Of a DNA stretch of 64,000 nt, positions 1 through 64,000 are shown one piece after another; position 1 is the stretch's first letter; each line of letters begins with the position of its first letter. Both the position numbers and the translations under genes were made by a program. Origin of the DNA: the human T2T-CHM13v2.0 reference genome, Homo sapiens; the NCBI RefSeq assembly GCF_009914755.1, contig NC_060926.1, one strand, 5' to 3'. The notes under the pieces were generated by a model that worked only from the letters and a program-made list of their open reading frames with translations, was not told where the DNA came from and made no database searches.

Positions 1-199
1 TAAATTAGATATATTTTACAAGACAGTAATAAGGGTTAGAGACCATGTTTTCAAGCTGTCTGCAACATGATAGGCATTAAATACATGACAACTAGTAATA
101 GGCATTAAATATGTGATAGCTAGTAATAGTAATAGTATTAGTAATAATAATAGTAGTAGTAGTTATCCTGTAACGTAGAAAGGGAAGGACTTCAGTTTC

Positions 200-390
200 A
201 AGATCAGACAGACCTGGGTTCTGATATGGCTCACTAACTGTGTGACCTTGGGCAAATGAATTAACCTCTCTTAGCCTCAATTTACTCTCCTAGAAAAGGG
301 AGCTAATAATAATACAAACCTTTAATGAGGATGAATTACTGCAGGAATATAAGACATATGAGATGTGTACCACTGTACCTGGCACATGGG
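200..390 (+). mobile_element. MIR SINE
   Basis: MIR core ctgtgtgaccttgggcaaatgaattaacctctct and 3' cctggcacat; preceded by (TAA/TAG)n at 121-162. Confidence 0.75.
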
Positions 391-2696
391 AATTCCTTAC
401 AAAAAAACTGGGAAGCCTTGCCCTCAAGAAGACAGCCCTTAGTAGGGATGTGTCAGCCATCCTCAAATATTCAAAGGGCATTTGTGGGAAAGAAAATGGT
501 CTTGCCCAGGGTGGTACCCAGCAGAAGAACAAGGACCAATGGACTAAGGTTTCAGGAGGACCAATTGTGCTAAGGCAAGGGAGGAAGAATGATTCAGAAC
601 CTGGGGCTGACCCATGATGAAGTGCGTGGGCATGGGTTTTAGCGGGAAGCTGACTGCTGGGAGGGGAGGAGGGGCTGCAGAATTCTCCTAGGCTGGTCTG
701 ATGAGGGATACTGGCACCAGGAACATGGTTGGGTGGTTGACCTCTGAGGATCCTTCCAAAGCTGGAACAACACAGTTCTCTTTATAGATGGGAAAGGGAG
801 ACCCAGACTTTCTCAAGGTGGTCCTGCCAGCCCCAGAGAAGGGGCCTCAGCCAGGTCTTTGCCCACTGAGTCTGAGTTATGCAGCTTCCCAACCACACTG
901 TCACAAAGGCACGCATAGAATCCACACCCAGACTCAGGCTTGGAAACGCTGTGGTTGGCGAAGGGAAAGGCAGCAGTTTGAGTTCTTCAAAAATCAGGAC
1001 TCAGGCCCACCCCTCCTCTTCCCAAATTTCCTCTCCCAAGATCATGAGGTCTCTCTTACCCATGGCTTGCTCAATCCACTGCTGGTGGCTGGGCTGTGCA
1101 AACCAAGAGAGACCTGACCCCAATAGTGCTGAGATTTTACCTATTCTCTTCCTGCTAGTAGACAGATAAGCCACCAACTTAAAGTCCCAGGGGATAAGCC
1201 TATTTTCCTCACTCTACTACTTAGCTACAGTTGGGAAGTTCTGAAGTCAGGCAGCTGTGCTTCCTTGGCTAGAGCCAGAGTGTGGTCCTCTGACTGATGT
1301 GATACTGCCCTCTTCCCAAAGCCATTCCCTTTGCTGGGGAGTGGAAGTTATAGCAACACAGATGCAGGTCCAGACCATTCTGAAGAAACTTCATGTGGCC
1401 CAGCAATGCTGTAACTTGATGGTCCTGGCCCACAGCAAAAAAGGCACCAACAGATTCCTCCAGGGAAACAGTTCTCAGTGCCTTCTAACAGGTGCCGTTG
1501 GCCCCTTCTCCAGGGTGGACACTCTGAACGGCCAAGAACAGCCTCCTCTGCTTTTTGCATCTCCAGCTGTTATAGGACGCCTCAGCCATAACCAAGTTCC
1601 TTAGGATTGCTTTGTCTTCCTCAAGGAGCAGCCACCCTTCAAGTATTCAGCCATCTCAAGGGGTCTGATTCATGAGCCTCATACCTCGTGAATTCACAGC
1701 ACTCAATGCTAAGACCCAGGGCTCTCCCTTCTTCCTCACCTCTTCAGAGCTCTCTCTCCCCTTTTCTAATTCACTGGAGAGAAGGCTGGTGTCATGCCTG
1801 AGTCCTCCCCAGCTTCAGAATTATCAAAATCATAGATTGGAGCAATAAATGCCTTTTAGCAAAATTGCATCCCAATAAGCCTTTTTGAAAGCCTAAAATG
1901 TTGTGTTGAGGTGAGATATTCCTCTTTAGACCTTTGCCCCACTCTACCCACCCCCAGGGGAGTGGAGTTGAGCACGGACACCCAGCTGATGGTGGGACCT
2001 TGGCAGCCTACCAGTAGTACCCTGCATTGCATGGCTGGCAAGGTCCAGGCAGTCCACCCCTAAACCAAAGAAGTCACAGAGCCCTACCCCAGTGAGGAGC
2101 CTCTGTCAATTGATATGCACCAGGCACCAGCAAGAGAGGAGGGAGCGACAGAGGACTCAGAAGGGGACAGGCTAGGATGAGCTCTGAATTCTGATGATAA
2201 GTGGAAAATTTGAAATCTTGGGTACCAGGAAAGCCCATGTCTGAAGTGCTGGCAGGAATATGAGCTGCTGCAGTGTTTTTCTCTCTATTGATGCCTCAGA
2301 GTTGCTATTCTCAGCATTTGGGATCTGCTTTTCGGAATACTCAGGTTTCAATTTTTGAAGTGAATTCAAATAATTGCCAAAATGCAGACACTAAAACAAG
2401 CCAGACAGTGCTGGCTGAGCCTTGGCTATTGTCCCTCCCAAGGGGACCAGGGCTTTCTGTTGACTGTCAGCCATACCAGATCACCTCACCAAATTTTCAT
2501 GAGTTTCTTTCTTGTCTCTGGGGCAAAGCGGTGCACTCCTTGAGGGCAGCGGTCATATCTTCCACTCGCGGGCACCAAGTAGGAGCTCAAGGAGTTTAGG
2601 GTTTGGGATTTCAGTGGAATGGGAAGTGTCAGAGGAGGACATGGTGGCCTGATTGGAGTTCCTCCCACAACTAACCAAGACTTTTTGGTTTTTCAG

Positions 2697-2795
2697 GAAG
2701 CAAAGGGGACAGGGGCATGAAAGGAGATGCAGGGGTCATGGGGCCTCCTGGAGCCCAGGGGAGTAAAGGTGACTTCGGGAGGCCAGGCCCACCAG
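2697..2795 (+). CDS. MARCO: MARCO collagen-domain exon (99 bp, probably exon 9)
   Basis: tttcag|GAAGC...CCACCAG|gtaag; phase 1-1; encodes (G)SKGDRGMKGDAGVMGPPGAQGSKGDFGRPGPP, matching human MARCO. Confidence 0.96.
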
Positions 2796-2908
2796 GTAAG
2801 AGGGCACGTGGTCACATCCACTGACCTCTAGGTATTTCCTTTTTTTTTTTTTTCTGGCTGGCTGAGCCAAAGGAAAAAAAAATTCCTAAAAGTTCTTTTT
2901 CATCTTAG

Positions 2909-2944
2909 GTTTGGCTGGTTTTCCTGGAGCTAAAGGAGATCAAG
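2909..2944 (+). CDS. MARCO: MARCO collagen exon (36 bp)
   Basis: cttag|GTTTG...CAAG|gtaag; encodes (G)LAGFPGAKGDQ. Confidence 0.95.
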
Positions 2945-3443
2945 GTAAGAACTACAGGAATCTGGGCATCATCCCAGCTACGACTGTCCCTGGCAGAGTG
3001 AAGCTGGGGACCAGACACCACCATCTTTTGCTTCATTGTAGTATTCACCCAGAACACCTGGGGTTTTTTAGACATCTGGCCCTGGCCAAGAGGAACAGAG
3101 CAGCCAGTGGGCGGTGGGGGCAGGCCTCACTGATGTTTCTCTCTAGACTTTACCCCACTTTGCCACCCAGGGGGTGGAGTTGGACAGTCACACCCAGAGC
3201 TCCTAGTAAGTCCATAAGTCCCAGGCCCTGCAGATGGAAAAGATTAGTAAGTTGCTGAGAATAATTTTCCTCCTACTAAGAGGGCTAGCTCATGGCTTCT
3301 AAAGAGAGGTGTTAAAGCTGCCAAGAGGACTGTAAGGTGTTAAGAGGTACATGTCTCACTGCTGAAAACAGAAGCACTGGGGGTTGGGGTATCTGGGCCC
3401 TCTGCCAACCACCACAGCCTGGCAGTCACTACTTTCCTTTCAG

Positions 3444-3542
3444 GACAACCTGGACTGCAGGGTGTTCCGGGCCCTCCTGGTGCAGTGGGACACCCAGGTG
3501 CCAAGGGTGAGCCTGGCAGTGCTGGCTCCCCTGGGCGAGCAG
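3444..3542 (+). CDS. MARCO: MARCO collagen exon (99 bp)
   Basis: tttcag|GACAA...GCAG|gtgag; encodes (G)[32 protein letters not shown]. Confidence 0.96.
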
Positions 3543-3635
3543 GTGAGGTCCTGGGTCCTATGGTGGGCACAGGGAGTGATGTGTGAAAACCTGCCTAGTC
3601 CAGCCCTTATGCTCTCTGTGGTGTCTGTTGTCCAG

Positions 3636-3698
3636 GACTTCCAGGGAGCCCCGGGAGTCCAGGAGCCACAGGCCTGAAAGGAAGCAAAGGGGACACAG
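3636..3698 (+). CDS. MARCO: MARCO collagen exon (63 bp)
   Basis: tccag|GACTT...ACAG|gtaac; encodes (G)LPGSPGSPGATGLKGSKGDT. Confidence 0.95.
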
Positions 3699-6339
3699 GT
3701 AACAGAGGGTGCAGTGGGTGAGTAGGTGGGCTTGCTGGGTGGCAGGATGGATGGAGAGAAAAACTGCTTCTTCTTAGGCCCACGGAGGAGGCAGAGGGTC
3801 TTCTGTGCCTTGGCCTCTGAGGTTCCTGGTTATGGGGGCAGTTGCCCCTGCCAGGACCCCTTAAGCCCAAGGGCCTAGGGCTGTTCTTTCTCTTCTCAGA
3901 GCTCATGAAAGTCCTTGAATGCCATGACCAAACCTCCAGCATCACGGAGGAGAGCAAAGCACCTTGCCCATACCATCTCCCTGGTCTGCCTCCCAGCTGT
4001 ATGTTTCTGCTGTCTCCTGCTAACCCTTCATTGGGGCCCCTAAGAGGGGGTCCAAGAGTCTAGATTCAGGCTGGAGGGTCCAGAAAACTCTTCTTCCACA
4101 TTTTCCTAGGGGGGCAGCCTGGGAGCACTGACCCACACTAGCCAAAGACTAGTTTATACCATAATGCCAACAGAGTCTAGGTTAGTCTAGGTTATATACC
4201 ATCATGTCTATTTAGTCTAGGTCGTAAACCATTGTACCAATATAGTCTACTTTATAAGCCGTTTTGGTCCAGTCACAGTGTGCTTGCTTGGTCTAGAAAG
4301 TCCAGACCACTATCACAATGCATAAGATCAATTCCTGCCTTTCTGCCCTGACATGCAGGGTATTGCAGTGAACAGAGACTGTTGCCAGATGATGTGGGCA
4401 CACTCTGATTGGGCATTTCTGTGGAGAACTGTTGCACATTGGAAAGCCAAGAGCGGGCAGGAGGGGCAATGGGGAAGGCAGGGTTGTGATGTAAAGCTGC
4501 ATGTCTGCCAAGGACATCTGTAGACAGTCTGCCTCCACCCCTGTCCTCTGCCTGAGAAGGTCACGCTTGTGTCAGACAACCTAGATGCCCTCACCCCCGT
4601 GCTGTGCTAGAGACCTACACTGGGACCTGGCCCTCCACAGCTCTAATCAATTGATTGATTCATTCATCACCACCTCCTGGCAAACCTTGGGCTCTGGGCT
4701 TGAGCTTTTGTGTTTCTTTGAAAGCTGTCGGGAGCCATGGCAAGCGCAGTTTTACACCCTCTCTGTCCTTGTAATCTGTCGAGCCCCAGAGCAATTGTGT
4801 TTTTTATGGACAGTGTGTTTGGGAGGATCCCTGCTACCTGATCCCATGTGGATGCCACCTGAAGGCCACTAGCTGGGTCTCACCATAGGAAAGTTTCCAT
4901 CTGGGTATAGTCGTCAGATGTTCCTGACTTGTTCACTGTCCATTCTGATCTTATAATTCCATCTTCTCTGGTCCCCAGTCTCAGAGTCCATCTGACTATG
5001 AGACCTGATGCTCTCTTGCCCCTGAGCCTTCTGTGTGATTTCATGGAGATGATTGCTTTCATCTCTCGGTTGTAAATAGTAGTCACCCTCTGCCCCCACC
5101 CCCACTGCCAGACTAACGGTTCTCAACTAACCAAGAGTATTGGAGGTAAAACATGATTTTACCCACAGGAGCATTGTGCTTACTCCCCAAGCCCCAAGCT
5201 TGTGTCTTCCACAGTCTGAGGGTAGGGAATCCTGCCCTGCCCTTTGCATCCTGGGAGGATTTGCAGAACAAAAGCAGCTCCTGCTAATGAGCATCTTCTT
5301 GACACCCAGTGGGACAAGCACTCTTTGTAGCACAACTTTACGGTCAAACAGCCATTAAGAGATGCAGCCAGGTTCAAATCTAGGCCAGTACAAGACAAAG
5401 CTTGGGATCTTATTAGTACAGTCTATCATGAGTTCTCCCTCCCCAGCCCCACAATCAGGGTGTGCTGATGAGTGACACCTCCTCCCTTCATCCCAGTTCA
5501 GAAAGGATCAGAGCAGAAGGTAGCAGCTTGTTCCATTCCTGGGAAGAAACATGAAGCTTTCAGGCCCTATCATGGTTCTTAGTTATTTAACCAGGACCCC
5601 ACACCCATTTTAGCAAAAGACTTTTGGCCCATAGCTTGGGGATCATTTTAATTTCATCCTCATCGAGACCTTTTATATCTGCTGAATACCCTTATGGAGT
5701 TCTCCAATAATTAGGCCTAGTGGTGAGTACCAGCCAGCAAATTCTAGGGGTTACCCTTAATTCTGGCTGACCAAGTAAACATGAGGAAGTGCATTTCAAT
5801 TTGGGGCTTGTGATAATTCCCGTTTATCTAAAACTGTGCAGGTTGCCCACCCGAGTCCAAATGTTTTCCTTGATTTAGTAGCTGACAGTCCACATGGACA
5901 TCTCAGAGGGGAATTCCAATAGGACCATAATCTGGCTAATTTAGCTGGGTATGTAGATCATCCTGGAGTCATAGGCTAATAAACTTCCGGAGAGATTAGA
6001 TTTGACAACTTCTGAAGTGGGAGAAGCAGGGGCAGGCAGAGGGTGGGAGCCCAATCTCCCCATCATGGAGCACAGTGTATACTTGTCAATGTCAGGATGT
6101 CGGTATTCCCCAAACTAAAGCCACTGCAGTGCTTGGCCAGTGTTGATATATCAAGCCAGGTTTCCAAACTGATGTATTTCCCATTTTGTAAATAAAATCG
6201 TTAATCTCTCAAGAGAATATCTAGCCACTTTAGATGAAAACAGAAAAATTACAGTGCGTTGGCTTGACCTAGGTGACAGCTAGGTTTCATTACTGCGCAT
6301 TAATTATTTTAAAAACATGAGCTGTCTGTTCATTATTAT

Positions 6340-6520
6340 CAGTGCCTCTGGGCCAGGCACTGTGCCTGGGTCTTGACTCCCATGATCACACTGAACTTAT
6401 CATTCCTACTTTACAAACAAGGAAGCAAAGGCTCAGAGAGAGTAAACCCTTTGCTCACAGTGTCACAGGGAGCATGAACTGAATTCAGAAGTGAATCCCA
6501 AAGTCTGATTCCAGAGTTGT
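6340..6520 (-). mobile_element. MIR SINE
   Basis: ccaggcactgtgc...aggctcagagagagtaaaccctttgctcacagtgtcacag. Confidence 0.65.
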
Positions 6521-7605
6521 GCTTTTCCAGAATCGGTTTTATGGAAGAACGTAGAGTGTATGATTTGAGAGAAATCGGTTACCTTCACCCTGTCCCCACC
6601 CCAGCCACACCTCCCACTCCTCCATAAATGGGTAAATCCTGGCTTGGTCACCAAGCCTTTCTACCTCCTCCACAGCCACTGACCACACTCTACCCCATTC
6701 AGGTGAAATGCTTCCTCTTGTTTGCATCTCTTGAGAGAGGAGCCAGCTCATATTAAAGAAGACAAAGAGGAAATTCTTCCCATTCTGGTGGGAAGATAAC
6801 CTCCACAGTTTATTAAGCAAGGCACCATACCCTGCAGAACCTTCTCTCAGGGTCACTTTTTTTACCTACTAGAAACAGACCCTGTCCAGCCTCCATCACT
6901 TAGTATTTCTAACATTTTCACTTTCAAAGATTGCAGAAGAATAATCCAATTTTAGCTCTACATGTCTTAGCTATTTTGAAATAATATTTATTTAGAAATA
7001 AGGAAGGACTCCACTTCGGCTTGTAATCATGACATTTCTCTTTTTACCATTTACACCTCATGAAATAACATTAGAAGCAGCCAAAACATTTAAACTCCAA
7101 AACACCAATCTGATTGGAAATTCTTTATCTCAATGGCCTTTATGTCTAAACTATAGCAATGTGAATTTTCCATGCCCTTTTATTTTCCTCTTGGGGCAAA
7201 ACCGAAGTGCAAATAACTCAAAATCCATTTTCTCATCTGTATTTGAAGATGTTTTACTTTAAAGATAAGCCAAAAAGATCATCCATAATAGCAATTGAGC
7301 CCTATGTCATGAATATAATTTCTTAGTTAATTCCATTCCTTATATCTAAGTTCTGAGATAGTCCAATAATTTATTAAATTCTACTAAGTCAAATCACTAA
7401 ATTGTCATTTATAAAACTCTTCCTCATTTTCCTCTAAGTTTCTGAGAGAGCTCTGCAGAAGTCTACACATACCCCAATTTTGAGTCCCTTATCCTTCATC
7501 TCACTTCTTACCACAAGGTCGATTTGTCAGTTATTAGCTCAATCCTAAATTTGCCAGGTTGCATCTAGCCTCCAAGTTGGCATGGTATTTAGGAAAGTTT
7601 CCCCA

Positions 7606-7805
7606 GACGGGGCAAGACAGCAATGTCCCCCTCTCTACAAAACATAAAAAAATTAGCTGGGCATAGTGGCATGTACCTGTAGTCTCAGCTACTCAGGTGG
7701 CTGAAGGAGGAGGAGAAGGATCACTTGAGCCAAAGAATTTGAGCCTGCAGTGAGCTATGATTGCACCACTGCACTCCAGCCTGAGCAACAGAGTGAGACC
7801 CTGTC
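7606..7805 (+). mobile_element. 5'-truncated Alu (AluJ-like)
   Basis: ctctacaaaa linker, right arm ...gcagtgagctatgattgcaccactgcactccagcctgagcaacagagtgagaccctgtc. Confidence 0.85.
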
Positions 7806-7898
7806 AAAAAGAAGAAAGAAAGAAAGAGAGAGAGAGGAAGGAAGGAAGGGAGGGAGGGAGGGAGGGAAGGAAAGAAGAAAGAAAGAAAGAAAGAAGGA

Positions 7899-7954
<56 letters not shown>

Positions 7955-8083
7955 AGGAAGGAAGGAAAGAAAGAAAGAAAGAAAGAAAGAAAAGAAAGAA
8001 AGAAAGAGAAAGAAAGAGAAAGAAAGAAGAAAGAAAGAAAAGAAAGAGTGTGAGAGAAAAGAAAAGAAAGGGAAAGAAAGAAA
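7806..8083 (+). repeat. (GAAA)n/(GGAA)n compound polypurine microsatellite grown from the Alu tail
   Basis: directly visible; almost purine-only for about 280 bp. Confidence 0.95.
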
Positions 8084-8924
8084 GTTTTCTTAATGTATTG
8101 GAGATTTCTCCATTTCACTCAGAATCAGGAGATCTGAGCCTCAGCTTGAACTTACCCCTGACTAGCTGAGTGACCACAGGCTCAGCTACTTGACGTTGCT
8201 GAGCCTGTTTCCTTTTCTGTGGCGTGCAAGCAGTATAGAAGAACACCAGGTCCCTGACAGTTTCACAGCACTCTGGGTTTGAAATAGGCAGCTTCCCTGG
8301 GAGCAGGAACAATTGAAGACTTTAGTCAGAACACCAGCTCAACACTAAACAACTGGAAGGCATATGTTTTCTAACTTAACACACATTTCTTGGGAGAATA
8401 TTATTTCTGTAAAAACACTTTGCAAGTAAATATTTGGAACCCTTTCAGCTTGATAAGCTTGTGATACTTGGGGAAAGCCAGCTTGCTTATGGTTAAGAAG
8501 AAAAATCCAGCATTTATTTGCTCTCCAGCGTAGTTTTACAACATGCAGCTCTAGAACCTATTTTTTAGCCATTTCTCCCTCTACTCTGCAGGAGCTGATC
8601 CTATCAGGATGCTGCCTTGATTTATAGTGAAGTAATTACTAGTTCCTCCATCGATTAGTCCATGGACAACCACTCAGCCAGTGTTCTCTTAGAGTCCAGC
8701 GAGGCTTGGAGAGAAATGATACAAACCTCAATTCTAATTTCCAATACCCATTAAATACATATCAGAAGGCATTTCATCAAGGTCCAACCTCTGCTATAGG
8801 AACTGTGGGTCTGGGAGGATTCAGATGCGAGAGGGGCTGTGAGCTCCTAAAGAGACAAGGAAGGCTGCTCGTAGGAGGTGGGCTGTAAGCTGGTCGCTCA
8901 AGAATGAGTGAGAGTTGTTTAGGG

Positions 8925-9112
8925 CAGTGTTACTCAAAATGTGGTCCTGAGACTTGCAGCATTAGCATCACCTGGGAACTTGTTAGTACTGTGGATTCTT
9001 GGATTCCCACTCCAGTCCCACTAAATCAGTGACTCCGGTGGGACCTAGCAAGTTGTTTACTAACAAGATGCACCCAGATGATTCTGATGTATTCTCTAGT
9101 TTGACTACTCCT
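8925..9112. mobile_element. MER5A-like hAT-Charlie MITE
   Basis: cagtgttactcaaaatgtggtcc...agcatcacctgggaacttgttag...gatgattctgatg, resembling the MER5A consensus. Confidence 0.75.
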
Positions 9113-9279
9113 CTTTTAGGGGGAAGAAATGGCCTCAGGGAGGCTGGAGGTGTCTTGGGAACCAAGTGCGTAGACCAAGTGAAACTCCAGATAGGAGTGA
9201 GCCTAGTACTAGTGGAACAAAGGTGCCTTCAGGGAACATTGGGAGGCTGGGCCTGGGTGACAGCCCCAACTTCCCCCAT

Positions 9280-9440
9280 TCACTCTTATGTGACCTTGAA
9301 TTACTCACCTAGCATCTCTGAGTGTGTACTTTCTCCTCTGTAAAGGAGGGAAATCACACTGCCTTGGAGGGTGGCTGAAAGATCAAACAAGGTCATGGAT
9401 GTAAAGCCCCTGGCACAGTGCCTGGCGTGATGCAGGCAGC
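9280..9440 (+). mobile_element. MIR SINE
   Basis: tgtgaccttgaattactcacc...ctgtaaag...cctggcacagtgcctggc. Confidence 0.65.
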
Positions 9441-9657
9441 AGAAAATGCTGAGTCCCCTGGAGGTGAGGAGCTAGGAAGGGAGAGTGTGGGAAATGAAGA
9501 GGGAGAGTCAGGCTTGGGGCTATGGACCTGGTGAACAGGGGCTTCCCTATGATTCCTGTCTTTAGAGGGTGTTTGCTGCTCGGTGCTTTAGGGGACAGTT
9601 GGAGGGGTGCATCTCTTTAGGTGGTCACAATAAAGGGTGGTCACAGTGTTTTGAGGC

Positions 9658-9985
9658 CCCTTCTACTTACCTGCATGTGAACAGCGTATGTCAAGACTGG
9701 TGGGGAGAAAGACCACAATCTATATGTCTATGATGGTGATGAAGCAGGAAACAGTCCACATCCAGACTCTTGGCCCCTTCTATCTGCATCCCAGAGGGTG
9801 CCATGTTGCAGAAATCTCTACCTTAAGAGCGTGTCCCTAGAGGTAGGGTTCAGGGACCCCAAGACATAGTGACCTCCCTGGATGTGGACTGTTTTCTACT
9901 TCATCACCATCATAGACATACAGAATGTGATCTTTCGCCCAACCCATCTTGGCGTATGCTGTTCAGATGCAGGTAAGCAGAAGGG
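9658..9985. repeat. Inverted repeat, 108-bp arms (9658-9765 and 9878-9985), 112-bp spacer
   Basis: manual ungapped alignment gives 94/108 identical positions. Confidence 0.93.
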
Positions 9986-10159
9986 AAACATCTGTCGCTT
10001 CTCCTGGGCAATCTCAGCTAAGCCCTTCAGGTCAATAGCAGACATTTTCTGGGTGCTAGCTGTGCAGCAATCCTGGTGCTCATGTGTGGACTCAACCTCA
10101 GTGCCTGAGGTGCTCCCCACCTGGAGGGGACACAGGACACTGTGGGTCCTGTTACATCA

Positions 10160-10360
10160 TTTATTCAGCACTGGCTGGGCACCGGGCTCAGCGCTTGATA
10201 CACACGATTTCATTTCAGCCTTACAACTGCCTCAGGAGGCAAACAAGGAGACTCAGAGAAGGAAACTGAGGCTCAGAGCAGGGACACCTGGCTCAAGGTC
10301 ACAAAGTTAGTATAAGACAGAAGTGGACTCAAGTCCGGGCTGTCAGACTTTGGAACCACT
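10160..10360 (-). mobile_element. MIR SINE
   Basis: ggaaactgaggctcagag...ctcaaggtcacaaagttag. Confidence 0.7.
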
Positions 10361-11856
10361 TTGCTTTACTGCCTTGGGAGAAAGGATATCTTGTCTTGGG
10401 CGAGGGAGAGAAGGCTTCACAGGTGGTGACATCTGACATCTTTGCAGAGTTTACAAGCTAAATGTGAGTTCTCCAGGTGAACCAAAGCAGTGAGGCATTC
10501 TATTCAGAGGGACAGGTGTGTGCACAAATGGCCCTGTGTAAGCTGGGGCCTGTCTGCCAGGGGCTGACCTCTAAGGCACCTCCAGCTCTTACAAAAACCT
10601 ATCCCAACCTCAGTTCTGTCCCTTTCCCTAACACGAGGAACAGAAGTAGCTGCCCTCTCAGAATCTTCTGGTGCTTCCTGCTTCTCTTGTTGCCTGGGTC
10701 TGCAGCGGCAGCTCCCAGCCCCTTAGCTCTCCAGCCCTCCTCCCCAGGCAGCACCAGGCCTGGAGGTGGGATCTGAAATGCCCCCAGAGTCACAACTTCT
10801 CTTGCTCGTTATTCCAAGAAGGGGCCCTGAAGAGGTCTGCCAGCCCCTTGCCTCTCCCTCCACTGACCAGCACACTGCAGGTGCTTGGGAAATCCAGGGA
10901 TTGAAGTGAGAGGTGGGGCAGGGCAGGCAGAAACTTCCCCGAGGCAACTGCAAGGAGGTTGACTGAGCTCCATGCTTGGCTGGGGACACAGATACTTATG
11001 ACTCACTGTTGGTGTTCCCCTCATTACCCTCTAGTAACTGTTATTGATAGTCAATAATGAGCTTGCATTTTCCCAAGTTTGTGTAACTGCCTTGAGGAGT
11101 CCTATTTCTCTGAAATAAAATAAATATTGGCACTTAAAATCAAGAGGACATGATCTTGCTAAATGAACAAATTATTATCTCAGTGACCCAGCAGGATGCT
11201 GGGGACAGTGGGCCTTCCATGAAAGTTTACTGAAAAAAAAGGATGAATGGATGGAAAGAAGGAAGAAAGGGGGACCTTTAACATTAACTACAATAGGATC
11301 ATCATCAATGACTGTGGTTATTATTTTTCCATTTTCTGGACATTAGACCCTTTAGCCACATGAATCTTTAGCCACTGGGAGCCACAATGAAAAAAACCAA
11401 CAAATACTTGAAGAGCATCTACTATGCAGGAGGACCTCCAAAGCTCCTGGTGGCCACTGAGCCCCTCCACAGTCTTTTAGCAATAAAGATAACTTTATTT
11501 ACCAAATATCTCCCAATTCTCTTCCAATATAAATGCAACAGCAGGGAATGGGATTGGATTTAGATGCCAGGTCAGGTTACCGGGGGGCAGGGAAGGCCAG
11601 TGGTGCATCTGGGGTCTGTCTAATCCAGGCTTTCATCCAGTACTTTGCCGTTTCACCCCCAACACACCTGTTCTCATTCATCTGCAGACTGTCTCTTTTC
11701 ATGATCTGCTGAAGAGGCTTTAAACAATCGTGGAGAACCAATGTATCTTTCCATCTGCATTAATCAGACAAAAGGTAGAGGTTGTCTAAGATTAAAAATG
11801 TCTAATACCTAAGTTTTATTATCTCCTCCCCCCCCCCTTTTTTGTTTTGATCTTAG

Positions 11857-11901
11857 GACTTCAAGGACAGCAAGGAAGAAAAGGAGAATCAGGAGTTCCA
11901 G
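11857..11901 (+). CDS. MARCO: MARCO collagen exon (45 bp)
   Basis: cttag|GACTT...CCAG|gtaaa; encodes (G)LQGQQGRKGESGVP; follows an 8.2-kb intron. Confidence 0.95.
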
Positions 11902-12521
11902 GTAAAGGGCAGGCTGCATCTTCATCCCTCGGAGTGATGACGGGGAAGGCCTGCCTTCTCAGAGGGCAGGTCTTGTTGACATTGAATGCACAGCTGTGAC
12001 CTTCTCCCAAAGTGGAGGTTAAGACTCCAGGGCTCTGTCACTCAAGCCTCAGATTTCTCCGCTGCAAAACCTGGGAACCACAGGAACTCAACATCCTGAG
12101 GGGTGTAGCGTATGGGGCAGGGGCTGAGGATGGCAAAGGGGCTGAGGATGGCAAAGGGGAAAAATGTCAGGAGAGCTGGGGGTGCAGGCAGAGGCTCCAG
12201 GCTCTACAGCCGCCATGGAGCTGTGCCCCTTCTGCTCCATCCACGGCTGCTGCTTCCCCACCTCAGCTGTGGCCCACTTGTCTCTTCTTGGCCCCCAAGC
12301 TTCTCCTCTCTGCCTCCTGCTGCCTGTCACTGGGCTTTCTTATTCTTATCCTCACCTCCAGAGCCTGTGCTTCAGTTGGGTACTGAGCTGGCACCAGCTG
12401 GACGGTGTTTCTAGGCCTCTCAAGAGCCCTGCCCCTGTGAGTGCAAAAGTGAGATTTTTCAGACACATTTCTTGAGCAAGTTTTCTTTCTCATAAGCTAG
12501 ATATTCTATTATGTTTTATGG

Positions 12522-12695
12522 TTTTTTTTTTTTTTCAATTTTTTTAGAGACAAATTCTCTGTGTCACCCAGGCCCGAATGCAGTGGTGCCAGGACAGGAT
12601 AGCTCACTGTAGCCTTGGCCTCCCGGGATCAAGTGATCCTCCCACCTTCGTCTCCCAAAGCTTGGGATTACAGGAGTAAGCCACTGTACTCGGCC
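12522..12695 (-). mobile_element. Alu monomer (FAM/FRAM-like or internally deleted AluJ)
   Basis: polyT, gtcacccaggc...gatcctcccacct...gggattacaggagtaagccactgtactcggcc; single arm only. Confidence 0.75.
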
Positions 12696-13045
12696 TCTGT
12701 TACTATTTCAATTCACTAAAGGAGACATCGAGGCTTAGAAACATTCTAGCAAATTCTCCCAGCATGGCTAGAACTTCCACATAACTATGTAATTCCAGAA
12801 GGACCAAGAATCTGTGGAATACCACCAGCTATTTTAGCCTGCCTGTTCTCGACAGCATTTACCTAAGAGTTGAGAGATCAGTGCAGCCCCCAGATGGACC
12901 AAAGACAGGCTGAACATTCAGATAGCCCAGCCATGGGGGAGGTCTGGCAGTTAAGGATAACTCATTTATTAAACAGTAATGCCCTTGGGTCTCTCTTGGG
13001 AAGGCAAAGCAGGGCACCTGATCAGGGCAGTGTCTCTCCTTCCAG

Positions 13046-13144
13046 GCCCTGCAGGTGTGAAGGGAGAACAGGGGAGCCCAGGGCTGGCAGGTCCCAAGGG
13101 AGCCCCTGGACAAGCTGGCCAGAAGGGAGACCAGGGAGTGAAAG
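13046..13144 (+). CDS. MARCO: MARCO collagen exon (99 bp)
   Basis: tccag|GCCCT...AAAG|gtaag; encodes (G)[32 protein letters not shown]. Confidence 0.96.
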
Positions 13145-13700
13145 GTAAGGCCTCTGCATCTGATTCCTTGGTTCTTAGGACTGTGCTTTACAGCCAGTTC
13201 TGTACCTTAAAATAGGAAAGGCGCTGTTTTAAGAGTTCTGGGGATTTTCAGAACCCAGGAGGGTAGAGGTTTATTTCCTTGATTGACAAGTCTTGTGCTG
13301 GGGCTTGCCCTAGGCATGGAGCACACAGCAGCGGGTTAGGCGCAGCTCTAGCATCCAAGGCAGGGGCGTGAACATGCACTTGAGCCATGCCCCACGACCC
13401 AACACTCCTAGGCAGTTTCCATGAAGGAGATGAGCCCATCCCACTCCATATCTCTGACCAGACCAAGCATCCCTCACCAATCTAACTTCAACCCCTCTTG
13501 CTGTAGCTCAGGCCCGTTTCTTCCTGCTCAGTCATTGACACCCGCAGGACATCCCATCCCCATAATGCCAGGCCACAGGCGAGACCCACGGAGCATCTGA
13601 CCACTCCCAACCCTCCACCCGCTCCCCACTCATGCAAATGCAGGCAAAGGCGTCCTGCCTGGGTTTCTTTCAAACCGTGTGGGTTTTCTCCTCATGACAG

Positions 13701-13745
13701 GATCTTCTGGGGAGCAAGGAGTAAAGGGAGAAAAAGGTGAAAGAG
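13701..13745 (+). CDS. MARCO: MARCO last collagen exon (45 bp)
   Basis: gacag|GATCT...AGAG|gtaat; encodes (G)SSGEQGVKGEKGER. Confidence 0.95.
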
Positions 13746-13929
13746 GTAATCACTATTTATATTATCTTTAATGTGTGCTTTAAAGTCAATTCTGCACCTG
13801 AAAATTGTGTGTGTTGGGGGAAGAGACCTTGGTTCTCAAATAAATTTCTCATTTTGGGGAGGAGTTGAGGGTCTAGTCCCTTGAATGAGCCTGCCCACGG
13901 CACAGAGCAGCAGTTTCTCTCCCCAGCCA

Positions 13930-14115
13930 CTCTCTCCCTTCCTTCCTTCTCTCCCTTCCTTCCCCCTTTCTCCTTCTTCCTTTCCTTTTCTCTCTCCCTC
14001 CCTCCCTTCCTCCCCTTTCCCTTCTTTCTTTCCTCTCCATCCCTCCTTCCTTTCCCTCTCTCTCTCCATTCTTTCCTTCCTTCCTTCTCTTTTCTCAGCT
14101 TTCCTTTTTTTCTCT
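13930..14115 (+). repeat. Polypyrimidine (CT-rich) low-complexity tract
   Basis: directly visible, in the intron before the first SRCR exon. Confidence 0.9.
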
Positions 14116-14392
14116 CCACAACACATGACAAGACGTGGTGTATGCGATTTGCAAACCAGCCACAGGGGCACCTGCCCCTGTGGCCTTGTGCCTGCAGGCC
14201 CCAGGTGCATGGAGGCTGCGTGCCAGGTTGGGTTGGCACTGTAAAGTGGGATCTTCCAGGCTCTGGTGACAGTCAAGCAGGGGCATTTCTTTTCCTTAAC
14301 TGTAGAACTCCAAAATGAAAAGAAAGAGCCCGCACTTACCCAAAGCCCCAAGGGGCCTTCCTTGCCTCTCCCATGTGTGTTTCTTCACCCAG

Positions 14393-14569
14393 GTGAAAAC
14401 TCAGTGTCCGTCAGGATTGTCGGCAGTAGTAACCGAGGCCGGGCTGAAGTTTACTACAGTGGTACCTGGGGGACAATTTGCGATGACGAGTGGCAAAATT
14501 CTGATGCCATTGTCTTCTGCCGCATGCTGGGTTACTCCAAAGGAAGGGCCCTGTACAAAGTGGGAGCTG
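14393..14569 (+). CDS. MARCO: MARCO SRCR domain exon 1 (177 bp)
   Basis: cccag|GTGAA...GCTG|gtaag; encodes ENSVSVRIVGSSNRGRAEVYYSGTWGTICDDEWQNSDAIVFCRMLGYSKGRALYKVGA, with SRCR motifs and the RGR ligand motif at 14434-14442. Confidence 0.98.
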
Positions 14570-15462
14570 GTAAGTGAGTCATCAGCCGGGGGCCTCTTCC
14601 CCAGAGGTGTGGATGTGGCTTTCTCTCGCTGGTGGGGTGTTGGCAAGTGACTCAGTGTGGTTTTCTTTAAAAGAAAAATATTGGTCCAAGCAACCAAAAA
14701 GCTCTGCAGTGCAGGGCTCCAGGTATGCATCCTTCCAGCTTGGCAACCCCAGCAGAAAGATGGCCTGTCTTCTCCAGCGCTGACAGTGAAGGCTGGCCTG
14801 GCTTCGGTCAAGGTCCATCCAGCCCTGGAGTCAGAATGCCACATGGCTGAGGGTGTTTGCCGCAGATGGCTCTCCAAAGGACAGCTGAGTTGATGCAACT
14901 GGAAGAACAGAGAGAAGATTCAGGGCAGGCAAACGCAGATGTTCACTCCAGCTGTCTGTGAACCAGCAGCCTGGATTGACCAGCAAGCAGTCTTGGCTGT
15001 GATCATCTTTAAAGAGAAGATGGGAAGGGAAGAGAAAGCAAATCAGAGCAGGGACTTACTAAAATGTGTGGAAAATGTCTTCGGATGCTGGAGACTCAGC
15101 CTATATCTTTCAGCCAAAAGTTCAAGCCTTGAGCAAAGAAGTTAAGTCCCCAGGCAGAACCCTTTTCTCTGGCTATAGGATCTGGCCCAGCAGGACATGA
15201 GGCCAGTTTCCCTTGCTCCCAGCCCCAAGTGCTCCCTGTCCTTACCCAAACCAAAGCAAATGCCCACTTTAGAGCAGGGCGATGGCTTGATTACAGAGGC
15301 ATGTGAGGCAGGTGGACGCAGCAGGAGTGAATTTGCAGGGAGGAAACTAAAGGACACCCGCCTAGGAAGATATTTCAAATAGTGTGGGGTTTAAGCATTA
15401 AAGATTTGCATGAGACTTTTGTCAAAGGGTAGAGAATAGAACGGAGGCAAAGTCATTATAAA

Positions 15463-15495
15463 AACAACAACAACAACAACAACAACAACAAAAAC
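15463..15495 (+). repeat. (CAA)n microsatellite
   Basis: directly visible. Confidence 0.9.
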
Positions 15496-15655
15496 AGGCT
15501 AAGCCAGCCATCAGCACATTGGGCCGGAATGGGCCAGAATGAGTGAGAAGTCGGCAGTCCACCTCAGATGGAAGCTCCCAGGCGCACACGTGGCTTCTTT
15601 GCTTTGACTCTAATCCTACCCTTCTTCCTCTGTCTCTTGCTTTCTCTCTATCAAG

Positions 15656-15789
15656 GCACTGGGCAGATCTGGCTGGATAATGTTCAGTGTCGGGGCACGG
15701 AGAGTACCCTGTGGAGCTGCACCAAGAATAGCTGGGGCCATCATGACTGCAGCCACGAGGAGGACGCAGGCGTGGAGTGCAGCGTCTGA
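15656..15789 (+). CDS. MARCO: MARCO terminal coding exon (SRCR C-terminal half)
   Basis: polypyrimidine tract and tcaag|GC; encodes [43 protein letters not shown]; stop TGA at 15787-15789. Confidence 0.98.
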
Positions 15790-15907
15790 CCCGGAAACCC
15801 TTTCACTTCTCTGCTCCCGAGGTGTCCTCGGGCTCATATGTGGGAAGGCAGAGGATCTCTGAGGAGTTCCCTGGGGACAACTGAGCAGCCTCTGGAGAGG
15901 GGCCATT

Positions 15908-15913
15908 AATAAA
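15908..15913 (+). terminator. MARCO: MARCO polyadenylation signal
   Basis: AATAAA about 120 nt after the stop, followed by a GT-rich downstream element (gtggctgagtgtcactgtgttc). Confidence 0.9.
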
Positions 15914-16623
15914 GCTCAACATCATTGGCTGTGGCTGAGTGTCACTGTGTTCATACCTCCCATCCCCATTGATGTGCCCACTCCATGCACCACAACATTT
16001 CATTGAATTCTCTCATGTCCGTAGCCAGGGGAAGGAGAGGTTGGAGGTGGTGAGGCAGAAGGTGAAGGTCACCTATGGTCAACCTTAGTCTTGACCATCT
16101 CTTCAGTCATTCAGACATAACATCTCTCATGGTGAGCTCTCTATCCCCCTTTTTGTCCTCCCCTGACAGTGACCTGGTAACATTCCAGCACACACATGAA
16201 CTCTCTTCATGCCCTATGCTGTGTGCTCCACCCTGACTCCACCTGCCCAACCGGTCCTTGCTCTCTCTCAGCGCCCTGCCTGCTGGGCTAAGCCCACTCT
16301 CCATGTTGCAAACCACATAGTAAGCCTGAAATCAGTCTTAGAGTCTCATTGATCTTTCCTTCCATACATGGGTGGGATTTACAGAATGGAAATATTTATC
16401 TGGAGTGACAGTAATCAAAAAAGTTTTCTGAAGAAAGCACAATTTGAACTGGACCTTAAAGGGTGGGGAGGATGTGACCCCTTCTTGGCATGCAGTGACT
16501 GTCACTCTAGGACCTGTAGGTATAAAAGGCTTCGTTTTCCTGAGCCTCTCCTGTGTCCCTTCTTGTGGCAACAACTCACTAACCATCTACTGAAAGAACA
16601 AAGAACACTAGGTATCAGCTTGT

Positions 16624-25759
<9,136 letters not shown>

Positions 25760-25762
25760 AGG

Positions 25763-26165
25763 TGTCAGGTTTTGACTGAGGTCTGAGGGGAATCAGTGGG
25801 CAAGTGGCAGGTAACTGGAAGAACACTCGAGGAATCGTAGGGAGTTTCGACATGGCTTTATTCTCTCTCTGGACACAAGCCAGCTGTGGGCACAAGTGAG
25901 CTGTGGGCACAAGTGAGCCATGGGCACAAGCAAGCCACGAGTGCAAGCTGTATGTACAGTGTCTGCAAGGTAGTTATACCTTTTACAGACAACAGTGGCT
26001 CCAAGCCTCACATGAGCACGTGTCAGTGGTTACATAATGTGCCTCACATGGCATGGTTACATAATGTTTGGAGTGGTGCACCTGCACTCCAAACCCACTG
26101 AGTCATGCTGCACCGGCAGGCTGCCTTGGCCTATTCCTGACTAAAGTGCAGGCATTTCCCTTACA
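25763..26165 (-). mobile_element. Solo LTR, LTR18 family (ERVL)
   Basis: - strand reads TGTAAGGGAAATGCCTGCACTTTAGTCAGG...AATAAAGCCATGTCGAAACT...AACCTGACA; TG...CA ends; internal ~17-bp tandem gctgtgggcacaagtga; 5-bp TSD ctagg at 26166-26170 and 16608-16612. Confidence 0.85.
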
Positions 26166-26249
26166 CTAGGGCATCACATAATATAAATAATATTATTCCC
26201 ATTTTATAAATGAGCAAACCCAGCCTCAGAGTGGGGAAGCAATGCAGTA

Positions 26250-26730
26250 TGCTGGCTGTGCTTTGCCCAGCTTATATTCATGGCACTAACAATGTAACTG
26301 CAGCTCCTTTCCCCAGAAGCAAGGTCTGCTTCCCACACCTTGACTCTGGGCTTGTCTCAAGACTTGCTTTGGCTAACAGAAAGTGGCAGAAGTGCTGGGA
26401 AGCAGTTCCAAGCCTGGGCCTCAAGGGACCTTGCACTCGCTTGCTGTCTCTTGGAATCCAAGCTACGTTATGAAAACAAGACTGGCTGGCCCATTAGCGG
26501 GGGAGTGAGCAGGTGGAGGGGGCCCAGTTGCCCCAGCTGAGGTCATTGTTCATCAGCCGGCTTACAGCTAACCACAGCTGTATTAGTAAGCCCAGCCGAG
26601 CTGGTCAAGCCCAGCCCACAGCAGAAGAACTACCTGCCCAACCAACCCACAAACTCTTGAGAAATCACAAATGGCTGTGGCTTACCACCACTAGGTTTGG
26701 GGGTGGCTTGTTATGCAGCAACTGATAAAA
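26250..26730 (+). mobile_element. MLT1-type MaLR LTR inserted into a MIR
   Basis: gacttgctttggctaacagaaagtggcagaagtg and 3' ggtttggggtggcttgttatgcagcaac; MIR halves at 26180-26235 and 26740-26800. Confidence 0.65.
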
Positions 26731-27619
26731 ATTAGTTTACAGAGGACACACAGCTAGGAAGGGCAGAGCTGGGATTCAAACCCAGGTCTGTCTGGCACCA
26801 ATAAGATTGAGAGAAAGGAGGGTTGCTGCTGCCGGCATCTCTGCCAGGTGACTCCTCCCATAAGCTCTCAGGCTGTGCTAAGCTGAAGAGATTTCTCTTG
26901 CAGATCCACAGGGGCTGCCGCATGCACATGACTGCTGTGTGTCAGGACACTGGTTTTGTGGGTGATGAGCAACTGGGTAAAATCAGCACTACAGCGTCAT
27001 CTGGGGCCACTGAATGTGAGGCATGGCCTCCACATGACTCTGTGGCAGGAGACGTGGCTGCACTGTCCACTTGAAATGTGTTTTCCCTCCTATGCTCCAT
27101 TCCTGGCTGCGGCCTGCAGCTCTGGGCAGACTGGCTGGGCAGGACAGAGATGGTAGGCCTCTCAAAAAAAACCCTGTGCACAAGCCCTCCTGCCACTCCC
27201 CCACCTAGCAGGGCACCCCGCAGGGCACTTCCCAGCAGCAGATCATAGTGGTGTGGCTGAGAACAAAAGTTCTGGACTCCAATGGCACAGGTTAGGGTCC
27301 CAGTGCTGCTGTGCAATGGCTCTGTCACCTGCACAAGAAAGGCATCAAGCCTCTCCAGGCCCAGTTTCCGTCCCTGTAAAATAAATAGTAACAGTTTCTT
27401 CCTCGTAGAGTTCTTGTGAGGATTCATTGAAATAATAAGCAAAAAGACAGCATTTAAAATGGTGTCTGGCACACAGTGGGCACTCAGCCTTTGTTGTAGT
27501 CATCCTTTAAGGCCCTTCCCAGCTCACCCCACCCCAACATTGGCCCCACTGAGCCCTCTGCACATGGCGGATGGGTCTTCTCAGGCCCTCCCATCAGCAC
27601 CAGGCTTGGGAGGTCTAGG

Positions 27620-28000
27620 ATAGTGAGTCTGTGGCTCCTCCAGAAGCCGACAGTGATGAAGTGAGGAGTGCAAGAGAAATATTGGGGGTAGCATCTGTGA
27701 AAGGGAAAACATGGAGGGAGCAGGATGAGCAGGAGAACCTCAGACTGTAATGCAGACATGCCCCCGACTTGGCCACATTGACAAGGAGACCCAGAGCAAG
27801 GATGGCCTCTCAGAGGGGTCCTCGGTGGGCAGGAGTTGCAGATCCTAGTGCCCTGCCCTGCCCTGCTTTGTCCCTGGCCGGGTGCTGCCCCAAATGCACA
27901 GCCTTGACTAAGGAGTGGAAGGGAGTCCTGAAGGTGCCGCCGAAAGGCTGGAGGCTCCCATGCTCTCTGTGGCCCGATGGCAGGTTCTCTCTAGAGGCCA
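27620..28000 (-). mobile_element. Degenerate ERVL LTR (LTR16/LTR33-like)
   Basis: ggctcctccagaagccgacagtga...gagtgcaagagaaatattggggg resembles the reverse-strand 3' end of these LTRs; boundaries approximate. Confidence 0.45.
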
Positions 28001-29235
28001 GAGATTCAGAAGCACTAGAGAGATTCAGAGAATCCCTGGCTGCTAGGTGGTTTGCTGAAAAGAGAGTGGGAGTTGAGATCAGATTCGGATCCCAGCACTA
28101 ATGACCAGCTGTGTGGCTTTGAGGATGCCACAAAGCCTCTCTGAATTTCTGTTTGTCATCTGTAAGGTGGGAATAATGATAATGAAAATACTGCCATCTG
28201 GAGTGACTGCTGTGCTCTTGGCACATACTGGGGACTGAATAACCGTAGCTTGATTAGAATAGCTTCTGATACCAAGCCTCATTCTTACCACGTCTCCACC
28301 CAGCATATCTTCCCTTCTTCCTTCCACTACTCCAGAATTCTCCACACTCTTTAAGTCCCAGGACAAATTGTGCCTCCTTTAGAAAATCTTTTTGATTGCT
28401 CTCACTTCAGATAAATATTTCGTTTCTCTTTATCCATATAGCCCACCCATGTAAAGAAGGAAAGTTCAGTGAGAATCTAAGACTTACTTACTATGTGGTT
28501 TGTAGCATGCTAGATGCTAGATGCATTGTATTTTTGCACTGAATACCCATGATCGTTTATATTCCTCTCAGCAACATTGAATGAAAAATTCCATTATTAT
28601 CTCCATTTCACAAATGTAAAAACTGAGGCTGAGAGAAATAAAATGATTTTCCTTTGGTCTTTAAAACTCATCTTCTGGTCTTTCAGTTTTAAATACATTT
28701 TTGCTTGCACCACGCTAGATTCAAGAGGCATTCAGAAAACATGCATTGTTGCAAAATGAATCAGACAGTATATAGGAATCTTTATTATTAAAATTGTACA
28801 CAAATAGCACTCACCTGATGGGGTTGTTGTAAGTCTGTGGGATTAGCCAGGTGATAAAGCCGACTTCAAGGAATTTGTTTAAACACTCTTCAGTTCCCCT
28901 TTGTGGCAGGGTAATCAGAAGTGAATAAGGCCAAGTCCTAGGAATATAAACCAAAAACTCACAAAAAGAGAGACTATAGGCTAGTAAACATATTTTTAAA
29001 TGTTTATCCTCACTTATAATAAAAGAAATGCAAAAAAAAAGAGAACACTTATTTGCATGTTAAATTGGCAATTTAAAAAAAATCCTTGATGTTGATGAGA
29101 CAGGAAGAAAACAGGCCCCAGTATCCACTGGAAATAGAAATAGAGATGGATTTTCAGTGAGGGAAAGGGGCAATATGGCAAGATGGAACCCAAGCTTTTT
29201 GAAACAAACAAAAAAAACTAATTGAAATGCCCACT

Positions 29236-29680
29236 GTATTGGTCAGCTATTGCTGTGTAACGAATCAAACTCAGATGGTAGGTTACAACAATTATTTATG
29301 CTCACCCACACATCTTTGGATCAGCTGGGGATTGGCTATCTAAGCTAGACTCCACTAAGCAGCTCTGCCTCAAGCCACAGGACCAGCTGGATTTGGCTCC
29401 TTGCTGTGGCTCAGGCTCAGGTCTGCTCCATCTGTCTTCTCTCTGGAGCTCTTCTGGTGAAAGTAGTGGATACAAAGGCAAGCAGGAAGACATTGATTTC
29501 TCCTAAGGCCTGGGCTCAGAAGTGGCACATTTCCCTGGTCAAAGCAAGTCACATGGTCAAGTCCAAAGTCAGAGCAGGGAAGTTCACTCCATCTAGAGTT
29601 GAAGGATGGTAAAACCACACGGAAAAGGGAGTGGACAGGAGGGGTACAGAACCAGGCTAATGAGACAATCTGCCAACCAC
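29236..29680 (-). mobile_element. MLT1 (H/I/J-like) LTR
   Basis: tgtattggtcagctattgctgtgtaac...ggtcaaagcaagtcacatggtcaagtccaaagtca. Confidence 0.7.
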
Positions 29681-30199
29681 AGAAGTACATGTGAGCTCCT
29701 CGGAGTATTGTGAAGAGCACTGTGGAGTCACACAAATGTGCCTTTAACTTATGTAAATTCTACTACCTGTGTTCAGAAACATGTAAAGAAAGCAGCCATT
29801 TAAGCAGTAGTCTAAAGTGCTATTTCATATGTATCTTCTTTATTATAGGCTACACATTATACCTTTACACATATACTTTAGTATACATGGTGTGTATATG
29901 AAACAAAGAACACTGTACTTTATGGATGACTTAAGAGGTTTTCCAAGGAATTTCACTTTATTTGACTATATGCGTGAGCTGAGATTTGCTTCTATTCTAG
30001 AGAAGAATTAGAAATAGCCAATGACTGACAGTAGAGGTTTGGTTAACTAAATGATAGTACGTTAAATGTAATTACAGACTCTTAACTATTATAAACCATA
30101 TTACAGAGGATGCTTAGGAATATGGGGAAGTATTCGTGATATATTTAAGGAAAAAAGTTGTAAAACAATATGTACAGAAGGACTACAATGAAATAAGAA

Positions 30200-30850
30200 C
30201 AGTTTCCTCCTTCTCCTTCACCGTCTCCACTCCAGATTCAATCCAGCACCAAAGACCTGTGAGTCTCCCTCGATGTTTCTTGGGTCTGTCCTCTTATCTC
30301 CCACCCCCAGCCACTCCACACCTACCCCTTCCATGCCCAAGCCACACCATTCGTGACCTAGAAGACTGCAATAGCCTCTGAACTGGTCTCTTTCCCTTCA
30401 ATCATGCTCCCTTCTATCCATTAGACCAAAAGAGCCAGAAGGACCTCAGATCTAGTCACTTCCCTTGTTTAAAACACTTCCAAGACCACCTGCTGCCATT
30501 ACAAGGAAGTCCCCACTCCCAGCCACAGTGGAAGAGGTCCTCGGTCATCTGGCCCTGATGACCTCTCAGCTTTCAGATCACCACTTTCCACCTACCCAGA
30601 ATTTACTCTCCAGCCTGAGGTCAACCTTAGTGTAAGTACCCAGAGTGCCTGTGGTCATTCATCTCTCCCTCCACCCTTTTTGTCCTGAGGCTCAAACACC
30701 TGGATTCTGCTTACGTGATGGTACTCAGCGAGGTCTGGAACTGCTGTTTCTCTCTGCTCTGAGGCAGGGGCCATATCTACCTTGCTACAACCCCATTGTT
30801 GAGTGCGGTGCATGGCACACAGCGTGTGTATATATATTTAATAAATGAAC
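30200..30850 (+). mobile_element. L2 LINE 3' fragment
   Basis: gactgcaatagcctctgaactggtctc...tttaaaacacttcca...catggcacacag...aataaatgaa. Confidence 0.55.
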
Positions 30851-32829
30851 TGTTTAAAAAATGTACACGCTGAGGGGAAAATTACAAAGAAATGGAGGAA
30901 AACACACCAAAATGTTTCTCTTTGGTAGAAGGATTATGATTGATTTTAATTTTATTTTTTATACTTTTCCATGGCTTGAGGGTTGTCTACCATGAGTGTA
31001 AGTTTATAAACAGAGAAAAATTGCCAGTTGAAGCCAACAATAAAAGTGCAATATGCATCATCGAAGAACCCAGAAACCTCCTCCTCCTGAGTTCAGGCTT
31101 TCGGTCTTGGTCGTCGTGGGTCTGCTGTGTGTCACTGGTGGGCGGGCCCATTCTAGGACAGGAGGTACAGTGTCCAGAGAACATGGATGCTGGGCGGGCT
31201 GAGAAGAGAAATGGGACTGAAGATTGGGGGAGAGAGAGATGGGGTGCAGGAGAGAACTTGATGTTTTAGAGCAAAATATAATACATCCTGTTTGTATGCT
31301 GATGGGAATGACCCAGTAGAGAGGGAGAAATCAATAATTCAAGAGAGAGGGCATAATTTCAGGAGCAGAGTTGTTATGAGGACGAGGGGGCAAAGGATCC
31401 TGAGCAATCGGTGGGAACAGGAATAGTTTTTCTAGTACAGCAGTAAGGAAGGCAAAGCTATGAATAAAGATGCAGTCACCAGTGGATCTGGTGGTGGGAA
31501 GATGAGGGATGAAGGAATTCTCATCTGAAAATTGCTTCTATTTTCTTAGAGGGCATGAGCCAAGGTCAGCAGCTGAGTGGATGGGGAGGAACAGGTGCTG
31601 GCGGGTTGTCAAGGGAAAAGGATCCAACTCTAGAGTGGGGAGGGTGTGCTGCCGCCTTTCCTGGAAGTGTTGGGGATCGTCAGGAGGCTATCGTTTGAGG
31701 GCTCACCCTGTGCCAGGCACACGCTTTCTCATGTAATCTGTAGAGCAACCTGCAAGGTAGATACTACAAGGACCATCTACGGATGAGGAGCTGTGTGTTC
31801 ACAGTTACACAGCTGGTAGGAGGCCGAGGCAGGATTTGAACACAGGTGTGTGTAGAGCTGAGTGGTCCTCCACTCATCCTGCTGAAGACACCTGCGCAGC
31901 ACCTTCACGTGCTTCCTCTCCTTCCTACCCAGCTGGGCACCAAGTCTTGCCGTGGCTAGCCTCCTGGTTAAGTCCCATTTCCTGAGAATGGCAAATTTGG
32001 GAGCTCTAATACATTGATGGCTACTGATAGTTTAATGTCCTAACCCAAGGGTTCTTCACTGCTTCATCCTGTGCCGCACCTCTGTTTTCCTTTGTACCGG
32101 TCACAACCGTGTCCCCAACCTCACTATCTCACGCTTGCATCTTCCCCACCGCAACTTAGCAGATATTGACACATGCCTACTCTCCATGAGGCACTGTGCT
32201 GAACACTGCTGATAGGAAGATCAGAGACCCAGTTCCTGCACCAAGGCTAGGATCCACAGAAAACCACGAGGAAATGTGATTTCAAAACAGTGATGAGTTA
32301 GGGTGGCCCAGGACGGTGAGGGCCAGCAGGGCCTCTGATGTGAACTCCTACCAGGCCCAGGGCCAGAGTGGGATTCCTTCCTGCACCCCGCTCCCGAACT
32401 CCATATAGTACAACCTTAATGAACACGGACAAAATTGCTTTGTCTCCTCAAAATAGCATTAAAGATAACACACGAAATTTGCAGGTCTGTTCAAATGCAT
32501 GTTAAAACAGTATTTTCCTGGATTTTCTGATTGCAGTGCTTGGATCAGCTGATGAGAGCTTTTCTCCACATCTCCACACCTTTTGGCGGGGCTTGGGAAG
32601 AACGTAGCAGGTGCTCCATGGCACACAGAAGGTGCTTGGTACACACGGATGCTTGGCCCCCGAGGAACCTGGCAAACCCTGGGCGGATGACTGGCTGTTG
32701 CAAGTAGTGGCAGGGCTGGAAACTGAGGAACAGCCTGGGGAAGGGGGAGTTTCACGTCGCTGGGCTCCACAAACATGACCTGGGGCTGCTCCACCCCTCT
32801 GTCCCTTCTGAGTAGAAGGGGGGCTTAGT

Positions 32830-33065
32830 CCAGTGGCGGCCGCGCCGCAGGAGGTTGCTTTCTCTCTCCCGGCACGCGGGGTCGCTGCAGGCCGTGCTCA
32901 GCCCTCCAGGAGCCGGCCGGTGTCCGCGCTCGCGGGCGGCTCTGGGACCGGGAGAGGCTGCGGCTCCCCGCTAAGGCTCCTGCGGCCGGCGCCTCCTGGA
33001 CCCACCCACCCACCTCGGAAGACAGACGCCTCTCTTCAGCTGTACCGGCCCCAGGCTCCGCCAAA
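32830..33065. promoter_or_regulatory. Small orphan CpG island
   Basis: very GC-rich with dense CpG (GCGGCCGC, ccgcgctcgcgggcggc) against CpG-poor flanks; no repeat recognised. Confidence 0.7.
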
Positions 33066-35687
33066 CTCCCTCCTCGCCCTCTCCTTCCGACCCCCTAGTA
33101 ATAACAAATTCACTGTTGACCCTGGACAGATGGTGTTCAAAAAGCTACGTGCAGGGGGCCAGTACACTTAGGTCGCAGGGAAACTCCCACGTATTAAGCA
33201 CCGACTGTGAACTGGTACACTGTGGGGTTCTTTATAGACATTAATTCCCCAGAACAATCCCACGATACGCTATACTGCCCATTTTAGTAAGAAGAAAACA
33301 AGCTCAGAGAGGTTAGGTTATTTGCCCAGGGCCACACAGCGAGAAGGTAAGCAACAGAACTGGTGGTCCAAACCCAAGGTTGACCCAGAAGGCCATGTCT
33401 TCCCCTATACCTGCCACCATCTTCCCATGCCAACCCCCACAGGGTAAAGAGTTTGGGCAGGAGGAGGTGGCTACTCCAGCAGGTTTGCTGGAGGGACTTC
33501 TGAAGAGCCTGGGGAGACTAGGAGTTCTGTAGTGGGAAAGCATCAAAGTAGTCAAGGGGCCTGAGTTCTAGTCCCTAGTCTGCCAAATAGTGGGTTATGA
33601 CGTCAAGCCAAGTCTTTCTCCTCCAGGTCCTGTTTCCTCATTTGGACTAGGAAGAGTGGGACGGGGTCATTTAAACACCAGCACCATCTTCTACAGTTTG
33701 TGCATGGAAGACTCCTGGATCAGGGCTGGTTAGTGAGAAGAGAAGAGAGCCAGGAGGAGGCCTTCACGCAACTCATGTTGGGGCTGTGCCATCTGCGAAG
33801 TGAGGTTGCTGGATACCAGAGGCCCAGAGCCCCTGAAGAGTGGCCCCGGCCACAGGCCCACCTGGGTGGCAGGGCAGCACAGGCCCACACCAGTGGGCAC
33901 TCACCCATGGACTCGGTGAGTGCCACCTACTGTCTCATGCCCTCTGGCATTTGATAGCCCCCCTTCCCTCTGCTGGAAGCTGCCTCTCTCCTCCAGCTCT
34001 TTTCCTGGGGAGTGTTTCTGGTTTAATTCTGTTTCAACAAACTTACCTGGGCGGCTCATTCTAAGTGCCAGGCCTGCAGCAGGTGCTGGGCATGTGACCT
34101 GGGCCAGCTGGACCCTCAAGGTGCTCAGCCCGGTGGGGGGACAGAACCATCAACAGACAACTAGATGATCTAATATGAGATGCAGGGACACAGAAGAGGA
34201 TGGGAACCCGCCTGGGCTGGTGAAGGGCAGAGAGCCTTCCCCTGGGAGCCCCACCTGAATTGGAAAATGAGTACAAGACAACAAGGGGAGAAGCAGACAC
34301 TGCAGGAGGAGGGAGCTGCATGAGCCAGGGTGGGGCTGGACATTCAGGGAACATGACCAGTGAGGAGGCCAGCCCAGCAGCGGAGCCACGACAGCATGGG
34401 GCAGGGACAGGCCAAGGGGCATGGGATGGGAGGGCCTGCAATGCACAGAACGGAGGGCAGGGTCCTAGCTGATTCCAGGTTCCCAGCTGGGGTGCTCAGG
34501 AGTGTCACCAAAACAGAGAATGCAGGAGACAGGCAGGTCAGAGAGAGATAGGCTTGGGTTTCCCTGTGGAACCTGAGAAGAGCTGTCCAACTGGCATGGG
34601 CAGCAGGGACCCTTTGGGGCTACCTGGGCCTGCTGAGGTGGCCCTCTCATGGCACCCCAAGTGTGGAAAGTTCTCAGAGACAATAAAGGCTACTCTGTGA
34701 TGCTGATTGTGGCTCCTGCTGTCATTGATAAAAGAGGCTGAAATTAAAAATCAGCCTCCTCCCCAGGTGGGCTGCATTTACAGATGCTCCTAGCTCTGCA
34801 CCCGGTGGCACTTTATCTCCTGGATGAGTGGACTTGACTCTTGGAGAAGCTGACAGTCCAAGGCCACATCCCCATGAGGCACGGAGACCAAGGTGTCACT
34901 GCTTATATCAGTATGCCCAGAGAGCCCTCTTCACTCCCATCCATAGAGGGTTAGCTTACAGAGCTGAGGCATATGGCAGACCAGAGGGAAAATTACCCTG
35001 TAAAGACTGCGGGCCTCTCAGGCCTTCCTGTAGCAGGAAACCACAGTGATGCACTTACTTAACAAAAGTGTATTGAGCAGCTTCTTTGGGCCAGGCACTG
35101 TGCCAGGTACTGGGGATCCAGGGATGAAAGTCCAGATCGAGGCCCCTCAGGACTTCACAGTCTAGTGGACATCAGGCAATTTCAGCAGGGCATGACACAC
35201 ACAGTCACAGGATGGTGACATAAATGCCTAGAGGAAGGGCATTTGAGAAGACTTGAAGAAGAAGAGGAAGCAGGGCACGCTGTGCTCCCCTATCATACTT
35301 TCTGGTGCGATCATATGAATTTTTTAATTGAGCATCTACTATCTACCAGGTTCCTGAGATGAAGCATCTCTAATCTGTGCCACCACTTAGAAGGCAATTT
35401 ATAGTGGGAGAAACCACTCTCAGAAAGGATAACTGGCTTGTTCTAGCCCACACTGCTGGTGAGGAGAGGAAAAGAGGTTCAAATCCAGGGGTATCTGACT
35501 CCCAAGGCCCAAACTCTCCATCCTACAGTGCCGTGCACTCCAGCCCTCTGTAGGCTCCGCTCTACGGGAGCCGCTATAGTAAAGTAGAGAAATGGAAGAA
35601 TACATAACCAAGGCTTGAGCGAAGGCCTAGAACAAAATGTAGAAAAATCAGAATGCCAGTGTGGGAGGATTATTAAACGGCATGACA

Positions 35688-35994
<307 letters not shown>

Positions 35995-36161
35995 GGTCAT
36001 GACTTTAGTTGAAGTCCTTCATTTAGAGACAATGGAGGCCTATGGTGGCAATAAGATTGGCCCCAGGACATAGCTGGTTGACTGCTGATCTGGATTAGAA
36101 CTCAGGTCTCCTGGCTCCCAATTCAGGGCTTCATTCACTCAAGAAGCTGTGCCACTCTTGG

Positions 36162-36162
<1 letters not shown>

Positions 36163-36198
<36 letters not shown>
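36163..36198 (+). repeat. (CA)n microsatellite
   Basis: directly visible. Confidence 0.95.
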
Positions 36199-36203
<5 letters not shown>

Positions 36204-36607
36204 TGCTCAAATCAGTGAATGATTCTGTCTTTGGGCAGCACAAATCTTTAATGTTTTGAGATCACAATGAAATGGAAATTACTCAGAACAAACTTCTGCT
36301 ATGGGAGTGTCTTGGGCCAGATGAAGGGGGCTGGTGGTAGGGAACATCTCAGACACTTTGTAGGAGATCTTCCTGAGGGTGTCAGTGAACAAGACGCAGT
36401 GACAAAACGACTTCACAAAATAGAGAAACAATGTGGTCAGAGGGATTGATCAGAGAGACTCCCTGTCCTGGCCCCTGTTCGCTGAGCAATTCAATGACAT
36501 TTGTCCTGTGTGGGCCAGTTACTCAATTGTTGTCTTAGTATGTAATTTTATTTAAAATATTTGATAAAATAGCAACATATTTAGCTGATTAAAAAGTTCA
36601 AACAGTT

Positions 36608-36850
36608 TTTAAATTTTTTTGTTTTGTTTTTCATTTTTTTAATTAATTTTTAATTTTATTTTAAGTTCCAGGGTACATGTGCAGGATGTACAGACATGTT
36701 ACACAGGTAAACGTGTGCCATGGTGGTTTGCTGCAGCTATCAACCCATCACTTAGGTATTAAGACCAGCAGGCGTTAGCTATTTCTCCCAGTGCTCTCCC
36801 TCCCCACACCCCGCCTCCCGCCATGCCCCAGTGTGTGGTGTTCCCCTCCC
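36608..36850 (-). mobile_element. 5'-truncated L1PA 3'UTR fragment (older, about L1PA10-13)
   Basis: polyT, ggtacatgtgcaggatgt...ccatcacttaggtattaag; TSD-like aaacagtt on both sides. Confidence 0.8.
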
Positions 36851-37149
36851 AAAACAGTTCTTGAAAACATAAAATACACTACCAGCTTTAGCCTTCCTTT
36901 CTACACCGACCCCCACTCAGTTCTCCTCCCAGATGTACTTTAAACTCCACAGTCAAAAGTCAGACTCATGGTTTACACCAAAGGGGCATGCCTTTTTTTT
37001 TTTTTTTTAACATATTTTTTCTTAGGAATCTGCTCCTACATTTCTTATCTCACTTGATGAAGCAACCATTCGCACAGTGTGTCAAGCCAGAGGTGGTTAT
37101 TAGTTCACATGTATTCTCCCCTCAGAATAATTTACTGTAATCCGTATAC

Positions 37150-37870
37150 AGTATATAGGGTTTTTATTAACACAAATGGCATGATACTGAACACACTGTT
37201 CTCTGCCGAGCCGATTTTTATCCTTCCTTATGGCTACGGCATATTCCACAGTACAGACGCTGCGTAACTCACTCGCCTGGTCCTCAGTGGGTGGTGTTAG
37301 TTGTTTGCAGTCAGCGCTATCGCAAACAGTGCTGCCGGGAGACCCTGCCCAGTGCCTCTTGGTGAATCTCTGCAGAGGCAGCTGCAGCGGAATTGCTGGA
37401 TTAAGTAGTATATGCACTTGAAATGCTGACATATTCCTAAATTGTCTTCCGATAAGGTTGCGCTGATTGACTCCCACCAGCAATAAGAGGGTGGCTATTT
37501 CCCCACACCTTTGGTAATAATTTTCATTTTAATATTTGCCAATCTGAGATGTGACTAACGAAGTGAAGGTTCGTTGTTGTTTTGAATTACACTTCTTTAA
37601 TTATGAGTTGAGATGAGAATTTTTCCTCCAAGCTTGCATGTTTAAGAACTTCCTGTTCACATCTGCTCATCTAGGGTCTTTTTTTCAATGATTCTCTCAA
37701 TGTAAATTAAGGAAATTAGTCTTTTGTCTGTCATATGCATTTCAAATACCTTTACAGTTTATCCTGAAGCTTTTTTTTCCCCTCTCTGTACTAAAGCTTT
37801 TAAATTTTCGTGTAGTCAAATTTATCAGTCTTTTCCTTTGTGGCTTCGGGGTTAAGCTGTTATTTAAATA
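37150..37870 (-). mobile_element. Ancient L1M (L1ME-like) 3' fragment
   Basis: ctcccaccagcaataagagggtggctatttccccacacc, gtagtcaaatttatcagtc; further pieces at 38770-39120 and 39640-40160. Confidence 0.6.
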
Positions 37871-37985
37871 TTTTATAGCTCATTTCACTTTTCACCCAAA
37901 TAAAGTGTAAGCTGCTTATAATGTTGCCTGCAGATTCTAACACAATGCCTTGTGTTTGGCAGGTATGCCTTACAGTATTTACTGA

Positions 37986-38026
37986 TAAGATAGATAGATG
38001 ATAGACTAGATAGATAGATGATAGAC

Positions 38027-38068
<42 letters not shown>

Positions 38069-38080
38069 TGAATAGATAGA
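37986..38080 (+). repeat. (GATA)n microsatellite
   Basis: directly visible. Confidence 0.95.
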
Positions 38081-39123
38081 TGGATACAGGAAATATTTTA
38101 CAGTGTTAACCCTTGCTTTGCCCCATTTAAAAAACTGGTTTTAAAATACCAAATGCATTGTGTATTTTTTGAAACATCTTCTGCTCTTGATTTTCTCAAC
38201 CTTTCTGGAGTCTCAAGCTGCTTGTCTCCCAGCCTCTCCCTGAGCCTTCCTCCCTGGCTCCTTTCTCACAGCTTGCCCCCTAAAAGTTGACACTGCCCTC
38301 GTCTTTCTTCTCTGTCTACATGTTCCCTAGCAGGGATGACACCAAGGGGTGGCTGGGGGTGGTTACCACCCAACTTCATCTGCTTCCTCCCAAAGAGCAC
38401 CCCCAAAGCAGACAAGGAAGAAAGAGAGGGGAGAAGAGGAGAAAAAAAAGCAGCAAAGTGTGTGTTTTCTCATTCTTAAGTAAAGCTTGAATGAACACAT
38501 ATTTCAAAGACTTCGCTATTTCTATTAGGGTCATCTGAGCAAGAGCAGGGTGCTATATGTGTACATGCAGCCTTGAGCCAAGTGCCCCTCCAGCATTACT
38601 ACTGCTGCTCTGTCCCTCCTGGGTGTCACCTTGCTGCCTGAGCCACCTTGCCCACTGCCACAGCACTGCCACAGCTCTGCCACCCTCCAGATGCCCCATA
38701 AATGCCTTCAACCCACACAATGGGATATATTGTGAAAAGTAAGTCTCACCCTGACTGAAACCCCTTGTTCTCATTCCTCGTCTCTGTTAACAGTTTCTTG
38801 TGTATCATTCCAAATATATTCTATACATATAAAAGCATGTGTGCTTATCTTTCCACAAGTGTCACCTTAGTACTCATCCTGCTCTGCATGGCACTTTTCA
38901 CTTAGCAAAGTATCTGGGAGATGGATCCCTGTGACCACAACCTCAATATCACGTTCACATCCTCAGCAGCCTGGTATTCCACTGAATGGCTGTATTGGAA
39001 CCAATTTAACTAGCTGGCTATTAAAGAGTAGTTAGGCTTCTCAAGTTCTTTGAGGCTACAAATAATGCTTCCATTAATATCTTTGTGTATCACTATCCCT
39101 AGAATATTGACTCCATAAGGCAG

Positions 39124-39543
39124 TGTGGCAGGCAGAATAATTGATCTCCAAAGATGTCCATATCCTAGTCCCCAGACCTGTGAATGTGTTACCCTACGTG
39201 GCAAAGGGGAGTTTGGAAATGTGATTCAATTAAAGATTTTGAGGAGGGAAGATGATCTGGGGTTATCTGGGTGGGCCCAATAGCAAATCCCAGGGTCCGA
39301 GGAAGAGGAATGCAGGAGGGTCAAAGTCAGAGCAAGAGTGAGGGGGCCATGAACCCAGGAGCGCTGGCAGCCTCTAAAGCTGGAAACAGAAGGAAACATT
39401 CTTCCCAAGAGCCTCCAGAAGGAACGCAGCCCTGCTGACACCTCCACAGTAGACCGCTGACCTCTAGAACTGTAAATAATACATCTGTGTTAAGTTACTC
39501 TGTTTGTAGCAATTTGTTACCGCTGCAACGAGGAACTAATACA
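39124..39543 (+). mobile_element. MLT1C/D-like LTR
   Basis: tgtggcaggcagaataat...ccaaagatgtcc...gagcctccagaaggaacgcagccctgctgacacc...aactaataca. Confidence 0.8.
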
Positions 39544-40473
39544 AAGGTGGTTTTGCTGCCTGCACATTGCATTCCCAATGTCACGACCAGTGCCTGGCAT
39601 GTAGTAGGAGCTTACTACAGATTTGTTGAGTGACTAGAGGTGCATGTGTATTACAAGTGTAAAATAACTCCTGCCAGTGGCACTGCCCTCTGAAAGGGGA
39701 GACACATTTAAATATTGGTAAATATTTTAAAAATATTGGTAAATATTGCCGGATTCTCATCCAAAGAGGCTGCGCTGATTTACATTCCCATTAGCAGTAC
39801 ATGACTGCACCTTCCTCCCCATGCCCTGGCCTGCACTGTATATCATCATCATTATTTTGCCAATATAATTCTGAAAAATGGCATCTCATTGTGTTGATGT
39901 GCGTTTTTTAATGACGAGTGAGTCTGAGCTTCTTTTCATGTGCTTAGTGATCATTTGTACTTCCCCATTTGTAAACTGCCTAAACGCGTTCATTCCCTCT
40001 TTTTAAAAAATGGAGTTATTGTTCTTTTTCACTAATTTGTAAGAATCCTTCATGTTGCATGGATATGAATATGTAAATATATTCCCTTGGTTTGTCCTTT
40101 TGCTTCGTTCATGGTATTTTTTCACCATGGAGAAAATTTTAATTTGACAAAGGCATGAATGAGGTGCGCATCCTAGTTTGGCAGAGAGGAGAGGGGAGAT
40201 CATTCAGTCGCACCTGACAGGAGCAAAGACTCTGAGATAAGAAAGAACAAGGAAGATTAATATGACTGGAGCAGTTAGGGGAGAGAAGGATTGATGAGGT
40301 GTGTGTTGTCAGGCCGGGGGAGCTGGAGAGCGACAGTGGAGATAGCTAAGAGCTGGATGGGGGATTTGGATCCTCTACTCCGTACAGGCAAGTGAACAGT
40401 CTTTATTTTTAAACATGGTAAAAATTCCTATAAAGTGTAGGTACTGCGTTAGGTATTTAAAATACTTTATCCT

Positions 40474-40816
40474 GGCTAGGCGTGGTGGCTCACGCCTGTA
40501 ATCCCAGCACTTTGGGAGGCCAAGGCGGGCAGATGGCCTGAGGTCAGGAGTTTAAGACCATCCTGGCCAACATGGTGAAACACCATCTCTACTAAAAATA
40601 CAAAAATTAGCTGGGTGTGGTGGCATGCTCCTGTAATCCCAGCCACTCGGGAGGCTGAGGCAGGAGAATTGCTTGAACCCGGGGAGGCAGAGGTTGCAGT
40701 GAGCCGAGATCACGCTACTACACTCCCCAGACAGAGTGACAGGGCAAGACTCCGTCTCAAAAAAAAATAAAAAAATAATAAAAATTAAATAAATAAATAA
40801 TAAAATAAAATAAAAC
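40474..40816 (+). mobile_element. AluS, full length with TSD
   Basis: TSD aaaatactttatcct (40459-40473) / aaaacactttatcct (40817-40831). Confidence 0.93.
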
Positions 40817-43800
40817 AAAACACTTTATCCTATTCTGTCTTCACAGTCCTGGGAGGTAATACTATTATACCCATTTAAAAACTGAAGAGATGAAGGTTCA
40901 GAGAGGTTAGGTACTTTGCCTAAGGTCATCCAGCCAGTAAAAAACAGAAGCATCTCTGCTTGACCTACAAGTCAAGCTTTCATCACTGTACTCATGACAG
41001 TCCTATGAGGCTTAAGCATGCCATTCACAGAGGAGGAAACTAGGTCTCAGAGCAGTTAGTTAATTTGTTCAAGGTCACACAGCTTATAAGGGGAGAAATT
41101 AGATTTGGACTCAGACCTGCTGACCCCAAAGCCCTTGCTGTTCTCATTCCCTCTTTTTATCCATTCTCTGAGCACAGAAGTCACCAAAGAACCTGATTAA
41201 ACTGATCTGGTGTGACTTTGGGAACATCCCCAATTAATGCCAATGTCCCACCAGGTTGGGAACCCCTGCCCTAGCACAGGAAGGCAAGGCCCAGGGAGAA
41301 ATGCCAGCCTGTTGAGTTATTCTCTGCAAGTAATGGCCTCCCTGGGAGAGCTGGGCCATCACCACCCAAGCTGAGCCCATTTGCCCAGCTTCAGCCCAGC
41401 AGGCCCGCAGCAGTGAGGCTGAATGCTGGACAGGCCAGAGAAATTCCTAAGCAATTCAGTTTTTTGTTAACCTTAGATTAAAAATCTCATTCAGCACTTT
41501 CTTTAGAAGTATTCCCTAAGGCCCAGGCAAGGAGGCCCTGCCCTGGCCCTTTGCCTCAGGAGTCCCCACTTTGGGGTACTTTCCTTGAAATTCTCTGAGT
41601 TCCCCTTGGGTACCTGGGCCCAGTCAGGGCTAGGAGTTCTGTTCAGGAAGGGCATCCCAGGTCCAGGCCAGGTCCTGTGTACATCTGGGATTCTAGAAGC
41701 ACCCCCAATGACATTTCCTTAAGGTCCCTCTAGTACCTGAAAATCCCCAGGGCTGGCAGAGCCATCTATGCTGGACATCTCTAGCCACCCAGACCCAAAC
41801 CAGCAAGGCCTCTGTCCATATTTCTCCCCTTCCAGGTGCTCGCAGGCCCTCTTCTCTGCACATAAGATCTGTAAGACAACTGATGGAGCTCCAGGATACA
41901 TGCCTGGAGGGTTGTCCCAGCCTAGCCCATGGTTCCAGAAGGGTGCTCTGCTGAGCGGATTGTGACTGCTGACCAGGATAGTATTTATTTCACTGGATGG
42001 CAAGAACATGGGCCTCCAGAATGGGGCTGACTTGCTGACTCGAGGTAAGCCTCACTCAAGATGGGCAGAGGAGGAATTTAGGGCTCTGAGCTACCCACTA
42101 TCTCCTTCGGACCCTTGAGTGCAAGCAACATTTGTGTGCCCATGTATTGGTCTCACCGTGCATGTTTCCACCGCAATGCTCTCTCAAGTCTATGGCACCT
42201 AAGAATGGTGAGGATGGTGGCAGGCATCCTTTACCCCATGCACTTTCCATCACTGGACCCAGGATGGTGCCCGCCTCTCCTCCACAGATTCCAAGACTGG
42301 GAGCCTCCGGGGGTGGCCATGCCCATCTCTGAGGGCTTTGGAGAGAATGCCAATGGACCTGTCCAATGGATGCATGCTCTTGTAGTGATGGGTGTAGTGA
42401 CATCATATTCCCTCCACTCATCTTAAGACACACTAAAGTGGGGATGGACCAGTCTTCTTGCTCCCCTCATCTCCTTGCCTATCCTCCACCTTGTGATGGT
42501 GTGTGGAAGGCAGGGGCATGAGCCACGATGACAGCGATCACATTCTAGAGATGCAGCGATCACAGCCTAACAAGTTCAAGAGAAGATGTGGGTGGAGGAT
42601 GTGCTGTTTTATGTTTATGCTACAAAACATTCCAAGTGGTAAATTTAACACGACTGGAAGATGAATTATTGTTCTTGCATTATTAGGGCAAGTTGTTGCA
42701 CATTAGGGCAAGGCTTGTGGTCATCAGCAACAAAGCACAATAACAACTCAGAGAGAGTCACTGAAGTCAGCACTGGTGGGTAGCACATGGGTGAGGAAGG
42801 ATGTAACCAGCATTAAGTAAACAACATGAAGGAACCACAGAGGTAAAAAGACTAATATGGTTTCAATCCATACAGGTTACAAAAAGCTGTGGCATTGTGA
42901 GCTACAATGGTGCTGCCACATCTTTCTCACAGTAGGAAATATGAAATAAGCCAGGTATGTGCATTTGACAGGAAGATGGCTCCTGGACCTGACCAGGAAG
43001 ACACAGTGCCTATTCATTCCAAATGATCTTCACTGCCACTGATTGGACAATAAGCACACGCTTAATTTCCTTTTCTCTGGTCATTATTCTAAATCTTCAT
43101 CAGTAAATCATTATACTCCACGTGGATTTCATAATACAGTTTTAATCAAATGTTTTCCTGGGGCTCCAGGCACCCTAAGGACCATTCTGTTCTTCGGGCT
43201 TGTTGAAGCTGTAAAAATGCACATATTTACTAATGTATATAATTCATTCAATGCTTCTTATGTTCCATGAACCATGTTAAGCATGGTGTTAGCATTGTTT
43301 CATTTCATCTTCACATCACCCTCTGTGAGGCCTGTTCCAGCACCATCTTCATTTTCTACCTGGGGTATCTGAGGCTCAGAGAGCTAAACCAGCTTGCCTG
43401 AAGTCACACAGCAGAATAGGTGACCAAAGCAGGATCTGACCAGTGCCTGTGTACTTGCTGTCACATTCCCCTGCCCTTGGTCTCTGTTACATTTCAACAG
43501 GGCTAGGGTGTCTGCAACTGGGCAGACCCACTTCCTCCAGTCACAACAAACACACCCTTAGAGCAGCAGAAGGTAAGGTGTTTGATGAGCTTCTATTTTC
43601 GTCTTTGAGTGCCCAGCTCCCCAGGCCCTCCGCTCCCACCTCTGCACTCTCCAGGCTTCCCTCTGCCATGGTTGTTTTCTCTCACCTTAACCGTACAAGC
43701 CAAAGGATGCTGTAGGGAAGCTTTGCCCATCTGGCCAAGCCTCACTGGCCCTGAAAGGCTCACCTGGGCCAAAGAGAGGTGTTAGGGGTGGAGAATGACA

Positions 43801-44302
43801 TTGAAGGATGGGAAGCAGGCTAGGAGGGAATGGGTGGAGGCAGTGAAAGGTGTCAAGCATTGGAGAGAGAAATGGATTTTTATTGGGGATCTCCAAGGTG
43901 CCAGGCACTGGGCCATGTAAGTATCACAACTGTGTGAAGATCTTATGATGATCAAGTGATTCAGAGGAACCTGAGGCCCCAAGAGCCAAAGCAAGTGGCC
44001 CAGGCATGATGGTGTAAGTGGCAGGGCCATGCCTGACTCCGAAGCTCAGAGTGTCTCATTCCTCCTACACCTCCCAGCAGGCAGGGTCTAAGGAGAGCTG
44101 GGAGGAGGAGTGGAGATGTAGGGCCACCAGGAGAGATGACCAGACCAACACCATACATAGTGAGCGCCCTCACAGCAGGGATGCCGTTGGGCTGGGTTTG
44201 GCTAACAGCTCAGTTTGACCCAGGTGGCATTTGTGGAGCATCTGCTGTATGCCAGGGCTCATGGTGGGATGGGGTCAGAAATGAGTAAGGTAAGACAGTT
44301 TT

Positions 44303-44630
44303 GGCCAGGTGCGGTGGCTTGCACCTGCAACCTCAGTGTTTTGGGAGGCCAAAGCAGGAGGATTGCTTGAGGCCAGGAGTTCAAGACCTGCCTATGTGAT
44401 ATAGCAAGACCCTGACTCTACAAAAAATAATAATAATAATAATAAAAGTTTTTTAACTAGCTGAGCAAAGTGGCATGTACCTGTACTCCCAGCTGCTCAG
44501 GAGGCTGGGGTGGGAGGATCACTTGAGCCCAGGGGTTTATGGTTCCAGTGAGCTATGATCCCACCAATGCATTCCAGCCTGGGTGACAGAGCAAGACCCT
44601 GTCTCTCTCTCTAAAAAACAATCAAACAAA
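44303..44630 (+). mobile_element. AluJ
   Basis: ggaggattgcttgaggccaggagttcaagacc; (TAA)n linker. Confidence 0.88.
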
Positions 44631-46649
44631 GAGGCAGCCAGTCCCAGGGAGGGAATAGTGGGGAAGAGCAAGCCATGAAAGTCAGGTGGCAGGTGGTGGG
44701 GGCATGAGGAGCAGGAGTGGGACAGGAAGGGATGATTCACTCTCCTGGGCTGTGGGCTTTGGGCTTTGGAGAGAAGAGGCTGCTCGCAGGGTTTTGCAGA
44801 AATCCCAGGAGATTTGGACAGGGATAAGCCAGCATGCAAAGGCTTGGGGATGGGAGCCAGCTCTTGTGGTACCAGGTGAGTATAAGAAGCCTGAGTGTAA
44901 AATGTAGTGGTGGGTGGGACATGTCACAAGGCCTGCCTGAGCCTGCAAATGCCCCTCCTCACTTCATCCATTCCTCCAAGTTCCAGTCACACCCCAGCTG
45001 CCTATGGACTTGTTCCTTCCCTTCCATCAGCCCCATCCTCCCCTTGAGGCCCTCATTCCCCAGGATCGCCCACCACCTGCAGTCCCAGCTGCTCCATGAA
45101 GCTCTCCCACGGCTTTAGTTGTTCCCAGACATTGTCTCTTGAAAGGGACTCCAAGCTCCTAGAGGGAGATCCTCTGTCTTCTCATTCTCTGGAAACTCTG
45201 CAGCCACATCTGGCAACTGGCAGATGAGCAGCCTGCTCACCAGGCCACAGACAGAAGACTCTGCATGCGGGTGTAGCTGGTCAGCCTCTTCCAGGCTGGC
45301 TGAGGGGCTGCATCTGTATGTGGGAGGGAACTGGCCAGAGTGGGACACCAGCTAGTGGATGTTTAATGAGAACCAGCTCCTCTAAGGAGGACCTAAAGGC
45401 TGGGATGCAAGGCCAAAGGCCCCATGGCAGGCAGGAAACCAGGGTGCTCAAGAGGAGCAACCCCAGAGAGCCCACAGCTGCGGATTCTTTAACCTTCATA
45501 CCCAGGACTTGGCAGACTTTTGCAGCTCAGGGAGGACTGGGAGACAGGCAGACAGATGGGAGGGTGGGTGTACTGCTGGGCAGGCCAGAGAACCCATGGT
45601 GAGGGTGACTGTTTCCAGGCTGGGCGGCCTGGATGGTCAGACAGGCTGGCTACCCCATCGTGGGTCAGCGATCAAGACTGCCAGCCGCATCTTTCAGCCA
45701 GCGTTTTTGTGTCTGACAGTGCAGGGACGGTGTGCAGAGCTGAACATGAAGACACTATGGCCCCCCTCAAGAGGGCTCACACTCTGCTCTCGTGGAAGCG
45801 CAGTGGCCCTGCTTCTCCCTGGCTGGCTGGCTGGCTCCTGGCTTCTCCTGGACGAAGAGGGTAATGAAATGTGAAATGGAAAGCCCTATCTTCTACCTCA
45901 AAATTAGCTGTAGGCTGCAAGTGAACAAGCAGGGAGGGGGAGAAATCTCATGCTTAACAGGCAATTAGGCACCTAATAGATGGGTTTTGTTGATGACATA
46001 GACCAGAACCCAAGGTAAGACCTGTGATGGGTATGTCCTCAGGCACTTTGTAGATCCCACATCTGGCCAGCCCTTGTCCAGCAAGTTCGCTGGCCTCTGA
46101 TGAGCCCTAAATGCTCACACAGTCGAGATAATAATCATCTCAACCCATGATAAGCCACTATACATATACATATTTCTATAGGGTGCCAGTCTTCTCCCTA
46201 ATTTTCTAGTTTTTAAAAATTCTTTATCATATGCTTGTATTTTACAGGCAGTAAATGAAAGCTTATTGGTCCTACAAACTCCACTTATTCATTCATTCTC
46301 AATTACAGAGTTTGCTTGGTGAATAAATGTGGCTAGCCTCTTTGGGAAGATTTAAAAGTCAGTACATGTAATTCCTGCCCTCTGTAGACTCCTTGAAGCT
46401 GGGAGCTGTCATGTCTCACTTATCTCGTGGCACTGAGCCCAGTGCCTGGCGTGTAGTAGATGGTCAGTAGGCATGGAAGGAATGCATGAATGAATGGATA
46501 GATGGATGGATGAACAGATGTTTCTAAAGGACCGCGGTATCCTCAAGACATCCTGGTATGAAAGCTACAGAGCTCTACTCCATATAACGGTGACGAGAAT
46601 GATGTGGGTAAAATGTGTCTCAGCCACTTTGTGCCCTAACCGTTGAGGT

Positions 46650-46820
46650 CCTCCTCTGCACCCTCAGAGACCTGTTAAAACACGCAGATTACTGGGGCTC
46701 ACCCTACAGAGTCTGACTCACTAGATCTGACATTGGGCCTGTGAATCTGCATTTTAGCAAGCAACCCCAGCAGATTCCAATGTTGATGGACATCGGAACA
46801 CACATTAAAAAACACCACAG
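46650..46820. mobile_element. MER5A/B-like MITE
   Basis: gttaaaacacgcagattactggggctcaccc...gaatctgcattttagcaagc. Confidence 0.65.
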
Positions 46821-48774
46821 TTAGCTCAACGCAAATCTCAGTTGCCCAGTGGATATTTTTGCTAATTTTTCACTGTATGAGAGGGAGAGTTTTCCCTGCA
46901 GACTGCTCTGTGTTCAAACCTGATCACTACCGCTTCACAGTCAGGTATCTTTGAACAAAACCAGTGACAATGGTGGTTTTCGTCAGCCTAACTCTGCCTT
47001 CATCTCCTGCAACAATGCCCCTCCTACTCATTACTCACACCCCCACCCCCACACACTGCCTTGAAAAACTGCCCTTCAGATTCCAGCTGCACCACTGGCT
47101 TCCCAGCTGTGGTGCCACTGTGAGGGGTCCAGAGGGTGGGCACGTAATCCTACCTGGATAAATCGAAGAGCATCAGAGCTGCCAAGCGGAGGGTGAGAGC
47201 GTGCAGGGAGTGAGACAGCCAGGAGAGGTGGCCAGAGAGCAAGGTGGGGCCAAAGTCTCTGAGGTCCACAGCACCAGGGTTCACACAACACTTTGCTGCC
47301 TTTCTGTGAACCTGAAGATGCGCGGGCACTTCTGGGTAGGCGACGAGCTGCACTGTGAGAAGCTCGCTCTCCGGCGCTCCTCTGCACCTGCCACCCTCAG
47401 CTCTCGGCCTGAGCTCGCCATGCCCTCCGCCTGCCGCACTGCCAGGCCAGGGTCCTGCCCACACAAGTTGATATGGTAGGGGCAATAGTGGGTGGTGGCT
47501 CTTACGTGAGCTAAGTTTGGGGACCTGAGGCCTCTTTGTCCTCGCTGGGTGGGTCAAGGTCTGGGACCTGTCTTGGGCTGCGGGTGCCTCACCCTTAACT
47601 TGCCAGGCCTCTCCCCTGCAGGATGAGCACTGTGGCAGTCTGAGGTGGCCACGGCCTTTGATCAATCTTTGTGTGCCAGGGTCTAAGCAGGGTGGGACAC
47701 ATAAGTGTCCAGCAGGAGAAAGGTGGGCCAGGGGCTAATGGTATCACCGTGTAAAGTTTTTGACATATGAGCTCTATAAATGTATGAATATGGACAAAAA
47801 ACAAAACAAAACAAAAGCTCCCCCAGGACCCTTTCCCTAAATGCCCTTCCTTGCCTAAGCTACATTGAATTGGGCCCCTGTCCCTTGAATCTGGAAGAAT
47901 TCTCACCTCACTGATGCTCAGCAGCTTCATTGGTAAAATGGGGATAATATCTATGAGGCTCTCTTTTGTGAAAATTCCTATTTGAGAGCTCCTTATGCAT
48001 GATAGATGCTCAACAGCTATGAATTTCTTCTGTTTCATTTTAATATCACCTACTTCTTCCCTGGGATCCAGCTGGACCTCTGGGACTTGGTGAGCTCTCT
48101 GTATTGAGCTGGCAGTTCCGTTGGGTATGTGAACTTTGTCTCATGCTCAGCAGAAGCTCAGCAAGTGAATGGACTGGGTGCACGCGGGCACAGAGAGTGT
48201 GTCCTCTGGAAGCTTGTAAGGAGTGGTAATTTTCTAAACTGCAGTCTCAATCTATCTGCCTATAGAATAAGATTTGCATAGTGGCGTGGGGGAGAACTCA
48301 GCAGCTTGTGATTTACAGATGTAAATTGCTTTTTAATTTGGAAGAAAAAACTGCTTGGTCGTGAGCAGGGCTTCTCTTTAGACGTACAGCCCTGGCTTGT
48401 GAGTTATTCTTCCAGCTACAGGGCATTGGTTAAAGACTCTGGTGCTCCCTATAATTCTGGGAGGGCTGTAATTGCTGCACTAGCTCCTTAATTTCCCTCT
48501 GGCCAGAGAGCTGCAATCCAGTCTCTTTTAGCAAATCTGCTCAAGATTTATTATTTTCTTTTAGACTTATTTCAACCTTAAATTTTCCGCTTTCATAAAG
48601 TTCCTGATGCTCTCATACATTTGTGTCCTGGGAACCACCCCAACCCTGTCCTTCACAGACACAAACTCCTGCCTCTGCTTCCTAGAGGAAGAGGTGATAG
48701 TGCCCTCAGTTAAACAACCACCACCCAGCAATCACTGGTTCAATGCCCGCAACACTCCAAGCCTGTGCTAAGCA

Positions 48775-49050
48775 TTATATATGTATAGATATATATACAT
48801 GCACACATATATGTGTATATATAATACACTGCATAGTATATTGTCCACATATATGTATATAAACACATTTATATATACATATAAATGCATATATAAAATA
48901 TGCTATACATGTATATGTAAAATATGCCATGCATGTATATATAATATATGCCATATATATGGCATATATTATATGTATGTATACAAACAGATGCATGTTC
49001 ATACACATATTGTATGTGTGTATATGTATAATTTATGTGTGTATGTATAA
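48775..49050. repeat. Degenerate (TA/CA/TG)n tract splitting a MIR
   Basis: alternating purine-pyrimidine low complexity; MIR resumes at 49060-49205. Confidence 0.85.
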
Positions 49051-51409
49051 TTTTGTAAGTGGAAGTAGGCATTATCTCCCATTTTACAGATGGGGAAACT
49101 AAGCCTCAGAAACATTAAGTTTATTTGATCATGCACCTGCTAAGTGATTGAGCTAAGATTTAAGTATAGAAAGTTCATCCAAGTTCAAAAACTGTGCTTT
49201 TAACCACCTGGCTGGCCTGTCTCCCTTTTGAGTAAAGCAGAGCCTGCCTGAACCCAGCCTTGTGACAGCTCACTAGAGACCCTTCAGACTGACTCAGGTC
49301 TTCTCATGAACACGCTTCTGGGCCACCTCGTCAAATCCAACCCGAGTCCTCCCCCTGCAGCCGTGTAGCCCACATGCTTCTCTCTCATGAACCAGACAAT
49401 GCTGAGAGACTGCGAAGAGCTTTGCAGATGGGCAGACACCTTCATCAACCAGGTCCATGTGGCACCGCTCTTCTTCGTGAGCCCTCACTGGCCAGCTGCT
49501 TCCCTCCTCACACATGCACAACTGGACCATTTAACAACTGCGTTCGGAGTTTTTTCCCAGGAATTAATGCCAAGGTCAATGGCCTTTAGTTTTAGATTTG
49601 GAAATTGACTTTGTTTTGTTTTTTCGGATTTTGAACATCCAGACAGCTTTTGTTGGTTGTGAGCCTTCTCTTCCCTTTCTCCTTTCTGAGTCTTCAGTGA
49701 TTCCACACAGTGGATTCCCTGGGCTCATGTCAGTGAGTTCTTTCTGGATTCAAAGTACAATTTGTGGGAGCCCAGGACTTGAATGAAGTCAATGCTGGTG
49801 ATGCTCCTAGCAGGAATGGCCGGCAGGGGGCTTCCTTCCTCTCTCTAATCTACCTGCCTCACAGTTCATTCTCTCCCTGTCTTGAAAATCCCTCAGGAGG
49901 AAAACGATGGAGTGGGTGGCTGGGCGGGTGCGCTTTCCCTCTGTGCCCTGTTACACACCTGTCTGCCCTGTGGACTTGGGGAGCACCTGGTCACCGAAGG
50001 CAGAGAACCCCAGTAGCCCCAAATTGTGGCCACATTTGTATTTTCCTGGCTCCAAACAAAATGAGAGTAAAAAGAAGAATTAATTTTCTCTTGTCCTTGA
50101 CTTTTTTCTTCCAAACCTCAGCTCATTCCAAACGGTAGTTTTTCCTGATGCTGTTCTTACCGCCCCAGAGCACGCTTCAGCATTTGTCCTTGGCTGTGTA
50201 TCTGCCTTTTGTGTGTCTCCTTCCAACATCCCACACAGACTCAGCTCCCTGTGCACCCGCGGCCCTGCCTTCCCCACTGTTTCCCTTGGGCTCAGGCAGG
50301 ATGTGCAGTCAGGACGGCTGGTGGCATTTAACTTTTGCCCCCATTGAGAGTAATGGAGCAGCCCTTCTGGGAGTCATCAGCTCTTCCTTGCTCCTCCACA
50401 CAGGGGTACTTCAATTAACACGTCTATTCCCAAGCTTACATAGTGTTGCGAGTTATTTTTTTAGACAGCCTCTTTGCTTTAATAAAGAGCCTCTGTGTTT
50501 CAGCCTCATGAATATGTTTAAATTTCAAAGGACCTGGATCACAGAGATCTGCACCAGAGCTTCAGGCTGAGTAAACATTTCCCCCGCACATACTCATCTA
50601 TAAGACATAAGGCTTTACTTAAATACGTAAATGCTGATGGCGAAGTGCAGGGACGGTGGCAGGAGCTTGCTCACTGTTCCTCCTTCTGTTCCCCATGGGT
50701 CCTAGCCCAGGGCTGGGAACTCACAATTGAGTAACCTGTGTGGTGACTGATTAAACTTTTCCCTTGCCTCAAGTGGAATGTGTTTGTCTCTTTTCTGCCT
50801 ACAGCCCAGTTCTTACTGGCTGCACTGGCTGCTGAGTTAGCATGCTGATTTCAGCTACTCAATGAACAAAATACTTTACATGACTCTCATAAACACGGTG
50901 ACAAAGGAGAAAGGCAGGAGGAAGGGATTCTCAGGAGAAGGCCACTTGTCTACAGCTCCCTTCCTCTCCATTAACAGATCTCATCAATTTGATTCTCCCA
51001 AGACAACCAGTCTCTGTGGCCATTGTGTGGCCTGTATGAGGCCATGGGTATCAGGTGAGTCATGGCCAAGGAAACCAACGTAGAACTCTCTCCTACAGGC
51101 CCCTTTGCAAGGATGGTAAGGCAGCAGGTCCTCCTGTAGGGAGCTGCCACCCTCCTCTCCCCCTGTTCTCATGTGCCTGGCCAAGAGAGAGAGTTGAATG
51201 AGTAGACTGAGTTTGCCCTGCTCCAGCAGCTGGGAGAATAGGAGCGGCCAAGAAAATGTCCTCCAGATGCCATACATGGTCACCCTCACTGCCGCTGCAG
51301 TGAGGGGACTGCTCCACCACTCACCACCAGTTCTGAAACTGCTGCTTTTTGTGAGATGCAGTAACAGGCCAAAAACTCAGGGGAGAATAAAGAAAAATAC
51401 CAGCTCATC

Positions 51410-51825
51410 TGTAGTGGATGCTGTAATGTGTCACCCAGACTCTGCTACAGTAATGAAGGCTCCTCCCTCCCTCAGCTTCTGAGAGGCTCTTGGCAGATGG
51501 CACTCAATTGTCAGGCCTCTTTGGGAGTTGCCTTGGCATATCCAAGGCAGGCAATATCAAATGCCTCATTGATGCAGGGATATAAAAGTCCAGCCCTCTC
51601 ACCTCAGTTCAAGACAACTCTGAAGAGTCCTAACAGCCTGGTGGCTCTTCATAGAGGGTGGCTTTGTGGAGGCAACCTGCCACACTCCAACATCTCCCTC
51701 TTCTCAACCCTGCTTTCTTTCCTTTTCCTCCAGGGATGGTCCCAAGAGAACTCCCTGATGTAGGGAGTGTCCTGTGCAGGACACTCTCCCACTTGCTCTC
51801 CTTCCTGGGGATCCCACCTGCAACA
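51410..51825 (+). mobile_element. LTR16C-like ERVL LTR
   Basis: tgtagtggatgctgt...cccagac...gacaactctgaagag...cttcctggggatcccacctgcaaca; TG...CA ends. Confidence 0.65.
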
Positions 51826-53120
51826 ACGCTCAAGGTGTCCAGACTGAGGATGACCTATCAAAGTGCACACCGAGCCACAGAAGGCTGCTCTCTTAATCTT
51901 TCAATGTCCAACACAATTCAGCTGTGATATCACTGGGCCCTGGTTGTTGATTAAAAGGTAGTTTACTTTCTCTCTCTTCTGTCATAATAGGTCTTTTGAA
52001 GCGTTCCACTTCTTCTGAAGTCAATTGCGGAAACTTTTATTTGCTGGAAAATCATCCATTTCTTCTAGATTTTAAAATTATTGCCAAAAGTTACATATAC
52101 TCTTCTCTTGTAAGTATTTTAATTTCTCTTGTATCTGTGGCTGTGTCTGCTTTCAAATACTTATCTCTGAGACTGAACAGAAAAACAGAGCACTTATTGG
52201 TAATCAAGAGCAGGACACACCCAAAAAGGCTTTCAAAAGCTAAAATGTGGATTTCCCAACTACACAGCATAACAAGTGAAGGAAAGAAAAATGTGGCTAC
52301 TGTTGAGACCTGAATTGAGTCAAATGGAAGTAATATATGCCAACACACAGAGCAAAACTATAAGACGATGAAAATGATGAAGACAAAAGCAAGAGTTGGG
52401 GAATGGATGCATGAACCTAACATTCAAGTATTGTGGCTTCAGAAGGAAAAAAAGGGGCTATATAGCAAAAAGATAATAATTCAGTAACAGGAGAAAAATT
52501 CTGAATGGAGAAGAATGAATTCTCTGGAAATGTGAAATATTAATCTTAAATAATCTGGAAATTGAAGGGAGATATTTCAAGGGAAATTCTTACAATAGCC
52601 TAAAACTAATAGCACGAAACAATTTCAGCAACACTATTTCAGCAGGGGCAGTGGGAGGGGAAGGAGGTTAGAGACATTCCAAATGTCCATCTCAGGACTG
52701 AGAGAAGGAGGGATGAAGGGGAGGATAACAGAGGAAGGTGTTCTAGTGGTCTCATCCCATGCGGGGAGGAAGGGGAGAAAGCTGTGGAAATGTCATACCT
52801 GGTGAAATAGTTGGTATCTTGTTTCAAAGAACAATAGAGAACTATATGTTTGATTATGAGTACAAGGAAATAGAAACCATTAATAAAATTTAACAGTTTT
52901 GCTAGACACTACACATTAAAAGATGAGTAACAATTTGACCAAACCAATGGGAAATAAGGGGAAAAAAGCAATTTAAAATAAAGTACAAATATAAAACAAT
53001 AGGAAACAGAAAAGACAGGCAAGTACATTATTAAACATATAAATTATTAAATATGTGAACAAACTGAATCATCTCGTCAAAAGATACAGCTTATTCAGAG
53101 AGGGTTAAAAACCAAAAGCA

Positions 53121-53427
53121 GGCTGAACATAGTGGTTCACGCTTGTAATCAGCATTTTGGGAGGCTGAGGTGGGAACATTCCTTGTAGCCAGACCTACAA
53201 AACCAGCCTGGGTAACACAGTGAGACCCCATCTCTACAAAAATAAAATAATTAGCTGAGTGCGGTGGCACACACCTTTATCCCCAGCTACTCAGGATGCT
53301 GAGGCAGGAAGATCACTTGAGTCCAGGAGTTTGAGGCTGCAGTGAGCTATGATGCAGTTTCATTGCACTCCAACTTGGGTAAGAAAGTGAGACCGTGTTT
53401 CAAAAAAAGAAAAAAGAAAAGAAAAAA
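53121..53427 (+). mobile_element. AluJ within old L1M sequence
   Basis: both arms, diverged, A tail. Confidence 0.88.
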
Positions 53428-53704
53428 CCTACAACATTTATACCCTTAAGGGTATAGATACACTTAAATTGGTGACAACGGATTCAAATTATAGGGATAA
53501 AAGGAGGAATACCAGGCAAATTGCAAACAAATAAAAAGCAAGATTGGCAATATTTAATATTAAATAAGATAGAATTCAAGATTATATACTAAACAGGATT
53601 TAAAAAGTGACGCATAACAACAAATTGTAAAATTTATGAAAATATTTCAAAAACCGTATGTACAAAACAACATATAAGCTAAACATATGAAGCTAAAGCT
53701 TTTA

Positions 53705-55680
<1,976 letters not shown>

Positions 55681-56805
55681 ATTAACAGATAAATTATAAG
55701 TCACAAAGAATCTCTAAGCAAACATACCTAAGAGAAAAATCAGAATAAGCCAGACAGGGAAGACTAGAATAAATAATCCTTCAATGTAACTCATTATTTC
55801 CAAGACAACACAGAAAGGCAATTTGGAAATTTATTAGAGAAATTTAACAAGGAGAATAAAGTACTTAAAAAATCAAATAGAACCCTTGGAACTGATAAAG
55901 ACTTTTGCTAAACTGAAAAATTCATTAGAGACTCTCAATAGTGGAATAGGTAAAATAGAGGAAATAACCAGTGAACTCAAAGATAGGCTATTTGAAAATA
56001 CAGTTGGAGTAGAAAAAAGAAAAAAAAGAATAAAAAAATGAAGGTCACCTACAAGATACAGAAAATTACCTCAAAAGAACAAATTTAAGAATTACTGTTG
56101 TTCAAGATGGAGTATAGCAAGAGCAAGGGGAAGAAAGCTTATTTAAACCAAAACAGAAACAAAAAAAAAAACCAGAAAACTTCAAAACTTGAGAAAGGGA
56201 GAAATATCCAGCTATATGAAAGTCAGAGAAAACCAAACAGATTCAAACCAAATAATACACAAGTCACATAATAATCAAACTCTCAAAGGTCAAGGATGAA
56301 GAGAAGATCTTAAAAGTACAAAGAGAAAATAAGTCAATAACGTATGAAGGATCTCCAATTCATTTGGCAACAGATTTCTCAATGGAAATCATACAGGGCA
56401 GGAATGGGATGACATTTTCAAAGTGCGAAACTAAAAAACAAAACAATGAAAAACTGCCATCCAAGAATACTGTGTCCAGCAAAGCTATCCTTCAAATATG
56501 AAGGAGAGATAAAGCTTTTCCAGATGAAAAGCTGAGAAAATTCACCACCACCAGACCTGTATTAAAAGAATTGCAAAAGGAAGTCTACAATCTGAAAGAA
56601 AATCTTGTCAGACACCAGACGTGTCTTACAAGGATTGCAAAAGGAAGTCTAAAATCTGAAGAAAAAAAAAAAAACACTAACATACAAAAATAAAACATGT
56701 AAAAGTATAAAACTCACTGGTAAAATTAAGTACACAGACAAACCTAGAATACTCTAATACTGCAATCGTGGTGTGCAATTCACTCACAATTCTACTATGA
56801 AGATT

Positions 56806-56881
56806 TTTTTTAAGTGAAAGCCAGTTTATCAAGAAAGTAAAGGAATGAAAAGGTGTTATCTACTCCACAGGCAGAGCAGCC
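56806..56881 (-). mobile_element. Short polyadenylated retrocopy of a MER41-type LTR R region
   Basis: exact 14-bp TSD ctactatgaagatt (56792-56805, 56882-56895); polyT; body GGCTGCTCTGCCTGTGGAGTAG...TTCCTTTACTTTCTTGATAAACTGGCTTTCACTT. Confidence 0.8.
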
Positions 56882-58483
56882 CTACTATGAAGATTAAAAG
56901 ACAAAGCTGTCAAAAATAATAATAGATATAGCAACCTGTTAAGAGACAACACAAAGTCAAAATGTAGGCAGGGGTGGAATTAAAGTGTCAAGTTTTAAAA
57001 TTGTTTCTTTGTTTCTATTCTTTTAATTGTCATCTAAAATAAGTTGTCATCACTTTAAAATAACTTGTTATATCTATAAGATGTGTTGTGTAAGCCTCAT
57101 GGTAACAATGATGCAAAAACCAATAAGAGATTCACTAGAAACAAAAGCAATGAATTAAAACATCCTACCAGAGAAAATCACTTAATCACAAAAAAAGACA
57201 GTAAGAAAGGAAAAAGGAAGAGAGGACTTACAAAACAACCAGAAAGCAAGCAACAACATTAGCGTAGTAAATCCTTACTCATTAAAAAAAAGAATCAATG
57301 AAAATTGACACAATTTTTCAATTAAAAGGCATAGAGTGGCTGAGTGGGTAAGGAAACAAGAACCAACTCTGTGCTGCCTACAAGAAACCTACTTCACCTA
57401 TAAAGACATATATAGGCTGAAGGTGAAGGGGTGAAATAAGATATTCCAGGCAGTTGAAAACCAGAAAAAGAGCAGGAATACCTATGCTTTTTAGATAAAA
57501 TGGACTACAAATGGGATTACATCAAGTTAAAAACTTCTGCATAGCAAAGGAAGCAATCATCGTAATGAAGACACAACCCACAGAAATAAGAGTAAATATT
57601 TGCAAACTAGCTGTGTGACAAGAGATTTTTTTCTCTCCTCCCGTGACAGATTATGACAAGAGGTTAATAACCAGAATACATAAGGAGCTCAAACAACTCA
57701 ACAGCAAAAATAAGCAAATAATTTGATTTAAAAACAGACAAAAAGATCTGAATAGATATTTACCAAAAAAAGCATACAAATAATAGGTATATGGAAAAAA
57801 TGTTCAACATTTTTCAACATTATAAGATAAATGTAAATCAAAATCACAATGAAATATCATCTCACCCCAACTTAAATGGCTTTTATCCAAAAGAAAGGGA
57901 ATAACAGATGTAGGTGCGGATGTGGAAAAAGAACACTTATATATTGTTGATGGGAATATAAATTAGTACAGCAACCATAGAAAACTATTTGGATGTTCCT
58001 CAAAAACCTAAAAACGGAACTACCATATGATCTAGAAATTCCACTGCGGGTATATATCCAAAAGAAATGAAATAAATATATCAAAGAGGTATCTACACTC
58101 CCATGTTAACTGCAGTACTAGTCACAATAGCCAAAATATGGCATCAACCTAAGTGCCCATCAAGGGATGAATTGATAAAGAAAATGTGGCGTACATGCAC
58201 AATGGAATATTATTCAGCTGTAAAAAGAATAAATCTTGCCTTTTGCAGCAACGTGGATGGAGCTGTAGTTCACTATGTTAAGTGAAATAAGCACAGAAAG
58301 ACAAATATCACATGTTCTCACTCATTTATGGAAGCTAAAAATGCATGTCTCATGAAGATAGAGTGTAGATTGGTGGTTACCAGAGGCAGCAAGGGTAGGA
58401 GAGAAGGGGAGGGTGAAGAGAGATTGATTAATTGATGCAAACATATAGTTTTATGGAAATTTGATAGAAGCAATAAAACCTGG

Positions 58484-58920
58484 TGTGATGGTTAATATTG
58501 AGTGTCAACTTGACTGGATTAAAGAATGTAAAGTATCGTTCCTGGATGTGTCTGTGAGGGTGTTATCAAAGGAGGTTAACATTTGAGTCAGTGGACTCGG
58601 AAAGGCAGACCCACCCTTAATCTGGGTGGGCACAATCTAAACATCTGCCAGTATGGCCAGAATAAAAGCAGGCAGAAGAAGGTGAAAAGACTGGACTGGC
58701 TTACTCTCCCAGCCTACATCTTTCACCTGTTAGGGATCTTTCCTACCATCGAACATCAGACTCCAGGTTCTTCAGCTTTGGAACTCGGACTGGCTTCCTT
58801 GCTCCTCAGCTTGCAGACAGCCTATTGTGGGACCTTGTGATCTTGTGTGAGCCAATGCTACTTAATAAACCCCGCTATATATAACCTATTAGTTCTGTCC
58901 CTCTAGAGAACCCTAACACA
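58484..58920 (+). mobile_element. MLT2A solo LTR (HERVL)
   Basis: tgtgatggttaatattgagtgtcaacttg...ctctagagaaccctaacaca; TSD cctgg/cctag. Confidence 0.88.
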
Positions 58921-59178
58921 CCTAGAGTTTGATAGATCAGTAGCATGACTATAGTTTAATCTATTGTATATTTCAAAATAACTAAAAGATAAAAATTTGA
59001 ATGTTTCTAGCATAAATAAAAGACAAATGTTTATGATGATGGATATTCCAAATATGATCTTTACAAATTATATTAATGTGTTAAATTATCCAATTGCCAA
59101 AATATATGTACATCTATTATGTATCAATTTTTAAAATATAAAGAGTTAGGAAAATGATTAGAGAGCTACCATAAATAA

Positions 59179-59541
<363 letters not shown>

Positions 59542-59589
59542 TGGTTAGGTTTTATTTAATATTTAAAGACCAGATAAATCCACTGTCAG

Positions 59590-61800
59590 GTAAACTAATT
59601 TAGGTCTTATGAAAACATGGAAAGATGGCTTGACTTATTTTATAAAGTCAGTATAACTGTAATGCCAAAAACCAAAAAGGAGATTATTTTAATAAGGGAT
59701 AGGCTAATTTCACTTGTTTATAAATGTAAACACTCTAACTAAACTATTACTGAGTGGATCCAATGATATTTAAAAGAAAAATACTCCATAAAGCAGAGTT
59801 TATTGAAGAAAGCAGACTAACTCAGTATGTAGAATTCTATCAACATAATCGAATGTATCAACACACTAAAGAAAAAATATATAATCCCATCAATGAATGC
59901 TGAAAGAACATTTGCTATGTCTCTAGCCATTCCTAATTAAAACTTAAATAAAACAGTAAAAGATTACTTAAATATAAATATAATATAAAAGATGAATATT
60001 AACAATTAAATATTAATTAGGCAAATTGATAAAAGTTGGACAAACAATTAATAGAAAAATAAGCAGACAAGTGGAGAAGACAATCCATAGGAAAGTAGAA
60101 TTAAGTGCCTAAAAAAAATACAATATACCTAAATTCTGAAGGAGCCAGAGAAATGTAAATTAAACTAACAATACAACAAAAAAAAATCAAATATTATTCT
60201 AAATGCCAAATTCCTGAAAATATTTAACTTAGAAATCAGAAACCAGACAGGAATGCTTGTTCTCATAATGGTTATTCAATTATTTTGTTCTGGTAAACAC
60301 TGTGAGCTGAAAAAAATGGAATACACATTAGAAAAGAAAAGATAAAATAGTCTCTCTTTTTTTTTTTGCTAAGACTATTACATTTCTAGAAACTCAATAG
60401 ACTCTAGAAAAAAATATTCTTAGACTGTATAAGAGAATTTGGTAAAATCTTACAGGTTGCAGGATGTAAGGTGAATACACAAAAATCAATAGATTTCTTC
60501 TATTCTAACAAGGAGTATGACAAAAGAAAATGAGAAAAAGCATTCTACACACAAATTAGGAAATGCTTAGGAATGAGGTTAGCAAGAAAGGCATGAGTCC
60601 TATGTGAAGCAAATCATAACATGTTATTTAAAAATATAAAATAAGATCTGAACAAATAGAAACAGATTTTCATTTTCAAGAGGAGAAACTTAGTATCATG
60701 TCAATTTGATTTTCCCAGATTTGATATCTATAAATTTAATGCAAGTCAAATTTGAATCCTAATATTATGTAAATTGGATAAAATGATATTATGCTTTATA
60801 TTTTTAAAACTCTGGAACTAGACAAGATATTTTTAAGAAGAAAGAGTGAGCTCTTGCCTTAACAAATATTACAACACACTACAAAGTCCCTATAAACATA
60901 TTAATGTGTTATTTGGAAAAATACAAATGAAGAGGTCTGTGGAACACAAAAGAAAATTCAGAAATAAATTATAAAATAAATGATTAGTAAAACACAGTAA
61001 AGCTGGTATTTCAATTTGTGAAAAATAAATTTTTGTTACTCTAGTTACAAAAATAAATTTCAGGTGGCTTAAAAATTTTAAATGTGAAAAAAATGAAAAT
61101 TATTTTAAAAAATCCAAGAATCTACACATTTAACGTAGGAACAAACACCTTCCAAACAGAGACTGGAAAACCGGAGGCTTAAAAGCACAGCACAGCAGAG
61201 CAATTACAAATTTATGAACACAAGAGATACCATAGATTAAGTCAATAGACATAAAATAGATTTTGGGAAATACTTGCTATGTAGTGGATAAAGAGAGTTA
61301 AATCCATGTGCAGAGCGTTTGTGAAAAGTGATAAGAATTGGACAATTAGAGGAAAAATAAGCAAAGAAATTGAGAAGACAATTCATAGAAGAGCAGATTT
61401 AAATGATCAACAAACATAAAATATACCTAAATTCTGATAAAGTCAGGGATGTGTAAATTAAACTTACAATGATAATTCACTTTATGCCTATTAAGTATGC
61501 AAAAATTAAAAGACTGGGACTATTCACTGCATGCTTGAATGTGGAAATCTTAATTATTATGACCATTTTGGGAAAATGATCTGGCAACATTTATTAATAT
61601 TAAGATATTAAAATTAAGAGCAATCTCATTTCTCAGAATTTATACCATAGAAATAAAAGCACCAACATATAAGAATATATATGCAAGAATATTTATTTAT
61701 TGTAGCAGAAAAATGTAAATGCCTATCAATTCAATATAGTTGAATAAATTATGGCACATTAATTCATATTATAGCCTATTATCATAATAGCCTATTTAAA
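59590..61800 (+). mobile_element. Highly diverged L1M ORF2 remnant
   Basis: A-rich; residual motifs such as caatgaatgctgaaagaacatttg, tgaatacacaaaaatcaatag, tctataaatttaatgcaa. Confidence 0.6.
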
Positions 61801-61993
61801 AACAATTTATAGCTATTAATTTGTACTTATAATTGATTATGGAAATATTACGTAGATATATAAAATTGTTTGACTATAAACAGTAGAGAGAATGTCAATA
61901 TCTTAATAGCACTTATGTCTTGATTTAGTTTCCTAATTAATTTTACTCACTCAACTCTTGTGTAGTTGTGAGTCATAAAAGATCATTATATTG

Positions 61994-62375
61994 GGCCAGG
62001 CATGGTGGCACATGCCTATAATACCAACACTTTTTGAGGCTGAGAAGGAGGGATCACTTGAGGCCAGGAGTTCAAGAGCAGCCTGGGTAACACAGCAAGA
62101 CCCTTACTCTACAAAGAATGTTTTTTGTTTGTTAGTTAGTTCGTTCGTTCTTTCGTTCGTTCGTTCGTTCTTTCGTTTGTTCGTTCGTTCGTTCGTTTTA
62201 ATTAGCTGGGTGTGGTGGCTTGTGCAAGTAATCCTAGGGATTCAGGAAGCTTAGGCAGGACATCCCTTGAGCCCAGGAGTTTGAGGTTCTGGTGAGCTAG
62301 GATCACACTGCTGCACTTGAGCCTGTGCAACAGAGCAAGATCTTGTCTCTAAAAACAATAATAATAATAATAATT
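61994..62375 (+). mobile_element. AluJ with its central linker replaced by (TTCG)n
   Basis: both arms; (TAA)n tail; linker 62119-62198. Confidence 0.88.
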
Positions 62376-62484
62376 GTATTGCTTCCATTTAATTATTTAT
62401 TTAAGTGTTCTATCCTAAAATTGTGTGTGTGTTTACAGTGCTTTAATTATGAGTGCCCCCTCTGATCCTGTGCATTTATTTTTA

Positions 62485-63807
62485 AAAAAACTTTTTATCC
62501 TGAAATAATTATAGAAGGATATGAAAACATAGATCTCATATACTCTTCACACAGTTTATCCCAATGGTAACATCTTCCATAATTATGGTACCATGTCAAA
62601 TCTAGGAAACTGACAGGTACAATTCACGCATCCTTATTCAGAATTTCACCCATTGTACTTGCACTCATTTGTGTATTCAGTTCTAGGCAATTTTATGATG
62701 TTTAGATTTGTGTGATCCACCCTAACCCAGTTAAGATACAGAGCACTTCCATCACAAGGATTCTTCATGCCATCCTTTTATAGCCAAAGCCACCTCCTTC
62801 CTTAACCCCGGCAACCACTAATGTGTTCTCTATCGCTATAATTTTATAACTTCAATGATGTTATATAAATGGAATTACACAATGTAATGTTTTGAGATTG
62901 GCTTTCTTTACTTAATACAATTCCCTTGAGATCAATCCAACATGTGTGCACAACAACTTGTTCCTTTTTATGGATTTGTTGTTTTGTTGTTTGTTTGTTT
63001 GGTTGTTTTTTTTTTACTTTATATCTGGGTATTTTATACAGAGATGTAACAGTGCCTAGCAACATTCCATCAAAATATGTAAATCAAAAATACAAAAAAC
63101 GGATGGAGAATTTGATGAAAATCGCAGTCTTAACCCAGAAAAAAAGATAGCAGATTTTTATATAAATATATTCTTTTTAAAAAATTGAAAATAATTGTAC
63201 ATATTTATTGGGTACAAAATATGTGATATTTTGACACATGCATATAACTATAATGACAAAATCAGGGAAATTAGGATATCTATGACCTCAACCATTGATC
63301 ACTTCTTTGTGTTGGGAACATTTCAAATCTTCCTTTCTGTTTTAAAATATACAATAAATTATTGTTAATTATAGCCACCCTACTATGTAATTGAACATTA
63401 AAACTTATTCCTTCGATCTAACTGTATTTTATTTTAGTGCTGTGTCTTGAATCTGTTCATTTATTTTGTAAAAATAAATTTTATAGCACGTATTTGAAGT
63501 TTACAACGTGATGTTATGGGATACATATAAAACATGGTTCCTGTAATAAAGAAGATTAACGTATCTATCATTTCACAGTTACTTTTTTTGTGTCTGAGAA
63601 GAGTACCCAAAATCTACTTTTTTAACAAAAATCCTGAATATAATACAATTTTATTAACTTTAGTCCTCATGTAATACACTACATCTCTGGACTTGTTCAT
63701 CTTACATATCTGCTATTTTGTGTCTTTTGACCTACACTTCCCCATTTCCTCTCCCCTCACCACTTCTGGTAACCACTATTTCATTTTCTGCCTCTGTGTA
63801 TTTGAGC

Positions 63808-63873
<66 letters not shown>

Positions 63874-64000
63874 TTCACATATAAGTAAAATCATGCAATA
63901 TTTTTCCTTCTGTGCCTGGCTTATTTCACTTAGCACAATATCCTCCAGGTCTATCCATGCTGTGGTAAATGGCAAAAACCTCTTCTTTTCAAGTCTGAAT
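62485..64000 (-). mobile_element. Old L1M 3' fragments (L1MB/MC-like and L1MA-like) with (TG)n(TA)n at 63809-63872
   Basis: gcaaccactaatgtgttctcta, tggcttatttcacttagcacaatatcctccaggtctatccatgctgtgg. Confidence 0.7.

What the first reader, a model, noticed from the sequence alone, without database searches (positions are those of the whole stretch)
56792..56895. SINE-like retrocopy made only of an LTR R region
Seen: a 70-nt body plus short polyA between perfect 14-bp TSDs, which indicates L1-type target-primed insertion rather than integrase (4-6 bp TSD, TG...CA ends). The nick context is imperfect (GATT/AA). The body ends about 13 nt after a decayed polyA signal (GATAAA) and starts with a hairpin-like GGCTGCTC...GAGTAG. 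From recall it matches the MER41 LTR stretch from roughly the TSS (about 25 nt after the TATA-like box) to the polyA site. Inference: solo LTRs made tiny start-to-polyA R-only RNAs that L1 mobilised, possibly an under-recognised family of mini-retroposons hidden in annotations as MER41 fragments.
Basis: partly seen in the sequence, partly recalled or inferred. Interest (0 to 1): 0.72.

Follow-up and report, generated by a model that had tools for sequence, protein, structure and literature searches.

The report
L1-copied mini-RNA from LTR R region
This 70-base insert is a LINE-1-made DNA copy of a tiny RNA that ran only from the start site to the poly(A) site of an ancient retroviral LTR, and it is one of roughly 170 such copies in the human genome, a class that appears not to have been described.

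Summary
On the minus strand, a 70-nt body plus A6 lies between perfect 14-bp direct repeats. The window holds 4 such repeats; shuffles give 0.06.

The body is the R region of a MER41-like ERV1 LTR. In full LTR copies a TATA-like box lies 28 nt before its first base, and U5 follows its last base.

It is not a one-off. The R 3' end followed by A5 occurs 289 times in the genome (reversed control 1), against 1750 R-U5 junctions. I examined 92 poly(A)-ended sites. Of these, 54 start at R nt 1 (+-3) with no U3, and 29 extend into U3 or the interior with scattered 5' ends.

Of 52 R-only copies tested, 30 have TSDs above the control 95th percentile, with a TT/AAAA-like target.

Best reading: promoter-proximal polyadenylation made capped R-only RNAs of about 67 nt, which L1 retrocopied (confidence about 0.8). 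The main rival is R-R recombination of full-length processed pseudogenes (about 0.1).

Seven topical literature searches and one sequence-string search found no prior description. The MER41 name rests on indirect evidence; no Dfam comparison was possible.

The parts
56882..56895 (-). 5' copy of the target-site duplication, in the orientation of the element (AATCTTCATAGTAG on the minus strand)
   Evidence: Perfect 14-nt direct repeat, family D2. It abuts the first G of the body with offset 0.
56812..56881 (-). 70-nt body: a complete R region (transcription start to poly(A) cleavage site) of a MER41-like ERV1 LTR
   Evidence: 83-89% identical to 39 other genomic matches. It aligns to R nt 1-67 of full LTRs L006-L008 at 87%, with neither U3 nor U5.
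56858..56881 (-). Decayed remnant of the family's 5' R hairpin (R nt 1-24)
   Evidence: Family copies fold as a 7-9-bp stem (L007 -15.5 kcal/mol, z -3.97; L017 -11.7, z -1.44). The window copy has lost the closing pairs (z 0.49).
56825..56830 (-). Poly(A) signal hexamer, here GATAAA (AATAAA in most relatives), ending 13 nt before the tail
   Evidence: Position read from the sequence. Relatives carry AATAAA at this place.
56806..56811 (-). Poly(A) tail remnant (A6, continuous with the AA that opens the 3' TSD copy)
   Evidence: The family's tails have a median of 10 nt and range from 4 to 30.
56792..56805 (-). 3' copy of the target-site duplication
56892..56899 (+). First-strand nick site of the target, 5'-GATT/AAAA-3' on the plus strand (nick between 56895 and 56896)
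   Evidence: Read. The plus-strand ...GATT is continuous with the T6 and the antisense body at the other TSD copy, as target-primed reverse transcription predicts.
56256..57434 (+). Host sequence: a decayed L1 on the plus strand. The insert lies in its inter-ORF spacer, in antisense orientation.
   Evidence: ORF1 RBD (PF02994) 25.3 bits at 56256-56501. End of the ORF1 dsRBD (19.1 bits, below cut-off) at 56502-56693. Start of the ORF2 endonuclease (16.1 bits, below cut-off) at 57309-57434.

Best explanation
The element is a dead-on-arrival retrocopy of a very short RNA polymerase II transcript.

Proposed sequence of events: a MER41-like gammaretrovirus-type LTR fired from its own TATA-driven start site. 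The transcript was cleaved and polyadenylated at the LTR's own poly(A) site only about 67-70 nt downstream, giving an RNA that consists of the R region alone. The LINE-1 ORF2 protein then nicked the target at GATT/AAAA, primed on the poly(A) tail, copied the RNA to its capped 5' end and left a 14-bp target-site duplication.

The same event happened again and again: roughly 170 fixed R-only copies, from several LTR subfamilies, at about the time the LTR family itself was spreading (roughly 40 Myr ago by divergence).

Shown here: the anatomy, the identity with R, the shared 5' end, the TSDs and target motif, the family size, and the multiple sources.

Inferred, not shown: the existence and capping of the R-only RNA, the use of the promoter-proximal poly(A) site, L1 as the enzyme, and the kind of source LTR (solo or proviral).
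For: 1. Anatomy of the window copy: body, A6 and a perfect 14-bp TSD. Four such repeats in the window against 0.06 in shuffles.

2. The body equals R. In 3 full LTRs (L006-L008) and in most of 40 sampled R-U5 sites, U3 with a TATA-like ATAAAAA starting 28 nt upstream directly precedes GGCTGCTC, and U5 directly follows CACTT.

3. Abundance. The R 3' end plus A5 matches 289 times at up to 2 mismatches (148+141; reversed-pattern control 0+1), 64 of them exactly. The R-U5 junction matches 1750 times (control 0).

4. 5' ends. I examined all 64 exact sites and 28 of the 36 listed one-mismatch sites.
- 54 of 92 begin at R nt 1 +-3 with unrelated sequence upstream. Four of these are split by a later antisense Alu.
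- 29 of 92 continue into U3 or the ERV interior.
- 2 start about 15-16 nt upstream of R.
- 6 are truncated inside R.
- 1 is undetermined.

The 29 longer copies end at scattered distances of 130-1238 nt from the R end, or run beyond the fetched flank (12 copies). That is about 0.03 ends per nt across U3, against about 8 per nt at R nt 1 +-3.

5. L1 hallmarks in the family.
- 30 of 52 R-only copies have a TSD score above the 95th percentile of 260 mismatched-flank controls; TSD lengths are 8-20 nt.
- TSDs start with A at +1 in 25/30, +2 in 29/30, +3 in 24/30 and +4 in 19/30. They are preceded by T at -1 in 18/30 and -2 in 17/30.
- Tails have a median of 10 nt.

6. Many sources rather than one master. 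Mean pairwise identity over R nt 1-47 is 0.829 among R-only copies, 0.831 among LTRs and 0.828 between the two classes. R-sequence variants occur in similar proportions: R-only 38/7/1/6 and LTR 21/6/1/3.

7. Reverse-transcriptase stalling at the 5' hairpin (nt 1-24) would give ends near nt 25, not nt 1.
Against: - No RNA evidence (CAGE, 3'-end or small-RNA data) was available, so the R-only transcript itself is inferred.
- As I recall from the HIV literature (not read here), retroviral poly(A) sites this close to the cap are generally considered inefficient. The proposed RNA is therefore unusual.
- Full-length processed pseudogenes of the same family probably exist. Two of 40 R-U5 junctions (L102, L126) lack U3, start at R nt 1 and run past the LTR end into a shared sequence. 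R-R recombination therefore has a substrate and cannot be excluded on structure alone.
- 22 of 52 R-only copies have no TSD above the control threshold.
- Nearest neighbours are of the same class slightly more often than chance (0.603 against 0.496; 3 of 500 permutations reach it). Some sources were therefore more productive than others.
- Only 92 of the 289 sites were inspected. Apart from the window copy and L002, which came from another search, none was from the two-mismatch class.
- The window copy's nick site has only two T's before the nick.
Confidence: 0.8

Rival explanations
1. Solo-R by recombination. L1 first made full-length processed pseudogenes (R-U5-interior-U3-R-A(n)). Later homologous recombination between the two 67-nt R copies, or a template jump from the 3' R to the 5' R during reverse transcription, removed everything between them. 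The product is R-A(n) between the original TSDs.
For: The product would be structurally identical to what is seen. A substrate probably exists: 2 of 40 R-U5 junctions (L102, L126) lack U3, start at R nt 1 and continue beyond the LTR end. In addition, 12 of 29 U3-bearing poly(A) copies extend beyond the fetched 0.8-1.5 kb. From general knowledge, solo-LTR formation by the same kind of recombination is very common.
Against: - Numbers. R-only copies (54 of 92) outnumber all U3-bearing poly(A) copies (29 of 92). At least 17 of those 29 are 5'-truncated within 1.24 kb and could never recombine.
- The rival therefore needs roughly 70% or more of all retrocopies of a multi-kb RNA to have been full length, and about 80% of those to have recombined across a repeat of only 67 nt. 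As I recall, that is below the length at which mammalian homologous recombination is efficient.
- The '..TTTTGTTTC..' R variant is found in 7 of 52 R-only copies but in 0 of 26 U3-bearing poly(A) copies (one-sided hypergeometric p about 0.05 by my hand calculation). This hints that the two classes draw on different RNA pools. It is a weak point, because L102 is of this variant.
Confidence: 0.1
2. Ordinary 5' truncation. The window element is a randomly 5'-truncated L1 retrocopy of a long LTR-terminated transcript (proviral RNA, or a host gene using the LTR poly(A) site) that happened to stop near the U3/R boundary.
For: Such truncated copies exist in the same family, with ends at many positions in U3, the interior and R (L047 at about nt 33, L060 at about nt 46, L055 at -62 with a 14-nt TSD). 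Short 5'-truncated mRNA pseudogenes are known: 654 of 300 bp or less (abstract of PMC2831318).
Against: The window copy starts exactly at R nt 1 (offset 0), where 54 of 92 family members also start. The density of ends there is about 300-fold above that in the adjacent U3.
Confidence: 0.03
3. Self-propagating SINE. A master R-only copy that landed near a promoter founded its own amplifying lineage.
For: A small excess of same-class nearest neighbours (0.603 against 0.496; 3 of 500 permutations).
Against: - The copies carry no promoter. The TATA box lies in U3, which they lack.
- No Rfam family and no small-RNA head was found.
- R-only copies are as diverse as the LTRs and as close to LTRs as to each other (0.829, 0.831, 0.828). 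They also show the LTR subfamily variants in similar proportions.
Confidence: 0.03

Closest known systems
HERV-W (LTR17/HERV17) processed pseudogenes made by L1
   Same: Both are L1-mediated copies of an ERV1 (HERVW9 supergroup) RNA that starts at R and ends at R plus poly(A). Both show a TT/AAAA target motif and TSDs of 5-15 bp. The HERV-W R is also about 71 nt (LTR17 nt 256-326) (PMC5016936 and PMC5537654, passages read). MER41 is placed in the same supergroup (PMC4724089).
   Different: HERV-W pseudogenes carry R-U5-gag-pol-env-U3-R. Here the two R's coincide and nothing lies between them, so the template was (or became) R alone. [quoted passage not shown] The MER41-like copies found here, both R-only and U3-R-A(n), are a second group.
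Short processed pseudogenes of mRNAs (Terai et al. 2010, PMC2831318)
   Same: Both are very short (300 bp or less) poly(A)- and TSD-flanked L1 retrocopies (abstract read).
   Different: Those are 5'-truncated 3' ends of long mRNAs with variable 5' ends. According to the section headings, repeats were deleted from the genome before that search, so LTR-derived copies would have been missed. Here the 5' end is fixed at the transcription start.
Retro-DNAs (L1-retrocopied transcripts of DNA transposons; PMC11195612)
   Same: In both cases a repeat of another class is copied by L1, has a poly(A) signal, a tail and long TSDs, and is hidden in annotation as a fragment of its parent family (passages read).
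   Different: The source is an LTR with its own promoter and poly(A) site, which gives a defined RNA unit rather than arbitrary fragments.
SINEs and small-RNA retropseudogenes (Alu, U6, Y RNA; comparison recalled, not tested)
   Same: Small size, L1 dependence, A-rich tail and TSDs.
   Different: There is no internal Pol III promoter and no tRNA, 7SL or 5S head (no Rfam match). The transcript is Pol II-type with AATAAA-directed polyadenylation. The copies cannot be transcribed from their own sequence.
Solo LTR
   Same: It derives from the same LTR family, and RepeatMasker would probably label it as a fragment of that LTR (not checked).
   Different: A solo LTR is U3-R-U5 (about 535 nt here) ending ...ggtaaca, inserted by integrase. 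This element has R only, a poly(A) tail and a 14-bp TSD.

Membership tests
L1-mediated (target-primed) retrocopy | 3' poly(A) tail directly after the RNA's cleavage site | tested here: met
   A6 (+AA) follows ...CACTT, 13 nt after the hexamer. Family tails have a median of 10 nt.
L1-mediated (target-primed) retrocopy | Target-site duplication of roughly 7-20 bp | tested here: met
   14/14 nt, against 0.06 expected per window. In the family, 30 of 52 copies score above the control 95th percentile.
L1-mediated (target-primed) retrocopy | Nick site resembling 5'-TTTT/AA-3' | tested here: inconclusive
   The window site is GATT/AAAA, with only 2 of 4 T's. The family as a whole shows the motif: A at TSD +1 to +4 in 25, 29, 24 and 19 of 30 copies, and T at -1 and -2 in 18 and 17 of 30.
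L1-mediated (target-primed) retrocopy | Colinear with a processed RNA, without flanking promoter or downstream sequence | tested here: met
   The body spans exactly from the U3/R boundary to the R/U5 boundary of full LTRs.
MER41 LTR (Repbase/Dfam) | Significant match to a Dfam/Repbase MER41 model | not testable with these tools
   No Dfam or RepeatMasker library is on hand. A literature search for a 17-mer of R found 0 papers.
MER41 LTR (Repbase/Dfam) | Two GAS (STAT1) motifs in tandem, 21 bp centre to centre, in the LTR (reported for the MER41B consensus; PMC2897888) | tested here: met
   11 of 29 U3-bearing relatives have two TTCNNNGAA motifs exactly 21 nt apart, at about -105 and -84 from R nt 1. 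19 of 29 have at least one. L006-L008 have one each, at -84 to -88. This was tested on relatives, because the window copy has no U3.
MER41 LTR (Repbase/Dfam) | Simian-age gammaretrovirus-type LTR (PMC11905727) | tested here: inconclusive
   Mean pairwise identity of 0.83 in R fits roughly 40 Myr by my inference. The organisation is U3 about 380 nt, R about 67 nt with AATAAA inside R, and U5 about 87 nt. No other primate genome was available.
SINE | Internal promoter or small-RNA-derived head, and a self-propagating lineage | tested here: not met
   No Rfam match at E of 1 or less. The promoter (TATA) lies in U3, outside the copy. The copies do not form a distinct lineage.
HERV-W-type processed pseudogene | R-U5 at the 5' end and U3-R-A(n) at the 3' end, with ERV interior between them | tested here: not met
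   The window copy has no U5, interior or U3. Related U3-R-A(n) copies (29 of 92) and R-U5 starts (2 of 40) do exist elsewhere.
Solo LTR (integrase insertion) | Complete U3-R-U5 with LTR termini and a 4-6-bp TSD | tested here: not met
   Only the 70 nt of R are present, with a 14-bp TSD.

The most novel reading that the evidence does not exclude
MER41-type LTRs, and perhaps other gammaretrovirus-like LTRs whose poly(A) signal lies inside a roughly 70-nt R, act as complete miniature transcription units. They emit capped, polyadenylated 'R RNAs' of about 67 nt. In the simian germ line these were a more frequent L1 template than the family's own long RNA, and they produced the shortest poly(A) retroposon family in the human genome (about 170 or more fixed copies). 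The copies are nucleotide-resolution fossils of an ancient transcription start and cleavage site. Interferon-responsive MER41 LTRs may still make such RNAs today.
Probability: 0.45. Interest if true: 0.7.

Novelty: new variant of a known kind. Interest (0 to 1): 0.6.

Why it matters
1. It would add a second ERV group, and a new minimal form, to the list of L1 trans-templates. A 2017 review abstract calls HERV-W the sole HERV group mobilised by L1.

2. About 170 independent copies record to the nucleotide where an LTR that is roughly 40 Myr old started and ended transcription. They show that its promoter-proximal poly(A) site, only about 67 nt from the cap, was used in the germ line. This bears on the old question of how retroviruses keep the 5' LTR poly(A) site silent, and on what solo LTRs do when no downstream splice donor is present.

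3. These copies are probably annotated as MER41 fragments. Analyses of MER41 as an interferon-responsive enhancer family would then count promoterless 70-nt relics as LTR copies.

4. It predicts a class of tiny LTR-derived poly(A)+ RNAs that can be looked for directly.

The window copy itself is intergenic, decayed and very probably without function.

Tried and rejected
- Source LTR or second copy in the window: none found.
- Known RNA family at the site: none. Rfam gave 0 matches at E of 1 or less.
- Dfam naming: not possible with these tools.
- Planned landmark test for the name, using the 'MER41' enhancer of AIM2: dropped, because PMC11905727 reclassifies that LTR as ERV-Saru.
- Literature search for a 17-mer of R: 0 papers.
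- Pavlicek et al. 2002, the original HERV-W pseudogene paper: not held under the DOI or under a recalled PMC id. Costas 2002 was not attempted. Either could contain remarks on R-only copies that I could not see. No supplementary files were consulted.
- Three-mismatch pattern count: 543 matches with control 9. Not used as a family size, because LTR R-U5 junctions carrying one A substitution would enter at that threshold.
- Reverse-transcriptase stalling at the R hairpin: rejected, because the hairpin occupies nt 1-24 and stalling would place ends near nt 25.
- First TSD finders: they over-called A-rich matches or missed decayed TSDs. They were replaced by a scored search with mismatched-flank controls.
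Forty short stretches were fetched instead.
Full report
**1. The observation**

The plus strand of the window reads CTACTATGAAGATT (56792-56805), then T6, then 70 nt, then CTACTATGAAGATT again (56882-56895). On the minus strand this is a 14-bp repeat, a 70-nt body GGCTGCTC...GATAAACTGGCTTTCACTT, A6, and the repeat again. The GATAAA hexamer ends 13 nt before the tail.

On the plus strand the left repeat copy (...GATT) runs straight into T6 and the antisense body. In the uninterrupted target, ...GATT was followed by AAAAGAC. This is what target-primed reverse transcription from a nick at 5'-GATT/AAAA-3' leaves behind.

Perfect direct repeats of 14 nt or more, spaced 30-150 nt, occur 4 times in the window. 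The other three are Alu-internal, a tandem duplication in the host L1, and a microsatellite. Fifty block-shuffles gave a mean of 0.06.

The host is a decayed plus-strand L1, and the insert sits between the ORF1 and ORF2 remnants. No Rfam family matches the site. There is no related sequence elsewhere in the window.

**2. What the body is**

The window's own genome could be searched. The 76-mer gave 508 candidates. Forty were scored, and all matched at 83-100% identity.

In three of the eight loci returned (L006-L008) the 67-70-nt match is embedded in an LTR of about 535 nt. Directly upstream lies '...caagaaataaccataaaaatagccaaccagcagccctcag', and directly downstream 'tactct...'.

I then sampled 40 sites that match the R-U5 junction pattern. 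Most showed the same arrangement, and 31 of the 40 yielded an R anchor:
- a TATA-like ATAAAAA starting 28 nt before GGCTGCTC;
- AATAAA at R nt 48-53;
- cleavage after CACTT;
- a U5 of about 87 nt ending ...ggtaaca.

The body is therefore exactly R, from the transcription start to the poly(A) site. This layout, with the signal inside a short R, is the one I recall for gammaretroviruses.

R nt 1-24 form a hairpin in well-preserved copies (L007 -15.5 kcal/mol, z -3.97). In the window copy the hairpin has decayed (z 0.49).

**3. The family name**

Dfam was not available, so I tested a published property instead. Schmid and Bucher state that the MER41B consensus has two GAS motifs in tandem, 21 bp centre to centre (PMC2897888, passage read). 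Among 29 relatives that retain U3:
- 19 have at least one TTCNNNGAA;
- 11 have two, in every case exactly 21 nt apart, at about -105 and -84 from R nt 1.

MER41 subtypes are simian-specific gammaretrovirus-type LTRs (PMC11905727) and belong to the HERVW9 supergroup (PMC4724089). I therefore call the source 'MER41-like'. The subtype is open. The window copy belongs to a rarer R variant, shared with L006-L008 and L003.

**4. It is a family**

The last 19 nt of R followed by A5 match 289 places at up to 2 mismatches (148+141; reversed-pattern control 0+1). Sixty-four of these are exact. The same 19 nt followed by the start of U5 match 1750 places (control 0). About one R end in seven is therefore followed by a poly(A) tail instead of U5.

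I fetched all 64 exact sites and 26 of the 36 listed one-mismatch sites, and added L004 and L005, which are on that list. The 8 sites not fetched are 5 segmental-duplication copies of one insertion and 3 sites on C5.

| Class | Exact sites (64) | One-mismatch sites (28) |
|---|---|---|
| Start at R nt 1 +-3, unrelated sequence upstream | 38 | 16 |
| Continue into U3 or beyond | 20 | 9 |
| Start 15-16 nt upstream of R | 1 | 1 |
| 5'-truncated inside R | 4 | 2 |
| Undetermined | 1 | 0 |

Four of the R-only copies are split by a later antisense Alu, with the missing 5' part and no U3 lying 372-379 nt upstream. In total, 54 of 92 copies are R-only.

Scaled to 289 sites, this gives about 170 copies, including a few segmental duplicates. 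It is a lower bound, because the pattern demands a well-preserved 3' end and tail.

**5. The 5' ends are not scattered**

The 29 longer copies end 130, 152, 227, 283, 334, 382, 384, 423, 459, 472, 666, 682, 708, 717, 735, 742 and 1238 nt from the R end. The other 12 run beyond the 0.8 or 1.5 kb that I held. That is roughly 0.03 ends per nt across U3, compared with about 8 per nt at R nt 1 +-3.

The pattern used for sampling lies at the 3' end, so it does not bias the 5' end.

**6. L1 hallmarks across the family**

For 52 R-only copies I scored the best ungapped match between the 5' flank and the 3' flank. The 5' match was required to end within -4 to +3 of the first G. As a control I paired each 5' flank with the 3' flanks of other loci (260 pairs).
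- 30 of 52 real pairs exceed the control 95th percentile; TSD lengths are 8-20 nt.
- In these 30, the TSD abuts the first G (offset 0) in 17 and overlaps it by one G in 7. One to three extra bases intervene in 6. In three of the six (L005, L021, L037) these look like the last bases of U3, which suggests slightly dispersed initiation.
- TSDs begin with A at positions +1 to +4 in 25, 29, 24 and 19 of 30. T precedes them at -1 and -2 in 18 and 17 of 30.
- A-rich tails have a median of 10 nt (4-30). Bodies have a median of 67 nt.

**7. Sources**

Over R nt 1-47, the part not fixed by the search pattern, mean pairwise identity is:
- 0.829 among R-only copies;
- 0.831 among R's of 31 LTRs;
- 0.828 between the two classes.

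The main R variants occur in similar proportions in both classes (R-only 38/7/1/6, LTR 21/6/1/3). Nearest neighbours are of the same class slightly more often than chance (0.603 against 0.496 +- 0.043; 3 of 500 permutations).

The copies therefore come from many LTRs of several subfamilies, at about the age of the LTRs themselves, with some sources more productive than others. They are not a separate self-propagating lineage, and they carry no promoter. By my inference from the usual neutral rate, an identity of 0.83 corresponds to roughly 40 Myr. This fits the simian age given for MER41.

**8. Mechanism and rivals**

The simplest account has three steps:
- An LTR initiates at its own start site.
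- The nascent RNA is cleaved and polyadenylated at the LTR's own site about 67 nt downstream.
- L1 copies this R-only poly(A) RNA in trans.

The RNA itself is inferred; I had no expression data.

The serious rival is that full-length processed pseudogenes (R-U5-...-U3-R-A(n)) were made first and later lost everything between their two R's by recombination. Such pseudogenes probably exist. Two of 40 R-U5 junctions (L102, L126) lack U3, start at R nt 1 and continue past ...ggtaaca into a similar sequence.

The numbers argue against this rival. R-only copies outnumber all U3-bearing poly(A) copies by 54 to 29, and at least 17 of the 29 are too truncated ever to recombine. Most retrocopies of a multi-kb RNA would have to have been full length, and most of those would have to have recombined across only 67 nt. 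I give this rival about 0.1.

I give the remaining rivals a few per cent each:
- Random 5' truncation is contradicted by the peak of ends at R nt 1.
- Stalling at the hairpin would place ends near nt 25, not nt 1.
- A master-gene SINE is contradicted by the source analysis in section 7.

**9. Comparison with what is known**

HERV-W processed pseudogenes are the closest known thing. They have the same supergroup, the same L1 signature and an R of about 71 nt, but they carry the whole viral RNA. A review abstract calls HERV-W the sole HERV group mobilised by L1. The MER41-like U3-R-A(n) copies with TSDs seen here (for example L055, with a 14-nt TSD) and the R-only class both go beyond that statement.

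Short mRNA pseudogenes (PMC2831318) are 5'-truncated, and that search removed repeats first. Retro-DNAs (PMC11195612) are the analogous case for DNA transposons.

Seven topical full-text searches and one sequence-term search found no description of R-only LTR retrocopies. The library holds open-access papers only. Pavlicek 2002 and Costas 2002 could not be read, and no supplements were consulted.

**10. Verdict**

This is one member of a family of about 170 L1-made copies of an LTR's R-only transcript.

The mechanism of insertion is ordinary. The template, its size and its abundance relative to the family's long RNA appear to be new. I rate it a new variant of a known kind, with interest 0.6.

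The window copy itself is an old, intergenic, decayed relic with no sign of function.

Noticed in passing
L020, L023, L053, L074, L083 (poly(A) copies) and L115, L122, L127 (LTRs): 8 of 132 sampled R regions carry an antisense Alu inserted within the same stretch of roughly 30 nt (about R nt 16-47). R contains a near-consensus L1 endonuclease site that overlaps its poly(A) signal (...ACTTTCTT/AATAAA), which makes it an insertion hot spot.
   Followed up: partly
L015 and L065: Two R-only copies are inserted into the antisense strand of another R, at nearly the same place (TSDs AAAGTAAAGG and AAG(A/C)AAGTAAAGGAATA). This is the same hot spot seen from the other strand.
   Followed up: no
L055, L086, L069, L027, L090, L058 and others (29 of the 92 poly(A)-terminated sites): U3-R-A(n) and interior-U3-R-A(n) copies of the same LTR family, with scattered 5' ends. 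In L055 there is a 14-nt TSD (GGATTGGGGATTTC). These are L1-made processed pseudogenes of a non-W HERV group, which is at odds with a review's statement that HERV-W is the sole such group.
   Followed up: partly
L102 (G000 C1:47272154-47272434) and L126 (C1:234807021-234807301): R-U5 without U3. Both start at R nt 1 and continue past the LTR end into a similar sequence. They are probably the 5' ends of full-length processed pseudogenes of this family.
   Followed up: partly
L003/L032 (C5:51498231-51498297) and six sites on C1 between 120.3 and 148.7 Mb, one of them fetched as L077: One R-only insertion, 5'-truncated at about nt 5-7. Identical flanks were confirmed at C5 and at one C1 site (L077). 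Five more C1 sites share its 24-mer and are taken to be copies. The insertion was carried along by segmental duplications into the chromosome 1 pericentromeric/1q21 region.
   Followed up: no
window 56556-56660: Tandem duplication of about 64 nt in the 3' end of the host L1's ORF1 (ATTGCAAAAGGAAG at 56570 and 56634), followed by an A-run.
   Followed up: no
window 62152-62197: TTCG-type microsatellite (a perfect repeat of 14 nt or more at 32-nt spacing).
   Followed up: no
L018 (C2:161659043-161659114 region) and L075: Two poly(A) copies start 15-20 nt upstream of R nt 1, inside the end of U3. L018 has a perfect 15-nt TSD. Either an alternative upstream start site was used or these are truncated longer RNAs.
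   Followed up: no
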